Origin: Candidatus Latescibacterota bacterium
Lineage (GTDB): Bacteria > Latescibacterota > UBA2968 > UBA8231
Length of the DNA stretch: 64,000 bases
Direction of reading: 5' to 3'
Assembly: GCA_965208105.1 (NCBI GenBank)
Contig: OZ242318.1
Location: 4,512,001-4,576,000 of the forward strand
Positions 1-64,000 of this stretch are shown piece after piece. The position numbers and the translations under genes were made by a program. The first letter of the stretch is position 1, and each line of letters begins with the position of its first letter. The notes under the pieces were generated by a model. The model saw only the letters and a list, made by a program, of their open reading frames with translations, searched no databases and had not been told where the DNA came from.

Positions 1-295
1 GATGCTGATCGGACCCCACTCGACCTCCGAGGAGCGCGAGGAGTACGCCAGGCAGGTGCGCGCCAACCCCGCAGACTTCATCTCCCAGCCGGTCCTCGCC
101 CTGTCCCGTTCTCCCTGTCTCATCGACGGCCGCTTCGAGCCCCGCCACGTGGACCTGCGGCCCTTCGTCCTTCATGGCAGCAAAACCCGCATCGTGCCCG
201 GGGCCTTCTGCCGCGTAGCCCTGCGCCGGGGCAGCCTGGTGGTGAACTCCAGCCAGGGCGGCGGCGGCAAGGACTTCTGGGTATTGGAGGATTGA
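1..295 (+). CDS. Circularly permuted type 2 ATP-grasp protein, C-terminal part (truncated by window edge)
   Basis: C-terminal motifs RHVDLRPF and RVALRRGSLVVNSSQGGGGKDFWV; followed by alpha-E and transglutaminase genes. Confidence 0.9.
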   Translation, partial: MLIGPHSTSEEREEYARQVRANPADFISQPVLALSRSPCLIDGRFEPRHVDLRPFVLHGSKTRIVPGAFCRVALRRGSLVVNSSQGGGGKDFWVLED

Positions 296-300
296 CCGCA

Positions 301-1266
301 ATGCTCTCGCGCAGCGCTCAGGGTCTCTATTGGATCGGCCGCTACCTGGAGCGGTCAGCGCACCTGTGCCACCTGCTGCGATTGCAGGCCGAAGCTCTGG
401 TGGACCGCCCCGTCAGGGAGATCTACTTCGGCTGGAAGCGGCTCTACGGCAGCATGAACCGGCAGCCTCCGTTCGGCAGCATCGAGCTGGACAGCGAGAA
501 TTACACCCTGGCCGACTCCTACACCCTGGCCGGGGACCTCACCTTCGAACGCTCGAATCCCGACTCCTTATGGAGCTGTCTGGCCCTCGGCCGCGAGAAC
601 GCGCGGCAGGTGCGCCACTGCATCAGCGCGGAGATGTGGATCCGTCTCAATCTCACGTACCTGCGCGTCCAGAAGCTGGATATCGAGACCATCTGGAAGA
701 CCTCCCCCGACAGCTTCTATGCCGAAACGGCTGCCGAGATCGCCACCTTCGCCGGGGTGGCCGAGTCCACCATGTACCACGACGACGGCTGGAGCTTCAT
801 GCAGTTCGGGCGCCTCATCGAACGAGCCCAGCTCGCCCTTGCACTATTCCTCTTCCAGCTCTCCGCCACTCGCGGTCCGAACGGGGCTTCCGACGCCGAC
901 TGGACCACGCTGCTGCGCGCTTACCATGCCTTCGAGGCCTACAGCGGCCGATTCAGCGGCGAGGTGCAGCCCGGCCAGGTGCTGGACCTGCTGGTCACCG
1001 ATCCGCTGCTGCCAGGTTCCCTGTGCCGCTCTCTCGATATGGCGGCGGCGACTCTCGCCGCCATCGCTCCCGGGGCGGACGCCCATTCCAGCGCCGGAGC
1101 GCGGAGATTGGCGGGGCGCCTGTGCGCCATGGTCCATTATGACTGGCCCGACAGCGAGGACCACCACCAGTTTCTTGACAAGGTGGGTCAGTACTGCCGG
1201 GAGTTGCACCAGGTGGTAACCTCAGCCTATTTCGATTACTCCATCGAAGACGTCCCGCCGCGCTGA
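301..1266 (+). CDS. Alpha-E domain protein
   Basis: N-terminus MLSRSAQGLYWIGRYLERS; ARENAR-like and second ER motif (GRLIERA); operon context. Alternative TTG start at 292. Confidence 0.88.
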   Translation: MLSRSAQGLYWIGRYLERSAHLCHLLRLQAEALVDRPVREIYFGWKRLYGSMNRQPPFGSIELDSENYTLADSYTLAGDLTFERSNPDSLWSCLALGRENARQVRHCISAEMWIRLNLTYLRVQKLDIETIWKTSPDSFYAETAAEIATFAGVAESTMYHDDGWSFMQFGRLIERAQLALALFLFQLSATRGPNGASDADWTTLLRAYHAFEAYSGRFSGEVQPGQVLDLLVTDPLLPGSLCRSLDMAAATLAAIAPGADAHSSAGARRLAGRLCAMVHYDWPDSEDHHQFLDKVGQYCRELHQVVTSAYFDYSIEDVPPR

Positions 1267-1270
1267 CCTG

Positions 1271-2167
1271 ATGCCCGCCAGGACGCGCTACGAGATCGAG
1301 CACATCTCCCGCTACGTCTACCCATCGCAGGTCCGGCATTGCGTTATGGCCCTTTGCATGAGACCGCTCGAGGACGGGGGCCAGCGCCTCATAAACTTCG
1401 AAATCGCCACCAGTCCACCGGCCTCTCTGAACGGCGAAACGGACAGCTTCGGCAACACCAAACACGTCCTCAACATTCACCGCCGGCACCAGGCCCTGGA
1501 GATCGCCGCCAGGTCCTGCGTGGAGACCGCCGTCCCCGTTGCTCTCCCTGGTTCGTTGGGACCCGGAGCCTGGGAAGAGATGGCATCGTGGAAGAACTCG
1601 TTTCTACACTGGGACTTCACCCACCCGAGCTTCTTCGCCCGGCCCTGTCCCGCCCTGCGGACTTTCGTGGAGCGCCTGGAAATAAGGCCGTCCGACGACC
1701 CGCTGGATTCCTTGCTGCGGCTTTCGGACCTTCTCCACCACAGCTTCGACTACGTGCCCGGCAGCACCTCCGCCGTTTCTCCCATCGACCACATTCTGGA
1801 GAGAGGCCAGGGCGTCTGCCAGGACTACGCCCACGTCATGATCGCCATCGCCCGTACCTGGGGGGTTCCCTCGCGCTACGTTTCAGGCTTCATGTTCCCG
1901 GACGCCGAGTCCGGAGAGGCGCCGGATTCGGCCACCCACGCCTGGGTCGAATGCCTCCTGCCCGAGTTGGGCTGGACCAGCTTCGACCCCACCAACCGCA
2001 GTCTTCCCGACCAGGGCCACGTGCGCGTCGCCGTGGGCCGCGACTACAGGGACGTGTCTCCTACCCGGGGCATTCTGTTGGGAGAGGGAGGGAGTTCCCT
2101 GGAGGTCAGGGTGCGCATGCGCGCGGTGACTGGATCAGGTGAGCCGGCCGAACTGCCCGTGACCTAG
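1271..2167 (+). CDS. Transglutaminase family protein
   Basis: Catalytic motifs GVCQDYAH, HAWVE, FDPTN; GRDYRDVSP. Confidence 0.92.
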   Translation: MPARTRYEIEHISRYVYPSQVRHCVMALCMRPLEDGGQRLINFEIATSPPASLNGETDSFGNTKHVLNIHRRHQALEIAARSCVETAVPVALPGSLGPGAWEEMASWKNSFLHWDFTHPSFFARPCPALRTFVERLEIRPSDDPLDSLLRLSDLLHHSFDYVPGSTSAVSPIDHILERGQGVCQDYAHVMIAIARTWGVPSRYVSGFMFPDAESGEAPDSATHAWVECLLPELGWTSFDPTNRSLPDQGHVRVAVGRDYRDVSPTRGILLGEGGSSLEVRVRMRAVTGSGEPAELPVT

Positions 2168-2209
2168 GCCCCGTTATCGAATGGGAATCGGGTATTCGCG
2201 GAGGGGGTA

Positions 2210-3274
2210 TTATCCGCTGCCGGCGAAAACCCCTGTGCCCGTCAGGGTCTTGACGGTGATGACGAGGCCGACGGCGATGATGACCATGGCGCTCACCGCC
2301 GGCAGGCGCTGAATCCACTTGCCGTCGCCCGAGAACCTTTCCACCAGAGGTCTCGCCTTGACGATGAGTATGCCGATGGCGATGAGTACCGCCGCCAGGC
2401 CCACGCTGAAAGCCACCAGCAGCACCAGACCGAAGGCAATCCGCTGCAGGGCCACAGCGAGCAACAGGATCACCAGGGCACCCGTACATGGCACGATCCC
2501 GCCGGTTATGCCCAGGGTAAGCAGGCTGCCGAGGGTTACCTTGCCGGGTATCTCATGGCTGTGGCCGTGGTGGTGATCTCCATGGCTGTGATCGTGGCCC
2601 CCGTGATGGTGTCCTTCATGGGAGTGATCATGGTCTCCATGGTGGTTCTTATCTCCATGGCCGTGATCGTGGTTCCCGTGGTCATGCTTCTCCTCATGAC
2701 CGTGGCCGTGGTGCTCTCCATGGCCGTGCGCGTGGCCATGGCCTTTTCCCTTGAGGTGGTTGGCCAGGAGCCAGCCGCCCAGGCCCATGATCAGCAGCCC
2801 GGAGCCTGTGCCGAGCCAGGGAATGATCTGTTCGGGAAGGATGTAGTGGGACGCGAAGAGGGCAACCAGGCCCAGAAGGATGACGCTGGTGGTGTGGGTC
2901 GTGGCGACGATCCCGCCGAGGAAGAGGGCGTTGCCCACCGTACCCCGGGTGCCGACGAGGTAGGCGGCGACGATGGTTTTGCCGTGCCCCGGTTCCAGCC
3001 CGTGGGCGGCGCCGAGGAACAGGGCGAGGGCGAGGGCCGCGGCGATCAAACCTGCGCTCAGCTCTTCGGAGCGCAGCATGTCGCTGAGTACGTCCGTTTC
3101 CCCGTCTGCGGCCGTCACCGCGGTTCCCGCGTCATGGCCCTGGGCGGAGTCTTCCGCCGCCCGGGTGTGGGCGGGTTCCGGAATGGTCAGCGGCCCGGTG
3201 TCTTCGTGGCTCCAGGCCTGGACAGCGACCAGCAATGCGGCGAAAAGGCAGGTGAAAATTGGTTCCAGGCGCAT
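2210..3274 (-). CDS. His-rich nickel/cobalt transporter (RcnA/NiCoT-like)
   Basis: GAAHGLEPGHGKT motif, long His/Gly/Asp tract, GGIVPCTGAL, multiple TM segments, N-terminal signal-like sequence. Confidence 0.85.
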   Translation of the reverse strand: MRLEPIFTCLFAALLVAVQAWSHEDTGPLTIPEPAHTRAAEDSAQGHDAGTAVTAADGETDVLSDMLRSEELSAGLIAAALALALFLGAAHGLEPGHGKTIVAAYLVGTRGTVGNALFLGGIVATTHTTSVILLGLVALFASHYILPEQIIPWLGTGSGLLIMGLGGWLLANHLKGKGHGHAHGHGEHHGHGHEEKHDHGNHDHGHGDKNHHGDHDHSHEGHHHGGHDHSHGDHHHGHSHEIPGKVTLGSLLTLGITGGIVPCTGALVILLLAVALQRIAFGLVLLVAFSVGLAAVLIAIGILIVKARPLVERFSGDGKWIQRLPAVSAMVIIAVGLVITVKTLTGTGVFAGSG

Positions 3275-3295
3275 TTAATTCTCCATCGTCGGTGC

Positions 3296-4069
3296 TCACC
3301 CCCTGGGCACCACGAGGGCGCGGTCGCCGTAGGGGATGGAGTCCATCCCGGTTTCGTAGATCCGCTCCAGAAAATCCCGGTCCCACGGGCGCTCGGCTGC
3401 TGGCAGCCGCTCCACGGCGCCATCCTTGAGGAAGACGAAGTGGTCTCCATAGAGGAAAGCGCTGTTTGGATCGTGCAGGACGGCGAGGACGGTGAGATCG
3501 GCGTCGACCAGCTCGCGGATCAGCTGCAGCAGGTGGGCCTGGTTGAGGAAGTCGAGGTGCGAGCTGGGCTCGTCGAGGAGGATCAGGCGTGGTTGCTGGG
3601 CCAGGACCCTGGCGATGCGGACAAGCTGCTGTTCACCCCCCGACAGCTCGGTAAAGGGCCGCTCCTTCAGATGGAGGATGCCCACCCGCTCCAGGCATTC
3701 GATGCCCACGGCCACGTCCTCCGGCGTGGGCACCCAGGTGATGTAGCTGGCACGGCCGGTGAGGACTACGTCCTCCACCGAAAAGGGGAAAACCGGCCTG
3801 TGGTGCTGGGGAAGGTAGCCCAGGACGCGGGCACGCCCCCGGGAGGAGAAGGAGCGGATTTCCTCCCCCATCATCAGCACCTCGCCTCGATCGAAGTCGA
3901 GGAGACCTGCGAGTATGCGCATGAGGGTGGACTTCCCGCTGCCGTTTTTGCCGAGCAGGACGGTGAACTGCCCCGCAGGGATCTCCAGCGATACCCGGTT
4001 GAGGATCGGCATTCCGTCGTAGGCGAAGGAGAGATCCTTGACCTCGATGGCCGCTTCTAGCTTTCCCAT
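3296..4069 (-). CDS. ABC transporter ATP-binding protein (FepC/BtuD-like)
   Basis: Walker A GKNGSGKST, LSGGEQQ, LLDEPSSHLD; start moved to MGKLEAAIEV, overlapping the permease stop. Confidence 0.92.
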   Translation of the reverse strand: MGKLEAAIEVKDLSFAYDGMPILNRVSLEIPAGQFTVLLGKNGSGKSTLMRILAGLLDFDRGEVLMMGEEIRSFSSRGRARVLGYLPQHHRPVFPFSVEDVVLTGRASYITWVPTPEDVAVGIECLERVGILHLKERPFTELSGGEQQLVRIARVLAQQPRLILLDEPSSHLDFLNQAHLLQLIRELVDADLTVLAVLHDPNSAFLYGDHFVFLKDGAVERLPAAERPWDRDFLERIYETGMDSIPYGDRALVVPRG

Positions 4070-5064
4070 CCAATCCGCGCTTTCTTGAGGAGGAAGATGA
4101 AGAACGGTCCTCCGAGCAGCGTAGTAAAGACCCCGACAGGGATTTCGAAGGCCGCCAGGGTGCGCGAGCAGGTGTCCACCATAAGCAGGAAGGCCCCGCC
4201 GAAGGCGAAGGAGGCCGGCAGGGTGTGGCGGTTGTCCGGCCCCAGCAGCATGCGCACCATGTGCGGAACCGCCAGGCCGATCATGCCGATGACCCCGGCC
4301 ACGGCGATGGCCGCCGAGGCGGCCAGGGTTGCCGGAATGAGCACCAGCACCCGCTCCCGCTCCGGGTTGAGGCCCACGGCGCGGGCTTCCTCGTCGCCCT
4401 GGGCAAGCACGTTCATGCGCCAGCGAAACAGGAAGAGCCACACCACCCCGATGCCCACACCCGGGGCGGCGGAACGCAGCTTCGCCCAGCTCGAGTTGTG
4501 CAGGTTGCCCATGGTCCAGTGGACGATGGTCTGCAGCTTGTAGGGGTCGGTGAGAAACTGGACGATGGTCAAAAGGGCGGTGAAGATCCCGGTGACGATC
4601 ACCCCCGAGAGTATGAGGGATACCACCGACACGGTCTTCCGCGTGCGGGCGAGGAAGTAGGCGAGGGCTACCGCGAAAAGGGCGAAGCCGAAGGCGGTCG
4701 GCTGCACGGGCAGCAAGGGAATGGTCAGGGCAAGGGCGGCGCCGAAGGCGGCTCCCGAGGAGAGGCCGAGGATGTAGGGAGCCACGAGGGGGTTGCGGAA
4801 CAGGGCCTGCAGGGCGTTTCCGGAGGCGGCCAGGGCCCCGCCAACCAGGAAGGTGAGGAGGATGCGCGGCATACGCACCTCCCAGACGATGGTGCCGATC
4901 AGCGCCTCTTCGGGTCCGGCGGCGGTCTCCCGGAAGAGCAGGCCGTGGAGCCAGACGAGGATTTTTCCCGCCTCGGCGCTGGCAGAGGGTCCCAGCAGAA
5001 GGGAGACGAAGAGTACCGGAAGCGGCAGTGCGTAGAGGACGCGCCGGCGCAGGACGATGTTCAC
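4057..5064 (-). CDS. FecCD/BtuC-family ABC permease
   Basis: VRMPRILL, LFRNPLVAPYILGLSSGA, EEARAVG, IPVGVFTTLLGGPFF; GTG start overlaps upstream TGA (GTGA). Confidence 0.92.
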   Translation of the reverse strand: MNIVLRRRVLYALPLPVLFVSLLLGPSASAEAGKILVWLHGLLFRETAAGPEEALIGTIVWEVRMPRILLTFLVGGALAASGNALQALFRNPLVAPYILGLSSGAAFGAALALTIPLLPVQPTAFGFALFAVALAYFLARTRKTVSVVSLILSGVIVTGIFTALLTIVQFLTDPYKLQTIVHWTMGNLHNSSWAKLRSAAPGVGIGVVWLFLFRWRMNVLAQGDEEARAVGLNPERERVLVLIPATLAASAAIAVAGVIGMIGLAVPHMVRMLLGPDNRHTLPASFAFGGAFLLMVDTCSRTLAAFEIPVGVFTTLLGGPFFIFLLKKARIGWES

Positions 5065-6155
5065 TGGCGCTCTCCCCTGCCGGAATCGAGGGGCGGCAGG
5101 TCCCCCAGCCTGCCGGCGTAGAGCTTGTTCAGCAGGCTGCGGCGCAGCTCCTCGGGGTCTCCGGCGGAAAAGCGGTCGGGATGACACCAGCGGGCGACGA
5201 GATCCACGGTGAAGATGTACTTGAGGGTCCAGAAATCGCAGGAAAAGGGATCGGGAAGCTCGTGGACGAGACCGTTGCGCACCGCGGCGAGGGAGCGCCA
5301 GCCGGACAGCTCCCCGATGTCCTCGGGGTCGAGCCGGTCGTTGCACCACATGACGATCAGCTCGGGGTTCCAGACGAGAACGTTCTCCAAATTGACCACG
5401 AGATGCTCCAGGTCGCTGCCGCCCGCCGCGTTGGCGCCGCCGGCCAGGTCGATAAGCTCCTGCACGGTGCTGTTGCGGCCAGCGGTTACCAGGGGTCCCT
5501 GGGCCCACATGAAGTAGACCCGCGGCGGCGCGCGGGCCTCCACGCCGGGTGAGACCTTGAGCCGCACCGCTTCCAGCTCCTTCCGCGCCAGTTCGAGGAG
5601 CTCGGAAGCCCGTTCGCCCGTACCCGTGAGCTCGCCCAGGGCGGCGATCTCACGGTGGATATCCTCGAAGCGGTCGATGAAGACCCCGAAGACGGGGATC
5701 CCCTTCTCCTCCAGGGCGGCAATGGACTCTTCCTGGCCCGACCAGACGATGACCAGGTCCGGCTGCAGTGCCACCATGCTCTCGATGTTGACGAAATCCC
5801 AGTTGCCCGGCGTCGGCAGAGTGCGGTCGCGGATGCGCTCGTCCATGGCCGCGTAGTAGGGGTAGACGCTGCCTTCGTAGACGTTGGTGGAAATCCCCAC
5901 CAGACGGGAGTCCGCGCCCAGCATGTAGAGACCGCTGAGGGCGCTTTCGAGGAGGCAGATGATGCGCTCGGCCGGCTTGTCCAGCTCGATGCGCCGCCCG
6001 CGGAAGTCGGTGGCGGCCACACCTTCGGCGAGGACCGGACCGGCGGCGAGGAGCAGGGCGAAGAGATGCGGGAGAAGGATCGATATCCGCTGGCGCTCCA
6101 CGGCAGCCGCTCCCGGGGGAGGGGCCGCCGTGGAGCTGCAAACTGCAGCGGGCAT
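5061..6155 (-). CDS. Periplasmic substrate-binding protein (BtuF/iron-chelate type)
   Basis: DFRGRRIELDKPAERII, NIESMVALQPDLV, AVRNGLVH; true start may be slightly downstream. Confidence 0.88.
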   Translation of the reverse strand: MPAAVCSSTAAPPPGAAAVERQRISILLPHLFALLLAAGPVLAEGVAATDFRGRRIELDKPAERIICLLESALSGLYMLGADSRLVGISTNVYEGSVYPYYAAMDERIRDRTLPTPGNWDFVNIESMVALQPDLVIVWSGQEESIAALEEKGIPVFGVFIDRFEDIHREIAALGELTGTGERASELLELARKELEAVRLKVSPGVEARAPPRVYFMWAQGPLVTAGRNSTVQELIDLAGGANAAGGSDLEHLVVNLENVLVWNPELIVMWCNDRLDPEDIGELSGWRSLAAVRNGLVHELPDPFSCDFWTLKYIFTVDLVARWCHPDRFSAGDPEELRRSLLNKLYAGRLGDLPPLDSGRGERQ

Positions 6156-6158
6156 CGA

Positions 6159-8174
6159 CTAGAAGCTGACCATCAGACCGGCGTTGGCGGAGAAGCCGGT
6201 GTCCTGAAACTGCCACGGCATCTCGAAGGTCTGGTTGGTCAGGTTGTACGGTTCGAGGAAGAGGGTCAGATCGTAGCCGTCCATGGTGTTGACCCCGTAA
6301 TTGATGCGGGCGTTCACCAGGGTGTAGCCGTCGAGGGGATCGGAGTCCTTGTTGATGTCCTGGTAGATCCCGGTGTAGTTCTGCGCGGTGATCGTCGCCC
6401 TCAGCCCTTGCGCAAGGGTCAGGTGGACCCCGGCGACGATGGCGCGATCGGGCACGAAGTTGATCTTGGCGCCTTCCTTCTGTGGTTCCTCCTGATTCTC
6501 GGTGACTTCTGCGTTGGTGAAGGTGAGGTTGGCGAACCACTCCACCTTGTCGCTGAGGCGGTGGGTGACCTCCAGCTCCGCGCCGTTTGTCGTGGTCTTG
6601 CCGGCGTTGATGTCCTGGGACTGGGCGGGGTCATTGGCCGCCACCGGCACCACCCGCTGCACGATCTGGTCGGTCAGGGCGATGTTGAAGCCGCGCACTC
6701 CGACCTGGACTCCTTCCATGGGCCGGTAGTTCGCCCCCACGTCGATGCTCATCCCCGACTCGGGCGTGATGTCCGGGTTGGGCAGATGGCCGCCCTTGCC
6801 GTCCGGCGGCACGGTGCCGCCAACCGACTTGAGGGAGGGAGCCTTGAAGCTGGTTCCCATGTTGGCGTAGACGGACAGGTCGTCACTCTGATTGTAGCGC
6901 GCCCCGGCGCTGTAGAGGAGCTTTGTCCAGGAGTTGCTGTCCTCGTTCGGCGTCATTCCCTGCAACAGCTCGATGTCGTGGGCGATGCTGGTGAAGCGCG
7001 CCCCGGCTCGCAGGATGAGGGAGTTCATGCGGAACTCCTCCTGGGCGTAGAGGCCGAGGGCGGTGGCGGTGGCGTCGTTGCCGGGGCTGACCTCGCCGGT
7101 CTCACGCTGTGTGGCGTAGGAGGCGAGCTGGTAGTCGGCGCCCACGGTGAGCACGTCCGACTCGCGGGTGATGATCGAGACAGAGAGATCGGCTGGAATG
7201 ACCGACTGGTCGACGCCGTCCTCTGAGCGCAGCTCGCGGCTCTTTGGATCCTCCCAGATGCCGTCCTCCTCCCAGCGGCGCACGTAGTCGCGGTAGCCGA
7301 CCTTGGCGTTGGCGGTCATGCGGTCGGAGATGGGCTTGGTGTAGCCGGCGTTCAGGGTGGTGTAGGTGTGGGCGAAGTCGCGGTTGATGCGGCCGGAGTC
7401 GCCGGTGTGCCAGGTGCGGTGGGCGTAGAGGGAGGCCCGCTGGCCGCTGTCGTCGAGGAAGTAGGTCCCCCGCATGTACATCTTGGTCTTCTCGTACTCG
7501 GGGTTGTCGTCCATCTGCAGCCAGGAGCCTTCGGTGCCGTAGTCGGTATAGTCCGAGTCCTCGTGGTGGCCGCCGAAGAAGAGATGCAGGTTGCCGGCGG
7601 CGCGCTGGTGGAAGAAACGGCCCCCGATCGTGCTGTAGGAGCCGTAGTAGGCCGAGGCGTTGGTCCGCGTCTCGCCTACGCGCTCCTTGAGGATGAAGTT
7701 GGCGGTTCCGGCCAGCGGCGACTGGTTGCCGGCGAAGTCCATGGCCAGGTAGGTCGGATAGAGAACCGAGGCGGAGCCGCGCTGGTCCTCGACCCGCTGG
7801 AAGGCCCAGGAGTCCAGGCTCTGAAGATCGACGAATGAGTCGATGGGCAGGCCGTCGAGCATGTATCCCTTGTAGGTGTGCGCCAAGCCCCCGGAGGAAC
7901 CCCAGTTTGCATCGTTGCGGGACAGCACGTTGGCGAAGTTGCCCGGGGTGTAGGAGAGCATTTCCGCCAGGTTGCCGTTGCCCAGAACCAGAGAACTCAT
8001 CTCATCGGCTGTGATGATGGAGATTTTCTGGGTCACGTTCCCCGGCGTCTGCGGCAGCTTGGAGCCGGTGACGATGACCTCCTCCATCTCGGGGACGTCG
8101 GCCTCGTGGTCACCCGCAAAAGCGGAGCCGACGCCGAGACAGAGGACCAGCCAAAGGTGAACAAGTTGCTTCAT
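6159..8174 (-). CDS. TonB-dependent receptor
   Basis: Signal peptide, TonB-box-like EEVIVTG, plug motif RGSASVLY, FKAPSL, C-terminal Phe; AAGGAGG RBS before the ATG at 8174. Confidence 0.9.
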   Translation of the reverse strand: MKQLVHLWLVLCLGVGSAFAGDHEADVPEMEEVIVTGSKLPQTPGNVTQKISIITADEMSSLVLGNGNLAEMLSYTPGNFANVLSRNDANWGSSGGLAHTYKGYMLDGLPIDSFVDLQSLDSWAFQRVEDQRGSASVLYPTYLAMDFAGNQSPLAGTANFILKERVGETRTNASAYYGSYSTIGGRFFHQRAAGNLHLFFGGHHEDSDYTDYGTEGSWLQMDDNPEYEKTKMYMRGTYFLDDSGQRASLYAHRTWHTGDSGRINRDFAHTYTTLNAGYTKPISDRMTANAKVGYRDYVRRWEEDGIWEDPKSRELRSEDGVDQSVIPADLSVSIITRESDVLTVGADYQLASYATQRETGEVSPGNDATATALGLYAQEEFRMNSLILRAGARFTSIAHDIELLQGMTPNEDSNSWTKLLYSAGARYNQSDDLSVYANMGTSFKAPSLKSVGGTVPPDGKGGHLPNPDITPESGMSIDVGANYRPMEGVQVGVRGFNIALTDQIVQRVVPVAANDPAQSQDINAGKTTTNGAELEVTHRLSDKVEWFANLTFTNAEVTENQEEPQKEGAKINFVPDRAIVAGVHLTLAQGLRATITAQNYTGIYQDINKDSDPLDGYTLVNARINYGVNTMDGYDLTLFLEPYNLTNQTFEMPWQFQDTGFSANAGLMVSF

Positions 8175-8414
8175 GAATGCCTCCTTGTGAAGTGGCGCGA
8201 GCCACTTGGTGAATGCACGCCTGGATGGCCGGCACCTTGCTGGTAGCCGTGGTCCAGACATAGATTTGTGCCTCGATTTACAATTTTGTAGTGGTAATCG
8301 GGAACAATATCAATTTTGTTTCTTTGTTATAAAATACCAAATCTGCCCAAGATATGCCATAGTAAATTGGCGGAATACCCAAATATTGTGGCGACTGCGG
8401 GAAAGGAGAGGTAG

Positions 8415-9233
8415 ATGAATTTGCTGGCGGTGTTTGCCCACCCGGACGACGAATCCTTCATCTGCGGCGGTACCCTGGCGAAGGCGGCATCGGAAGGGCA
8501 CCGGGTCCTCCTCGTTTGCGCCACCCGGGGAGAGGAGGGAGAGATCGTCCATCCCGCCATCGACCCGGAGCTTCATCCCAAGGGGGACGACCGCGGCAGG
8601 CTGCGCGCCTCCGAGCTGGAAAGGGCCTGCGCCGCAATGGGCGTCGAACCACCCATCTGGCTCGGCCATTGCGACTCCGGATTCCCTCACGAGGTGGGCA
8701 GCGGCAATCCGCGGGCCCTCATGAACCAGGATCTGATCGAGCTGGAGCGCCAGCTTTTGCCCATCATCGCCTCGCTGAAGCCGGAGGTGATGGTCACCTT
8801 CGATCCCCACGGCATCTATCCCCACGTCGACCACGTCACCATCCACCGCGCGGCCACGGCGGCCTTCTGGTCGGCCGGCAGCGTCGTCCAACCGGCGCCC
8901 GGGCGCCTGTTCTATCCCGCCTATGAACTCGAAGCCGTGCGCGCGACCCGGGAGCGCGACCCGGAGGCGACGATGGCCGAGGTCGATCCCGATTTCTACG
9001 GGGTATCGGCCGACTCGGTGGCGGCCAGAATAGACATAGGCGATTGCGCAGAGCGGAAGAAGAAGGCGATCTGCGCCCACGCCTCCCAGTTCGGCGGCCC
9101 GGAGCGGGTGCAGGAGCAAATCGACAAGAGGCCCCACATGATGGCGGTGGAGCACTACACCCTCGGCGGCCTGCGGGGGAGCTTCCCGCCCATGCCGGTG
9201 AGCAGCCTGTTCGCCGGCATGGACGCCCGTTGA
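8415..9233 (+). CDS. PIG-L/MshB/BshB-family deacetylase
   Basis: VFAHPDDES, ATRGEEGE, GIYPHVDH, AHASQ. Confidence 0.9.
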   Translation: MNLLAVFAHPDDESFICGGTLAKAASEGHRVLLVCATRGEEGEIVHPAIDPELHPKGDDRGRLRASELERACAAMGVEPPIWLGHCDSGFPHEVGSGNPRALMNQDLIELERQLLPIIASLKPEVMVTFDPHGIYPHVDHVTIHRAATAAFWSAGSVVQPAPGRLFYPAYELEAVRATRERDPEATMAEVDPDFYGVSADSVAARIDIGDCAERKKKAICAHASQFGGPERVQEQIDKRPHMMAVEHYTLGGLRGSFPPMPVSSLFAGMDAR

Positions 9234-9254
9234 CAGCGCCTGGAGCACCCGTTC

Positions 9255-10427
9255 TCAGGGCGCCACGGCCTGAAGCACCCGGTAGCTTCTCTCCGCCACG
9301 GCCTCGGCGCTGAATCTTTCTTCGATCCTTTTCCGGGCCCTGGTCCCCATTCGCCGGCAGCGCTCGGGGTCGGCCAGCAGGTCCAGGAGCCTGGCGGCCG
9401 TGTCGCCCACGTCGTCCGGCAGCGCCAGGACCCCGGTCTCGCCGTCCACTATGATCTCGGGGGTGCTGCTGTGATCGGCCCCTATGCTGGGAAGCTCGAA
9501 GGCACCCGCCTCCATGTAGACGTTGGCCATTCCCTCGCGCACGCTGGTCATCATGAAAATCCGGGCGCTGCTGTAAAGGTCGTAGAGTTCCTCCGACATG
9601 GGAGGAATGGATCCCAGCAGGAAAACGTAACCCGAGGCCCCCAAGTCCCTCACCAGACGCTCCAGCCGCGGCATCTGGGGACCGTCTCCAACCACCACGT
9701 GACACAGGTCGGGAACCTGCCGGCGGGCTATCGCCACCGCGCGAATGGCCAGATCCACCCGCTTGCGCCCGGTCAACCTAGAGACTGTCAACACCGTCCG
9801 GCGATGGCGCAGGAACGGGTATTTGCTCAGGAGGCGGTGGGGATCGAATTGGTAGTCCGCGATCCTCGAGAAATCGAACCCGGAGGAATTGATGAAGATT
9901 TTCTCAGCGCACACGCCCTTGCCCTCGGCGGTCCGCTTGAGGTAGCCGCTTGCGGCGGCGATGGCACTGGAGAGGCGGTAGCAGCGCCGCTGGGGAATGC
10001 TCTGCAGCCTGGCGCGGAGTCCTTTTCCGGGAAGGCGGGTGAGAATGTCCGAACCGCGCAGGCAGGAAACCACGGACAGGTCTGGCCCGCCGGCCTCCCA
10101 CAGCAGACCCACGATCCGCGTCGAGGCCCCATTGGTGGTCCACAGACTGTGGGGCCTGAACCGCCTCAGGGTGCGGCGCAGCCAGCGCAGGGCCACCAGG
10201 TAGCGCCAGGGTCCGGCAGCCGCACAGGGCATGCGCACTATGCGGTAGGGTTGTTCCCGGTCGAAAGCATGGCGCCTCCGCCTTTCACCACGCGGGGCCA
10301 GTACCAGGACCTCCGCGCCTTTGGAGCTCAACCCCTGCGCCAGGCGGCTGGCGTAGGTGGCCGTGCCCACCGCGGATGGGGGGAATTCCATGGCCAGGAT
10401 CAGCACTTTGTAGGATTTTTCGGCCAT
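9255..10427 (-). CDS. Glycosyltransferase family 4
   Basis: EFPPSAVG, VSRLTGRK, VVGDGP, EGMANVYMEA (EX7E), DGETGVL. Confidence 0.9.
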   Translation of the reverse strand: MAEKSYKVLILAMEFPPSAVGTATYASRLAQGLSSKGAEVLVLAPRGERRRRHAFDREQPYRIVRMPCAAAGPWRYLVALRWLRRTLRRFRPHSLWTTNGASTRIVGLLWEAGGPDLSVVSCLRGSDILTRLPGKGLRARLQSIPQRRCYRLSSAIAAASGYLKRTAEGKGVCAEKIFINSSGFDFSRIADYQFDPHRLLSKYPFLRHRRTVLTVSRLTGRKRVDLAIRAVAIARRQVPDLCHVVVGDGPQMPRLERLVRDLGASGYVFLLGSIPPMSEELYDLYSSARIFMMTSVREGMANVYMEAGAFELPSIGADHSSTPEIIVDGETGVLALPDDVGDTAARLLDLLADPERCRRMGTRARKRIEERFSAEAVAERSYRVLQAVAP

Positions 10428-10611
10428 AGTGACGAAAGGTGGATCTGTGATTCCATTGCGGATGGATAAATATAGCGACCGGAACAGGGCCATTCCACCT
10501 TGGAGGGAGGCCGCGGCTTTTGGTGGGGTGCGGGGATTTCTCTATATTTGCAGCCCGATGAACTGGTCCGTGAATCGAGGTCTGGTAGAGAGGAAACCCC
10601 TGCACAACGGG

Positions 10612-12207
10612 ATGGAAACGACGGCATCACCTCCAGGACTGCCCCGCGCTTCGGCCGAAGCCGAGAAGGACATCGAGGATCTCGCCGGCGGCGCCGCGGT
10701 CACCTTCCTGGGTAAAATCGCGCGGGTTTCCAGAGGTGCCTTCATCTGGGTGGTCACCCTGCTCTACGGGTTGGACGTCCTGGCGCTCTATTCCTTGGCC
10801 TGGGGGCTGGTGGCGACCCTGAACCGGATCGGCCGGTTCGGCCTGCAGCGGGGGGTGGTGCGCTACGTGGTGGAAGCCCGGTCCCGGGGCGATGCAGCCG
10901 GGGCGGAGCGCGTCGTCGCCACCGCTCTCGGAATAGGTCTGGCGGCGGGCACCGCGGTGGCAGCCGCCGTCTTCCTGAGCGCGGATTGGGTGGCTGATTT
11001 CTACCAGAAGCCCGTGGCCCCGGCGCTGCGCATACTGGCCTGGTCGGCGCCGTTCATCGCGGTGGGGTGGATCTTCACCGCCGCGGTAAGGGCCCTGCGC
11101 ATCGTGCGCTACGGGGTCTACGTCATGTCCGTTGCGGGGCCCCTCTTCCTGCTGGCGGGGGGACTTGCCGCCGGCTTCACGTCGCCCAGTCTGGAGAGCG
11201 TGGCCTGGGTGCAGCTCTCCGCCGCAGTGGGAATCTGCCTCCTGGCCGCCTCCTACTTCCACCGGTTTTTCTCGCTTCCCCGCTGCCTGTGGCGTCTGGG
11301 GAGGGGGTTCTCGCGGAAGGCACTGACCAGGTTCTCCTTTCCGGTGATGCTCACCGATCTTCTGCAGGGACTGCTGACCCAGCTCGACGTGCTGATGCTG
11401 GGGTGGTTCGTTCCCCGGGACCAGATCTACCTGGTGGGCGTCTATGTTCTCGCCCGGCGCATCGCCAGCGCCATGCTGAAGGCGCCCCAGGCCTTCGATC
11501 CCATATTCAGCCCGGTGGTCAGCGAGCTCTCCTACCGCCGGCGCAACCAGGAGCTTGCCCATCGCTTCGTTGTTGTCTCGCGCTGGATTCTGACCGTCAA
11601 TCTGCCTGTTTTTGCGGGAATTCTGATGGTCGGCGACCACATCCTGGTTTTGCTGTCCGGCACCCAGGTGGCCGCCTCCGCCGATATCGAGGTGGGAATC
11701 AAGATCCTTTTCATTCTCTGCGTCGGAATGATGGTACAGGGAATCTTCGCCCTGATCGGACCTCTGCTGGCCATGTCCGGGAGGCCCTACCTCAATCTGT
11801 TCAACAACAGCCTCTGGCTCGCGGTCAATTTCCTCCTCAATTTCTGGCTCATTGGACGCTACGGCATAGTAGGCGCCGCCATGGGGGCCACATTCTCCAT
11901 GCTTCTGGTCAACATCCTGCGCGTAGCCCAGGTCAGAGTCCTCTATCAAATCATTCCATTCCGCCGCTCGCAGCTCAAGCCCCTGCTGGCCGCCCTCGGG
12001 GCGGCCCTGGCGGGATGGCTTGGCGAGAGTGTGTTTCCCGGAATCTTCTGGTCGGCGGTGGGCGTCCTCGCGGTTTTTCTGGGGGTTTATGTCTCGCTTC
12101 TCTACCTGCTTGGCATGGAAGAGGAAGACCGGGTGCTCATGCGCCGGATAAGACAGTGGATCGAGCGCTTCCCCCGTCGGGGAGAGGGGCGTCGGGACGA
12201 AAATTAA
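10612..12207 (+). CDS. Oligosaccharide flippase (Wzx/MOP family)
   Basis: Many TM helices, DVLMLGWF, GIVGAAMGA; flanked by glycan genes. Start uncertain. Confidence 0.85.
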   Translation: METTASPPGLPRASAEAEKDIEDLAGGAAVTFLGKIARVSRGAFIWVVTLLYGLDVLALYSLAWGLVATLNRIGRFGLQRGVVRYVVEARSRGDAAGAERVVATALGIGLAAGTAVAAAVFLSADWVADFYQKPVAPALRILAWSAPFIAVGWIFTAAVRALRIVRYGVYVMSVAGPLFLLAGGLAAGFTSPSLESVAWVQLSAAVGICLLAASYFHRFFSLPRCLWRLGRGFSRKALTRFSFPVMLTDLLQGLLTQLDVLMLGWFVPRDQIYLVGVYVLARRIASAMLKAPQAFDPIFSPVVSELSYRRRNQELAHRFVVVSRWILTVNLPVFAGILMVGDHILVLLSGTQVAASADIEVGIKILFILCVGMMVQGIFALIGPLLAMSGRPYLNLFNNSLWLAVNFLLNFWLIGRYGIVGAAMGATFSMLLVNILRVAQVRVLYQIIPFRRSQLKPLLAALGAALAGWLGESVFPGIFWSAVGVLAVFLGVYVSLLYLLGMEEEDRVLMRRIRQWIERFPRRGEGRRDEN

Positions 12208-12238
12208 TTCCGGTTGCACCGGATAGATCGGTTGGTGG

Positions 12239-12955
12239 ATGCGAGCTATTATCCTTGCGGCGGGAGCGGGAACCCGCCTCAGCCCCCTTACGAATGGATG
12301 TCCCAAGTGCCTGGTGCCGGTGGGCGGCAAGGTTCTCTCCGACTATCAGGTCGGGGCTCTGCGGGCGGCGGGGGTGGAGGACATCGTCCTGGTCGTCGGG
12401 TGTGAAGCGGGGCAGATACGCCGTCACTACGGCGAGGAGATGCGCTATGTCGAAAACCCCGACTACCTGACCACCAACAGCATCTACTCCCTCTACCTCG
12501 CCCGCGGCGAGCTGGACGCGAATGTTTTCCTCTTCAACTGTGATATTCTCTTCCATCCTGAGCTGCTGCATCGCATGCTGGCAGCGGAGTCCCCCAACGT
12601 GGTCGCGGTGGATTCGAGGGCGGAACGCCTGGCAAACGAGATGAACGTTGCCCTCGATCGGGGGGGCAGGGTCCGGGCGATCGGCAAGGAGCTGGACCCG
12701 GCCGCAGCCCAGGCCCGGAGCGTGCAGCTGGTGAAGTTCGATGCGGCCGGCGCCTCCCTGGTGCGCGGCGAAGTGGAGCGGCTGGTCCGCATGCGGCAAA
12801 TGGACGGCTTTCCCACCGCGGCCTATGGTCCCCTCATCGAGTCGGGGATGCTCCACGCGGTGGAAGGAGGCGATTTGCCCTGGACCGAAGTGGACTCCAT
12901 GGAAGATTACCAGCGTGCACTGAAAACGGTACTCCCGCGCCTGGAGGACATCTGA
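12239..12955 (+). CDS. Phosphocholine/sugar-phosphate cytidylyltransferase family (LicC-like)
   Basis: AIILAAGAGTRL, PKCL, NPDYLTTNSIYSL, WTEVDSMED. Confidence 0.85.
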   Translation: MRAIILAAGAGTRLSPLTNGCPKCLVPVGGKVLSDYQVGALRAAGVEDIVLVVGCEAGQIRRHYGEEMRYVENPDYLTTNSIYSLYLARGELDANVFLFNCDILFHPELLHRMLAAESPNVVAVDSRAERLANEMNVALDRGGRVRAIGKELDPAAAQARSVQLVKFDAAGASLVRGEVERLVRMRQMDGFPTAAYGPLIESGMLHAVEGGDLPWTEVDSMEDYQRALKTVLPRLEDI

Positions 12956-13035
12956 TCCCAGCAATCAGCACACCTCCGTCCCCGCTTGTCTGCATCGACG
13001 CGACCCGCGCCGGCGCCGCTTCCGAGCTGTGGGGC

Positions 13036-14262
13036 ATGACCCTGGTCGAGCGCCAGATGCGCGAAATGGCCCTCAAAGGCGCCCGCCGCTTCCGCGTCTG
13101 GATTTCTCCACGGACCGCCGCGCTGGCAGAGCGTCTGCGTCCCGACCTCGACAGGTTGTACCAGGTGGAGCGCAGCTTCACCATGGTGGCGGGAGCTTCC
13201 CTGAACTACCATGACCTCGCCCAGGTCCGGGAGGAGGCCGTGGTGCTGGAAGGCGATGTTCTCTACGACGACCGCATCCTGACCCATCTTCTGCTGGAGG
13301 GACCGGGTTGCGTCGTGAAGGGTGGCCAGGGGACCTCGGCGCTGTACCTGGACGCCGCGGGGATTGCCGGGTTGGCCACCCGGCTTCGGGACCGGGAGTC
13401 ATCCACGCCCGGGTCACTGGGCGAGTTGCTGCAGGGGTCTCCCGGCGGGTCCGGGCTGCGCACCTGGACCCCGGGCGACCTCGATTCCTACGTTCCTTCC
13501 CTGCGCCTGACCATGGAGCCGTACATGGTCAGAGTTGCCGCCGCCGGCCAGCTTCGCCGCCTCGACCGCCTGATGTACCGCCGCACCTTCAAGGGGGCCA
13601 TCGACGCGGTCGCCCGCTACGGCTACTACCATCCGGTGCGCTGGCTCACCCGCCAGCTGTGCAGGACCTCGCTGGCGCCCAACGTGGTCACCGTCCTGTC
13701 CCTGCTGTGCATCTGGGCGGCCATTCCCTGTTTCGCCTGCGGCCTCCTCGGCGCCGGTGCGCTGGTTGCGTGGGCAGGGGTCATTCTCGATTCGGTGGAT
13801 GGCAAGTTGGCCCGCCTGCGGCTGCACCTGAGCGCCAGGATGGGAGCGCTGGAGCACGTCCTCGCGGCTCCGGGACTGGGGTTGTGGTACATCGCATGGG
13901 GCTGGCACTTGAGCGCGGGAGAGCTGCTGGCGGTGGAAGCCGGGGCGGTGCTTACCTGGACCGCGGTGGCCGCCTTCGTGCTGGACAAGGTGGTCAGCGG
14001 AGGCTTCAGGATATGCTTCGGCAGGGAGATTTTCGACTACCGGCCCCTGGACGCGGTCTTCCACCTCTTCGCCGCTCGAAGGAACGTAACCTTGCTGATC
14101 ATGACCGCGGGAGCGGCCTCGGGACGCGAACGAGAAGCCTTCCGGGCCATTGTCGCGTGGACTCTGGCCACCCTGCTTTTCCACGCCTCGCGCTTTGCCT
14201 GGGTAGCGGCTTCGGCAAGAATCAAACCCACTTCCAGGATCGTTCCCGGCGGCCAGGAATGA
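13036..14262 (+). CDS. CDP-alcohol phosphatidyltransferase family protein with degenerate N-terminal NTP-transferase-like domain
   Basis: APNVVT and LDSVDGKLAR motifs, TM C-terminus; frame stays open upstream to at least 12952. Confidence 0.8.
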   Translation: MTLVERQMREMALKGARRFRVWISPRTAALAERLRPDLDRLYQVERSFTMVAGASLNYHDLAQVREEAVVLEGDVLYDDRILTHLLLEGPGCVVKGGQGTSALYLDAAGIAGLATRLRDRESSTPGSLGELLQGSPGGSGLRTWTPGDLDSYVPSLRLTMEPYMVRVAAAGQLRRLDRLMYRRTFKGAIDAVARYGYYHPVRWLTRQLCRTSLAPNVVTVLSLLCIWAAIPCFACGLLGAGALVAWAGVILDSVDGKLARLRLHLSARMGALEHVLAAPGLGLWYIAWGWHLSAGELLAVEAGAVLTWTAVAAFVLDKVVSGGFRICFGREIFDYRPLDAVFHLFAARRNVTLLIMTAGAASGREREAFRAIVAWTLATLLFHASRFAWVAASARIKPTSRIVPGGQE

Positions 14263-17084
14263 CCTCCTCGACCATTTCAATTCGCGGCGCTTCTGAACAC
14301 AATCTGGACGACCTCGACCTGGACCTGCCCCACGGCAGCTTGATCGCCGTCAGCGGGGTATCGGGATCGGGGAAATCTTCCCTGGCCTTCGACACGATCT
14401 ACTCCGAGGCGCGCCGCCGCTACCTGATGACCCTGGACCGCAGGGGACAGGCCCTGGTGCGGCGGCTCAAGGCGCCCGCGGTCCGCAGTCTCGAGGGGCT
14501 GGCTCCCGCGGTGGCAATCGGCCAGGTCCGCAGGCAGGACAATCCACGTTCGACGGTGGCCACTCTTGCCGGAATTCACAACTACCTGCGCCTGCTCTTC
14601 GCCCGCCTGGGCAGCCCCCTCTGCCTGGCCTGTGGGGCCGAGGTGCGGTCCCAGCGCTTCGAGGAGGTCTACGAAACGGTTGCCGGTCTGCCCGAGGGTA
14701 CGAAGCTGCTGGTCCTGGCGCCGCGGCGGCTGGAAGAGGGTGAAAGCGGGGCCGCCCTCCTGGATTGGATCGAAGGATGCGGCTATCGCCGCCTGCGCCT
14801 GGATGGCCGGATTCTGCTCCTCGAAGAGGTCGCCCGGTCCACCCTCCGCGGCCGCCGTTTCGAGGTGGTGGTCGATCGTCTGGTGGTAAGGCCCGACAAC
14901 CGCCGCCGGCTGAAGGGATCCTTGCAGGCCGCGGTGGAGGCCGGCGACGGCCGCGTGGTGGTGATCGGCGCCGAGAGCGCGGTCGAGATGGCCTTCTCGG
15001 TGCGTCCCAGTTGCTCGGCCTGCGGCCAACCCTTCCCGCCGGTTTCGCCGGCGCTGTTCTCCTTCAACAGTTCCCAGGGAGCCTGTCCGGCCTGCCGCGG
15101 TCTGGGCGTATGCGGCGGCCCGGGCATGGAGCAGGTCTTCGACCGGGGCTCCGCTTCGGTGGCGGGCGCGCTGGCTCCGCTGTGGCAGGAGTTCGGCCAC
15201 GAGGACTTGCGCCGGATTCTGGAAGAATTCTGCACGGCGTCCGGCGTGGACCCCGACGAGGGGCTGAGGGAATGGCCGCCCGAGACGGCCGCGAGACTGT
15301 GGAAGGGGACGAGGCGGAGAGGGGGGTTTGGGGGAATCGGGCGATGGCTGGAACAGCGGCGCGGCAGGGCCTCCGGTGCCGAATTGACCTGGCTGGAGGA
15401 ACGATTGGGAGACCGGGTCTGCCCGCAATGCCTGGGGTCGCGGCTCAGGCCCGAGGCCCTCTCGGTGATGATAGGGGAGCATTCCATTTCCTCGGTCTGC
15501 CGGATGTCCATCGGACTCGCCGCGGACCTTTTTTCTGAGATGGAGTTCACCGGGACTGGTGCCGCTGTCGGCAGCGCCCTGGTGGAGAGGATACGCGGCA
15601 GCCTGCGCAGCTTCGAATCACTCGGTCTGGGTTACCTCGGGTTGGAGCGCGGCACCGGGTCCATCTCCGCCGGCGAGTTGCACCGCCTGCGTCTGGGGGC
15701 GGCCCTGGGTTCGGGAATGACCCGGGTGCTCTACGTCCTGGACGAGCCCAGCGTCGGGCTCCACGCCCGCGACGTGGGACGCCTGCTCCGCTCCCTGGAG
15801 GAGCTGCGCGACGCCGGCAATACGGTTCTGGTGGTCGAGCACGACGCCGGAATCGTCGGCGCCGCCGACATGGTGGTCGAGCTGGGACCGGGAGCCGGCC
15901 ACCAGGGGGGACGCGTGGTGGCCCTGGGCTCGCCGCGGGAAATCGAGGCCTCGGGATCCCTTACCGGACGATACCTCAGCGGGGCGCTGCAGCTCGGCCA
16001 GGGGGAGCCCCGCCCAGCCGGGTCCGGGGGCTGGCTCGAGTTGCGCGGTCTGGGCGGCCACAACCTGAAGAACATCGACGTTTCCATTCCTCTCGGGAAT
16101 CTGGTCTGTGTCACCGGTGTGTCGGGTTCGGGCAAAAGCACGTTGGTGAACGATACCCTGAGGCCCTTGCTGGCCGCCCGCCTGCAGGGCGCCGTGGTCC
16201 AGCCCCTGGCCCATGAGTCGTGCGCGGGGTTGGAGAATCTCGAACGGCTGGTGGCCGTCGACCAGAAACCCATCGGCCGCTCCCCGCGCTCCAATGCGGC
16301 GACCTACGCCGGCCTGCTGGGACCCATGCGGCGGCTTTTCGCCGGGTTGCCCCTGGCGCGGATGCGCGCCTACAAACCCGCTCATTTCAGCTTCAATGCC
16401 TCCGAGGGTGCCTGTGCCCGATGCGGCGGCAGCGGCCTTGCCGCCGCGAGGTTGGGGGGCTTCGAGGATTTCGACCCGGTCTGCCCCAGCTGCAGCGGCA
16501 GGCGCTACAAGGCCGAGGTGCTCGACATACGCTACCGGGGAAAGAGTATTGCCGAGGTCATGGACCTGAGCGTGGACGCCGCCCTGGAATTTTTCGACCC
16601 CATTCCCGAGCTCGCCCGGCGCCTGCTGGTGCTGAGACAGGTCGGCCTGGGTTACCTGCGGCTGGGACAGCCGGCCGGCAGTTTTTCAGGTGGCGAAGCA
16701 CAGCGGGTGAAGCTGGGCGCGGAACTCGGCCGGGCGCGGCGGGCGCATACGCTCTACATCCTGGACGAGCCCACCACCGGCCTGCACCTGGAGGACATCC
16801 GTTTCCTTCTGCGCCTGCTTCAGGGCCTTGTGGACGAAGGCAACACGGTCGTTGTGGTGGAGCACCAGGTCGAGCTGATCGCCGCGGCGGATTACCTTCT
16901 CGATCTGGGCCCCGAGGGCGGTGAGGCAGGGGGTCGGATAGTTGCGTCGGGGATGCCGCGGGAGGTGGCGGCGGTAGAGGCTTCCTGGACGGGAAGGGTA
17001 CTGCGCGAGCACTTCGAGAGGTTGTCGGGCCGGGAGCGGGAAAGCAAGGGAGTGAGAAAGACAGCCCGGACCGAAGATCCCTGA
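14259..17084 (+). CDS. uvrA: Excinuclease ABC subunit UvrA
   Basis: GASEHNL, GVSGSGKSSLAFDT, FSFNSSQGAC, second GVSGSGKST, FSGGEAQRVKL, CxxC zinc fingers; ATGA overlap with upstream gene. Confidence 0.93.
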   Translation: MTSSTISIRGASEHNLDDLDLDLPHGSLIAVSGVSGSGKSSLAFDTIYSEARRRYLMTLDRRGQALVRRLKAPAVRSLEGLAPAVAIGQVRRQDNPRSTVATLAGIHNYLRLLFARLGSPLCLACGAEVRSQRFEEVYETVAGLPEGTKLLVLAPRRLEEGESGAALLDWIEGCGYRRLRLDGRILLLEEVARSTLRGRRFEVVVDRLVVRPDNRRRLKGSLQAAVEAGDGRVVVIGAESAVEMAFSVRPSCSACGQPFPPVSPALFSFNSSQGACPACRGLGVCGGPGMEQVFDRGSASVAGALAPLWQEFGHEDLRRILEEFCTASGVDPDEGLREWPPETAARLWKGTRRRGGFGGIGRWLEQRRGRASGAELTWLEERLGDRVCPQCLGSRLRPEALSVMIGEHSISSVCRMSIGLAADLFSEMEFTGTGAAVGSALVERIRGSLRSFESLGLGYLGLERGTGSISAGELHRLRLGAALGSGMTRVLYVLDEPSVGLHARDVGRLLRSLEELRDAGNTVLVVEHDAGIVGAADMVVELGPGAGHQGGRVVALGSPREIEASGSLTGRYLSGALQLGQGEPRPAGSGGWLELRGLGGHNLKNIDVSIPLGNLVCVTGVSGSGKSTLVNDTLRPLLAARLQGAVVQPLAHESCAGLENLERLVAVDQKPIGRSPRSNAATYAGLLGPMRRLFAGLPLARMRAYKPAHFSFNASEGACARCGGSGLAAARLGGFEDFDPVCPSCSGRRYKAEVLDIRYRGKSIAEVMDLSVDAALEFFDPIPELARRLLVLRQVGLGYLRLGQPAGSFSGGEAQRVKLGAELGRARRAHTLYILDEPTTGLHLEDIRFLLRLLQGLVDEGNTVVVVEHQVELIAAADYLLDLGPEGGEAGGRIVASGMPREVAAVEASWTGRVLREHFERLSGRERESKGVRKTARTEDP

Positions 17085-17101
17085 AAGTGAGGAGTAGAAA
17101 T

Positions 17102-18280
17102 ATGCTGGAGATCGAATCGACCCAGGCCTACATGCGGGAAACCGGTGTGGACGCCTGGCTGGTCTACGACTTTCGCGGCAGCAACCCGGTTCTGTGGCAG
17201 CTTGTCGGGGGCAGCAGGGCGACCACCCGGAGAAGCTTTCTGCTGCTGCCCGCGCGAGGCGAGGCGAGGATCATCGCCCACGCAATCGAGAAGGAGGTCT
17301 TCTCGGATCTGGAGGTGGAGGTCGAGTCCTACGCCGGACGGGGGGAGATGCTCGACAGGGTGCGCGAAGCCCTGCAGGGGTGTTCGCGGGTGGCCATGGA
17401 GTACTCTCCCAGGGGCGAGTTGCCCGTCCTTTCGTGGGTGGACGGGGGCACCCTGGAGCTGATCAGGTCCCTTGGAGTGGAGGTGGTTTCGTCGGCCCCG
17501 CTCTCCCAGGTGGCGCTGACCCTGTGGAGCGAGGCGTCCCTGGAGTCACACCTGGACGCGTGCCGCCAGGTGGGCGAGGTCAAGGACGCCGCCTTCGACT
17601 ATATCCGCCAGGGATTGCAGGGAGGATCGTCCCTGACCGAGTCCGACGTCCAGGAGTTCATCCTGAGAGAGTTCCGCCGCCGCAGGCTGGAAACGGATCA
17701 TCCGCCCATCGTCGGCACCAACGCCAACAGCGGCAATCCCCACTACGAGCCCGTAGAAGGGAGGTCGGCGCAGATCGCCCGGGGAGATTGGGTATTGATC
17801 GACCTGTGGGCGAGGCGTCCGGGCGAAGGGAATGTTTTCGGCGACATCACCTGGGTCGGCTACGCCGGCGCCGGGGTCCCGGAGACTCATCAGCGCATAT
17901 TCGACCTGGTCGCCGAGGCCCGCGACAAGGTGGTTGAGCGCTTGCGCCGGGATTGGGACGCGGGCAGGACGGCGCAGGGCTGGGAACTGGACCGGGTGGC
18001 GCGCGACCTCATCGAGGCGGCCGGCTACGGCGCCCGTTTCCTCCACCGCACCGGGCACAGTCTGGGACCGGGTCCGAAGGTACATGCCCTGGGGGTGAAC
18101 CTGGACGATCTCGAGACCCACGACACCCGCGAGATTCTGCCCCGGACGGGATTCTCGGTGGAGCCCGGAATCTACCTGGCCGAGTTCGGGGTGAGACTGG
18201 AGATCAACGTGTACGTGGATGGGCGCTCGGGGCCCACGGTCACCACTCCCGTTCAGGACGAAGTGGTCGAGCTCGTCTAG
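17102..18280 (+). CDS. M24-family Xaa-Pro aminopeptidase-like metallopeptidase
   Basis: NPHY, LIDLW..GDIT, HRTGHSLG, SVEPGIY, GVRLE. Confidence 0.9.
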   Translation: MLEIESTQAYMRETGVDAWLVYDFRGSNPVLWQLVGGSRATTRRSFLLLPARGEARIIAHAIEKEVFSDLEVEVESYAGRGEMLDRVREALQGCSRVAMEYSPRGELPVLSWVDGGTLELIRSLGVEVVSSAPLSQVALTLWSEASLESHLDACRQVGEVKDAAFDYIRQGLQGGSSLTESDVQEFILREFRRRRLETDHPPIVGTNANSGNPHYEPVEGRSAQIARGDWVLIDLWARRPGEGNVFGDITWVGYAGAGVPETHQRIFDLVAEARDKVVERLRRDWDAGRTAQGWELDRVARDLIEAAGYGARFLHRTGHSLGPGPKVHALGVNLDDLETHDTREILPRTGFSVEPGIYLAEFGVRLEINVYVDGRSGPTVTTPVQDEVVELV

Positions 18281-18393
18281 ACCTTATGTATTGACGGAGA
18301 TATGAAAGACCTCCTCCGACTCGGTTGTCGGGGGTTATCTTTGGGAAAACGGAGTTCACCCAAAGACCTATCCCCAGCGAGAAGGAGGAGGCC

Positions 18394-19533
18394 ATGCGTA
18401 AATCTACGAAATTCGTCGCCTTGGACATACATAAAGATTCGATCACCGTCGCCCTGGCCGGTGAAGGCCGAAAAGGGCCAGACCTGTATGGAACGATACC
18501 GTCTACGGGCGCCGCGTTGTCCAAGCTGGCGGGCCAACTGGCCCGTGGTGGGACCTCGTTGCGGTTTTGCTACGAGGCCGGACCCTGCGGCTACGGCGTC
18601 TACCGTCAGCTCACAGCCCTGGGGCACGCCTGCACGGTGGTGGCGCCCTCGCTGATCCCGCGTCGGCCGGGCGACCGCATCAAGACCGACCGCCGCGATG
18701 CTGTGTCTCTGGTGCGGCTTTTCCAACACGGCGAGTTGACCCCCGTGTGGGTGCCCGACGAAGCGCAGGAGGCGATGCGCGATCTGGAGCGCTGCCGGGA
18801 AGACTTCAAGCACGCCGAGCGCCGCGTGCGCCAGCGGCTGAACAGCTTCTTGCAGCGCCACGGCCGGATCTACTCCGGGCGCAGTCGCTGGACCCAAGCC
18901 CACTTTCGCTGGCTGCAGACCCAGCGCTTCGATCATCCGGCCCAGCAGATCGTCTTTCAGGAATACGTGGACGCGGTACAGGAAGCCCAAGGTCGGATCC
19001 AGGGGTTGGACCAGGCCCTGCAGCAGGCGCTGGAGGGATGGTCTTTGGAAGGGGAGACGCGGGCTATGAGGGCGCTGCGCGGGGTAGACACGCTCACCGC
19101 GGTTACGACCCTGGCCGAGTTGGGGGACCTCACCCGCTTTGACTCGCCGCGCCAACTGATGGCCTTCGTCGGTCTGGTCCCCAGCGAGCATTCCAGCGGC
19201 TCCCGCCAAAAGCGAGGGGCGATCACCAAGGCGGGCAACGCCCACGTGCGGCGCGTGCTGGTGGAAGCCGCCTGGTGCTATCGCTTTCCCGCCCGCAAGA
19301 CGGCCGCCTTGCAACGACGCGCCGAACAGACCGCACCCCCCATACAGGCCATCGCCTGGAAGGCACAGAAACGCCTGTGTGGACGCTATCGACGGCTGAG
19401 TGGGCGAGGGATGCCGAAAAACAAAGTCTGCACCGCGATCGCGCGGGAGCTTTTGGGTTTCATCTGGGCCATCGCCTGGGAGCAGAAACGCCCCGGCCGC
19501 CTCGTGGCCAGGAGGCCTCGGATCGCCGCCTGA
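18394..19533 (+). CDS. IS110-family DEDD transposase/recombinase
   Basis: ALDIHK, YEAGPCG, KTDRRDA (DEDD residues), GLVPSEHSSG catalytic-Ser region, GAITKAGN; GGAGGAGG RBS. Confidence 0.95.
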   Translation: MRKSTKFVALDIHKDSITVALAGEGRKGPDLYGTIPSTGAALSKLAGQLARGGTSLRFCYEAGPCGYGVYRQLTALGHACTVVAPSLIPRRPGDRIKTDRRDAVSLVRLFQHGELTPVWVPDEAQEAMRDLERCREDFKHAERRVRQRLNSFLQRHGRIYSGRSRWTQAHFRWLQTQRFDHPAQQIVFQEYVDAVQEAQGRIQGLDQALQQALEGWSLEGETRAMRALRGVDTLTAVTTLAELGDLTRFDSPRQLMAFVGLVPSEHSSGSRQKRGAITKAGNAHVRRVLVEAAWCYRFPARKTAALQRRAEQTAPPIQAIAWKAQKRLCGRYRRLSGRGMPKNKVCTAIARELLGFIWAIAWEQKRPGRLVARRPRIAA

Positions 19534-19596
19534 TAAGCTCATCGTCTCAGAAGCCGGCATAGGACCTTTGCTCATGTAAATCGAAACGGGACAGAA

Positions 19597-19756
19597 GGGA
19601 CCGGTCAGGAGAATCCTCGAAGACACTATGAGGCGCCTATCAGGCTGACCCTCGACTCTAGATTGAGGCCGCTCCGCGACGCACCCAGGACAGGCGGTAA
19701 CCAACCCGCGAATATCAGTCGGATCAACCGTCGCTACAGCGTCCCTTCTGTTCCCG
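19597..19756 (+). ncRNA. Putative bridge/seek RNA of the IS1111-type element
   Basis: Closing stem CGGGACAGAAGGGAC / GTCCCTTCTGTTCCCG; internal loop strands GACACTA (19622-28) and TCTAG (19657-61) match the insertion site; ATATCAG (19712-18) matches the IS right end. Confidence 0.75.
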
Positions 19757-19826
19757 AACAAACTCATGCAAAGATAACACCCGAAACGACCACCCCGGAG
19801 GGGGTTGACAACCGTCAATACATATC

Positions 19827-19992
19827 AGTGTCCCGTCGCAGAAATATGTCGCCATTATTCCGCCGATCCATCCCGGCTCACGGCGTTGCCTTCACTCGCC
19901 GTACACCACTGGTACGACCCGCTCAGGCGCCTGGTGAGCCGGGCGCCTCGGCGGCCCAATTTCGTCAACCTATCTCTGCGACGGAACACTAG
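19827..19992. mobile_element. MITE copy 1 (left TIR interrupted by the IS; the leading CTAG remains at 18277-18280)
   Basis: Near-identical to 62626-62793; ends TCTGCGACGGAACACTAG. Confidence 0.85.
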
Positions 19993-20077
19993 TTCCCCGA
20001 TGACTTTTTCATCGGGCTGCCAGGGCGCCATCCCATCGCAGCTGGCATGGCCACAGGCGCAGCGCAGCCGGGGTTGA

Positions 20078-22420
<2,343 letters not shown>

Positions 22421-22451
22421 AGCGTCCTGCATCCCGGGAGAAAGGATCGAA

Positions 22452-23444
22452 ATGGCGTCGGTCAGGCTGGGATTCATCGGCTGTGGCAGCTGTGCCCGAG
22501 GGCACATGCGGCAGGTGCTGGAGATTCCCGAGGTGGAGGTGGTGGGTCTGTGCGACGTGGATGAGCACAGTCTGAGTCAGGCCAGGGAGCAGTATGAGGC
22601 CCTCGGGGACACCCCGGGCTTCCGGGATCACCTGGAGCTTCTGGATCGGGTGGAGATGGACGCGGTGGAAATCTCCACCCCCCATACTCTGCACTTCGAC
22701 CAGATCCTGGCGGCCCTGGACAGGGGACTCCACGTTCTGACCGAAAAGCCCATGGTTTGCACCGTGGACCACGCCCGCCGGGTGATCAGCAAATCGCAAG
22801 AGGCGGGCAGGATTCTGATGATATCCTACCAGCGCCATCTTGCGCCCCAGTTCCGCTACGTGCGCAGCCAGATCATGGCGGGAGAGCTGGGAGAGATCCA
22901 GTTCGTGGCGGCACTGCAGGACCAGAAGTGGTACGAGAGCACCAGGGGAGCCTGGCGCCAGCAGTTGGCCCTCTCGGGAGGGGGCCAGTTGAACGATTCG
23001 GGCAGCCACCTTCTGGACATCGTGCTGTGGATGACCGGCCTGGAGGTGGAGGAGGTGCAGGCCTACATGGAGAATTTCGACTCGGAGGTCGATATCAATT
23101 CCGCCCTTTGCGTGCGCTTCAAGGGCGGGGCGCTGGGCAACCTGTCGGTAGTGGGGAGGGGGCCCGCAGCGGGCATATGGGAAGATATCACCATCTGGGG
23201 CAGCAAGGCCGCCGTCTACATGCGCAACGGCCACATCACCTGGAAATCGGCGCACCACTCCACGGAGAGCTTCGAGCCCGGCGGATTCCCGGCCGCCGTC
23301 AGCCCGGACCGCAACTTCATCGACGCCATTCTGGGCAGGGACGACATCCAGGTGCCTGCCATCTGCGGGCTGAGGGTCATCCAGCTCACCGAAGCGGCCT
23401 GGGAGTCGGCGCGCCGGGGAATGCCGGTCAAGGTGGCGGGTTGA
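22452..23444 (+). CDS. Gfo/Idh/MocA family oxidoreductase
   Basis: GFIGCG, TPHTLH, EKPM, GGGQLNDSGSH. Confidence 0.92.
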   Translation: MASVRLGFIGCGSCARGHMRQVLEIPEVEVVGLCDVDEHSLSQAREQYEALGDTPGFRDHLELLDRVEMDAVEISTPHTLHFDQILAALDRGLHVLTEKPMVCTVDHARRVISKSQEAGRILMISYQRHLAPQFRYVRSQIMAGELGEIQFVAALQDQKWYESTRGAWRQQLALSGGGQLNDSGSHLLDIVLWMTGLEVEEVQAYMENFDSEVDINSALCVRFKGGALGNLSVVGRGPAAGIWEDITIWGSKAAVYMRNGHITWKSAHHSTESFEPGGFPAAVSPDRNFIDAILGRDDIQVPAICGLRVIQLTEAAWESARRGMPVKVAG

Positions 23445-23531
23445 GTCGCCCGGCCGCCGCTGCCGGAAACGAAGGAGGTGTCCCGTGGTTGCCGATTCAT
23501 CCTCACACCATTCGGAAATGGAGATGGCTCA

Positions 23532-24401
23532 ATGAGCTGGAAATTCGAGCGCGTTGCCGGCCCCGTCGGGTTTGCCGAAGGGCCGGCCTGGGACGGGGAG
23601 GCGGTCCTGTTCACGGACATCCCCAACAGCCTCATCATGCGCTACGACTGCCGCAGCGGCGGGTGCAGCCAGTTCCGCGCGGGGACGAACGAGGCCAACG
23701 GGCTGATGTTCGACCGGGATGGCCGGCTCTTCGCCTGCGAGGGAGGAGGGCGCAGGGTTGTGCTCTATCAGCCCGACGGCACCTCCACCGTCATTGCCGA
23801 CCGCTTTGAGGGAAGGCGCCTCAACAGCCCCAACGACCTGGCGTTCGACGGCGCGGGAAGGCTGTGGTTCACCGACCCGCGCTACGGCGACGTAGTCGAC
23901 GACCTGGAGCTCGATCACCAGTCGGTGTTTCGCCTGGACCCGGGGTCGGGCGGCCGCTGGGAGGTCCACCGCGCGACCTTCGACACCACCAGGCCCAACG
24001 GTCTTCTGGTCTCCCCCGACCAGCGTTGGCTGTACGTTGCCCAGAGCCACTATGGTGAAAAGCTGGAGCTGCGCGCCTATCCCATCGACGCGGAGGGCGC
24101 GCTCGGACCCTGCGAGGTGCTGCACAATTTCCATCCCCATCGAGGCATCGACGGCATGTGCCTGGACACGGACGGCAACATCGTCGCCACCGCCGGGTGG
24201 GAGGAAAGCGGTCCGGGCCCCATGATCTACGTCTTTTCACCTCGGGGACGGGTACTGGCCACCCACTCCGTTCCGGCGGACAGGCCGACCAACTGCACCT
24301 TCGGGGATGCCGACCGCAAGACCCTTTACGTCACCGCCAGCGGTTGCCTGTTCCGCGCCCGTACCGAGCATACGGGATACATGATTTTTCCGCCCGGGTA
24401 A
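23532..24401 (+). CDS. SMP-30/gluconolactonase family protein
   Basis: FAEGPAW, NSPNDL, FTDP, PNGL, DGMCLD, TNCTFG. Confidence 0.92.
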   Translation: MSWKFERVAGPVGFAEGPAWDGEAVLFTDIPNSLIMRYDCRSGGCSQFRAGTNEANGLMFDRDGRLFACEGGGRRVVLYQPDGTSTVIADRFEGRRLNSPNDLAFDGAGRLWFTDPRYGDVVDDLELDHQSVFRLDPGSGGRWEVHRATFDTTRPNGLLVSPDQRWLYVAQSHYGEKLELRAYPIDAEGALGPCEVLHNFHPHRGIDGMCLDTDGNIVATAGWEESGPGPMIYVFSPRGRVLATHSVPADRPTNCTFGDADRKTLYVTASGCLFRARTEHTGYMIFPPG

Positions 24402-24493
24402 TTTCCCCGGAGGTCCGCAATCACCCGGGTGTCCGGGCTCGACCGCATCGGCGAAGGGACGCCCCGTCCCGGTCCCGAGGAAGGAGAGTTCCA

Positions 24494-25450
24494 ATGTTGA
24501 AGGCGGGGTTCATCGGCGCAGGAGGGCGCAGCCGCACGGCGCACTACCCCTGTGTCAAGCGCTTGCCCGAGGTCGAGATGAGTGCCGTTTGCGAGTTGGA
24601 CGAGGACCGCCTGGGGCAGATCGTGAGGGAGTACGACTTCGACCATGTTTTCACCGACCATCGCCGCATGCTCGACGAGGTGGACCTGGACGTGGTCTAC
24701 TGCGTCATGAGGGAGCACATGCTGCTGGCCCCCGCCCTGGACTGCATCAATGCGGGAAAGCACGTGTTCATCGAGAAACCGCCGGGCGCCAACAGCGCCG
24801 AGACCCAGCGCATGCTCGATGCGGCCATAGCCGGCGACGTCTACGTGATGGTGGGGTTCCAGCGCCGCTACGCCGCGGTGACGCGGGAGGCCATGCGGCT
24901 GGTCGGTTCCAAGGGGCCCGTCTCGCTGGCGACGGCAACCTTCAACAAGCGGATACTTGGCGGGGACGGCAAGGAGTTCACCACCACCCTGTGGAACGAC
25001 GTCAGTCACGTGGTGGACCTGCTGCGCTACATGGCCGGCGGAGAACCGGTGGAGGTGCATGCCTACCGCGACAGGTTCGGCGGTGAGAGCCGCAATCACT
25101 ACACCGCGCTGGTTCGCTTCGACAACGGTTCGACCGGGGCGGTCTTCGGCAACCGCGCATCCGGCGGGCGCGTTCTGCGCTCGGAGCTGCACGGAGTGGG
25201 AATCGGATGCTACATGAAGATCCCGGAGGAGATCGAGATCTACGAAGACGACGAGAGCCGGATTGTGGGCGGCTGGGAGGTGGACGGCGTCGACATGGAC
25301 GACGTTCGCCGCTACGAGGGTACCCTCACCATGCACGAGCACTTCGTCGACTGTGTCCTCAACCGCAAAACCCCGATCTCGGACCTGCGCGATGTGATCC
25401 ATTCCATCCACCTGGTCGATCGGATCGAGGGCAACAGGCAGGACCCCTGA
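24494..25450 (+). CDS. Gfo/Idh/MocA family oxidoreductase
   Basis: GFIGAGG, KHVFIEKPP, GFQRRY; AAGGAG RBS. Confidence 0.9.
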   Translation: MLKAGFIGAGGRSRTAHYPCVKRLPEVEMSAVCELDEDRLGQIVREYDFDHVFTDHRRMLDEVDLDVVYCVMREHMLLAPALDCINAGKHVFIEKPPGANSAETQRMLDAAIAGDVYVMVGFQRRYAAVTREAMRLVGSKGPVSLATATFNKRILGGDGKEFTTTLWNDVSHVVDLLRYMAGGEPVEVHAYRDRFGGESRNHYTALVRFDNGSTGAVFGNRASGGRVLRSELHGVGIGCYMKIPEEIEIYEDDESRIVGGWEVDGVDMDDVRRYEGTLTMHEHFVDCVLNRKTPISDLRDVIHSIHLVDRIEGNRQDP

Positions 25451-25557
25451 GCGGCGGTCGGCCTCCCGTGGTTTCTCCCATGCCCGGTCTGCGGCTGCGG
25501 GGGAACTCCCGAATGGCGTTTTCGCCCGAAGGCAGGGGGGCCGCGCCAGAGGACTCC

Positions 25558-26508
25558 ATGCTACTGAAATCGGCTATCGAGGCCATCGGCGGGACCCCGC
25601 TGGTGGAGCTGGAGCGCCTGACGGCGAAGCTGGACGGCCGAATCTTGGCCAAGCTGGAGTACCTGAACCCGGGTTTTTCCAAGAAGGACCGGATTGCCCG
25701 CCAGATCGTCGAAGAGGCGGAGGCGGACGGATCGCTGCGGCGCGGGCAGACCGTGGTCGAGTTGACCAGCGGCAATACGGGAACGGGCCTGGCCATTGTT
25801 TGCGCGGTCAAGGGCTATCCGCTGGTCGCCGTCATGTCCTCGGGCAACTCGGTGGAAAGGGCGCGAATGCTGGCGGCCATGGGCGCCGAGGTCGTCCTGG
25901 TCGACCAGGCGCCCGGTTCCGTTCCCGGCCAGGTCTCGGGCGCGGATCTGGAGCTGGTCGAGCTGGAGACCCGCAGAATTGTGGCGGAGCGCAACGCCTT
26001 TCGCGCCGACCAGTTCCACCACCGCGGAAATTTCCGCGCCCACTACCTCCACACCGGGCCCGAGATTCTGGAGCAGGCAGGGTCCCAAATCGATGGGTTC
26101 TGCGATTTCGTCGGCAGCGCCGGCACTTTCGCCGGCTGCGCCGCCGCCTTCAAGGAGTACAGCCCGGCCATCAGGTGTTTCGTGGTCGAGCCCTGGGGCG
26201 CCGCGGCCCTGGCGGGAGAAAAGGTGTCCAGAGCGGAGCATCCCATTCAGGGCGGGGGCTACTCGATGGCGGAACTGGCGCTGCTGCGCAGGGAGCACGT
26301 GGATGGATTCATCCAGGTAAGCGCCGCGGAGGCGGCGGCGTCCGCCCGGGCACTGGCGCGCAAGGAGGGGATCTTCGCCGGGTTCTCGTCCGGCGCCAAT
26401 ATTTCCGCGGCGACCCGCCTGCTCCAGGGGGAGCTGCGGGGAAGGACCATCGTCGTCGCCATGAACGATTCAGGCTTGAAATACCTCAGCACGGATTTGT
26501 GGGAATGA
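25558..26508 (+). CDS. PLP-dependent cysteine synthase family protein
   Basis: IGGTPLV, KLEYLNPGFSKKDR, TSGNTG, GSAGT, SSGAN, DSGLKYLS. Confidence 0.9.
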   Translation: MLLKSAIEAIGGTPLVELERLTAKLDGRILAKLEYLNPGFSKKDRIARQIVEEAEADGSLRRGQTVVELTSGNTGTGLAIVCAVKGYPLVAVMSSGNSVERARMLAAMGAEVVLVDQAPGSVPGQVSGADLELVELETRRIVAERNAFRADQFHHRGNFRAHYLHTGPEILEQAGSQIDGFCDFVGSAGTFAGCAAAFKEYSPAIRCFVVEPWGAAALAGEKVSRAEHPIQGGGYSMAELALLRREHVDGFIQVSAAEAAASARALARKEGIFAGFSSGANISAATRLLQGELRGRTIVVAMNDSGLKYLSTDLWE

Positions 26509-26584
26509 AACAACAAGGAGAGGGCGCCGGGTTTCTGATGGCCGGCCGGAGAACAGGGCGGCGCCGCAACAGCAGGGGAAGGAC

Positions 26585-27562
26585 TTGATCGTCGTCAGCA
26601 GCATCAACGGCAAGATCGGCCTGCCGGCCGCCCTCGAGGTTCTGGAGCGAGGGGGAAGCGCATTGGACGCGGTGGAAGCGGGGACGCACCTGGTGGAGCG
26701 CAACGCGCAGGATCAGAGCGTGGGCCTTGGAGGACTCCCCAACCTGCCGGGAGAGGTTCGCCTGGACGCCGCCATCATGGATGGACGCACCCTGCGGGCA
26801 GGCGCCGTCGGCTCGGTAAGAGGCTGCGTCCACGTGATTACCCTGGCGCGCCGGGTCATGGAGGAGACGCCGCACGTATTCCTCGTGGGTGCCGGGGCCG
26901 AGCGCCTGGCGCGCGAGCTGGGAATGTCGGAGGAAGAGCTGCTGACCCCGGCCGCCCGGTCCAGGTGGCTCCGGGGACTGCAGCACCACTATCCAGGTCT
27001 CGAGGTGGACCGGTTGGACTCGCGAGGCGAGATGCTCGACATGGTGCGCAAGCTGAACCAGCCCATGGCCGGCTGGTCCCCGGAGGCGCCCCACGGTACG
27101 GTCAACTTCATCGCCCGCGACGGCAGGGGAAACCTGGCGACCGCGGTGAGCACCAGCGGATGGCCCTGGAGCTACCCCGGACGCCTGGGGGATTCCCCGG
27201 TTATCGGCGCCGGATCCTACGCCGACAACAGGTGGGGGGCGGCCGCTTCGACAGGAACCGGGGAGGTGGTGTTGCGCACCTCCGCAACCCGGAGTATCAT
27301 CCTCTATCTGAAGATGGGGATGGACCTGGCCCCGGCGGTGAAGGAGGCTCTCAGGGACCTGCGCGACCTGCGCGATCCCCACGCCGATCACATCGCGATC
27401 ATCGCCATGGACCGCCGCGGGGCCCACGTGGGCTACGCCCACCGCCCCGGGGCGCGTTACGCCTGGATGGGTCCCGGGATGGAAGAGCCCGGGGAAGGCC
27501 CCATGGCCTCGCCCGGCATGGGTGAGGAGGAAAGTCGGGCAGAGGGAGGAATGCAGCAATGA
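26585..27562 (+). CDS. Isoaspartyl peptidase / glycosylasparaginase (Ntn hydrolase)
   Basis: SALDAVE, LDAAIMDG, G|TV autoprocessing site, STSG, GRLGDSPVIGAG, TGTGE. Confidence 0.88.
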   Translation: MIVVSSINGKIGLPAALEVLERGGSALDAVEAGTHLVERNAQDQSVGLGGLPNLPGEVRLDAAIMDGRTLRAGAVGSVRGCVHVITLARRVMEETPHVFLVGAGAERLARELGMSEEELLTPAARSRWLRGLQHHYPGLEVDRLDSRGEMLDMVRKLNQPMAGWSPEAPHGTVNFIARDGRGNLATAVSTSGWPWSYPGRLGDSPVIGAGSYADNRWGAAASTGTGEVVLRTSATRSIILYLKMGMDLAPAVKEALRDLRDLRDPHADHIAIIAMDRRGAHVGYAHRPGARYAWMGPGMEEPGEGPMASPGMGEEESRAEGGMQQ

Positions 27563-28563
27563 AGAGACGGGTATTGGGAAGGACGGGGGTCGAGGTGAGC
27601 GAGCTTGGACTTGGCGGAGCCTTCGTCTCCTCGAAAGGGGGTCCCTTCGAGCAGGCAAGAGACGCGGTGCGCCGCGCCCTGGACCTGGGCATCGACTTCA
27701 TCGATACGGCTCCAGGCTACAATGACAGCGAAGAGGTGCTTGGAAAATCCCTCTCCGGAGTGGAGAAACCCGTGGTGCTCTCCACCAAGCTGGGAGGCCG
27801 GCCGCAGCCCTTTCGGCCCCGCGACCCGAGGTGCCTGCGCCAGTCCGTCGAGAACAGCCTGCGCCTGCTGCGGCGCGACTACATCGACATACTCATGATC
27901 CACGAGCCGGACAGGACCGGGCAGTACGACTGGTGGACGGACTCGGAGAATTACCTCGGGCCGGTGCTGGATGTGATGGAGGAGTTCAAGGAGAAGGGGG
28001 TGGTCCGCCATACCGGAATAGGGGGAACGACCGCCTACGAAATCGAGCCCATCATGCGCACCGGCCGTTTCGACGTGGTATTGACCGCATTCAACTACAG
28101 TCTGCTTTGGCGCGAGGCCGAGCACCTTGTCATTCCCGCCGCCAGAGAGCTCGACATGGGCATCGTCGTGGGGTCGCCCCTGCAGCAGGGTGCTCTTTCC
28201 AGGCGCTACGACGCCGAGGTGAGACACGGGGCTCGATGGCTCAGCCTGCCGCGGCGGAAGCAGTACATCGCACTCTACGAATATCTCGACGAGCTCGGCA
28301 TGTCGCTCCCCGAGCTGGGACTGCGCTTCGTCATCTCCAATCCGGACGTTTCATGCGTCCTTACGGGGGCGCGCTCCTCCGCCGAGGTCGAGTCCAATGT
28401 GGCGCTGGTGGAAAAGGGGCCGCTGCCCTCGGAAGTGCTGGCGCGACTCGACGAGATCGCCGCCATGGTGCCCTTCAGACCTTTCGAGGAGGCCTTCAAT
28501 CTGCCCTTCGAGCGCGAACACCGCGGTCTCATGACGGCCGGGTCCAACGAAAAACCACGCTAA
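27559..28563 (+). CDS. Aldo/keto reductase
   Basis: LGRTGVEVSELGLG, DTAPGY..SE, STK, SLRLLRRDYIDILMIH. Confidence 0.92.
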   Translation: MKRRVLGRTGVEVSELGLGGAFVSSKGGPFEQARDAVRRALDLGIDFIDTAPGYNDSEEVLGKSLSGVEKPVVLSTKLGGRPQPFRPRDPRCLRQSVENSLRLLRRDYIDILMIHEPDRTGQYDWWTDSENYLGPVLDVMEEFKEKGVVRHTGIGGTTAYEIEPIMRTGRFDVVLTAFNYSLLWREAEHLVIPAARELDMGIVVGSPLQQGALSRRYDAEVRHGARWLSLPRRKQYIALYEYLDELGMSLPELGLRFVISNPDVSCVLTGARSSAEVESNVALVEKGPLPSEVLARLDEIAAMVPFRPFEEAFNLPFEREHRGLMTAGSNEKPR

Positions 28564-28575
28564 AGGAGGTAACCC

Positions 28576-29592
28576 ATGAAAATCCCCATACTCCACGGTC
28601 CCCGCGACCTGCGCCTCGAGGAACAGGAGTTGGACACCGACAACCTGAATCCACACCAGGTCTGGATAGAGACCGAGATCAGCGCCTTCAAGATCGGTAC
28701 GGACCGGGGCAACTACGAAGGGGCAGAGGACGTGCCCGGAGCGCCAACCTATCCCAGGCCCGTGGGAGACAGCAGCCTTGGTACCGTGCGGGGAATGGGC
28801 AGTGCGGTGGAAGGCCTGGCGCTGGGCGACCGCGTCTTCTCCCAGAACTGGCACCAGTCGGAGTACATCCTCGACCAGAGGGAGGCGGCGATCGTCAAGG
28901 TCCCCGAGGGAGTGCATTCGGAGGACGCCGTCTACACCGGGCTCTATACCCTGAGCGCCCATTGCTACCGCAAGGCGATGTTCATGCCCGGAGAGAACGT
29001 GGCGGTGGTGGGGCTGGGTACGCTGGGCCTGGGGGCGGTGGGACTGGGGCGGGTATTCGGGGCCCGGGTGATAGGGCTGGCCAACAGTCCGGTCCGCCTG
29101 GAGATGGGCGAGCGCATGGGGACTCACGCCGGGTTCCTTTCGGACGATCCGGACCTGGAGGCCAAGCTCGACGAGTTCACCGGCGGAGCCGGGGTCGACC
29201 TGGTGATCCTCACGGCCAACCCCTGGCCGGCCTACCGCACCGCCGTGCAGGTGGTGCGCCCCGGCGGCCGCGTCTCCATCGTCAGCCTGCCCGAGCGCGG
29301 CGAGAAGCCCCTCGACTTCAACCCGCTGTCCATGGAGTGGTTCTACATCAAGGGGATATCCCTGATCGCGGTGTCGACCCCGGGCGGGTACCTGTTTCCC
29401 TCGGCCGAGGAGGAACGCTTTACCCGCGAGCGCAACATGGCCCACACCCTCTCGCTAATGGCCGACGGAGGCCTGGAGCCCAAGCGGCTGATCACCCACC
29501 GGATGCACTACTCGGAGATGGTGCAGGCCTACGAGATGGCCTACCACCGCGAGAAGTCCATGCTGGGGGTCATATTCCAGTGGAAGGACTGA
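28576..29592 (+). CDS. Medium-chain dehydrogenase/reductase family protein
   Basis: GroES-like N-terminus, VVGLGTLG Rossmann motif, GVDLVI, LITHR. Confidence 0.85.
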   Translation: MKIPILHGPRDLRLEEQELDTDNLNPHQVWIETEISAFKIGTDRGNYEGAEDVPGAPTYPRPVGDSSLGTVRGMGSAVEGLALGDRVFSQNWHQSEYILDQREAAIVKVPEGVHSEDAVYTGLYTLSAHCYRKAMFMPGENVAVVGLGTLGLGAVGLGRVFGARVIGLANSPVRLEMGERMGTHAGFLSDDPDLEAKLDEFTGGAGVDLVILTANPWPAYRTAVQVVRPGGRVSIVSLPERGEKPLDFNPLSMEWFYIKGISLIAVSTPGGYLFPSAEEERFTRERNMAHTLSLMADGGLEPKRLITHRMHYSEMVQAYEMAYHREKSMLGVIFQWKD

Positions 29593-29602
29593 GCCCTTCC
29601 CT

Positions 29603-30781
29603 TCAGCCTTCTCGGTCTACCTCGTAGCGCGCCAGCGCGTCGGGGTCCAGCTCGATCCCCAGGCCGGGGCGCCGGGGCAGGGGAATCCGTCCGCCTTCCA
29701 TGGTGAGCTCGTCGGCGACCAGCTCGCGGCGCAGTGCGCTCTCGGACAGCTCGGCGGGCAGAAACTCGATGAAGGGACAGCAGGCCGTCGCGGCGCAGAG
29801 ATGGGCGCTGGCGGCGATGCCGATTCCGCTCTTCCAGCAGTGCGGCACGACGAGGCGGCCGCGGTCGGCGGCCAGGTCGCAGACCTTGCGCGCTTCGGTG
29901 AACCCCCCGACGCGTCCGACGTCGGGCTGCAGCACGTCCACCATTCCCCTGTCAGCCAGGTCCACGAACTCCCAGTGGGTGTTCTGCCATTCGCCGGCGG
30001 CGATGGGAATGGGGGAGTGGTTGTGGAGAAAGGCGTATCCGTCCAGGTCGTCGATGTCGATGGGGGTTTCGAGGAAGAATACGTCGTAGGGCTCCAGGCG
30101 CTGGAGCACGCGCAGGGCTTCCCTGGCGCCGGACCAGGAATAGGCCACGTCCACCATCATGGTGAATCCGGCGCCAACGGCCTCGCGGCAGGCGGCGACG
30201 GTCGCGACGATGTCATCGTCGCTGCCCTGAATGGCGTTGTGGGTGTAGGGCCCCTTGATGCAGACCTCCATCTTGCCCGCCTCGAAGCCGCGGGCTTTGG
30301 CCTCGGTGGCCTTGGATACCAGGCTGTCCCGGGCTTCATCCACGGAGCGCCCGGTGGGAAGCAGGCTGGCGTAGGGGGTGATGCTGTCCTTTACCGCCCC
30401 TCCGAGCAATTTGTAGACCGGAACCCCCAGCGCTTTTCCCCGAATGTCCCAAAGGGCCATGTCGATGGCCCCCAGCGCGCAGATCAGGGCTCCCCTGCGA
30501 CCGGTCATTTTCGAACCGGTGTAGAGCCGTCTCCAGACGGCCTCGGGCTGTAGAGGGTCGGCTCCGATGAGCATTTCTTCCAGGCAGAGGTCCATGCAGT
30601 GGGTGCCGGGAGAGCGGATACAGGCACGCGCCACCCACGGGTTGGTGTCGGTTTCGCCGATCCCCGTTATGCCCTCGTCTGTGTGGACCACCACGACAAG
30701 GTCGTCCTGGGCGGAACTGCAGGCGGTTGGATCCAGGTCGGGGATGGAAAGAATGTGGCAGTCGATGCGGGTGATCTTCAT
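29603..30781 (-). CDS. Mandelate racemase/muconate lactonizing (enolase superfamily) enzyme
   Basis: TDEGITGIGE, IDMALWDIRGKALGVPVYKLLGG, metal ligands D/E/E, QPDVGRVGG, PGLGIE. Confidence 0.92.
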   Translation of the reverse strand: MKITRIDCHILSIPDLDPTACSSAQDDLVVVVHTDEGITGIGETDTNPWVARACIRSPGTHCMDLCLEEMLIGADPLQPEAVWRRLYTGSKMTGRRGALICALGAIDMALWDIRGKALGVPVYKLLGGAVKDSITPYASLLPTGRSVDEARDSLVSKATEAKARGFEAGKMEVCIKGPYTHNAIQGSDDDIVATVAACREAVGAGFTMMVDVAYSWSGAREALRVLQRLEPYDVFFLETPIDIDDLDGYAFLHNHSPIPIAAGEWQNTHWEFVDLADRGMVDVLQPDVGRVGGFTEARKVCDLAADRGRLVVPHCWKSGIGIAASAHLCAATACCPFIEFLPAELSESALRRELVADELTMEGGRIPLPRRPGLGIELDPDALARYEVDREG

Positions 30782-30786
30782 AAGCG

Positions 30787-31626
30787 TCAACCTTCCTTTA
30801 TTTGGGCAAGAATCTCCATCGCCTCTTCTACCGGAATCTCCCCCAGACCGCCGGCGCTCTCCTGGAAACTCCGCGTCCTGTCGTTGAGCACTCCGTAGAA
30901 TCCGCGGGTTTCGGCGTCGTCGTGGTCGCGCCACAGCGCGGCTGGAATGAAGGACTGGTCGCTGAGGGAGCCGCGCTGGCGGTGGCCATAGTAGATCTGC
31001 ACCGATTTGCGTTCCAACCGGGTGCGGCGCACGGTTACCGTGTGCAGCCGGGACACGTTGAACAGGATGGCAGTGCCGGCGCAGCCGTGCAGGTCGTGGA
31101 CGCCGAAGCGCTCCAGCTGAGCCTCCTTGTCGAGGGTTTCCTCGCCGACAGGTTCAGGTGAAACGGCGAAGCTGTGGGTTGCCTCGCTCACGTCGGTGAG
31201 GTAGACCATCAGCTGGACGTAGCCGATGCGCAGCGGGTGTTCCGGCCAGATGAAGCGGTCCCCGCCGTCCCGGTGCCAGCGGCGTCCGACGCCCCCTTCC
31301 CAGGAGGTCATGCCGGGTAGGGGCTCGCCGGCGTATGGGCCCATGTGGCGCAGGCAGATTTCCGAGAAACACACCTCGCCTCCCATCAATTCTCCGAGGG
31401 GATCCAACACCCTCGGGTGGCGGACGATGCCGTCGAACTCGGGCGCGGAAAGGAGCGCGTCGCAGTTCTGGGTTTGCCAGATGCCGTTCTCTCTCCAGAA
31501 TCTGGCGAAGTCGCGCCGGTCCCGTTCGAAGGAGTCGCCGAAGCGGGCGATCTCCTCGTCGCTCAGGACCTTTCCCAGGGACAGATAGCCGTGGTCCCGG
31601 AAATAATCGTAGTCTTCCCGTTTCAT
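30787..31626 (-). CDS. Phytanoyl-CoA dioxygenase (PhyH) family protein
   Basis: FRDHGYL, WHRD, YLTDV, AGTAILFN..LH. Confidence 0.85.
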   Translation of the reverse strand: MKREDYDYFRDHGYLSLGKVLSDEEIARFGDSFERDRRDFARFWRENGIWQTQNCDALLSAPEFDGIVRHPRVLDPLGELMGGEVCFSEICLRHMGPYAGEPLPGMTSWEGGVGRRWHRDGGDRFIWPEHPLRIGYVQLMVYLTDVSEATHSFAVSPEPVGEETLDKEAQLERFGVHDLHGCAGTAILFNVSRLHTVTVRRTRLERKSVQIYYGHRQRGSLSDQSFIPAALWRDHDDAETRGFYGVLNDRTRSFQESAGGLGEIPVEEAMEILAQIKEG

Positions 31627-31815
31627 TGCCCGTTCCTTTCAATTTGGCGCCTTGCCTCGAGAGGGGGCACAGGGGCCGATGAGGCGAATTCGAACGATTC
31701 CGTCCAGGGGGTGCGCATCTAATATACTCTGATATGGTTGTACCTCATACCTGTGAATGCGTCCACCAGGTGGGTACTCCAGCTTCGGCGACGACGCGGG
31801 CAAGCCCGATCATGA

Positions 31816-32075
31816 TCACCAGGGCGGCCAGGATGAACAGGGGGCGATCCAGGCCGGAATGCCCGACTCCCAGAGCCAGAAGAATATGAAAATAACGCCG
31901 CCCAGAAAGCAGAGCACAGCCGCCCGGTAGGACATGATCTCCCGCGAGTCGTCAACCGGCGCATCCCGGTTCCAGGCCTTGTGCAGTACCTCCTTGAGAT
32001 GGGGCCGCGCCTGCCACAGGCCGAATAGCACCAGGACGATGAGCGCGCCGATCACCAGGCTGCGGGGGGTAGTGG
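31816..32075 (-). pseudogene. Fragment of a DUF6785-type membrane protein gene
   Basis: GALIVLVLFGLWQARPHLKEV...EIMSYRAAV resembles GTMIFVGLWTFWLARGHLRRV...LYRLAL in 41098-43044; only ~80 aa remain. Confidence 0.65.
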
Positions 32076-32331
32076 CCCATTGATCGGAGTGCTGCGGCGA
32101 ATCGTTTCCCTGGTCTCGGGGCTGGTCCAGTACTGCTGACAATTGCGGATGAGCTTTCTATGGCCTGGGTGCTGTTGTCCCGACTCGGGAGCGCTCGGCC
32201 GAGGCCGGATTGCGGCCGCAGGCGGGTGGCCCGGTCAGTTCATCTCCCGCGGACCGGAGCCCTTCCGCCCTGCGTAGCGGGCGCTCGAACCCCCTGGATG
32301 GGCAAGGTGATCCTGAAGGGGCACACCAGCG

Positions 32332-33222
32332 CTATTCCCCTGGAACGGGCACGGTCGAGCCATGACCCGAGTCTTTCAACACCAGTCCCGTATCCCGCGC
32401 GGAGGTACGGCAGATTTCCTCGAGCCTATTTATCCATTGCCTGCGCTTTTCACTGTTGTTGGGATTGCTGAGCCATTCCTCGGCCATCCCGTGCTGCCAG
32501 GGCATATGCGGATGGGGCTCGGGATGCAGGTACCTGGGAGCGATGTGGCGCATGGTCTCCAGTTCTTCGGGGGTTTCCGGGTAGTGGAAGAAGCTGACAC
32601 AACTCATGTGCCGGTCGTTGCTGCCGCCGCTGGTCGCGTGCATGATGCGCAGATCGAAGGCAACCACATCGGCGGGCCCGTAGCTGGTCTGGCAACAGGG
32701 AATTTGGTCCAGTTGCTCGGCGGCTCTCCTGGCGTAATCCGGGGTTTTTCTGAAGTGCTTGCCGAGTACGGGATAATGGGATAGCTGGTCCTGGAACGGG
32801 TTCTGATGGGATCCGGGTATGAATCTCAGCGCGCCGCTGCTGCCGTCCACCGGTTCCAGGCCGAATTGAAATTTCACCCCGCATCCATAGGTGTTCATGC
32901 AGCCGTCGTTGTAATGCCAGGGGGTGTTGCCGACGTACCTGTAGGCGTTGACTTCGAAGGCGAAGGCCTTCGGGCCGAAAAGCTGCTCGGCGGCTTCATA
33001 GAACCGCGGATCTTCGGGCAGGGTCGAGTAGAATGGAGTATCGGTGCCCAGCATTTTGAAGTACTGCATCTTCGTCCCGTCGAATTTTTCCCAGCGCGAT
33101 GCCCTTTCGGCGGCGTAATTGAATTCCTCCCTCATCGCTTCCACCTCCCGGGGACGAAAGAAATTCCTGATCACCACGAATCCGAAGGTCTTGAACTGAC
33201 TTTCCTGTTCCGCCGTCAACAT
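32332..33222 (-). CDS. Phytanoyl-CoA dioxygenase (PhyH) family protein
   Basis: LTAEQESQFKTFGFVV, GALRFIPGSH, DVVAFDLRIMHA; GGAGG RBS. Confidence 0.85.
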   Translation of the reverse strand: MLTAEQESQFKTFGFVVIRNFFRPREVEAMREEFNYAAERASRWEKFDGTKMQYFKMLGTDTPFYSTLPEDPRFYEAAEQLFGPKAFAFEVNAYRYVGNTPWHYNDGCMNTYGCGVKFQFGLEPVDGSSGALRFIPGSHQNPFQDQLSHYPVLGKHFRKTPDYARRAAEQLDQIPCCQTSYGPADVVAFDLRIMHATSGGSNDRHMSCVSFFHYPETPEELETMRHIAPRYLHPEPHPHMPWQHGMAEEWLSNPNNSEKRRQWINRLEEICRTSARDTGLVLKDSGHGSTVPVPGE

Positions 33223-33244
33223 AGTCCACCTCCTCTTGAGAAAC

Positions 33245-36214
33245 CTATAGGGGCCGTCCGAATTCGGTGAAGCCCACCAGCGCGCGCGCGAAGAACTTCC
33301 AGTAGTCGAATTCCTGGAAGCGTTGGGTCTCGTCGTCGAAGCTCCTCCTGTCGCGGGCAACTCCGGCGATCGTCACCAGTTCGTAGCCAAAATAACTCGA
33401 GCGGTTGGTCGCCGTCAAAAACGCCGAGCGCTGCTCGAAGCTGTTGCGTTTGGAAAGCTCGTCCCTGCGCCGGTAGGGAAGCGGACCCAGGCCCTGAAGG
33501 CCGGCGCTCAGGGTGGTCCGGGACAGCAATGGGCACTGCAGGCGCAGAATGGGAATGGCGCGCAGCTCGGACTGCAGCTGCACTTCGCGTTCGCGGTCCG
33601 CCAGGCGAAACACCATGAGCTTGTACTGCGGCGTGATGTGCAGCTTCCACCAATGGAAGGAATACTGCAGTCGTGTGACAGAGGTCCACAGGTCCAGGCG
33701 CCGGTCGCGCTGGAACAGTCCGCTGGGCAGCTTCCCACCCCGTTGCCAGTTGAGGCGCAGGCGGAGCTTCTGCACCAGGTCGAGACCCGATAAGAGTTGA
33801 AGGCTTCCTTCCAGGTAGGATTCGTTGACGAAACTGTCCTGGTAGAGCAGCAGATCCGGTACGAAGCCGACCTTGAGAAATTTCACGATGCCCTCCCCGG
33901 GGGGGGCGTCGGCGGTGTATACCACTCCGCGGCCGCCGAAGTAGCTGTCGCGGGAGCCGGCGTCGTCCTCGTACTCCATGAACTCGTCGGCGATGTCGTC
34001 CTCTACTCTGCGGCTGTTGTTCTCGAAGAAAATTTCCCTGAGCCACCCCGTCCCCCGCCTGCGGTAGCCCACCAGCCCATAGGTGGAGCGGCTGTTCCCG
34101 GCGCCGGCGGTCTCCTCGATCGAATAGTGCCCCAGCGCCAGGTACCAGTGCCGGGTCAGGTTGTACTGGCCGAACAGATGGACCCCGCGTTCGTCGTAGT
34201 CGTAGGGATAGTCCACTTCGCCGTCGTCTTCGCGCCCGTCCGGCTCGTCGTTGTTGTTGCGGTCGAGGCCATAGACGTATGCGTTGGGCTCGACGTCGAA
34301 CATCAGGAAGGGTTCCTCGTAGTCGGGAATTCGGTTGAGGTTGCGGTTGGTGTCCGGCGCCCCGTCGTTGTCCTCGTCCTGATTCAGAAATACCCCGTTG
34401 AGGTCGGTGCCGACCTGGTCGATGAGCATGCCCACCAGCGCTCCGTGGCGGATGTCGGGATAGCGGTCCCCGTCGTCGTTGTCGTCCACCGTCCTCCAGT
34501 ACATGTAGTTGTTGAGCAGGCCCTGGAGATGGCCCCTCCAGAACGTGTTCTCCCAGTGCTTGTAGGAGCGGAACTCGGTGGAATACCCCGGATTTACGGA
34601 GAACAGCTCGGCGCCCGCCAGGCCGCGGCCGAAGTGGTGGACCGCGTTGAGAAACCAGGCCGAACCCCCATGGGTGAAGCGCGGAGAGTAATCGAAGGCG
34701 GGCTGATTGTCGATCTCGGCCGGATAGCGCGAATAGACGCTGGAGCGGGCGTACTCGGCGGAGATCTCCAGGCCCGGCAGCTGCAGGTTGAGGTCGGCGC
34801 TGTAGATGAAATGGCCGGTGTTCTCGCCCACGTCGAAGCGCCTCCTTTTGAGGTTGGACAAATCCTGGACGTTGCCCTCGGCCCTGGAGAGGACATGGAA
34901 ATAGCTGGCGGCAAACCGGTCCGGGTAGAAAGTCGCAAAATCGGACTTGATGTATACCATGGCCACGTCGACGTGATAATCGTTGCCCACCAGGGCCTCC
35001 ACCGCCACCGAGCGGATTGCAGCTTCGGATCCCATGTCGAAGAGAAAGACCAGCTCGCGCCGGCCGTCGGCGCGCAGCATGGCCAGGGGCGATTCCACCG
35101 CGTAGGTGGAGACGAGGCCTGGGATATTGCCCACTTCGCTCACGTCGAGGCCATCCTCGTGGTCCAGCCGGGTGAAATAGTCGGCAAAGAGGGGAAAGTC
35201 GCGGTCGCGGTAGTAATATTCGTTGACGTAGGGAGTCGCCGAAGATGAGGCGGTGAAATAGTTGTAGGGCAGGACGGTGAAATGACCGGTGATGGCGGAG
35301 GTGAATCCCACCTGCAGAGGGGGGTCGGCGCGATGGCTCAGCACCCGCGGCGGCAGGTCCGGCCGGGCCTGGCCGTTGACCACCAGCTGCACGTCCTGCA
35401 CCGCCGCTCCGCCCACGCCGTCGGCGGGGGAGTCGTCCTTGAAGCGCACGATGATCCATTCCATCAGGGGGTGGTCCGGCTTCAGGCGGCCCTTGAGACT
35501 GTTGCCGGTGCGGGTGCTCTGGTAGATGTGATGGTTGACCCAGTTGAGGCCCAGCCTCAGGTTGCCCGCGTCGGCCTGCGCCCGGCCGCCCAGAAGCAGG
35601 GTGGAATCGTCGGCTTTCTGCAGGTGCAACTGCACCGCCTCGCTTGCCTGGCGAAGATCTCTCGCCATGTCCATCGGCCGCTCCGCCCGCGACGCCACCG
35701 CGGTCAGCTTCAGATGGGGGGTGGCGAGATCGAAGCGGGCACCGTTGAAATCCACCTTGTAGAGGGTCAGCGGGGTGAAGCGGGCAATCAGGCCATCCCC
35801 CGCGACAAGGTGGTATCCCCACTGGCCGTAGCCGTCGCTTCCAGCCACTACGTAGTCGAAGGCGGCGTTCCAGGCACCGGGGTTCTGCTTGAATATGGCA
35901 CTGCCGAATTTCTGTCCCGGAGTGCGGATCTCGTCCCACTTGTAGAGATCGTATCCGCGCACCAGGAAGTTGCCGAAGGAGTCGTACCGCTCTTTCGGTA
36001 TGTCGGTATATGGGTAGAAATGGTGGGGAGCGTTCTGGAAGTTCTGCAGGGCGAAGTTGCGGTAGGGTCCGCGTTCCCAGCGCAGAAACGGCCGACCCGA
36101 GGCCACCTCCTCGAGGTGCATGCCGTCGCCGCCGGCAAGGCCCCACGCAGCAAGCAGGGCAAACAGGAGCCAGGGCATGCGAGGAGGCCGTGCAGCCGCG
36201 ATTCTCCTGATCAT
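33245..36214 (-). CDS. Large exported hypothetical protein (possible outer-membrane protein with Ca-binding motifs)
   Basis: ~990-aa ORF, signal-like N-terminus, aromatic-rich beta-strand pattern, several DxDxDG-like motifs. Confidence 0.75.
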   Translation of the reverse strand: MIRRIAAARPPRMPWLLFALLAAWGLAGGDGMHLEEVASGRPFLRWERGPYRNFALQNFQNAPHHFYPYTDIPKERYDSFGNFLVRGYDLYKWDEIRTPGQKFGSAIFKQNPGAWNAAFDYVVAGSDGYGQWGYHLVAGDGLIARFTPLTLYKVDFNGARFDLATPHLKLTAVASRAERPMDMARDLRQASEAVQLHLQKADDSTLLLGGRAQADAGNLRLGLNWVNHHIYQSTRTGNSLKGRLKPDHPLMEWIIVRFKDDSPADGVGGAAVQDVQLVVNGQARPDLPPRVLSHRADPPLQVGFTSAITGHFTVLPYNYFTASSSATPYVNEYYYRDRDFPLFADYFTRLDHEDGLDVSEVGNIPGLVSTYAVESPLAMLRADGRRELVFLFDMGSEAAIRSVAVEALVGNDYHVDVAMVYIKSDFATFYPDRFAASYFHVLSRAEGNVQDLSNLKRRRFDVGENTGHFIYSADLNLQLPGLEISAEYARSSVYSRYPAEIDNQPAFDYSPRFTHGGSAWFLNAVHHFGRGLAGAELFSVNPGYSTEFRSYKHWENTFWRGHLQGLLNNYMYWRTVDDNDDGDRYPDIRHGALVGMLIDQVGTDLNGVFLNQDEDNDGAPDTNRNLNRIPDYEEPFLMFDVEPNAYVYGLDRNNNDEPDGREDDGEVDYPYDYDERGVHLFGQYNLTRHWYLALGHYSIEETAGAGNSRSTYGLVGYRRRGTGWLREIFFENNSRRVEDDIADEFMEYEDDAGSRDSYFGGRGVVYTADAPPGEGIVKFLKVGFVPDLLLYQDSFVNESYLEGSLQLLSGLDLVQKLRLRLNWQRGGKLPSGLFQRDRRLDLWTSVTRLQYSFHWWKLHITPQYKLMVFRLADREREVQLQSELRAIPILRLQCPLLSRTTLSAGLQGLGPLPYRRRDELSKRNSFEQRSAFLTATNRSSYFGYELVTIAGVARDRRSFDDETQRFQEFDYWKFFARALVGFTEFGRPL

Positions 36215-36252
36215 GGGCACCCTCCCGGCAGTTAAAACCTCCAGCCGCCTGG

Positions 36253-36294
36253 AAAAGGTACAGGGGTAGATCGCGAAATCTACCCCTGTACTTT
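36253..36294 (-). terminator. Intrinsic terminator hairpin
   Basis: Perfect 14-bp stem GTACAGGGGTAGAT / ATCTACCCCTGTAC with short T-tract on minus strand, ~30 bp after the stop at 36327. Confidence 0.75.
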
Positions 36295-36326
36295 ACTTGC
36301 CTTCGTATGCTACCCCGAGGGGCAGT

Positions 36327-38285
36327 CTACTGCAGCAGTGTCATCGCCCGCACGTCGGAGAAGTCACCGGCCTGCATGCGATAGAAATAGGCGCCGCTGG
36401 AAACGGGTGCGCCGCGGGAATCGCGGCCGTTCCAGGTGACCTGGTAGGTGCCCGCAGGCTTGTAGTTGTCGACGAGCGTATCCACCCTCTGGCCCACCGA
36501 GTTGAACACGTCGATCGTCACGTGGTCGTCCGCCGCGATGGTGAAGTCGAAGGCGGTCTCGGGATTGAAGGGATTGGGATAGGCGGCACCGAGGCTGTAG
36601 CTGTCCGGCGTGCCGGCCCCGTCCACAGCTTCGACCGCGGTTACGTCGGCACCCAATGTTCCGGTCTGGATGTCGAATCCCATGTGCATGGCCATCGCCG
36701 GGTTTCTCGGCTCGGTGGACTCATACGCGCGGAACTCGTGGTGGACGATGTCGAAGAAGGTGTTGAAGACCAGGCCGTCGTACGGTCCCGGGCTGCCGGC
36801 ATTCTCTCCGCAGTAGAGATCGCCGCCGTGTCCGGAGCAGTTGTTCTGGATGACCGCGACGTTGGTGTTGGCATGCTGCCGGTAGGGCCCGATTTCCAGG
36901 GGTGTCCAGATTCTCCCGATACCCGAGCCGTCGCGGCCCAGGATGGAAGCCCGGTGCCCGATGGTGTTGTGCCGGGCCGTGGTGATCAGAGCTCTGCTCT
37001 TCTGGTCAGGTATGGCATCCAGAACCAGGGAGAGCTCGCCCCCGAGGACGTCGCCCGAAAACCCGAGAGCGGCGGCGCGCTCCTGGGAAATCTGGTCGTC
37101 GTAGAAGTCACCCGGGCCGTTGGACCAGATGAGGTCGAAGTCATGATCGATCTTGATCACCTGGGTGCCTCGCCAGCCGGTCACCCAGAGGCCGGTCTCG
37201 TTTACCGAGGTGGAGGTCACACCGCCGGCACTGAAGCTCTCGTTGCCGTTGTCGTCGATGCGGTATCTCCAGAAGAACTCCCGGTGCTGGTCGACGTTCT
37301 GGAGGAATTCACCGGTGGCCTTGTCCCATACGCAGAAGGAGGGAGCGGGGATTTCGGCGGTGCTCCAATTGGCGGTGTAGAGCTTGTCCTTCCAGATCGA
37401 CAAGTGCAGGGCGCGCTCGGTTTCGGCCAGGGGCAGGTGGGAAAAGCCGTTGTCTGCGAAGTTGGGATCCCTGTCCAGGGTCTTGGAGGCGTCGTTGCGT
37501 ATCAGCCTGTAGACCCCGCAATGCGGGCCGTTTGGTGTCATCGACACGTAGAAGGCAGTGGGGTCGTCAATGTCCGGGCGAATGCCGCCGACGGTATCGC
37601 CGCGTTCGAGCATCTGGACCGACTCTTCGAATTCCCAGAGCTCATAGGCAGTGGGATTGGCGACAAAGTCGGTACCCAACTTTGCCAGGGCAAGACTGCC
37701 CCAGAACTGGCCGCGGTCCGGTTGCGCGGACGCAGCCAGGTGGCACCAGTTGTCCCCGTTGCGCAGATCGAAGATGTGGTCGGGCATGCCCTGGCTGCTG
37801 ATACCCACCAGGGCGGAGGGATCGAGATTGTTGACGGCTATGACGTCGAACTCGTAGTTGCCGGGGCCCGCTTCCTCCCCGTTCCAGTCACGGCCGTCCC
37901 ACCTGATGACGTTGTCGCCGGCGGCGAGGGCAATGCCGCTCTCGTTCGGAGCGGTGGCGATGAACTTGTCCTGGGCAACGTAGCGCACAACGGCACCATT
38001 GATATTGGTGGGGCCGGTGTCGGTGGAGCCGATCTCGTAGATGGCCACCCATACGGTGGCGCGCTGGTTCATGGTGAAGGGAATGTCCACTCCGCCGCTG
38101 CCGCCGTAGGCGACGTTGGATACGCTCAGGCGCAGGGGATTCGGGGTGGAATTGGTGATGGGTGGGACGAGTTCGTTGATGTTTTCCGCGTTCTGTAGCC
38201 CAGGTGGATAGGTCTCCGCGAGGGCTGTTTCCATGGTAAACACACCCAGCACCAAAGCACACAAACTGGTTTTGCAGAATCTCAT
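36327..38285 (-). CDS. Secreted protein with FlgD-Ig / T9SS-like C-terminal domain
   Basis: Signal peptide; C-terminal YPNPFNPET..FNSVGQRV..WNGRD..SGAYFY; second FlgD-like segment near N-terminus; AAAGGAGG RBS. Confidence 0.85.
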   Translation of the reverse strand: MRFCKTSLCALVLGVFTMETALAETYPPGLQNAENINELVPPITNSTPNPLRLSVSNVAYGGSGGVDIPFTMNQRATVWVAIYEIGSTDTGPTNINGAVVRYVAQDKFIATAPNESGIALAAGDNVIRWDGRDWNGEEAGPGNYEFDVIAVNNLDPSALVGISSQGMPDHIFDLRNGDNWCHLAASAQPDRGQFWGSLALAKLGTDFVANPTAYELWEFEESVQMLERGDTVGGIRPDIDDPTAFYVSMTPNGPHCGVYRLIRNDASKTLDRDPNFADNGFSHLPLAETERALHLSIWKDKLYTANWSTAEIPAPSFCVWDKATGEFLQNVDQHREFFWRYRIDDNGNESFSAGGVTSTSVNETGLWVTGWRGTQVIKIDHDFDLIWSNGPGDFYDDQISQERAAALGFSGDVLGGELSLVLDAIPDQKSRALITTARHNTIGHRASILGRDGSGIGRIWTPLEIGPYRQHANTNVAVIQNNCSGHGGDLYCGENAGSPGPYDGLVFNTFFDIVHHEFRAYESTEPRNPAMAMHMGFDIQTGTLGADVTAVEAVDGAGTPDSYSLGAAYPNPFNPETAFDFTIAADDHVTIDVFNSVGQRVDTLVDNYKPAGTYQVTWNGRDSRGAPVSSGAYFYRMQAGDFSDVRAMTLLQ

Positions 38286-38499
38286 GGTGTATCCTCCTTT
38301 AAGGTTCCCGGGCTGCTCTCAGCCTTTCGAAATCGTTCATGCGAACTGGTCGGCGTTGGTCAGGTCTCCTGGTACCCACCTCCTTTCGAGACCGCTGAAT
38401 TCCGGTTTTGGCAAGCAGCATGGAATCGCCGTTACTTGGCAGAGATCCGCGCAAGGACTGTACGCGGGACCGGATTTCCTGCCTTTTCTTGCATAATGT

Positions 38500-38528
38500 A
38501 CTATGTAAAATGGTAGTGCAATTGTCAA
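38500..38528 (-). promoter_or_regulatory. Sigma70-like promoter
   Basis: TTGACA-17 bp-CATAGT in an AT-rich intergenic region. Confidence 0.5.
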
Positions 38529-38610
38529 GAACATTATAACAATGGAATAACTGATTGATTTTTAAAGAGATATAGCGCCTCCTGGGTTGGTGGGCGGCCT
38601 CCCCTGCCCA

Positions 38611-40818
38611 TCAGGCCAGGTCCACGAGCACCACCTCCTGCAGTTTTACCTCCGGCACCAGGATCCGCGCGCCATCCGCTCCCGGCTGTAAAGCCAGGTC
38701 GCGCAGAGGCAAACGCGCGCCCCGCGCTCTGAACTCGTTGAGCCGGATCACCACGTCCCTGACGGGGAGCAGTTCGTCGACGCTGAAAAAGTTGGGGCGG
38801 ACCTCCCGCGAGGTGGACCAGGGCAGAAACGGCATGGGGTTGTTGAGCAGGTGTATCATCAACTGTCCCGGTTTGCGGTGAAAAGCGGTGGCGTCGATCA
38901 CCTCGGGGGCCACAACCTCCAGCGCGGGGATGGCGGTGCGCGCCAGATAGTCCATGAGCCGCTTCAACTGGGGAAGGGGACCGCGGCAGTAGCCCTGGCC
39001 CAGGTCGCCGCACAGATAGATGGCCGTACCCTGTCCGCAGCGGTTCATGGTCAGGGCCGGCTCTCCTGAATCGAAGTCGGCGCCGGCGTAGAACTCGTCA
39101 CCGAGCGGAGACCTGTTGCCTTTCCACTTCAGGCTGCTTTTGGTGAAGAGGACCTCGGGGTCAGAGCCCGGCCGCAGCTCGATCCGGGATTGGGGGGCGC
39201 CGAAGGCGACGAAATGCCCGAACCGGCGCTTCAATTCCTCCGTCTGGGGAACGAGGATATTGCTTTCTCCCGGGTTCACTTTGCCGTTCTCCAGCTCGAC
39301 CGCCTCTCCAGCCTCGGCTCCGGCGTAGTCCACACCCAGGACGTCTGCCAGGCCGAAGTTGCCGCGCTCGCGCCCGAGCTCGTCGCAAAGCGATGTGCGG
39401 TGGGTGGCGAGTAGGCAGCCCCCCAGGCGCACGAACTCGCGGATGGCTTCCACCTGGCCGTCTCCCAGGCAGCCGCTGTTGGAGAGGACCAGCACCTTGT
39501 ACTGGCGCAGCGTATCCAGGGTCAGGTTCCGGTCGAAGACCACCTCGGTGAGGATCTGCGAGCGCCTGAGCATCTCGTCGCTGCCCCGGCACATCTTCCA
39601 GAATTCGTCCGGTTCGGGGTAATACTGAAAGTCCCTGCCCTGCTGCGAGACGTGCAGGGCGGCGTGCCTGACCGCCTCACCGCCCACGTATGGCTGCAGT
39701 TCCCGCGCCGCCGAGTAAATCGACTGCAGCGTGGTGCCGTGGTGGGTATGGGCGCCCGCGTCGAGGGATACGGTTACGGACGCGCCGCCGCGGACCACGG
39801 CGGACAGCGCCGCGATGGCGCCGGTGTGGGGCTCGGGGCAGGGAGCGGAGCCCACCTCCGAAATGCTGCGTGCTGCATGGAAGAAGAAGCCGAAGGTCGG
39901 GCCGGCAGCGCGCAGCAGCTTGGCGGGAAAGCTCACTCCCAGGTTGTCCAGGCCGGCCTCCATGAAGAAGTGGGTGGTGGTCGGCAGGGGATTCAGGGGG
40001 TGGCTCGCCATCCAGCCGATGTCCGGGCTGCCGTAGGGTCTCCCGTAGTAGTTCCAGTCAAGGACAACATCGGGATGTTCGGCGTAGACCCCGTTTGCCA
40101 CGTGTTCCACTCCCTCGGTGAACTTGCCGTAGCGCCAGACGATGTACCTGCGGAAATCCACGTCCTCCATGTCGACCACGGTGGGCAGCTCGCGGCCGCA
40201 TTCCTCCAGGTACTGTTCCCGGCAGAACCTGCAGATGCACCCGCCGGTTCTGCGCTGCCCGGCGTCGGAGTGGGAGCCCCAGTTCATGTCGTCGAAGTAG
40301 ACCCCGTCCAGGTCGAAGTAGTCGATCATCTCGTTGAGGTACCGGGGCAGCCAGTCCCGGTAGGGCGAGTTCCAGCACAACCAGCCTTCGTTCCATACTT
40401 CCTCGCCGCCGTCGTCGAGCATCTGTATGCCCCAGTCGGGATGGAGCTCCTGGATCGGGGTGGTGAAGATGAAGGGATAGTAGCTCATCATGAAGATTCC
40501 GCGCTGGTGAGCGGCGGCGATGAATTCGCGGATGCGCTGACCTTCGGCCTCGTATTCGGGGGGACGCGGGATCAGTGCCGACGGCCACAAGGGCCACGAG
40601 CGGCCGATGCCGCCTCCGGGCCGGTGGCGCATGGCGGCGATGGTCCACGCCTGGACCCCGGCGTCGGCCATGGCGTCGACGCTGAGCTGAATGCCCGCCC
40701 TGGGACCGCCATCGGGGTCGGTGCGGTGCACACACCCTGGATAGTGTTCGGTGCGGCAGATCCTCTGTTCGTAGGGGATTTCCTTGAGGAGGCGGGCGGT
40801 TGTTCCGGACCTGGCCAT
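38611..40818 (-). CDS. Putative glycoside hydrolase (TIM barrel plus beta-galactosidase trimerisation-like domain)
   Basis: HPDW, LCWNSPY, LDGVYFD, CICRFC, YKVLVLSN..IREFVRLGGCLLAT..LADVLGV. Confidence 0.75.
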   Translation of the reverse strand: MARSGTTARLLKEIPYEQRICRTEHYPGCVHRTDPDGGPRAGIQLSVDAMADAGVQAWTIAAMRHRPGGGIGRSWPLWPSALIPRPPEYEAEGQRIREFIAAAHQRGIFMMSYYPFIFTTPIQELHPDWGIQMLDDGGEEVWNEGWLCWNSPYRDWLPRYLNEMIDYFDLDGVYFDDMNWGSHSDAGQRRTGGCICRFCREQYLEECGRELPTVVDMEDVDFRRYIVWRYGKFTEGVEHVANGVYAEHPDVVLDWNYYGRPYGSPDIGWMASHPLNPLPTTTHFFMEAGLDNLGVSFPAKLLRAAGPTFGFFFHAARSISEVGSAPCPEPHTGAIAALSAVVRGGASVTVSLDAGAHTHHGTTLQSIYSAARELQPYVGGEAVRHAALHVSQQGRDFQYYPEPDEFWKMCRGSDEMLRRSQILTEVVFDRNLTLDTLRQYKVLVLSNSGCLGDGQVEAIREFVRLGGCLLATHRTSLCDELGRERGNFGLADVLGVDYAGAEAGEAVELENGKVNPGESNILVPQTEELKRRFGHFVAFGAPQSRIELRPGSDPEVLFTKSSLKWKGNRSPLGDEFYAGADFDSGEPALTMNRCGQGTAIYLCGDLGQGYCRGPLPQLKRLMDYLARTAIPALEVVAPEVIDATAFHRKPGQLMIHLLNNPMPFLPWSTSREVRPNFFSVDELLPVRDVVIRLNEFRARGARLPLRDLALQPGADGARILVPEVKLQEVVLVDLA

Positions 40819-40898
40819 GACGGGCTCCTTTGCGAGGGGTGGATTCGGCATTGGCGGGATTCAGTCGATTGCCTGTCGCCCCGCCGGGTGGGCGCGGT

Positions 40899-40928
40899 AG
40901 TATAGATCATTGCAAGATTCGATGTCAA
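40899..40928 (-). promoter_or_regulatory. Sigma70-like promoter
   Basis: TTGACA-18 bp-TATACT. Confidence 0.65.
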
Positions 40929-41097
40929 TATCCATCCGCGGACCCTCCGATGCCGGTAGGTGAGGGGCCGGCGCTCGTTCCAACAAGAAAGAGAACCCAC
41001 CGCACCCGTTTGGGAGTAATTGCAATTTTGCATAAGTTAGGGCCTACCCGGCCGGAATTTCGCTCTTTCATCACTCCTCCGGCCTTCCCGGACTCCC

Positions 41098-43044
41098 ATG
41101 AGCACTGTGGAGAAAATCGCACCCCACATCACCCTGCGGGCATTGGTGCTAGGGGCGCTGACCATCGCCGCCACCTTCTACTACGCCATCACCGAAATAC
41201 AGGGGCGCGGGATGGGGGGGCTGGTGAACTCGCAGCTGCCCATCATCGTCTACGTTCCATTTGTCACCTGGTTGTTCCTCAACGTCGTCCTCAAGCGCTT
41301 TTGGCCCGCCATCGCCCTGAAGCAGGGGGAGCTGCTCACCATTTTCTGCATGCTGTGGCTCGTGGGCACGGTGCCCCACATCGGCTGGAGCACCTATTTC
41401 GCCATCTGGCTTGCCGCACCTGCCTATTTCGCCACCGCCGAAAACCAGTGGGCCGAAGTCCTCTTCAACGACATCCCCTGGCACTACATGCCCGCCACCA
41501 CCGACCGCGTTCTCACCGGGTTCTTCCAGGGCTTGCCCCAGGGTGCCTCCATTCCATGGGATGGATGGTACGGCGCCGTCGCCCACTGGCTCGTCGTATC
41601 CATCGCCATGGTGATTTTCGGTTTCTGCCTGGTGGTGCTGCTGCAGCGCCAATGGGAGGAGGGGGAAAAGCTGACCTTCCCTCTTGCCCAGCTGCCGCAG
41701 GACCTCACCGCCGGCTTCGACGGCAAACGCAGTATTCCGAACATCTTCGCTTCCCGGGTGTTCTGGATCGGGTTTTCTCTTGTTTTCCTGCCCATTCTCT
41801 ACAACGTCGGCACCTACTTCACCCCAGGGCTGCCCACCCTGGACGTCTACTGGAAGCGCTATACTATCGAGCTGGGGGCGGGATACCCGCTCCTGTACTT
41901 CCGCATCATGCCCCTGGTCATGGCGGTCACCTACCTGTGCCCCCTGGACATTCTCGGCAGCATGTTCCTCTTCCACCTTTTGGCGGTGGTCAAGCGCGTG
42001 GTCATGCTGCGCTTCGGATTCACCCTGGGCAGCGAAGGGGTGCCGCTGACGGAGAGGGCCATCCTGCACCTCGAGAGCTACGGCACCATGATCTTCGTGG
42101 GACTGTGGACGTTCTGGCTGGCGCGCGGCCATCTGCGCCGGGTATGGCGCCAGGTGCGCGGCGAGGAGGGAGGGGACCCGGAAGAAAGGCGGCTCTATCG
42201 CCTGGCTCTGGTGGGCCTGGCGGCCTCGGCCGCCTACGTGCTGGGCTTCATGGTCTTCATGGGCATGAGCCTGCCCCTGGCCCTGCTGGCGTTCACGGTC
42301 ACCACCCTCACCTACCTGGTCATCATGAAGCTCATCGCGGCTACCGGGTGCGCCTACCTGCTTACCGACTGGGATCACATGAAGGCCAAGACCTTCGTGC
42401 ACCAGCTGGTGGGGACCGCCCACATCTCGCCCCAGAACTACATAGCCTACCGCTTTTTCGGCGGCCGCGCCTTCTTCGGCAACCTGCGCCTGCCCACCTG
42501 GCCGGCCCTGCCCCACGTGCTGAAGATTTTTTCGCTGCGCCACCGGCCCCGGTGGGTCGTGGCGTTGATTCTCACCGCCTTCCCGGTGGGATTCCTGGTG
42601 GCGGTGGCGTCCACCCTGGAAATGGCCTATCGCGGCGACGGCCTGGCCTACTCCTCAGGGGGAACCATCGCCCACTTCACCAGCATCGTCACCAACCTGG
42701 CCAATCCGCGGATGGTGGACCCGGAGCGCTGGATGGTTTTCATGACCGGCTTCTTCGAAGGTGTGGTGCTGGCCGTCCTGCGGGCGCGCTACCACTGGTT
42801 CCCCCTGCACCCCGTGGGCCTGGCCTTCCAGTACACCATCGTGACCGTCCTCTACTGGTTCAGCTTGTTTCTGGTCTGGCTCGCCAAACTCACCCTGCTG
42901 CACTACGGCGGCGTGCGCGCCTATCTGAGCGCAAAACCTTTCTTCTACGGGCTGGGAATCGGCTACGTGGTGGGGATCATTCTCTCGGTTACGGTGGACC
43001 TCATCTGGTTTCCTGCAGCGGGCCATTTCATCCACGGGTGGTAA
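41098..43044 (+). CDS. DUF6785/DUF6784-type polytopic membrane protein (OPT-transporter-like)
   Basis: ITLRALVLG, QRQWEEGEKLTFPL, WFPLHPVG, YGGVRAY..KPFFYGL; many TM helices. Confidence 0.8.
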   Translation: MSTVEKIAPHITLRALVLGALTIAATFYYAITEIQGRGMGGLVNSQLPIIVYVPFVTWLFLNVVLKRFWPAIALKQGELLTIFCMLWLVGTVPHIGWSTYFAIWLAAPAYFATAENQWAEVLFNDIPWHYMPATTDRVLTGFFQGLPQGASIPWDGWYGAVAHWLVVSIAMVIFGFCLVVLLQRQWEEGEKLTFPLAQLPQDLTAGFDGKRSIPNIFASRVFWIGFSLVFLPILYNVGTYFTPGLPTLDVYWKRYTIELGAGYPLLYFRIMPLVMAVTYLCPLDILGSMFLFHLLAVVKRVVMLRFGFTLGSEGVPLTERAILHLESYGTMIFVGLWTFWLARGHLRRVWRQVRGEEGGDPEERRLYRLALVGLAASAAYVLGFMVFMGMSLPLALLAFTVTTLTYLVIMKLIAATGCAYLLTDWDHMKAKTFVHQLVGTAHISPQNYIAYRFFGGRAFFGNLRLPTWPALPHVLKIFSLRHRPRWVVALILTAFPVGFLVAVASTLEMAYRGDGLAYSSGGTIAHFTSIVTNLANPRMVDPERWMVFMTGFFEGVVLAVLRARYHWFPLHPVGLAFQYTIVTVLYWFSLFLVWLAKLTLLHYGGVRAYLSAKPFFYGLGIGYVVGIILSVTVDLIWFPAAGHFIHGW

Positions 43045-43127
43045 TGGGAATCAGCCGCCTGGAACTGAAGGCCGTGCAGCCCGGAACCCGGGGCCGAGGG
43101 GCTTCAGCCCGAGGATGTGGGGACCCT

Positions 43128-45197
43128 TCAGGGGGAAGAGATCAGGAAAGGACCCGGGCGTCCCTCCAGGACCTGTGGCAGCTCGTTGTTGGCCGCCGAT
43201 CTGCGCGTGCCCTCGGCGAGATCGACCACCGAGAGCCGGCCGCCGCCGCGGCCCCCGGATTCGAGCCTGGGCAGGGCCGGGGACCGGCCGCCGGGCATTA
43301 CCAGCCAGTGGCGCCTTTGCTCGCTTTCGAGGCCGAGAACCCTGGTGCAGCCGGCTTGCTGAACGGGAAGCGGACGCCAGGGTTGTGGGGAGGCGAAAAG
43401 GGCGCTGTTGAGGCATCTCACCGAGTGAAAGGCCCGCCTGGGGTTGGACAGGCGGTCCAGCAGCCCGTGGCCCGGGTCGTTGGTGCGGTCCAGGTCGACG
43501 AAGGGGGAAAGAAAGAGGCGGCAGCCCGGCATCATGGCGGCGGCGAAGAGCGCCTCGGCGGCGCGCTCGGCAGCCAGGTCCTCGTCCGTGCCGGTGAGTT
43601 CGACCACGCAGTCGAGGCGGCCGATGCGGGACAGGGGCAGGCGGGCGCAGAGGCTGCGAAAGGCGTTCCAGAGAGCGGCTTCCGCGTCCAGGTGGCAGAG
43701 GACGCGGTCCAGATGCAGGCCCAGAGCGCCCAGGCGGCGGTCCAGCTCCTCGAGCTCCCCGGGACGATAGCCGATACGGGTGCGGGGGTGGTACTTGGAG
43801 GGGCTGCTTTCCCGGGCGAGCAACGGCGCCAGCACCGCGGGCTTGCCGAATTCGCGGCTGCAAAGGGCCAGCGCGCGCAGGCAGTCTGGTTCCGGCCACA
43901 GGGTCCCCGGCACCTGCAATTCCATGCTGTCGATGCATGCGGCGGACTTTTCGAGGGAGCTGGCGAGGCTGCGGCGGTCAGACCAGAGCCAGACCGCCGC
44001 GATTTCCACTCCTTCCTCCCGCAGCAGCGCCAGGCGCCGGCTCTGGAGCTCGTCGCCGAGGTCGGAGGCCGGCACCCGGATGTGGCGCACGCCGGCTTCC
44101 AGGCAGGCGAGGAGGGGATGGTCGTCGCGCACCCGCTGGCGCAGGACGCTGGGCCAGGCGAGGGCGCCTGCACTCTGCTGCGCCAGCGGGGTGCGCAGAA
44201 AGAGCCCCGCGGGCGATGCCGCGAGGTCGTGGGAGGTGCGCGTCAGCAGGCGCTTCCATCCCCTTTCAGAACTTTGCGCGCGGGTGGCGCCGCCGCTGCG
44301 CACGAAGTGGACCCTGGTCCCTGCGGCGCAGACCCGGAGCAGGTAGAATCCGAGCTTGGCGGTGTCGTTGCGGCCCTGCTCCTCGGGGGGAGCCACGGAG
44401 AAGGCCTCGTAGAACCCCGCCCGCGAGGTGGTGGTGGACGGGGCCACGAGGACCCGGGTGGTGCCGACGCGGTTGAAGGCTCGAAAGTGAGTATGCCCCG
44501 AGAGGAGAAGCTGCACCCGGTGACGGCGCAGGAGTTCGGTGAGCCAGCTTCGCGCCGGCTCGTCGATACTGTTGTAGAATCCCCGGTCCGGCTCTTCCGG
44601 GTCGACGAAGAAGGGAGGCATGTGCATGAAGAGGAAGATGGGCCGGCCCTGGTTGGCGGCCAGGTCGCGCTGTGCCCAGCTTCGCTGCTCCTCGGCCTCG
44701 GCCAGAGGGCCGTTCATGATCTGGGAGTTGAGCACGACGAAGTGAATCCCGCCGCGGTCGAAGCTGTACCAAGAACGGCCGAACTGCTCGTGGTAGGCGG
44801 CGAGAGTCGCGGCGCTGACCCGATCGGACCACATGGCAGGGTCCGGTTTGTCGCCGATGTCCATGTTGCCGGCCACGTGGTAGGGCCGTATGCCGCAGCG
44901 TTCCATCTGGGCGAGGGCGGCCCGCCTGGCGGCGGTGAAGCCGTCCTTTTGGGGGTTCTCTTCGGTGAGATCGCCCAGGTGAACGACGAATTCCGGTTCC
45001 AGCGCGGCGGCCAGGCGGAGGGCCCATTCGAGGCGCCCGGGCCACTGCTTGACCGAGGCGAACTCGACGGCGTAGGGCTCGGGATCGAGGATGTAGTGGG
45101 TGTCGCCGATGACGACGAATTCGAGTTGGGCCCGGGGCAGAAATGAGCGATCGAATTGCGGGATGGTCTGGCCAGGGCCGTCGGGTTTCCGCTTCAT
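43128..45197 (-). CDS. Calcineurin-like metallophosphoesterase with uncharacterised C-terminal domain
   Basis: GDTH, HLGD, AGNMD, FMH.P, SGHTH. Confidence 0.82.
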   Translation of the reverse strand: MKRKPDGPGQTIPQFDRSFLPRAQLEFVVIGDTHYILDPEPYAVEFASVKQWPGRLEWALRLAAALEPEFVVHLGDLTEENPQKDGFTAARRAALAQMERCGIRPYHVAGNMDIGDKPDPAMWSDRVSAATLAAYHEQFGRSWYSFDRGGIHFVVLNSQIMNGPLAEAEEQRSWAQRDLAANQGRPIFLFMHMPPFFVDPEEPDRGFYNSIDEPARSWLTELLRRHRVQLLLSGHTHFRAFNRVGTTRVLVAPSTTTSRAGFYEAFSVAPPEEQGRNDTAKLGFYLLRVCAAGTRVHFVRSGGATRAQSSERGWKRLLTRTSHDLAASPAGLFLRTPLAQQSAGALAWPSVLRQRVRDDHPLLACLEAGVRHIRVPASDLGDELQSRRLALLREEGVEIAAVWLWSDRRSLASSLEKSAACIDSMELQVPGTLWPEPDCLRALALCSREFGKPAVLAPLLARESSPSKYHPRTRIGYRPGELEELDRRLGALGLHLDRVLCHLDAEAALWNAFRSLCARLPLSRIGRLDCVVELTGTDEDLAAERAAEALFAAAMMPGCRLFLSPFVDLDRTNDPGHGLLDRLSNPRRAFHSVRCLNSALFASPQPWRPLPVQQAGCTRVLGLESEQRRHWLVMPGGRSPALPRLESGGRGGGRLSVVDLAEGTRRSAANNELPQVLEGRPGPFLISSP

Positions 45198-45374
45198 TGC
45201 AACAAATATAGGCCCTGGACCCGCTGCCGAGAATTGTCTTTAGCAGGGAGCATGCAGCTTAACCCTTGCAGGCGGAAGGAGAATCCGGAGGGTTCGCCCA
45301 TGTGGGACCACCCTCCGGGCCCAATGCGCCGGCACCCCGCGGGCGAATCGGACCCGGTGGAAGGAGGCATCTTC

Positions 45375-46931
45375 ATGGATCAGGTGGACCACGACGCAAT
45401 CATTGTGGGAGGCGGCCACAACGGCCTGGTGGCGGCGGCCTACCTGGCCGCGGCCGGGATGGACGTGCTGCTGCTGGAGCGCCGCCACCTGCTTGGCGGG
45501 GCCTGCGTAACCGAGGAGTTGTTTCCCGGCTATCGCTTCTCGGCATGCTCCTACATCTGCCACCTGCTGCAGGCCAAGGTCATCGAGGACCTGGAGCTGC
45601 GCCGCTACGGATTCGAGGTTTTTCCCCTCGATCCCGAGCGCTTTCAGCCCTTCGCCGACGGCAGGCGGCTGCTGGTCTGGGACGATGTGGAGCGGACACA
45701 GGAAGAGATCGGCCGCTTTTCGCGCCGCGACGCCGAGAGCTACCCGCGTTGGCTTGCCTTCTGGAAACGGGCGGCGGCCATCATCCATCCCCACCTGCTC
45801 AGGCCGCCCCCGGGTCTCGGGGAGATTGCCGCCAGGGCGCGGCGAGTCGGTGACGAGGCTTTCCTGGAGCGTTTGCTCAAGGTCAGCATGAAGGAGGTGG
45901 TGTGTTCGTTCTTCGAGTCCGAGCCGGTGCGCGGCACCTTCGTCCACGCCCACGACGTGGGCGATCCGGGGGCGCCTGGCAGCGCCTGGTGCTACGCCTA
46001 CATCAAGTGCAACCTTCTCGGCCGGGCAAGGGACAAGGGTATCGTCAAGGGCGGTATGGGCGGAATTACCAGGGCCATGGCCCGGGCGGCGCGGGCGCGC
46101 GGCGCCGTGCTGCGCGAGGGAGTCGAGGTGGAGCGGGTGCTGGTGGAGGACGGCAGGGCCGCCGGCGTCGCTCTCTCCGACGGCACCGGAATCCGCGCCC
46201 GGGTCGTCGTCTCCAACGCGGACCCCAAGCGCACCTTCCTGAAGCTCGTCGGGCGCGATGAGCTGGGAGCCGAATTTGCGGACCGGGTCGAGAGGCTGAA
46301 GACGCGGGCGGCCTACCTGAAGTTCCACGCCGCACTCAGCGCCCTGCCTGACTTTTCCTCCTATTTCGACGGCGACTTCGACCCTCGCTATCTCGCCGAG
46401 GGCAAAATCTGTCCATCCATTGCCTACCTGGAGCGCTGCTGGGACGAGGCGAGGCGCGGCGAGCCGGCGCGGAGCCCGGTGATGGAGGTGCAGATTCCCT
46501 CAGGCTATGACCCGGGCATGGCGCCGCCCGGCCATCACGTGATGTCGGTGTGGGCGCTGTACGCGCCGGTGCGGCTGCGGCGGGGGAGTTGGGAGGACCG
46601 GCGGCGGGAAGCAGGTGAGAGCCTGATCGACACCCTGTCGGCCTTTGCCCCCAACCTGCGGGAGGTCATGGTGGACTGGTCCCTGTTTACCCCCGCCGAC
46701 ATGGAGCGCCGTATCGGGTTGACCGACGGCAATATCCGCCATCTCGACATCGTCCCCGACCAGTTTCTGGCGCACCGGCCTCTGGCGGGCTGGGCAGACT
46801 ACCGCACTCCCATCGCCAACCTCTACCTTTGCGGCGCCGGCACCCATCCGGGCGGAGAGGTTACGGGAGCGCCCGGGCACAATGCCGCCGCCGCAATTCT
46901 GCGGGATTGCGGGGCGGCGGGTGAAGATTGA
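45375..46931 (+). CDS. Phytoene desaturase-family FAD-dependent oxidoreductase
   Basis: GGGHNGLVAAAYLA, LGGAC, GGMGGIT, LYLCGAGTHPGGEVTGAPGHNAA; AAGGAGG RBS. Confidence 0.9.
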   Translation: MDQVDHDAIIVGGGHNGLVAAAYLAAAGMDVLLLERRHLLGGACVTEELFPGYRFSACSYICHLLQAKVIEDLELRRYGFEVFPLDPERFQPFADGRRLLVWDDVERTQEEIGRFSRRDAESYPRWLAFWKRAAAIIHPHLLRPPPGLGEIAARARRVGDEAFLERLLKVSMKEVVCSFFESEPVRGTFVHAHDVGDPGAPGSAWCYAYIKCNLLGRARDKGIVKGGMGGITRAMARAARARGAVLREGVEVERVLVEDGRAAGVALSDGTGIRARVVVSNADPKRTFLKLVGRDELGAEFADRVERLKTRAAYLKFHAALSALPDFSSYFDGDFDPRYLAEGKICPSIAYLERCWDEARRGEPARSPVMEVQIPSGYDPGMAPPGHHVMSVWALYAPVRLRRGSWEDRRREAGESLIDTLSAFAPNLREVMVDWSLFTPADMERRIGLTDGNIRHLDIVPDQFLAHRPLAGWADYRTPIANLYLCGAGTHPGGEVTGAPGHNAAAAILRDCGAAGED

Positions 46932-47097
46932 CCACCGGTTCCGGGTCGGAGGCAGGACCGTGAGGTTGAACCAGGCGGGTCCGGGAGGACGCGGCAGTCA
47001 TCGCGGGAAGGAACCGTTCGTGGTTGCGATGGTCTCTTCTGGGAGGGCCGGCCTGAAGGGAAATCTGCAAGGACCCGCATTGACTGAAAATCCTGCC

Positions 47098-49887
47098 ATG
47101 AATCGGCCGAAACCCACTGCGAGCCCCCGGGAATTCCTTCCGCCTCGGTTCCATGGCTTCCCGAGGAGAAGGCAAGGGCCCGTCCACCTTCACATCAGGC
47201 CCTTTTCCATACGAGCCGCCCTCGCCATCCCGGCCTTTTTCATGGCCCTGGCCGGGTATACTCCCCTGCTCCTGGCTCAGTCGCTGGACTTCGCTCCTCC
47301 AGAGCCGCAAGGTCCCGCCAAAATTCAAAGCTCCTTGTGGGATCTGGCCACGGAGGGAAACGTCGCGCCAAAGCCTGTCGAGAGGGACGGCTCTCGGGAC
47401 ATGCCCGGCAGGGTCGTGGTCACCCTGGTTCCATATCCCGGCAAGGGGTCGTCTTCCATAGACCCTTCTTCATTTGCCGAGCTCGGAATCGAGGTACTTG
47501 CACGGTCAAACAGCCTGTTGAGGGTTTCAGCCCCGGGACATTCTCTGCCGGCACTTTCCAGGCTGGCTGGAGTAGGCTTCGTGCGCGAGCCCTTCCACCC
47601 CATTCTCCGGTCGACGATCAGCGAGGGAGCCGCCCGCATCGGCGCCAGGGTCAAACACCGGGAGGACGTACGGGGAAGGGGGGCCAGGATCGCCATCATC
47701 GACGCAGGGTTCAAGGGAGCCGACAGGCTGGGCCGGGACATGCCCGAATCGTGGCGGTATCGCGACTTTACGGGAAAGGGAATATACGCCGGCGACGGTC
47801 ATTCCAGGCACAGACATGGGACAGCCTGTGCCGAAATTGTTCATGACGTGGCTCCGGACGCAGAGCTGGCCCTTTTGAAGGTTGGCGACCTGGTCGACCT
47901 GGAGAACGCCAGGGATTACTGCATGCGGGAAGGGATCGGAATAGTCAGCCACTCCCTTGGCTGGATGGGAACAGGGTTCGGCGACGGCCGCGGCCTGGCG
48001 TGCGACATCGTGGACGCCGCGGCCGAAAGAGGAATATTGTGGGTGAACGCCGCGGGTAACGAAGCAAGGAGCCATTACACGGGGGTCTGGTCCGACCGGG
48101 ATTCCGACGGCTGGCACAATTTTTCCAGGGATGATGAAGTATTGACCATTCAGGCGGCGGCCGGCGATTCGATTCAGGTGATGTTGACCTGGAACGATTT
48201 TCCCGCCACCGCAGAGAACTATGATTTATTCCTCTATTTCATGGATAAATCGGAAATTCCCGAAGAAGTCGGCCGCAGCGTAACCAGACAGAATGGATTC
48301 GGGGCCGACCCTCCGGTGGAATGGATAAAATACGTGGTTGAAGAGTCGGGCGAGTATGGGATAGCCGTCGGCAAGGCGGACGGCGCTCTGTCGAAAAGGT
48401 TGAAAATATGGTCATACAACCAGGAAATCGACGAGTATGCGGTGGCGCGGAACAGTATGGGGATTCCCGCGGACGCCAGGGGAGGCATGAGCGTCGGGGC
48501 GGTCAATCACCTGGAGTGGAGCGCGGATCAGGTTGAATACTACAGCTCCAGGGGACCCACCACCGATGGACGCATCAAACCCGACCTGGTCGCTCCCACC
48601 CGTGTTTCCACCGTTTCCTACGGACCGGGCTCCTATGCCGGAACCTCTGCTTCTGCCCCCCACGTGGCCGGGGCAGCCGCCCTGATCAGGTCGGCAAACC
48701 CATCCTACTCGGGAGCCGATTTGTGGGAGGCGCTGGTAGAGGCCGCCGTTGACATAGAAGGCTACGGGAGGGACAACCACTCCGGATACGGGAAACTGGT
48801 CCTGGCTCAATCCATCGAGCCGCAAATCACATCGGCTGATCCAGCCAAAATACGCTACAACCAGGTCCTGACTCTCCGCGGAACGGGTTTTGGTGAGGAC
48901 CGGCGCGAGGGCAGGGTGATTTTCCACCAGGCAGGGGAACCCAGGCCATCCCAATATGTAAGCTGGAGTGATACCCTGATCGAGGTGAGGGTGCCCGCGG
49001 GTGCGCGCCGCGGCGACCTGCAGGTCGAGACGGTTGGAGGGAGCGCCACGGTCCCGGTGAAAATCACTTCTCCCTGGGTCAGAAGCATCTCTCCCGCCAG
49101 CGGCCGGACCGGGACCCTGGTCACCGTATACGGGGAAAATTTCGGCTTTTCGCGGAAGAACGGCATGGTGAGGATCGGATCGGCGGCCATTTCTTCGGTC
49201 CCCACCTGGTCCATCACCACCATCAGGTTCCGGATTCCCCTCAATGCCCGCTCGGGGGAACTCCGGGTCAGAACCCCCGAAGGAACGAGCAACGCCGTCA
49301 CCCTCGAGGTAACGAGCCCCTACCTGGGCCGGGTGTCACCAGGCCGGGTGAAACCGGGAGACCGTCTGACCTTGACCGGATCCAACTTCGGCAAGGTGCG
49401 GGGGTCCGGTTACGTCCTTCTGTGGCCCGAGGTCCGGCCATCCACTGGAGATTACGTGACCTGGAGCGAAGGCAGAATCGTCGTCGAGGTGCCGGACCGG
49501 GCGGCCAGCGGCGATGTGCGGGTGGTTACGGACCAGGGATCATCCGGGAGCAGGCGCCTCGAGGTCGAGGCCGGGGAGCTCGACCGTTTCGCCGGCCCGG
49601 AGGCCGCTGGCGGCTCCGGCTTCGGACGTCCCTTTCCGGCACCATTCAATGCAGCTGTGACCATACCATTTTCCGTCTCGGTCCCATGCCCGGTGCGGAT
49701 TTCGGTCCACAACCTGATGGGACAGAGGGTTCGCGTCCTGCGCGATGGCTGGAGCCAGGCCGGAGCGCACCAGGTCCGCTGGGACGGCCGCAGCGATTCA
49801 GGGGCCGAGGCGGCGTCGGGAGTCTACTGGGCCTTGCTCCGGACCGGAGGCACGGCCCGGTCCACCAGGCTGTTGCTGATTCGATGA
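47098..49887 (+). CDS. S8 subtilase with three IPT/TIG repeats and FlgD-like C-terminal domain
   Basis: IIDAGF, HGTACA, NAAGN, GTSASAPHVAG; repeats LRGTGFG / VYGENFG / LTGSNFG; PAPFN..WDGR..SGVY. Start uncertain. Confidence 0.88.
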   Translation: MNRPKPTASPREFLPPRFHGFPRRRQGPVHLHIRPFSIRAALAIPAFFMALAGYTPLLLAQSLDFAPPEPQGPAKIQSSLWDLATEGNVAPKPVERDGSRDMPGRVVVTLVPYPGKGSSSIDPSSFAELGIEVLARSNSLLRVSAPGHSLPALSRLAGVGFVREPFHPILRSTISEGAARIGARVKHREDVRGRGARIAIIDAGFKGADRLGRDMPESWRYRDFTGKGIYAGDGHSRHRHGTACAEIVHDVAPDAELALLKVGDLVDLENARDYCMREGIGIVSHSLGWMGTGFGDGRGLACDIVDAAAERGILWVNAAGNEARSHYTGVWSDRDSDGWHNFSRDDEVLTIQAAAGDSIQVMLTWNDFPATAENYDLFLYFMDKSEIPEEVGRSVTRQNGFGADPPVEWIKYVVEESGEYGIAVGKADGALSKRLKIWSYNQEIDEYAVARNSMGIPADARGGMSVGAVNHLEWSADQVEYYSSRGPTTDGRIKPDLVAPTRVSTVSYGPGSYAGTSASAPHVAGAAALIRSANPSYSGADLWEALVEAAVDIEGYGRDNHSGYGKLVLAQSIEPQITSADPAKIRYNQVLTLRGTGFGEDRREGRVIFHQAGEPRPSQYVSWSDTLIEVRVPAGARRGDLQVETVGGSATVPVKITSPWVRSISPASGRTGTLVTVYGENFGFSRKNGMVRIGSAAISSVPTWSITTIRFRIPLNARSGELRVRTPEGTSNAVTLEVTSPYLGRVSPGRVKPGDRLTLTGSNFGKVRGSGYVLLWPEVRPSTGDYVTWSEGRIVVEVPDRAASGDVRVVTDQGSSGSRRLEVEAGELDRFAGPEAAGGSGFGRPFPAPFNAAVTIPFSVSVPCPVRISVHNLMGQRVRVLRDGWSQAGAHQVRWDGRSDSGAEAASGVYWALLRTGGTARSTRLLLIR

Positions 49888-49975
49888 CGGCTGATTGATG
49901 ATCCCGTCCTGGGGCCCGAGCATTCGGTCCCCCCCGGGGCCGGGAGCATGTGCGGGAGGCCGCTCGATCATCCAT

Positions 49976-52450
49976 TCAGGTTGGAATCAGCCGCTTCCCA
50001 GCTGACCGGTGCGGGCAGGACTCGCCCCAGTCCAGGGCCAGACTCGTCCTTCCCTCCATTTTCACCACCTCCAGCCCCGCCTCCGGCTTCTCCACCACCT
50101 CGACCAGCAGCGCCCGCGTCAGGCTGGCGATATCGGCTTCGGCGGGGGCCAACCAGGATCTCCACCGGGCGTCGGGGACAACCACCTGCAGGCGCTCAAG
50201 GGGGGTGCCCAGGGGCAATTTGGCAGCGCTTTTTCGGCGCCGGACAACGGTCCCCACGTCCACCAGCACCGCCCCCAGGCGCCGGGCTTCCTTCGAGCGC
50301 AGGGTTTCGTCCACCTGCGGCCAGGATTCCTGGTGCAGCGATCCACCCCCCGCTAGATGGGAGAAAAGCGCCTGGTAAATCGCCTCGGTGACATAGGGGA
50401 GAAATGGCGCCAGCAGCTTGACGCTGGTTGCGAGGCAGCGCTCCAGGGTCCAGCAGGCTCCGCGGCGGGGGCCGACGCTGCGGCCATAGAGCCGCTTCTT
50501 GGCCATTTCGAGGTAGTTGTCGGCCAGGTCTCGCCAGAAAAAGGTCACGATCGCGCTTTTGGCCACGGCGTGGTCATAGCCTTCCAAGGCCCTGGTCGCC
50601 TGCAGATTCACCTCCTGGAGCTGGGCGAGAATCCAGGCGTCGGCCGGCGATAGATCCGGCCTTTCTTCAGCTGCCGCCCGATGGAGAAAGGGCGCACTGA
50701 ACCGGGCCACGTTCCACAGCTTGGTCGAGAGCCGGGCCCCCGCCTGCATCTTGTCCTCGCTGATGCGCGCGTCCCGCCCCAGCCCGGTGCTGGCGGACCA
50801 ATAGCGCAGGGCATCTGCCGGGTAGCGGGAAAGCAACTGTTTCGGGCTGAGGGCGCTTCCACCGCGGCTTTTGCTGATCTTGCCCTGCCCCTCCGGTGCC
50901 AGGCCCCATCCGGACACGGCAACTGTCCTCCAGGGCAGGCTGCCGAAGTGGTGCCGGGCCCGGACGAGGGAATAGAATGCCCAGCTGCGGATGATCTCGT
51001 GGGCCAGGGGCCGCACGCTGAAGGGATGGACGCGGCCGTATAGATCATCGTCCTGTCCCAGGCCCCCGGCGATCTGAGGGGTCAATGACGAGGTCGCCCA
51101 GGTGTCCATCACGTCACTTTCCCCGCGCCATTTCGAGGCCCCGCAAATGCAGGAGCCCGACGGCCGGCTTTGCCGCGGGTCGACGGGCAATTCGCCCATC
51201 GAGGCCACCCTTTCCCGCCCACAGGCGGAGCAGTGCCAGGCTGGGAAGGGCACTCCGAAGAAGCGCTGCCGGGAAATGCACCAGTCCCAGGCGAGGCCCT
51301 CCACCCATTGGCGGTAACGGATGCCCATATGGGCGGGCCGCCAGTCCAGCTGCTTCCCCATTTCCACGAGTTCCTCCTTGTAGTCCAGGACGCGCACGAA
51401 CCACTGGGGTGTCACCCGGTATTCCACCGGAGTTCCGCAGCGCTCGTGCACCCGCACCGCCTGGGGCAAGGACCGTTCACCCAGCAGTGCTCCACAACCA
51501 TCCAGGGCCTTCAGGGTCGGGGCACGCGCGTCGACCGCGGGCAGACCACGTCCAGGACCCCTGGTCAGGTGACCGCGGCGGTCGAGGACTTCGATGAGCT
51601 CCAGATCGTACTCGCGCCACCACTCCACGTCCGCGGAGTCCCCGAAGGTACAGCACATGACCGCGCCGGAGCCCTTGTCCGGGTCGACCCCGGAATCCGT
51701 CCGCACCTCGACCCGGCGCCCATCCAGGGGGACCTCCACCCGCCCGCCGATCAGGGAGGAGAATCGAGGGTCTCCAGGATGGACGAACACGGCCACACAG
51801 GCAGGCAACAACTCGGGCCTGGTCGTGGCCACCGGAAGCGCGCCTCCCTCAGCCAGGGCGAATGCAATGGTATGCATGGCGCTCTTCCTCTCGATTTCCT
51901 CCAGGTCGGCCTGGGAAATGGCCGTGACGCAGGCCGGGCACCAGATGACCGGAGCCTCCCTCCGGTAGACCAGGTCCTTTTCCCATAAGTCCACGAAAGC
52001 CCATTGGGCAAGCCGGACCGCCTCGATGGTGCGGTATGTCCGGGTCCAGTCCACCGACAGGCCCAGTTCCCGGAACAATTCCCGGTATTCTCCGGCGGCC
52101 TCTCTGCTCAGCGCCTGGCAGCGGGCGCGGAAACGGGCGGGCTCAAACTCCTCGGCCCTTCGCCCCAGCTCGCGCTCCACCAGCTGCTCCGTGGGCAACC
52201 CGTTGTCGTCGAAGCCCATGGGGTAGAACACGGCGCGGCCCCTCATGCGCTGGAAACGGGCGATGAAATCGGTCTGGCAGTAGGAATAGACGTGGCCCAT
52301 GTGCAGCTTCCCCGAGACCGTGGGAGGGGGAGTGTCGATGGAGTGAATGGGCTGTCCCTGGCGCACGGCAAAGCGGTGGACCCCGCGTTCTTCCCAGAAT
52401 GCCCGCAGGCGGGGTTCCTCGGTCCTGAACTCGAATCTTTTCGCAAGCAT
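49976..52450 (-). CDS. valS: Valine--tRNA ligase (short type lacking C-terminal coiled coil)
   Basis: IDTPPPTVSGKLHMGH, TTRPEL, DWCISRQR, DVMDTWATSS, KISKS; GAAGGAG RBS. Confidence 0.95.
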   Translation of the reverse strand: MLAKRFEFRTEEPRLRAFWEERGVHRFAVRQGQPIHSIDTPPPTVSGKLHMGHVYSYCQTDFIARFQRMRGRAVFYPMGFDDNGLPTEQLVERELGRRAEEFEPARFRARCQALSREAAGEYRELFRELGLSVDWTRTYRTIEAVRLAQWAFVDLWEKDLVYRREAPVIWCPACVTAISQADLEEIERKSAMHTIAFALAEGGALPVATTRPELLPACVAVFVHPGDPRFSSLIGGRVEVPLDGRRVEVRTDSGVDPDKGSGAVMCCTFGDSADVEWWREYDLELIEVLDRRGHLTRGPGRGLPAVDARAPTLKALDGCGALLGERSLPQAVRVHERCGTPVEYRVTPQWFVRVLDYKEELVEMGKQLDWRPAHMGIRYRQWVEGLAWDWCISRQRFFGVPFPAWHCSACGRERVASMGELPVDPRQSRPSGSCICGASKWRGESDVMDTWATSSLTPQIAGGLGQDDDLYGRVHPFSVRPLAHEIIRSWAFYSLVRARHHFGSLPWRTVAVSGWGLAPEGQGKISKSRGGSALSPKQLLSRYPADALRYWSASTGLGRDARISEDKMQAGARLSTKLWNVARFSAPFLHRAAAEERPDLSPADAWILAQLQEVNLQATRALEGYDHAVAKSAIVTFFWRDLADNYLEMAKKRLYGRSVGPRRGACWTLERCLATSVKLLAPFLPYVTEAIYQALFSHLAGGGSLHQESWPQVDETLRSKEARRLGAVLVDVGTVVRRRKSAAKLPLGTPLERLQVVVPDARWRSWLAPAEADIASLTRALLVEVVEKPEAGLEVVKMEGRTSLALDWGESCPHRSAGKRLIPT

Positions 52451-52472
52451 GGGGTCTCCTTCCTGAATTGAT

Positions 52473-52513
52473 AAAAAAAACCCGCTCCGGGTCGGGATCG
52501 ACAGCGGGCGGGT
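52473..52513 (-). terminator. Intrinsic terminator directly upstream of valS (attenuator 2)
   Basis: CCCGCT-GTCG..CGAC..AGCGGG followed by T8 on the minus strand. Confidence 0.75.
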
Positions 52514-52550
52514 CAAGGCCAAGGTTCGGCGTGATTTAACGGCGCCGCGG

Positions 52551-52640
52551 TCAGAACATGGCCGTCCCTACCAGCGGAGATACGGTCTCTGCCATCCACA
52601 CCGGCCCTGCTCCAGGGTTGCCGGAAGCTCTGATCGCCAT
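52551..52640 (-). CDS. Putative leader peptide 2 (29 aa, MAIRASGNPGAGPVWMAETVSPLVGTAMF)
   Basis: GAAGGGGG RBS; Val codons GTG, GTA, GTA; stop ~40 nt before the terminator. Confidence 0.5.
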   Translation of the reverse strand: MAIRASGNPGAGPVWMAETVSPLVGTAMF

Positions 52641-52702
52641 TTCAAAATCCCCCTTCAGGACTCGCAGCCTCCGAGCCTGTGAGTGTTTGTCCGGAAATGG
52701 AC

Positions 52703-52737
52703 AAAAAAACCGCCGCCGAGTCGAACTCGGCGGCGGT
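52703..52737 (-). terminator. Intrinsic terminator (attenuator 1)
   Basis: Perfect stem ACCGCCGCCGAG-TTCGA-CTCGGCGGCGGT running into a T7 tract. Confidence 0.85.
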
Positions 52738-52762
52738 GGGTAGCTAAAGTTGCCTTCGATCC

Positions 52763-52861
52763 TCAGGCCATGACCGCCGCCGTCTCCTCGCCTACACCTA
52801 CGAACGGAACCTGCCCTTCTGGCTGGGCAGCGGCGGGGAAATTCGGAACCTGACTGGTCAT
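52763..52861 (-). CDS. Putative valS leader peptide 1 (32 aa, MTSQVPNFPAAAQPEGQVPFVGVGEETAAVMA)
   Basis: Five Val codons (GTT, GTT, GTA, GTA, GTC); 3' end CGGCGGCGGT complementary to the terminator 5' arm. Confidence 0.65.
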   Translation of the reverse strand: MTSQVPNFPAAAQPEGQVPFVGVGEETAAVMA

Positions 52862-52911
52862 GGGTCTGCAATCCGGGTCAGTGGAAAATTCCAGATAAAA
52901 ACCTCGGAATC

Positions 52912-52940
52912 AAAATAGGAATCCCGGCGCAGGAGGTCAA
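52912..52940 (-). promoter_or_regulatory. Sigma70-like promoter of the valS leader
   Basis: TTGACC-17 bp-TATTTT. Confidence 0.5.
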
Positions 52941-53124
52941 GGACACCCCCGCCGCAAGGGCAGGAATACCAGGGCCTTCGGGCTTCCCGGTGGGATTGGC
53001 CCGCGTTTTGCGCCTTAGAGGAGGAGAGAGGGAGACTCGAAGTCTCGGTCAACTGGTTGGCGGACACTTCGGGAAGATCCGAGGCGTGAATCTAAGTACC
53101 AGTTCCGAGGAGTGTTACGCGATC

Positions 53125-54276
53125 ATGGAAGGCATTGAAAAAGGTGCAGGAAGGGAAGGAAAAGGGGGAGTCGCAAGTGGTGAATTGTGGAGGCCTGCGG
53201 CAGATTTTTACAGGCACGGGGAAAATTATTCCTATTTAGCGGGTTCGCCTGGGCAGCCCCTCCAATCCCGGGGTGATGGTTTCGCCCGATACCGGGGGCT
53301 TCTGAAGAGGCATGTCTCGCGCGCCGCACTGGGGCTGGCGCTGATTGGAGCGTGTCTCTGGTGCCTGGGCTGCGGTTCCCGGTCCGAAGGAACGGATGGG
53401 GAGGCGTATTACCTCAGGGGCGCGTCTGGGTCCGGGGCTTTCGTCGCCAAGGCGGCCGTTCACCCGGCACCAGGGCTGCCCGCTTCCCGGGAGCTCGAGG
53501 CGGGACAGGTTGCGGATGATCCTTATCCTCAGGATCCTGCAATCTCCTCCTTGCCCCTTCCGGGGAAGGATGCCGTGGAGGGAATGGAAGATCCGGTCCT
53601 CGACGATTTCCGCTCCATTGTCGACAACGAGCAGCGCAAAGCTCGATTTTTCGCATTTTTGCGGCCGTTGGTCGAAACCGAAAACAGGCGCCTCGAAGCG
53701 GAGCGCCAGGCCCTGCAGAGACTGCACGAAAAATTCCGCCGGGTTGGGGGCCTTAACGCCACCGAGTTGGCCTGGTTGCAGGAACGAGCGGCGGAATACC
53801 GCCTCGGTGACCTGCCCATACCTTCCGAGGAGGTCTTTCGCCTCCTGCTGCAGCGGATCGACTCCCTGCCGGTGGAATTGGTGCTTTCCCAGGCCGCATT
53901 CGAGTCGGGCTGGGGATGCTCGCGCTTCGCCAGGGAGGGGTTCAACCTGTTCGGCGAATGGTGCTTCGAGGCCGGTTGCGGGCTGGTCCCCATGCGGAGA
54001 GAGGCGGGAGCAACTCACGAAGTTGCCGTTTTCGACAGCCCGCGCAGATCGGTGCAATCCTACATGCGCAATCTCAACGCCCATCCCGCCTACCAGGGTC
54101 TGCGCCTGCTGCGAACCGAGAAGCGGCTCCAGGGCGAGCGGGCGGACGGATTTACCCTTGCCGCCGGCCTGATGGGTTATTCGGAAATGGGCCAGGAGTA
54201 CGTCGACCGGCTGTGCCTTATCATGCGCCACAACCAGGCGCTCATGGCGGGCGGAGGGCAAGGGGTAGCCTTGTAG
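53125..54276 (+). CDS. Bax-like glucosaminidase (GH73) domain protein
   Basis: RKARFF, SQAAFESGWGCSRFAREGFNLFGEWC, YMRNLNAHPAY..LR, YSE..Y; start uncertain. Confidence 0.85.
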   Translation: MEGIEKGAGREGKGGVASGELWRPAADFYRHGENYSYLAGSPGQPLQSRGDGFARYRGLLKRHVSRAALGLALIGACLWCLGCGSRSEGTDGEAYYLRGASGSGAFVAKAAVHPAPGLPASRELEAGQVADDPYPQDPAISSLPLPGKDAVEGMEDPVLDDFRSIVDNEQRKARFFAFLRPLVETENRRLEAERQALQRLHEKFRRVGGLNATELAWLQERAAEYRLGDLPIPSEEVFRLLLQRIDSLPVELVLSQAAFESGWGCSRFAREGFNLFGEWCFEAGCGLVPMRREAGATHEVAVFDSPRRSVQSYMRNLNAHPAYQGLRLLRTEKRLQGERADGFTLAAGLMGYSEMGQEYVDRLCLIMRHNQALMAGGGQGVAL

Positions 54277-54584
54277 ACTGTTCAGGCGCAAGGAGCTTGC
54301 CTCACGGGCCAGGGTGTCCGGGCTGGACCCCGTGCTTGCGGCGCCGGTCAACCTACCAGCTTCCCATTCCCGCCTTTGGGCGTGACCGCGGCCTCAGCCT
54401 CTCCTCGAGGGGACCGAGCTCTTTGGGCGGCCTATCCATTAGCAGAAACCTGCCTCCGCTGCCGAATCTTAAAAGGCCCCCAATTTTTGATTTTCATAAT
54501 TTTGTAATATATTCCCCTTAACCATCTGGTCCTCCTGGGGTCGTCCGGTAGATCTCCGGAAACCAGGGGCTGTTCTGAAGGGAG

Positions 54585-55595
54585 ATGAAAATGAGCCTTT
54601 CCGTGCCTGTCTCGAATCGATGCGTGGAGCTTCTGCGCTGTAACCTCGTCCCGGGGGCGATCCCGTTTCTGGTCTTTGCATTGACCACTCTCCTGCCTCA
54701 GCCTGCTTCCGGAGGGGCCTGGACTCTTGAAAAGGGCCGCGTTTGGAGCAAGCTAACCTTCATGTCTCAGTCGACCGATCAACACTATGATGCGGACGGA
54801 AAGGCCGTTGAAATTCCCCTCGACGCCCGCTTCCAATCGCGGCAGGTCTATTTCAGCGTGTACTATGGTCTGACGGACCTGGTTGATCTCGGCCTGCAGG
54901 TCCCCTACATCAGCAACAAGTTCGTTGACAAGGATGAGGGTAATGATACAGCGACTCCGCCGCCTGCTCTGGAACCGGAGTCGGGCATAGGCGATCTGCG
55001 AGGGTTTGCCAAGATAAACCTCCTGCAACAGGCGGGTCTGGTCGGCACCCTGAACCTTGGCTTCAAGCTCCCCGTCGGCGAATACCGACCCGTGCCCGAG
55101 GCCCTTTCCATAACCGGAGGCCAGTGGGATTTCGACGCTGTCGCCCAGCTCGGCCGCTCCTTTTCTCCCGTCCCGGCCTACGCCAATCTCGACCTGGGGT
55201 ACCGCCTGCGCGGAGAATACAAGGACACCGACGACATAGATCCCGACCGCAGCTACACTCCCGGCGCCGAGTTCGTCTTCAACCTGGAGGCGGGCTACAG
55301 CCCAAGGGACAGGCTCCTCGTCGCCCTCAAGTACGAAGGCATGTCAGGTGCCGAGTACGACGCCGTCAGCAACCCCGGCTCACCGGAAACCCTCAGCCAG
55401 AGCGTAGCCTACCTGGTTCCCACGGTCCTCGTCGGCCTGCATGCCAATCTGAGCCTGGAAGCCTCGGCGCGCATGACGGTCAGCGGCAGCAGGTATTTCG
55501 CCGGGTCGACCTACTCGCTGGGTCTCTCCTACACCGGCAACCTTATCGAGAAGCTGATCCACCAGGGGACACCTCCCCCTTTTTCCGGGGAATAG
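54585..55595 (+). CDS. Exported hypothetical protein, likely outer-membrane beta-barrel
   Basis: Signal peptide then AWT..KG, YGLTD, SGIGD, KLPVG; amphipathic strands. Confidence 0.7.
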   Translation: MKMSLSVPVSNRCVELLRCNLVPGAIPFLVFALTTLLPQPASGGAWTLEKGRVWSKLTFMSQSTDQHYDADGKAVEIPLDARFQSRQVYFSVYYGLTDLVDLGLQVPYISNKFVDKDEGNDTATPPPALEPESGIGDLRGFAKINLLQQAGLVGTLNLGFKLPVGEYRPVPEALSITGGQWDFDAVAQLGRSFSPVPAYANLDLGYRLRGEYKDTDDIDPDRSYTPGAEFVFNLEAGYSPRDRLLVALKYEGMSGAEYDAVSNPGSPETLSQSVAYLVPTVLVGLHANLSLEASARMTVSGSRYFAGSTYSLGLSYTGNLIEKLIHQGTPPPFSGE

Positions 55596-55689
55596 GACGG
55601 ATCGAGGCAGCGCATGGAGCTCTTTCGGCTCACCCCCTTTCCTTCCAGGGATGTCTTCCGCCTCCCGAACAGTTCGTCCATTCAATCGG

Positions 55690-55718
55690 TTGACGAATTG
55701 ACCCCTCCTGGTTATCAT
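55690..55718 (+). promoter_or_regulatory. Sigma70-like promoter
   Basis: TTGACG-17 bp-TATCAT. Confidence 0.6.
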
Positions 55719-55803
55719 TGGAATTACCTTGACTCAACGGATTCCCTTCAGAATCCCCCTTCTTCCCAATTTCTACCCCTTCAACGAATAGCAAGAGGTT
55801 CAA

Positions 55804-56037
55804 ATGAACAACTATCTGAAAACCATTGGAGTATCCATTGGACTATTGGGCGTCGGCGCGGCAGGCGGGCTGGCACTGGGTCTGGCGGCCGGTATCCTGC
55901 TTGCTCCACGCAGCGGGCGGGAATCGCGTGAATCGGTGCGTCGCGGCGTCGGTCAGGCGGTGGACAAGGGCCGCACCTACGTAGACAAGATTCGCACCCA
56001 CGTGGGCGACGGAGTAGAGACGGTCGCGGAGGAATAG
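55804..56037 (+). CDS. YtxH domain-containing protein
   Basis: Gly-rich hydrophobic helix then GILLAPRSGRESR. Confidence 0.8.
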   Translation: MNNYLKTIGVSIGLLGVGAAGGLALGLAAGILLAPRSGRESRESVRRGVGQAVDKGRTYVDKIRTHVGDGVETVAEE

Positions 56038-56309
56038 TTCTCCAGGCCTGTCTCCGTGCCTCGATTCGCAAAGAGGTCCGGCTGAAAAATATCCGGCCCA
56101 GGGTGAGTGGGCCTGGTTCCGCCGTACCGCGCGCCCGTTCAGACCGGCATCAACGGGAATGCCCTTGGTGGAAATGGACCGGGGTTCCATCCTCCGGGAC
56201 GCGGTTGCCTGGGGGCTTTCGCTTGTCGTATTTGCTGGGAGGCGGCCGGGTCGCCTTGCCCGTTCCGAGTTGAAACGCTCGACCGATCCGGCATACCCCT
56301 TCCGCTAAA

Positions 56310-56367
56310 TTATCGTCCAAAGCGATAACCGCACTGGTTATCGCACCCCATTGGATTGATGCGATAA
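56310..56367. promoter_or_regulatory. Operator-like inverted-repeat array
   Basis: GCGATAACC-N5-GGTTATCGC (56322-56344) plus outer half-sites TTATCG (56310) and GCGATAA (56361). Confidence 0.55.
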
Positions 56368-56397
56368 GGCGTATGGGCATTTTCCAGGTCTCCTCAA

Positions 56398-57573
56398 ATG
56401 CATATACCTGAGGCATATCGGCCGGGCTACGAGAAGGCTCGGGTGTCCGACCCCGAGCTCGCCAGGACCTACATCGAGCACACCCTCATAGCCGACCCCG
56501 AAGCGGATGCACTGGTAAATGAGCTGGCAGCAGCCGACCAGGTGCAGCAGGGAGAGTTCATCCGGGCCGGAATGGACCAGGATGAGGAGGGATTGCGCTC
56601 TGCACCCGGGATAGTGAGGGATTTCTTCGATCGGGTCGGGACTCCTCCCGAGTGGTTCGATCCCCTGGTGGTTTCGGCGGGATGCCGCAAATTCCACGCC
56701 TACTCCGACCTGTTTCTCACCGCCTTCGTCACCGATATCATCGTCCGCGGCTTCACGACCCTGATCAGCCAGTCTTTCTTCATCACGGGAAGGCTGACCG
56801 ACCGGGGAGTGCGGCGGCTGCGGCAAAATATCCGTCACCTCCTGGAGATCACCATGCCGGGCGGCCTGGACCGGCAAGGGGAGGGCTGGAAGCTGTCCGT
56901 CCGCCTGAGGCTGGTTCACGCGCGGGTCAGGCAACAGCTTCTCGGTTCCGAAGATTGGGACCAGGAAGCTCACGGAATGCCGATCAGCGCCGCCCACGTC
57001 GCCCTCGCGACCTGCAACTTCTCGGGCATCATGCTGTGGGCAGCCGGGAGAATCGGAGCACGCCTGAACGAGGACGAGCGCTCCAGTTTCATGCAGATCT
57101 GGCGCTACACCGCCTGGCTGATGGGAGTGCCCGACGCGCTGCTGTTCCGCGATGAGGCCGAGGCCCGCAAAATTTTCCGGGTGGGCTACATGTGCGAGCC
57201 TCCGTTCGGCCTCGAGGCCATTGCCATGGCCAACTCGGTAATAAACTCGGCCCCCCTGGTTATCGGCATTGAAGACCGGGACCAGCGCAAATCCCTGATT
57301 AAGTTCGGATACCGTCTTTCCAGGGCATTGCTCGGGGACGAACTCGCCGACCGGCTCAGGTTCCCCAAAAGTCGGACGGCCGGGACCCTGGCCTACTTGC
57401 GCGCCAAGCGCAGATTCCAGGAGGCGGTTGCGGCCCTGAGGGGCGGCGGGCGGCCCGCCGGAAGTCTGCGCGCCCAGAACTTCATGACCATGCTCGACAT
57501 CTCCGTGCTCGACGAGGAACGGATCAGCTACCGGCTGCCCGACGAGCTGCACGGAGACCCGAAGAGTTGGTGA
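56398..57573 (+). CDS. MpaB/Lcp (DUF2236)-family oxygenase-like protein
   Basis: ADPEADAL, PEWFD, VRLRLVHARVR (heme-ligand His in Lcp family), WD....GMPIS, WRYTAWLMGV. Confidence 0.85.
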   Translation: MHIPEAYRPGYEKARVSDPELARTYIEHTLIADPEADALVNELAAADQVQQGEFIRAGMDQDEEGLRSAPGIVRDFFDRVGTPPEWFDPLVVSAGCRKFHAYSDLFLTAFVTDIIVRGFTTLISQSFFITGRLTDRGVRRLRQNIRHLLEITMPGGLDRQGEGWKLSVRLRLVHARVRQQLLGSEDWDQEAHGMPISAAHVALATCNFSGIMLWAAGRIGARLNEDERSSFMQIWRYTAWLMGVPDALLFRDEAEARKIFRVGYMCEPPFGLEAIAMANSVINSAPLVIGIEDRDQRKSLIKFGYRLSRALLGDELADRLRFPKSRTAGTLAYLRAKRRFQEAVAALRGGGRPAGSLRAQNFMTMLDISVLDEERISYRLPDELHGDPKSW

Positions 57574-57636
57574 AGCACCATCTTTTCAGGGTAGACGATC
57601 CGCGGAACCTCGCCTTCGAACCCCAGGAGAACACCC

Positions 57637-59919
57637 ATGTTCCTGGAAAGCTACATCGCCGCCATCCTGCGCCTCAGGTGGATGGTGGTGGCCCTGGCGA
57701 CGCTGGTCATGCTGGCCGCCGGGGCTGGAGTCCGCCACCTCACGGTCACCAACGATTACCGCATCCTGTTCAGCGCGGACAATCCGCAGTTTCTCGCCCT
57801 CGACGCCCTGGAGAACACCTACTCCGGATCCAACAGCGCCCTGATTGCCGTTGCCCCGCGCACCGGTTCGGTATTTACCCGCGAGGTTCTCGCTGCGGTT
57901 GAGGAGCTGACAGAAGCCGGGTGGAGGGCCCCCTGTTCCAGCCGGGTGAACTCCCTCACCAACCATACCCACAGCGAAGCCTTCGAGGATGAGCTCGTCG
58001 TCGCCCCTCTTGTAGATGATGCGGCATCGATGAGCGATGGCGAGTTGGCCCGGGTGGAGGGGATCGCCCTGGACTCGCCCGAAATCGCCGGGCGCCTGGT
58101 CTCACACGACGGCAGAACCGCAGGAGTGGCGATCAATTTTATTCTGCCCGAGAACCCTGACCAGGCTGTATTCGAAATTACCGACTACCTCAACTCGCTT
58201 CTGGATCAAGCCCGCGCCGAGCGCCCTGGAATCGATTACTACCTCACCGGGGACGTGGTGATGAACCGGGCATTTTCCGATGCCACCCGGATGGACCTCG
58301 AGACCCTCACCCCCATCGTATTTCTCATCATCGTGGTCCTCTCGATTGTTCTCCTGCGTTCGCTTTTGGGCACGGTGGCCATAATCGCCGTACTCCTCTT
58401 CGTAATCAATACCACCATGGGATCCGCCGGCTGGGCGCAGGTGGTGTTCAGTCCCACCAACGCCGGGGTGCCGATCATCGTCATGGTGATAGCCATGGCC
58501 GATTCGATCCACATCGTCACCAGTGTCCTTCGGGGTATACGGCGAGGCCTGGGCCGCAATGCCGCCATCGTCGATGCGTTCCACGTCAATGCCTCTCCCA
58601 TATTGATCACCTCGATCACCACCGCGATCGGCTTCCTCAGCCTGAATGCCTCGGATTCGCCTCCTTTTCACGTGCTCGGCAACTGCGTGGCGTTCGGCGT
58701 CCTGTGCGCCTTCGCATACACCATGACCCTCCTGCCTGCCCTGCTTGCGCTGCTTCCGTTGCGCACGCCCCGGGTCTCCTCCGAGGGAAGCGCCTTCTTC
58801 GACCGCCTCGCCGACTTCGTCATCGCGCGGAGGAGACTGCTTCTGGGCTCCCTGACCCTGGTGGTCGTCGTCCTGGCCCTGGGCATTCCGCGGATCGAGC
58901 TCAGCGACAACATGGCCCGGTATTTTGACGAACGCTACCAGTTCAGGCGGGACACCGATTTCATCACGGAGAACCTGACCGGGGTGGACAAGCTGGAATA
59001 CTCGCTGGAGTCGGGGAGCGAAGGAGGCATCACCGACCCGGGTTATCTGCGCCACGTCGAGGCTTTCGCCGAGTGGTACAGGAAGCAACCCGAAGTGACC
59101 CACGTCCAGGCTTTTTCGGACATAATGAAGCGTCTCAACCAGAACATGCACGGCGACGACCCGGAATTCTACCGCCTGCCCGAGGATCCCGACCTGGCGG
59201 CGCAGTACCTCTTGCTCTACGAGCTGTCGCTTCCGTTCGGCAGCGACCTCAACGACCGCATAGACGTGGCCAAATCCGCCACCCGCATGGTGGTGGTGAC
59301 CAGAAACGCGTGGTCTCGGGATATACGTGAGTTGGACAAGCGCGCCCGCGACTGGCTGAGCGCAAATGCCCCCGATTTTACCCGCGAAGCATCGGGCTTG
59401 AGCGTGGTCTTCGCCCACCTGTCCCTGCGCAATATCAACAGCATGCTGCGCGGAACGATCCTGGCGATGGCTCTCATCTCGTTCATCCTCATCTGGATCT
59501 TCAAGAGCGTGCGAACCGGCCTTCTGAGCCTTCTCCCGAATTTCATCCCGGCCGTCATGAGCTTCGGTCTCTGGGGCTATCTCGTCGGAAACGTGGGCAT
59601 TGCTTCCTCGGTGGTCATCGCCGTGGTCTTCGGGATAGTCGTGGACGACACCATTCATTTTCTGAGTAAATATCTGAAAGCTCGGCGCCAGGGCCTTCCT
59701 GCACCGGAGGCGGTGCGCTTCGCATTCCACACCGTGGGCCATGCGCTGTGGACTACGACCGCGGTGCTGTCGGCCGGATTCCTCGTTTTCGCCACGTCGG
59801 GGTTCGAGGTCAGCTGGGCACTCGGCCTTCTGGTCACAATCACCATCGTCTTCGCGCTCGTAGCCGACTTTCTCCTCCTTCCCACGCTGCTCATGGCCAT
59901 CGACGGGAGGAACCGATGA
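57637..59919 (+). CDS. MMPL/RND family transporter
   Basis: Two-repeat topology, IAMADSIH, TSITTAIGFLSL, GIVVDDTIHF. Confidence 0.92.
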   Translation: MFLESYIAAILRLRWMVVALATLVMLAAGAGVRHLTVTNDYRILFSADNPQFLALDALENTYSGSNSALIAVAPRTGSVFTREVLAAVEELTEAGWRAPCSSRVNSLTNHTHSEAFEDELVVAPLVDDAASMSDGELARVEGIALDSPEIAGRLVSHDGRTAGVAINFILPENPDQAVFEITDYLNSLLDQARAERPGIDYYLTGDVVMNRAFSDATRMDLETLTPIVFLIIVVLSIVLLRSLLGTVAIIAVLLFVINTTMGSAGWAQVVFSPTNAGVPIIVMVIAMADSIHIVTSVLRGIRRGLGRNAAIVDAFHVNASPILITSITTAIGFLSLNASDSPPFHVLGNCVAFGVLCAFAYTMTLLPALLALLPLRTPRVSSEGSAFFDRLADFVIARRRLLLGSLTLVVVVLALGIPRIELSDNMARYFDERYQFRRDTDFITENLTGVDKLEYSLESGSEGGITDPGYLRHVEAFAEWYRKQPEVTHVQAFSDIMKRLNQNMHGDDPEFYRLPEDPDLAAQYLLLYELSLPFGSDLNDRIDVAKSATRMVVVTRNAWSRDIRELDKRARDWLSANAPDFTREASGLSVVFAHLSLRNINSMLRGTILAMALISFILIWIFKSVRTGLLSLLPNFIPAVMSFGLWGYLVGNVGIASSVVIAVVFGIVVDDTIHFLSKYLKARRQGLPAPEAVRFAFHTVGHALWTTTAVLSAGFLVFATSGFEVSWALGLLVTITIVFALVADFLLLPTLLMAIDGRNR

Positions 59920-59996
59920 CCGCGCCTTCTCCCGCAGCAGCCGGGCATCCTGGAGGAGGCTGGATATCACTGACGACCATTGAGTAGACTTCCGCC

Positions 59997-60497
59997 ATGC
60001 CCCTGAAAAACAGGATTCTCGGCCTCGGAGACCCGGCCCCTCTTTTCACCCTTCCGTCGCACCAGGGAGGCGACGTGTCGCTGGCATCCTATCGCGGCAG
60101 GGAGCACGTCGTCCTGACCTTTCTGCGCACGACATGGTGACCCAACAGCCGTCGCCAGTTGGCGACCCTCCAGGAAAGTCTGGGCACCTTCGCCGAATGG
60201 AGCGCCACCCCTCTGGCCGTATCGGTGCAGTATCCGGAGAAGCTGCGCCTCTACGCCGAACGCAGGGGCATCGCCTTCCCCCTTCTGATGGACGAGAAGC
60301 GGAGCGTCATCAAAAGCTATGGAGTATACCACAGGCTCGGCCTGTTGCCTTACAACCCCGCTTACAATATGGCCCGTCCCTCGACCTTCATCGTCGACAA
60401 GCTCGGCACAATCAGATATATGTATATCGGCTCGGACCAGTTCGATCTGGCCAGACAGGAAGAAATCATCGGATGCCTGAAGCTGCTGGGGCCGTGA
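59997..60497 (+). CDS. Peroxiredoxin-like (AhpC/TSA) selenoprotein; Sec encoded by TGA 60138-60140
   Basis: GDPAPLFTL..VSLASYRG..VVLTFLRTTW-U-PNS continues in frame into FPLLMD..YGV..RPSTFIVD..G.IRY; hairpin 10 nt after the TGA. Confidence 0.85.
60151..60166 (+). promoter_or_regulatory. Putative bacterial SECIS element
   Basis: GTCGCC-AGTT-GGCGAC hairpin with loop G, 10 nt downstream of the in-frame TGA. Confidence 0.65.
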
Positions 60498-60551
60498 GGC
60501 CCTGGTGAGCGGCTTCACCGCCGCGACCAATCTCTAAGACCGGAGAAATTC

Positions 60552-61373
60552 ATGGCCCCTGCCCCATCTCTCTCACGGACCGCGCTCCCGTTTCTCACGC
60601 CCATAGTCCTCGTCTGGCTCGGTGTCGCCGCAGTTCCTCCGGACGCCGGCGCCGGACCCGAGGAAACCGGACTGGAAATCGCCCGGGATGCCCGCGCACT
60701 CGAGGAAGGCTTCGGCAACTTCACCGCCAGTCAGACCATGGTGCTGCGCAACAAGCATGGTCAGGAGAGCCGCCGCCAGCTCCAGGTAAAGGTCCTCGAG
60801 GTCGCGGGCGGAGGCGACAAGAGCCTGTTCGTGTTCGACCAGCCGCGCGACGTCCAGGGTACGGCGTTGCTCGTTCACGCGCATCGCGAGAGCGCCGACG
60901 ATCAGTGGCTCTTTTTGCCAGCTCTGAAGCGGGTGAAGCGCATCAGCTCGGCGAACCGCTCCGGCTCCTTCATGGGAAGCGAGTTCGCCTATGAAGACAT
61001 GACCGCCCAGGAGGTGGAGAAATTCACGTACCGTTACCTGCGCGACGAGCCCTGCGGCGATTTGACCTGCACCGTCACCGATCGGTTCCCGGTGGACAAG
61101 AAGTCCGGCTACAGCCGCCAGACTGTGTGGCGCGACAGGGACGATCTGCGCGTCTGGAAGGTGCATTACTACGACCGCAAGGACGCCCACCTGAAGACCC
61201 TTACCCTGGAGGACTACGAGCAGTACCTGGGCAGATACTGGCGCGCCCTGACCATGACCATGGAGAACCATTTGACCGGGAAGAGCACTGTTCTTACCTG
61301 GACCGATTTTCAGTTCCGGACCGATCTCGACGAACGCGATTTCACCCGCACGGGACTGAAACGGGCGCGTTGA
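60552..61373 (+). CDS. Outer-membrane lipoprotein-sorting protein (LolA-like)
   Basis: PRDVQGTALL, DDQWLFLPALKRVKRI, SFMGSEFAYED, MENHLTGKST. Confidence 0.9.
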   Translation: MAPAPSLSRTALPFLTPIVLVWLGVAAVPPDAGAGPEETGLEIARDARALEEGFGNFTASQTMVLRNKHGQESRRQLQVKVLEVAGGGDKSLFVFDQPRDVQGTALLVHAHRESADDQWLFLPALKRVKRISSANRSGSFMGSEFAYEDMTAQEVEKFTYRYLRDEPCGDLTCTVTDRFPVDKKSGYSRQTVWRDRDDLRVWKVHYYDRKDAHLKTLTLEDYEQYLGRYWRALTMTMENHLTGKSTVLTWTDFQFRTDLDERDFTRTGLKRAR

Positions 61374-62629
61374 TGCAGCTCCGCGCAAATCTTCTCTCTA
61401 CGGCCCTGGGAACCCTCTGGATTTTATTCGGGGCCATGCAGGCAGGCGCCGGAGCAGGGATCGACGCCGACTTCAGCGGGCGCCTGAACCTGGAAAGCCG
61501 GTGGTTCCCCGAAGCCGGGGCGCACTCCGGCCAGGGCTCCTACAGCGTCGGCCTCGTGGCGGCGCCGGAAATTTATCTCGCCGGCGCGGGTGGCGGAAGC
61601 CTCACCATGGCGCCATTCCTGCGCTACGACAGCGCCGACCGGCGCCGTACCCATGCCGACCTGCGCGAAGCCTACGTTCTCCTGTTCGGCGCCATCGGCG
61701 AGGGCGAATGGGAGTTGCGCCTGGGCATGGAGCAGGTGTTCTGGGGCGTCGCGGAATCGCAGCACCTGGTCGATATCGTCAACCAGGTCGACCTGGTGGA
61801 ACACCCCGGCGGGGAGGCCAAGCTGGGCCAGCCCATGGTCCATTGCACCTGGTCGGCAACCTGGGGCATTGTGGAACTCCTGGCCTTGCCCTATCACCGC
61901 AAACGCACCTTTCCAGGCCGCTCCGGGCGCCTGCGGCTGCCCCTGGTGATAGACGATCGCAAGGTCGAGTACGAAAGCGAGGACGAAGAGCGGAACCTGG
62001 ATCTCGCCGTCCGCTACAGTCACAGCTTCGCCTCCCTCGACCTGGGCATCAGCGCATTCGACGGTACCAGCAGGGAGCCTTCTTTGCAGCTGGTCCCGGG
62101 CGGCGTTCCTTCCCTGCGGCAGCACTATGCCCAGATCAGCCAGTACGGACTCGACGCCCAGCTCACTGCCGGACCCTGGTTGCTGAAGCTCGAGGCCATT
62201 CGCCGCAGCGGCGCTCCCAACCTGTCGGGCAGGGAGGAGGACTACCTGGCCTCGGTAATCGGCGCCGAGTACTCTTTTTACTCGGCATTCGGCACTGCTG
62301 CCGATCTCAGCCTGCTGGGCGAGTGGAATTACGATGGCCGCGGCCGCAAGGCGACGCCGAGCCGCTCTCCCAATACCCTCGAGAACGATTACTTCCTCGC
62401 CGCCCGCCTGGCTTTCAACGACGTCCACGGCAGCGAATTTATCGCCAGCTTTCTGGGAGACGCCGGCCGCGGCACGCGAACGCTGGTCCTGGAACTGGAC
62501 CGGCGAATCCCCGGCGGCGTATCGATAAACCTGGAGTCGATCCACCTCCTCGGCATCGACGAGGCGGACCTGCACTACGCGACCCGCAAGGACAGCTTCA
62601 TCGACCTGGTTCTGAGGTATAGTTTCTAG
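61373..62629 (+). CDS. Outer-membrane beta-barrel hypothetical protein
   Basis: Signal peptide, DLREAY, VFWGVAES..LVD.VNQ, C-terminal LRYSF; typical partner of the MMPL and LolA-like genes. Confidence 0.8.
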   Translation: MQLRANLLSTALGTLWILFGAMQAGAGAGIDADFSGRLNLESRWFPEAGAHSGQGSYSVGLVAAPEIYLAGAGGGSLTMAPFLRYDSADRRRTHADLREAYVLLFGAIGEGEWELRLGMEQVFWGVAESQHLVDIVNQVDLVEHPGGEAKLGQPMVHCTWSATWGIVELLALPYHRKRTFPGRSGRLRLPLVIDDRKVEYESEDEERNLDLAVRYSHSFASLDLGISAFDGTSREPSLQLVPGGVPSLRQHYAQISQYGLDAQLTAGPWLLKLEAIRRSGAPNLSGREEDYLASVIGAEYSFYSAFGTAADLSLLGEWNYDGRGRKATPSRSPNTLENDYFLAARLAFNDVHGSEFIASFLGDAGRGTRTLVLELDRRIPGGVSINLESIHLLGIDEADLHYATRKDSFIDLVLRYSF

Positions 62630-62793
62630 TGTCCCGTCGCAGAAATATGTCGCCATTATTCCGCCGCTCCATCCCGGCTCACGGCGTTGCCTTCACTCGC
62701 CGTACACCACTGGTACGACTCGCTCAGGCGCCTTGTGAGCCGGGCGCCTCGGCGGCCCAATTTCGTCAACCTATCTCTGCGACGGGACACTAG
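62626..62793. mobile_element. MITE copy 2, intact (168 bp including flanking CTAG)
   Basis: Perfect 18-bp terminal IR CTAGTGTCCCGTCGCAGA / TCTGCGACGGGACACTAG; no coding capacity; second copy at 19827-19992. Confidence 0.88.
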
Positions 62794-62855
62794 GCTGGTG
62801 GGTTCGCCTTCCCGCCGGTGTGGAGCCTGCCGGTTCCCGGACCGATGAGAGTTGG

Positions 62856-63851
62856 CTACTCCGGGGCGGCGATTTCGTGCAGGCCGGGGGGAAGGTTGAA
62901 GCGCACGTTCTCGGCGACGCCTTCCATGGTCGAGATCTCGAGGTCGACGTACTCGCGCAGGTTCTCGATCAACTCGTGGACCAGCTCCTCCGGGGTGGAG
63001 GCGCCGGTCGGTGATCGCCGTATGCTCTTCTTGCTCGTGGACCAGCCTCCGGGGTGGAGGCGGGGATCGATGCTCTTCTTGCCGTGCAGCCACCGGGGAT
63101 CGATCCGGGCGGGATCCTCGACCAGGTAGCTCGGCACGCCGCTGGCGTTGCTGACTTCGCAGAGTCGATTGGAATTCGAGCTGTTCTGAGCGCCCACCAC
63201 CAGCACCAGGTCCACCTGGGTGGCAAGGGCGCGCACGGCGGCCTGGCGGTTCTGGGTCGCGTAGCAGATGTCCTTGACGTCGGGGCCGTGGATGCGGGGA
63301 AAGCGGCGCCGCAGCGCCGAGATCACTTCCCGCGTATCGTCCACCGATAAGGTGGTCTGCGTGATATACGCGACCTTTTCGGGATCGCGCATCTCCAGAG
63401 CCTCCACGTCTTCCACCTCGCTGACCAGGAGAACCTCTCCCGGAATCTGACCCATGGTGCCTTCGACCTCGGGGTGGTCTTCGTGGCCGATCAGGATGAT
63501 GTCGTAGCCTTTGGCGGCGTAGCGCCGGCCTTCCTTGTGCACCTTGGAGACCAGGGGGCAGGTGGCATCGAGGGGTTGCAGGCTGCGCAGGGAGGCGTCC
63601 TGCTCGACTTTCTCGGACACCCCGTGGGCACTGAACACAGTGACAGCTCCGTCGGGAATCTGGTGGATCTGTTCCACGAAGCGGACGCCTTTTGCCTTCA
63701 GGTTTTCCACTACCCTGCGGTTGTGGACGATTTCGTGGCGCACGTAGATCGGTGGTCCGTAGCGCCGCAGCGCCGCTTCGACGATCTCGATTGCCCGTTC
63801 GACTCCGGCACAGAATCCGCGCGGCTGGGCTAAAACGACTCGCATGGTCAC
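62856..63851 (-). CDS. ispH: 4-hydroxy-3-methylbut-2-enyl diphosphate reductase (with internal duplication near C-terminus)
   Basis: [59 protein letters not shown]. Confidence 0.95.
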
Positions 63852-63901
63852 TCTCCATTCCCGGTGGCTCGGCGCGTTTCAAATCGCAACGAGCCTCCCA
63901 T

Positions 63902-63931
63902 ACTCTAACACCTATTCCGTTCTGCTGTCAA
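63902..63931 (-). promoter_or_regulatory. Sigma70-like promoter of ispH
   Basis: TTGACA-18 bp-TAGAGT with extended TG. Confidence 0.55.
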
Positions 63932-64000
63932 TTGTGTGAGCACAGGCGCTCATCCACCCCTGCCCGGGGAAGACTTCTGGTGAGGATCTCGAAGAGGACC

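Follow-up and report, generated by a model that had tools for sequence, protein, structure and literature searches.

An IS1111-group insertion sequence with a candidate RNA guide occupies the tips of a multi-copy MITE in a Latescibacterota genome

In the genome of an uncultured Latescibacterota bacterium (a MAG) we found an IS1111-group insertion sequence (IS) set in the tip of a 168-bp MITE, with CTAG to its left and TGTCCC to its right. The IS looks active, and its DEDD transposase is very probably directed to this site by a seekRNA or bridge RNA from the 3' non-coding region: two predicted guide strands match the target and co-vary with it across relatives, which supports RNA guidance against the MITE tip. 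Both this mechanism and the targeting of repeats or other transposons' terminal repeats by IS1111/IS110 elements are already established, so that the surprise to a specialist is moderate; what is new is the target. The window referred to below is the whole stretch of DNA analysed, 64,000 nt at positions 4,512,001 to 4,576,000 of contig OZ242318.1 (GCA_965208105.1), and the census of copies covered the whole 4.85-Mb genome.

Anatomy of the element and of its insertion site

The features of the IS and its surroundings, in window coordinates, are the following.

17087 to 18280, forward strand: M24 metallopeptidase gene upstream of the IS (Pfam Peptidase_M24, E 1.4e-32)
18277 to 18280, no strand: CTAG, the IS630-type target site (C, TA duplication and the base that opens the MITE repeat), which at present flanks the IS on the left
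18279 to 19826, forward: IS1111-group insertion sequence, 1548 bp, ends set by comparison with the intact MITE
18279 to 18285, forward: left terminal extension AGACCTT, 7 nt, AG core first
18285 to 18297, forward: left subterminal inverted repeat TATGTATTGACGG, with the ATG(T/G)ATTGAC motif common to relatives
18394 to 19533, forward: transposase gene, 379 aa, with Pfam and NCBIfam profile matches
19805 to 19810, forward: outward-facing TTGACA adjoining the right repeat, kept in most relatives
19812 to 19824, forward: right subterminal inverted repeat CCGTCAATACATA
19824 to 19826, forward: right 3-nt extension ATC (repeat counted as 12 bp)
19827 to 19992, forward: occupied MITE copy, 166 bp, beginning with the second AG core copy (19827 to 19828), 97.6% identical to the intact copy
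62626 to 62793, forward: intact 168-bp MITE, CTAGTGTCCCGTCGCAGA...TCTGCGACGGGACACTAG

The left junction joins gagctcgtCTAG to ACCTTATGTATTGACGG and the right junction joins CCGTCAATACATATCAG to TGTCCCGTCGCAGA. Deletion of 18281 to 19828, that is, the IS plus one AG, restores CTAGTGTCCCGTCGCAGA, precisely the sequence with which the 168-bp element of 62626 to 62793 ends on its left; equally, CT at 18277 to 18278 together with 19827 to 19992 makes up the full 168 bp. The IS length counts one AG core copy as part of the IS, as is the convention in this family. The subterminal inverted repeat is perfect over 13 bp, within the 11 to 13 bp of the IS1111 group, and when counted as 12 bp it leaves the asymmetric extensions of that group, 7 nt at the left end (AGACCTT) and 3 nt at the right end (ATC), just as a sequence-only reading of this DNA had stated. 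The left extension has the consensus AGAC(A/C)T(C/T/A/G) among clade relatives, and the ends of 44 relatives were placed by the same 7/3-nt layout. Non-coding DNA is likewise distributed in the IS1111 manner, with 293 nt downstream of the transposase gene (19534 to 19826) versus 115 nt upstream (18279 to 18393). Excerpts of PMC11187229 give subterminal repeats, 7/3-nt extensions, a longer downstream non-coding region and a GL-P----S(t)G motif as IS1111 criteria, and name a circle-junction promoter as a property of the family. The TTGACA at 19805 to 19810 would be a putative -35 element of such a promoter; a consensus promoter scan of 18200 to 20050 found no promoter. Neither a circle-junction joint, at which the two ends of a circular intermediate would abut, nor an empty-site joint was found in the contigs of four runs, contigs being a form of data that drops rare variants.

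The transposase matched PF01548 DEDD_Tnp_IS110 (5.6e-13, residues 8 to 155) and PF02371 Transposase_20 (1.7e-22, residues 226 to 296) in Pfam, and NCBIfam NF033542 'IS110 family RNA-guided transposase' over residues 7 to 361 (263 bits, cut-off 140). Similarity to PDB chains was low (IS621, E 2e-5; ISCro4, E 2e-8); in the alignment with ISCro4 chain 9t56, its D, E, D and D fall opposite D11, E61, D99 and D102, and its SG opposite S268-G269, the presumed catalytic residues. At the C-terminus, G260 L261 V P263 SEHS S268 G269 reproduces the GL-P----S(t)G motif of IS1111. These matches support an IS110-family transposase of DEDD type, with a predicted N-terminal DEDD/RuvC-like domain and a C-terminal Transposase_20 domain; being above the cut-offs and accompanied by IS1111-group anatomy, they bear out the IS110/IS1111 recombinase proposed earlier. 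Counted from the first ATG, the protein is longer than the 330 to 350 aa given for IS1111 transposases in excerpts of PMC11187229, a range that is descriptive and not strict. Its reading frame is intact in 10 of the 12 copies in the genome.

The MITE is non-coding, carries 18-bp terminal repeats and is present in 90 full-length copies in the genome; its outermost bases vary (TTAG, ATAG, CTAA) and the TA is constant. IS630 elements prefer CTAG/TA targets. In a genome of the same genus (G001), the stop of the orthologous peptidase gene reads gcCTAG/ggttcc, with neither MITE nor IS, and this single CTAG, set against CTAG-MITE-CTAG in the window, corresponds to a CTAG/TA insertion with TA duplication. 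Judged by these sequences, the MITE is of IS630 type. The MITEs of the genome share CTAG-flanked ends with a resident IS630-family element of 1162 bp (9 full copies), which has only CTAGTG in common with the MITE; a search for a cognate autonomous element found no pair of the MITE's repeats 0.3 to 2.8 kb apart anywhere in the genome.

Two statements of the sequence-only reading required correction. It spoke of filled and empty alleles, and a filled and an intact MITE do lie in the window, but they are paralogous copies at different loci. It also suggested that the IS immobilises the MITE by splitting its terminal repeat, which is unsupported because the right junction (ATATCA/GTGTCCCGTCGCAGA) leaves that repeat contiguous; under the IS630 reading, with TA duplicated and the repeat counted from G, insertion alters only the flanking TA, to CA.

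Copies in the genome and relatives elsewhere

All 12 copies of the IS in the genome, seven of them at least 99.6% identical, have CTAG as left flank and TG as right flank. Ten lie in ends of the 168-bp MITE, one lies in a MITE of about 120 bp from another family, with the end CTAGTGTTGTGTCC, and one (c3966516) is rearranged, its right flank falling within an IS630 element (CAG/TGGTCG) and its left flank being unrelated. Either MITE end is used, seven times the 'AAATATG' end and three times the 'GATAGG' end, in a single orientation that always points into the element, which agrees with the IS1111 habit of keeping to one specific target and one orientation. Among the 97 CTAGTGTC sites of the genome 84 are MITE ends, 10 of which are occupied by the IS and 74 unoccupied, and base -5 is a pyrimidine in all 10 occupied ends versus 39 of the 74 empty ones (Fisher p 0.003). 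The two junctions, the restored 168-bp end and the uniform flanks confirm that an IS1111-type element sits at the MITE terminal repeat, and the counts agree with the proposed use of a multi-copy MITE as a landing pad.

We further found that the pair had been understated and is not a one-off, as relatives at genus, family and class level, plus distant ones in other phyla, occupy the same kind of site. For relatives in four genomes (G001, G016, G030, G010), 7 of 9 recovered left junctions end in CTAG and 5 of 7 recovered right junctions begin GTGT or GTAT, and for two of the right flanks a partner repeat follows at a distance of 164 and 195 bp. When the window and the 44 relatives were taken together, an inverted partner of the right flank was present at most 1.5 kb away in 11 of the 45 loci with defined ends, including MITEs of about 130 to 165 bp in Gammaproteobacteria and Desulfobulbaceae MAGs. 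At another of these 11 loci (L041) the IS lies in the end of a full-length IS630-family element (NF033545, 210 bits).

Predicted guide RNA and its targets

The seekRNA of IS1111 type measures 70 to 100 nt, or is longer in precursor form; it is recovered together with the transposase on purification, and the element depends on it to move. The corresponding features predicted here are the following.

19587 to 19756, forward: predicted long seekRNA/bridge-RNA scaffold with a 14-bp outer stem (19587 to 19601 with 19741 to 19756)
19615 to 19668, forward: predicted target-binding internal loop, in the order CCUCG, guide, UGAGG, hairpin, CCCUCG, guide, UUGAGG
19622 to 19628, forward: candidate T guide GACACUA, complement of top-strand TAG+TGTC
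19657 to 19662, forward: candidate B guide UCUAG(A), which reads like the left flank T+CTAG and so pairs with the bottom strand
19676 to 19734, forward: predicted second (donor-type) internal loop, closed by GCGACG/CGUCGC

The scaffold folds with a minimum free energy of -65.1 kcal/mol (z -2.3). A consensus fold of 33 sequences comprises 29 pairs, and compensatory changes occur in 12 of these; the paired share of cells is 95.8%, versus 34 to 47% when partners were slid, and none of 500 shuffles was equally good. The scaffold is kept in 33 relatives, and variation is confined to the loop strands. Rfam held no family matching the 3' non-coding region of the IS. Contigs from RNA libraries cover this region and derive from 90-95% relatives, from which transcription is not provable. 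We infer that the RNA is produced and bound by the transposase, and that a circular intermediate with a junction promoter is formed.

The T and B guides face each other across one internal loop, the complement of the top strand first, and their footprints overlap on the target; the same arrangement, top-strand complement 5' and overlapping footprints, is described for IS1111 seekRNAs in excerpts of PMC11187229. The T footprint takes in the TA duplication and reaches five bases into the MITE repeat, and the B guide is identical to the left junction at 18276 to 18281. Across 30 unique guide pairs, the T guide matched its own right flank over at least 7 contiguous nt in 19, versus 12 of 870 cross pairs, and the B guide matched its own left flank over at least 5 contiguous nt in 19, versus 44 of 854; none of 10000 permutations reached the observed means, for relatives that are not phylogenetically independent. 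These matches and their co-variation argue for the RNA programming against the MITE end that the sequence-only reading had suspected. At -5, guide and flank carry the same base in L019 (C), L020 (A), L040 (T) and c2089784 (C), and a relative in G001 has the guide GCGCACUA at a TAGTGTGC site. Two copies in the genome, c2701797 and c2923420, count against the guide model, as their B guide is CAUAGA though they are located at CCTAG. The T guide matches its flank by fewer than 7 nt in 11 of the 30 pairs. Among the weak matches, L093 and L106 are one-base register shifts in the fixed-column read-out, and L050 and L069 look off-target or rearranged.

In a bridge RNA, which has two programmable loops, the strands of the second loop match both ends of the IS. 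The donor-type loop predicted here contains AUAUCAG (19712 to 19718), which repeats the sequence of the right IS end and the core. With the variant right ends AAC (L053) and ACC (L071/L116) this heptamer changes too, and it is one base off the right IS end in L076, L092 and L098; a left-end (LE) guide sought in the same loop yielded no convincing candidate.

Proposed mechanism, alternatives and known systems

In the mechanism that we propose, the 3' non-coding region of the IS would give an RNA with an outer stem and two internal loops. The 5' strand of the first loop, GACACUA, would pair with the top strand of TAG-TGTC and the 3' strand, UCUAG, with the bottom strand of (T/C)CTAG, so that the guide footprints overlap on TAG, and strand exchange would take place at AG, which is later found on both sides of the IS. 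The 9-nt address Y-CTAG-TGTC would be the junction formed when an IS630-type MITE (GTGTCCCG... repeat) inserts in its preferred CTAG with duplication of TA. As a consequence, the MITE family supplies most of the landing sites of the genome (84/97 CTAGTGTC).

The address could instead be merely a short motif of 8-9 nt, its link to the MITE incidental and without selection for transposon tips. Of the 87 empty CTAGTGTC sites, 13 are not MITE ends, the pairing extends no further than the fifth base of the MITE repeat, and given 84/97 it is unsurprising that 10/10 lie in MITEs (0.87^10, about 0.24). The same type of site nevertheless recurs in independent settings (7/9 left and 5/7 right junctions, 11/45 loci, L041) and the G001 guide is retuned to a different repeat-like end, and we regard an incidental motif as unlikely. 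It is very improbable that the transposase protein itself recognises the MITE repeat or hairpin, with coincidental RNA matches: in 30 different guide-target pairs, flanks and the two loop strands vary together while scaffold and protein stay similar, the B guide reads -5, a position outside the MITE, and seekRNA dependence was experimentally shown for four IS1111 members according to excerpts of PMC11187229. The subterminal repeats, however, are probably read by protein, and a single 7-nt match in 293 nt is expected by chance about once.

The IS and a MITE adjoin in 11 of the 12 copies, as they also would if the MITE had inserted beside a resident IS or if the two were mobile as a composite, but either history is hardly credible. 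Once the IS is removed, the MITE is whole again and has CTAG at each end, and the MITE side of the junction is CA, not the TA duplication expected from MITE insertion. Relative to the IS, the MITE is found in both orientations (7 versus 3 of 10), and the 74 unoccupied MITE ends carry the same 8-mer. The MITE copies adjoining the seven IS copies of at least 99.6% identity are only 93.4-98.2% like the reference MITE; as the IS copies are near-identical and these MITEs diverged, the IS came later and separately.

Beyond RNA-guided insertion at the MITE tip in this genome, a broader reading may well hold, though we put it forward tentatively: an IS1111 clade across several phyla would be a hyperparasite of IS630/Tc1-mariner-type transposons, its guides tuned to the host CTAG plus the start of the invader's repeat, an address existing only after integration. 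If so, the activity of one transposon would open the niche of another, and the guides would be readjusted when MITE families replace one another (GACACUA for TGTC; GCGCACUA for TGTGC in the sister genome).

In 2003 Partridge and Hall reportedly described an IS1111-group element that has subterminal repeats and whose target is a terminal repeat belonging to a different transposable element. The likeness lies in the subterminal repeats and in one-orientation targeting of another element's terminal repeat; here, the target is the tip of a 168-bp non-autonomous IS630-type MITE with about 90 chromosomal copies, the address extends across the junction (CTAG) that the MITE itself made on integrating, and the host is an uncultured Latescibacterota MAG. 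Such one-orientation targeting by an IS1111-group element also appears in excerpts of PMC11187229, where seekRNAs are experimentally shown for the IS1111-family members ISEc11/ISXne4, ISPa11 and ISKpn4/ISPst6. As those excerpts present them, these share with our IS the downstream non-coding RNA region, the top-strand complement 5', overlapping footprints and naturally reprogrammed close relatives; their targets are a linear site, REP sequences or attC sites, whereas the Latescibacterota IS, known from sequence alone, targets a MITE end. IS621, ISPpu9 and ISPpu10 of the IS110 group, in the portions of the literature consulted, similarly combine a two-internal-loop guide RNA, a dinucleotide core and a multi-copy extragenic repeat as landing pad, but their RNA is at the 5' end, the guide order is reversed, long subterminal repeats are lacking and their REP targets are not transposon termini. 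The founding member, IS1111 of Coxiella burnetii, inserts in a repeated chromosomal stem-loop, with more than 50 genome copies (excerpts of PMC2104537); its target is likewise a chromosomal repeat, which those excerpts, containing no guide analysis, call a stem-loop and not an IS630-type MITE end.

The IS described here would be a natural example of an RNA-guided recombinase that finds a safe, renewable landing pad, its address being the scar left where another transposon has integrated. The 30 pairs of guide and target that occur in nature would represent a read-out of the guide code of the clade (7-10 nt top, 4-7 nt bottom, overlap on TAG), which may be useful for reprogramming IS1111-type systems. 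The address is often exactly on the TAG stop codon of a gene, and IS insertion therefore leaves the gene undisrupted. In the window, the TAG stop of the M24 peptidase (18278 to 18280) falls within the CTAG used by the MITE first and by the IS second, and the first CTAG of the intact MITE gives ORF 61127-62629 its TAG stop.

The insertion sequence, its junctions and its copies in the genome

The site of the IS1111-group insertion sequence (IS) comprises two main features.

18277-19992: composite site, made up of CTAG, then the 1548-bp IS (18279-19826), then the remainder of the 168-bp MITE
18394-19533: transposase open reading frame, 379 aa, with matches to Pfam DEDD_Tnp_IS110 and Transposase_20

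In the window sequence, the left junction reads gtCTAG|ACCTTATG and the right junction CATATCAG|TGTCCCGTCGCAGA. Removal of the IS together with one AG rebuilds CTAGTGTCCCGTCGCAGA, the sequence at the left end of the intact MITE (62626-62793). Perfect subterminal inverted repeats of 13 bp lie at 18285-18297 and 19812-19824, and with the repeat taken as 12 bp the IS extends beyond them by AGACCTT (7 nt) on the left and ATC (3 nt) on the right. These junctions, the rebuilt MITE end and the 7/3-nt spacing had been described in a sequence-only reading, and all of these details were borne out by the window sequence except one: its "filled and empty alleles" are MITE copies at two places, and hence paralogues.

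The transposase scored 263 bits against the NCBIfam model NF033542, "IS110 family RNA-guided transposase" (cut-off 140), and the solved ISCro4 and IS621 transposases aligned weakly to it, with D11, E61, D99, D102 and S268-G269 in register. PMC11187229 gives four marks of the IS1111 group: subterminal repeats of 11-13 bp, extensions of 7 and 3 nt, a GL-P----S(t)G motif and a long stretch of non-coding sequence 3' of the gene. This IS has each of them, and its sole departure from the family is the length of the transposase, 379 aa against the 330-350 aa given in the same source.

A census of the whole single-contig 4.85-Mb genome revealed 12 copies of the IS, seven at 99.6% identity or above, four at 95.5-98.4%, and one with a 91-bp internal deletion; ten keep the full reading frame. 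The sequence-only reading had called for a tabulation of the junctions, and this gave a uniform answer: all 12 copies have CTAG| at the left and TG at the right of the junction (CTAG|...|TG), and ten of them are inserted at an end of the 168-bp MITE, seven via one end and three via the other, all pointing into the element. One of the remaining copies, c2089784, sits in the end of another MITE of about 120 bp (CTAGTGTTGTGTCC...). In the other, c3966516 (G000:C1:3964969-3966516), the right end of the IS is joined to the inside of a 1162-bp IS630-family element, near its position 417 (CAG|TGGTCG), and the left flank is unrelated, so that we regard this copy as rearranged, which points to deletion or off-target recombination after insertion.

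The genome holds 90 full-length MITE copies and 97 CTAGTGTC sites, 87 empty and 10 occupied. Ends of the 168-bp MITE make up 84 of the 97, and the IS occupies 10 of these 84. None of the 12 IS copies lies inside a second MITE family (14 copies, end CTAGTGCC) or at the ends of the IS630 element itself (CTAGTGC...).

The MITE target and its relation to IS630

CTAG flanks the repeats of the resident 1162-bp element, whose two open reading frames overlap and correspond to the N-terminal and C-terminal halves of the model for the IS630 transposase. MITE ends keep TA constant while the outermost base varies (TTAG, ATAG, CTAA), and in G001, a genome of the same genus, the orthologous peptidase gene ends ...gcCTAG|ggttcc, with neither MITE nor IS. 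Judged from these sequences, the IS targets the junction that arises when an IS630-type element integrates. We infer that a CTAG at the stop codon would have come first, followed by insertion of the MITE with duplication of TA, and then by insertion of the IS. A search of this genome for an autonomous parent bearing the repeats of the MITE gave none. On the IS630 reading, the MITE repeat begins at G, and the right junction ...ATATCA|GTGTCCCG leaves this repeat whole, the flanking TA having become CA as the sole change. The earlier proposal that the IS splits the terminal repeat and immobilises the MITE is therefore unsupported.

Many MITE copies in the genome carry matched changes in both terminal repeats (GTGTGCCG...CGGCACAC, GTTTCCCG...CGGGAAAC, CCCGCCGCAG...CTGCGGCGGG), and the complementarity of the two ends is preserved genome-wide despite these changes (window copies 19827-19992 and 62626-62793). 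Such matching suggests that the ends are constrained by a hairpin or fold-back structure, or that one end is corrected against the other. Copies of the second MITE family (for example in the G000 142615-142711 region) are about 167 bp long and about 98% alike. The two families have an internal 97 bp in common at about 88% identity. The terminal repeats of the second (CTAGTGCCTGCTTGCGCAA) bear little resemblance to those of the first, as though a shared core had received other ends.

Both MITE copies in the window (18277-18280, 62626-62629) sit exactly on the TAG stop of the upstream gene (open reading frames 17087-18280 and 61127-62629), and CTAG is rare in the genome, with 1649 sites per 4.85 Mb. 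One of the chief routes of entry for IS630-type elements may therefore be a stop codon that lies within CTAG.

Predicted guide RNA and its co-variation with the target

The 293-nt 3' region was predicted to form an outer stem of 14 bp (19587-19601 paired with 19741-19756) around two internal loops, with a minimum free energy of -65.1 kcal/mol (z -2.3). The first loop holds two candidate guides.

Loop 1: CCUCG-AAGACACUA-UGAGG ... CCCUCG-ACUCUAGA-UUGAGG, predicted fold
19622-19628: T guide, 5' strand of loop 1, GACACUA, the exact complement of top-strand TAGTGTC
19657-19662: B guide, 3' strand of loop 1, UCUAG(A), the same as TCTAG|A at the left junction; its pairing partner would be the bottom strand

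The complement of the top strand lies 5' of that of the bottom strand, with TAG as the overlap, which is the arrangement described for IS1111 seekRNAs in PMC11187229. As a lone 7-mer match could be due to chance, a comparative test was made. A scan with one genome per species yielded 80 relative loci from many phyla, at 57-85% amino-acid identity, and both ends could be placed in 47 of them by means of the common repeat motif and the 7/3 rule. Loci with misplaced ends (L062, L077, L104) and the internally deleted G001 copy (L044) were removed before counting. Collapsing identical 250-nt non-coding regions left 34 plus the window, and L065 and L090 fell outside the fixed columns, giving 33 rows with 30 unique guide pairs.

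The non-coding regions of the relatives align well, with a conserved scaffold and variation mostly in the two strands of loop 1. Our analysis revealed, in fixed alignment columns, that the T guide matched its own right flank over at least 7 contiguous nt in 19 of 30 cases, compared with 12 of 870 mismatched pairings, and that the B guide matched its own left flank over at least 5 nt in 19 of 30, compared with 44 of 854. None of 10000 permutations attained either observed mean match. In the consensus fold computed for the 33 sequences, 12 of 29 pairs have compensatory changes; 95.8% of its cells are paired, compared with 34-47% when partners are slid, and 0 of 500 shuffles attained its score, the fold itself having been predicted from the same alignment.

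Single cases were also informative. The G001 copy carries the guide GCGCACUA at a TAGTGTGC site, with seven Watson-Crick pairs and one G.T. At position -5, the left-flank base just outside CTAG, the guide base equals the flank base in L019, L020, L040 and c2089784. In this genome, position -5, which lies outside the MITE, holds a pyrimidine at all 10 occupied ends compared with 39 of 74 empty ones (p 0.003), and this bias fits a guide U pairing with A or wobbling with G. An RNA-guided explanation for the targeting by this IS is highly probable.

The remaining 11 of the 30 T guides match over less than 7 nt. The short matches in L093 and L106 are one-base register shifts of the fixed-column read-out, L050 and L069 seem to be sites with one mismatch or a rearrangement, and L070, L074 and L086/L089 have a T guide with a different 3' end. 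Two IS copies of this genome, c2701797 and c2923420, have the B guide CAUAGA though their site is CCTAG; the frame of c2923420 is also broken. In these diverged copies, CAUAGAC replaces UCUAGAU at the equivalent of 19657-19663, and the match of CUAG with their own flanks is thereby lost. The left-flank-reading positions 19656-19658 and 19663 are also variable in contigs from other samples.

The second loop holds AUAUCAG, which equals the right IS end plus the core. The heptamer at this position tracks variant right ends in L053 and L071/L116, and is one base off the right end in L076, L092 and L098. This right-end match is only partly consistent, and no convincing or co-varying candidate for a left-end guide in the donor loop was found in the relatives. 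Two further segments were considered as guides and rejected: ACGGGACA (19586-19593, the complement of MITE TGTCCCGT), because it is part of the conserved outer stem and unchanged in relatives with different targets, and GGACCTT (19562-19568, the same as the left end), which does not track the left-end change of L019 and is absent in L020.

Rfam gave no match in 17500-20500 at E up to 1, and thus holds no curated family for the predicted RNA; a consensus promoter scan of 18200-20050 found no promoter. RNA-library contigs span 18304-19952 piecewise, one of them crossing the right IS end into the MITE. Because these contigs come from relatives at 90-95% and may be DNA carry-over, we do not take them as evidence of expression. 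The contigs of sequencing runs X1, X7, X15 and X16 contained neither a circle-junction joint nor an IS-skipping joint; as rare forms are lost from contigs, this absence counts neither for nor against such forms.

Known systems and relatives at similar sites

The predicted mechanism is that of the IS1111 seekRNA or IS110 bridge RNA type, as set out in PMC11187229 and PMC11208160. IS4321/IS5075 are already known to target the terminal repeat of another transposon (PMC11187229), and IS621, ISPa11, ISPpu9/10 and Coxiella IS1111 to target multi-copy repeats (PMC11187229, PMC2104537 and PMC11208160). The article texts and abstracts searched described no IS1111 element, or clade of such elements, whose target is the CTAG-plus-repeat junction of IS630-type MITEs. 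Likewise, no IS1111/IS110-MITE pair was found, an absence within the search that does not show such a pair to be unpublished. The word MITE does not occur in PMC11208160, neither MITE nor IS630 occurs in 10.64898/2026.08.14.744561, and PMC3184786 names IS110 in its reference list only. The observation of the IS in the MITE is real and explained.

Among relatives at 78-94% nucleotide identity, from the same genus, family and class, CTAG stands at 7 of 9 recovered left junctions and repeat-like starts (GTGT.../GTAT...) at 5 of 7 recovered right junctions; for two of these five, a partner repeat lies at a distance of 164 and 195 bp. The ends of L019, L020 and L021 are termed only repeat-like because their right flanks have no inverted partner within 1.5 kb. 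Across the 45 loci with defined ends (the window and 44 relatives), such a partner within 1.5 kb was found at 11, and a CT|AG site at 19. Partner-bearing loci include MITEs of about 130-165 bp, found in several Gammaproteobacteria and in one Desulfobulbaceae MAG. In L041, where 1179 bp separate the flank from its partner, the intervening element carries a gene for an IS630-family transposase (NF033545, 210 bits). The IS-MITE pairing is not a one-off, and is somewhat more general than the earlier reading had thought.

Full IS copies are rare in related genomes, with one in G001 and one in G016, and the loci L023 and L029-L039 in G001 and G030 comprise many solo left or right IS ends and internally deleted copies, such as end fragments of 160-400 bp. 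In one Gammaproteobacteria MAG, L065 and L066 are 1616 bp long compared with 1539 bp in sister copies, the additional 77 bp arising from a tandem duplication at the right end that takes in the subterminal repeat. In L067, also from a Gammaproteobacteria MAG, the right flank (AGGAGGCTGTCT...) opens with 12 bases whose reverse complement closes the left flank (...AGACAGCCTCCT), and this locus is therefore a CTAG site where two MITE-type repeat ends appear to abut.

Follow-up and report, generated by a model that had tools for sequence, protein, structure and literature searches.

A predicted bridge/seek RNA in the right non-coding end of an IS1111-type insertion sequence from a Latescibacterota genome

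The insertion sequence and the repeat that it targets

The DNA analysed here, referred to as the window, is a stretch of 64,000 nucleotides from the genome of a Candidatus Latescibacterota bacterium (contig OZ242318.1, positions 4,512,001 to 4,576,000). Positions 18281-19828 of its forward strand are occupied by an insertion sequence of 1548 bp, one copy of the core dinucleotide AG (19827-28) being counted as part of it. This span was set by the 12 copies of the element in the source genome, which all have the same span and identical borders, and by empty sites that read CTAG/TGTC (the slash marks the point of insertion). In each of the 12 copies the left border reads ACCTTATGTATTGACGG immediately after ...CTAG, and the right border ends in CCGTCAATACATATC, followed by AG. 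The dinucleotide AG was present at both junctions of every copy and only once in empty sites, and the unoccupied ends of the target repeat likewise carry CTAGTGTC with one AG only. We conclude from this that AG is the 2-nt core, which reads CT on the other strand; an earlier reading of the locus from its letters (the sequence-only reading) had already proposed a bottom-strand core CT as in IS621. Alignment of the 12 junctions, together with the list of open reading frames, placed the left half of the target, TCT, and the left copy of the core at 18276-18280 (+; core at 18279-80). The TAG at 18278-80 within the target CTAG is also the stop codon of an upstream open reading frame (17087-18280, 397 aa); the MITE-like repeat described below and the insertion sequence lie directly behind this stop codon, and the reading frame is not disrupted.

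The transposase gene lies at 18394-19533 (+) and encodes a protein of 379 aa. Domain searches found PF01548 (DEDD_Tnp_IS110, E 5.6e-13) and PF02371 (Transposase_20, E 1.7e-22), and the NCBIfam model NF033542, 'IS110 family RNA-guided transposase', scored 263 bits against a cut-off of 140. The residues D11, E61, D99 and D102 are present, as is the string GLVPSEHSSG at residues 260-269; in weak PDB matches, the four acidic residues and SSGS (267-270) align with the transposases of ISCro4 and IS621. The match to the IS621 protein is itself weak (E 2e-5) and confined to residues 221-293. The protein has a DEDD RuvC-like N-terminal domain and a Tnp domain with a conserved serine, as is described for IS621 (PMC11208160), and a Pfam domain search found no relation to HUH transposases. 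Judged by its domains and motifs, the protein is an IS110-family DEDD transposase.

The ends of the element were examined with a repeat search, which found subterminal inverted repeats, TATGTATTGACGG at 18285-18297 (+) and CCGTCAATACATA at 19812-19824 (+), 13 bp in length and 100% complementary. A 4-nt terminal extension, ACCT, stands before the left repeat, and TC and the core AG come after the right one. In PMC11208160, the IS1111 group is characterised by subterminal inverted repeats of 7-17 bp, and short terminal extensions outside such repeats are described for the IS1111-family seekRNA elements in PMC11187229. Also in keeping with the IS1111 group, the non-coding region downstream of the transposase gene is the longer one, with 295 nt (19534-19828) against 113 nt upstream (18281-18393). 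The motif GL-P----S(t)G, which PMC11187229 attributes to IS1111-family transposases, is present as GLVPSEHSSG; in contrast, the length of 379 aa exceeds the 330-350 aa that the same paper quotes for the family.

Ten of the 12 copies in the source genome are inserted at (N)CTAG/TGTCCC, which is the end of a MITE-like repeat of ~168 bp, and the right flank of these ten reads TGTCCCGT(C/A/G)GCAG. The remaining two copies lie in unrelated DNA, at CTAG/TGTT and CTAG/TGGT. The repeat has terminal inverted repeats (TIRs) of ~20 bp (TAGTGTCCCGTCGCAGA...) and always CTAG-like flanks. The flank of the window element gave ~100 BLAST matches in the source genome, and TIR matches numbered 96 and 90 genome-wide, with 75 pairs standing 160-169 bp apart and thus corresponding to ~75 intact copies. 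One copy in the window, delimited at 19827-19992 by BLAST and TIR matches and given no strand, is the one occupied by the insertion sequence; its end is the target, with the right target half TGTC at 19829-32. Another copy in the window, at 62626-62793, is intact, and its left end forms an unoccupied target, TCTAGTGTC, at 62625-62633 (+); its other end, read from 62793 on the reverse strand, is CCTAGTGTC. Both ends of the repeat are used, seven copies of the insertion sequence being located at one end type and three at the other. Insertion specific to the terminal inverted repeat of another mobile element is shared with IS4321/IS5075, although the target there is a large transposon and not a MITE. 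The IS1111-family elements described in PMC11187229 differ in this respect, their targets being a REP, an attC site or the Tn21 TIR. One TIR pair in the source genome is separated by 2841 bp instead of ~165 bp (G000:C1:753951-756791), and may be either a composite or an autonomous element from which the MITE derives.

A two-armed fold conserved among relatives

Minimum free energy and centroid folds of 19585-19760 both produced an outer stem that carries two arms, with an internal loop in each. The fold was more stable than that of shuffled sequences (z = -3.05; none of 200 shuffles folded as well), and the fold of the whole non-coding stretch (19534-19830, 297 nt) was unremarkable (z = -1.33). 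An exact-string search located the arms of the outer stem, CGGGACAGAAGGGAC at 19587-19601 and GTCCCTTCTGTTCCCG at 19741-19756, which delimit the predicted RNA core at 19587-19756 (+). The sequence-only reading had recognised both arms, but had begun the feature at 19597, which lies 10 nt inside the 5′ arm. The putative target-binding arm spans 19608-19675 (+), with basal stems formed by GGAG 19608-11 and CTCC 19672-75 and by CCTCG 19615-19 and TGAGG 19664-68, and a distal hairpin at 19629-19654. The putative donor-binding arm spans 19676-19734 (+), with a basal stem formed by GCGACG 19676-81 and CGTCGC 19729-34 and a distal hairpin at 19694-19709. Both arms were defined from the folds, the RNAalifold consensus and the covariation counts presented below. 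The stems CCTCGA 19615-19620/TTGAGG 19663-19668 and TGAGG 19629-19633/CCTCG 19650-19654, and the two loop strands that they enclose, AGACACTA at 19621-19628 and ACTCTAGA at 19655-19662, were recovered by exact-string search just where the sequence-only reading had placed them. A search of 18200-20000 against Rfam 15 (E <= 10) returned no match overlapping the RNA core at 19587-19756; its four weak hits elsewhere in that range were well below the gathering scores and at chance level.

In a scan that covered one genome per species, 233 encoded relatives were confirmed; the best 80 of these, with transposases 57-85% identical, were kept for analysis. The best 80 of the 233 come from MAGs labelled Gemmatimonadota, Latescibacterota, Nitrospirota, Proteobacteria and others. 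Their left ends are conserved as flank-AG-ACAT(N)-ATG(T/G)ATTGACC and their right ends as GGTCAAT(A/C)CATATC-AG-flank, and their flanks are widely different. RNA cores were excised by means of two anchor motifs, which yielded 55 distinct sequences; 54 were aligned, and L110, with a long insert, was left out. The anchors missed seven loci (L063, L065, L071, L072, L074, L075 and L108), which are absent from the alignment. The RNAalifold consensus of the 54 distinct sequences contains 45 pairs. Standard pairing was found in 94.0% of the cells (n=54), compared to 82.9% after shuffling and 37-44% when the partners were slid by 1-3 columns. Bases had changed on both sides in 27 of the 45 pairs, the outer stem showed covariation in 15 of its 15 pairs, and none of 500 shuffles reached any of the five measures. 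G:U pairs, in the orientation of the transposase gene, are frequent among the conserved pairs, with UG 45 at columns 48/85 and GU 16 at columns 56/77 as examples. These results support a structured non-coding RNA with two internal loops in one end of the insertion sequence.

A covariance model built from the 54-sequence alignment (model R1) located the RNA 3′ of the transposase gene in 77 of the 80 related loci, including loci outside model building and all seven that the anchors had missed. The three loci without a match were L035 and L039, which are without downstream DNA, and L109. On the window RNA the model gave a hit at 19585-19770 with 169 bits, and in the source genome it matched all 12 copies as well as a solo right-end remnant (L014, G000:C1:3931346-3931510). 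This remnant is 91% identical to window positions 19665-19830, is without a transposase gene and gave a partial match of 56 bits. A defective copy (L012 and L013, G000:C1:1994926-1996382) is without ~90 bp of the transposase gene (query 1176-1268) and has an intact RNA region (170 bits with R1); judged by its sequence, it could still be a source of guide RNA.

The nearest named relative by transposase is ISEc45, a RefSeq name, with 48.5% identity over 94% of the query. On the E. coli plasmid NZ_CP096978.1, the 3′ non-coding region of ISEc45 matched R1 over its full length (42 bits, E 2e-9), which reveals a two-loop RNA homologue downstream of its transposase gene (L111, 2311-2498). ISEc45 is nevertheless a distant relative, with other ends and another target. 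A reading of its guides from the one plasmid copy was dropped, the register being unclear. Among the papers listed for ISEc45, which are resistance or genome surveys by title and abstract, we found no discussion of a bridge or seek RNA. When R1 was run against an IS5075 locus, nothing better than E 0.69 was obtained, and we therefore regard the model as specific to this clade and uninformative on canonical IS1111 RNAs. The transposases of IS4321 and IS5075 belong to another clade, with ~26% identity over 61% of the query. Because of this low identity, the higher identity to ISEc45, the match of R1 to ISEc45 and not to IS5075, and the length of 379 aa, the element is filed by sequence comparison in the IS110 family, with an IS1111-type layout, in an ISEc45-like clade.

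Loop strands, target flanks and element ends

In the sequence-only reading, the two internal loops were taken to be separate target and donor loops, and the way proposed to check this was to fold and model homologous ends and to compare the loops with the insertion sites. This was done on the homologues, and co-variation was found: the fold is conserved, and the loops track the flanks and the right end across the family. In the window, the 5′ strand of the first loop carries GACACU (19622-19627, +), the reverse complement of AGTGTC at 19827-32, and is a putative guide complementary to the top strand of core and right flank (AG-TGTC). The 3′ strand carries UCUAG (19657-19661, +), which is identical to the left flank plus core at 18276-80 and complementary to the bottom strand. 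Both matches had been pointed out before the homologues were compared. Along the RNA, the match to the top strand comes first, followed by that to the bottom strand, and the two overlap at the insertion point, as is described for IS1111-family seekRNAs (PMC11187229).

We compared loop strands with flanks in distinct combinations of guide and flank, of which 45 were available on the right and 40 on the left after exclusion of duplicate rows and of rows with a contig end too near the insertion sequence. The 5′ strand was the reverse complement of the right flank at +1 in 39, at +2 in 35, at +3 in 37 and at +4 in 34 of the 45 combinations; further out, the counts were 23 at +5, 19 at +6, 8 at +7 and 7 at +8. 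The 3′ strand was identical to the left flank at -1 in 39, at -2 in 34 and at -3 in 28 of the 40 combinations, and at the next three positions in 13, 8 and 11. Beyond +6 and -3 the match was at background level. Quantification of the data showed a mean of 4.16 matches over the six non-core positions of the right guide, compared to 1.77 after permutation, and of 2.53 over the three of the left guide, compared to 1.42; none of 5000 permutations, in which RNAs were combined with the flanks of other elements, reached the observed value on either side. These permutation tests, like that on the donor loop below, take no account of relatedness among the homologues. Both strands of the target loop thus co-vary with the flanks, and the profile of matches points to a family target code of 3 + 2 (core) + 4 to 6 bp. 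It is this comparison across the family, and not the single window sequence, that raises the guide identities above chance.

The code of the window element is TCT-AG-TGTC, the same 9-mer that had been read from the window sequence. The source genome contains 13 such 9-mers, and 87 copies of the 8-mer CTAGTGTC, mostly repeat ends. The site at 62625-62633, which had been predicted to be a perfect unoccupied target, matches at nine of nine positions and is one of the 13. Among the 12 copies of the element, the left guide reads UCUAG, CCUAG or CAUAG, and the copy's own left guide is matched at all five positions in only 5 of the 12; since the RNAs may act in trans, this count speaks neither for nor against the model. 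Natural variation is concentrated in the 3′ strand of the target loop. Copies in the source genome read ACTCTAGA, ACCCTAGA or ACCATAGA, with the copies at G000 2091316, 2703330 and 2924951 involved, and further variants, close to the 5′ side of the guide, occur in contigs of environmental RNA libraries (window positions 19656, 19657 and 19663).

The 3′ strand of the second loop carries AUAUCAG (19712-19718, +). A string search and the family comparison both identified it as a copy of the right end of the insertion sequence plus core (19822-19828), in agreement with what the sequence-only reading had noted. The loop string ATATCAG together with an end ATATC+AG was found in 46 of the 54 sequences. 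Variant right ends are mirrored in the loop in four of four cases (ATACC in L052, L061 and L106; ATAAC in L043), and four loci show a loop change without a matching change of the end (L066, L082, L088 and L089). The 5′ strand of the loop, AGGACAG (19687-19693, +), matches the bottom strand of the junction at five of seven positions and is a partial candidate guide for the left end (top strand AG-ACCT). The doubt that had been raised about this guide was borne out across the family, where the strand, which usually reads GAAGUCAGG in relatives, complements the left end in part only. Complementarity was found at core G and C4 in 45 of 45 combinations, at A3 in 37 and at T6 in 36, and never opposite core A (0 of 45). 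At the three variable left-end positions, the mean match was 1.72 of 3, compared to 1.28 after permutation, and 7 of 5000 permutations reached the observed value. The left end reads ACCTT in the small group of the window element and ACATC in most relatives; with the third base after the core thus changed from A to C, the loop has a G opposite it in five of five loci of that group. The column of A19690 covaries with that of U19719 (columns 131/161; UA 42, AU 5, the five being the window's group), which suggests an intra-loop pair that would account for the mismatch at A19690. Pairing of the donor loop with the target and of the target loop with the donor, in the manner of handshake guides, was looked for by eye, and no consistent pattern emerged.

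All in all, these comparisons make it very probable that the right non-coding end encodes a bridge/seek RNA of ~170 nt, belonging to an IS1111-type element of the IS110 family, whose loops match the element's own end and its insertion site. If the first arm were instead the sole guide, the transposase would read the ends of the element through the subterminal repeats, and the second arm would be a structural or protein-binding scaffold in which ATATCAG is a mere resemblance. In favour of such an arrangement, the short 82-nt seekRNA of ISEc11, in which two target-matching segments (T and B) were located, is reported in PMC11187229 to have supported movement of a mini-IS, and the arrangement would fit both the poor match of the second-loop 5′ strand to left ends across the family and the four loci in which the loop has changed and the ends have not. 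We nevertheless consider it improbable, given that all four variant right ends come with the identical loop substitution and that the left-end change from A to C is answered by a loop G in every locus of the window's group. Durrant et al. also report donor loops in IS1111-group RNAs (PMC11208160).

Within the reading of two guide loops, the imperfect 5′ strand leads to a more tentative proposal. An interrupted donor guide is also described for IS621, where U159 is flipped out of it and pairs with A131 (PMC11208158), and discontiguous RDG-RD pairing is described by Durrant et al. (PMC11208160). The family studied here resembles IS621 in having an interrupted donor guide with an intra-loop pair, U159:A131 there and columns 131/161 here, and differs from it in that the imperfect donor guide is the 5′ strand. 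Donor recognition in this widespread clade might then be asymmetric and mirrored with respect to IS621, with a 7-nt guide for the right end and an interrupted guide for the left end that has an intra-loop U:A pair and an obligatory core-A mismatch; we regard this as possible and rather doubtful. If it were true, the subterminal repeat and the protein, and not the RNA, would govern recognition of the left end, or the order and direction of strand exchange, and the family would represent a mechanistic variant of bridge recombination.

Expression, mechanism and relation to known systems

A promoter scan of 18200-19900 found 0 sigma-70-like sites. In PMC11187229, transcription is proposed to start from a promoter at the circle junction and to run through the transposase gene into the non-coding region. 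Inspection by eye of abutted ends showed TTGACA-17 nt-CATCAT in relatives and no good -10 at the window's own junction. Metatranscriptome contigs from three studies, in which DNA may be present, show 90-99% likeness to the insertion sequence and cover the non-coding region, and a contig of 162 nt (run X3) spans 19597-19758 with a word depth of 18, compared to 8.4 for its neighbour; contig ends and depths in RNA libraries are a measure of neither RNA ends nor RNA level, and these data were counted as no support.

A comparison of sequences cannot separate an RNA from the same strand of DNA, and the negative promoter scan would also be compatible with guides made of single-stranded DNA, in which the right end of one strand would fold and pair with the target like the subterminal DNA of IS200/IS605. 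This is very unlikely, as the protein belongs to a family with published RNA co-purification and RNA-bound structures and is without relation to HUH transposases, and as the many conserved G:U pairs on the transposase strand fit a transcript of that strand. Hardly credible at all is a structured 3′ UTR or regulatory element of the transposase mRNA with chance matches to target and ends, which could appeal to the shortness of the guide strings (5 to 7 nt) and to the unremarkable fold of the 297-nt region, and which is contradicted by loop strands that change with the flanks in dozens of homologues to a degree that none of the 5000 permutations reached.

In the bridge/seek RNA reading that we prefer, the outer stem would carry two arms with an internal loop in each, one binding the target and the other the donor. 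The UCUAG strand of the target loop would pair with the bottom strand (TCT + AG), and both strands of this loop would jointly specify the 9-bp sequence TCT-AG-TGTC, which is the tip of the MITE-like repeat in the source genome. In the donor loop, the AGGACAG strand would pair incompletely with the left end of the insertion sequence. With this RNA bound to it, the DEDD/serine transposase would bring together a circular copy of the element, its ends abutted, and the target, and would exchange strands at the AG (CT) core. Published work on ISEc11, ISPa11, ISKpn4 and IS621 is the basis on which we infer an action of the region as RNA, its binding by the transposase, the circular intermediate and the chemistry. 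Similarly, the term reprogrammable, used in the sequence-only reading, draws on covariation seen in nature and on experimental work with other elements (PMC11187229, PMC11208160).

RNA-guided transposons of the bridge/seek kind were first described in 2024 (PMC11187229, PMC11208160). The seekRNA of the IS1111 family is described as derived from the 3′ non-coding region of elements with subterminal repeats and as co-purifying with the transposase; in it, the top-strand match precedes the bottom-strand match (PMC11187229). According to predictions by Durrant et al., 93% of IS1111-group elements have a bridge RNA in their right end (PMC11208160). Judged by the published descriptions, the predicted RNA of the window lies in a long non-coding region 3′ of the transposase gene like the seekRNAs of ISEc11, ISPa11, ISKpn4 and ISPst6 (Siddiquee et al. 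2024, PMC11187229). With IS621, as described in Durrant et al. 2024 (PMC11208160) and Hiraizumi et al. 2024 (PMC11208158), it shares a target loop and a donor loop, both of them internal. In either loop, one strand corresponds to the top and the other to the bottom strand of the DNA, the core dinucleotide included, with only a partial match to the left end in the donor loop of the family studied here; the core is CT on one strand (PMC11208160). It differs from IS621, as described in PMC11208160, in its location, in the right end here and in the left end there, in a guide order that is reversed relative to the transposase strand, and in guide lengths, the left guide being 3+2 nt and the right guide 4-6+2 nt here.

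The element is a clear new example of a known mechanism, a predicted bridge/seek RNA of known kind in a new and well-populated clade, and the current picture of how IS110/IS1111-type elements work is unchanged by it. Its guides could be read straight from the raw sequence. The more than 50 distinct natural pairs of guide and target found among its relatives define a target code of 9-11 bp (3+2+4 to 6), and the consistently imperfect donor guide for the left end may interest engineers of IS1111-type recombinases. In the source genome, 12 copies and ~87 further candidate sites provide a well-documented natural example of an insertion sequence that exploits the tips of a MITE, itself a mobile element, and that thereby has many harmless landing sites at its disposal.
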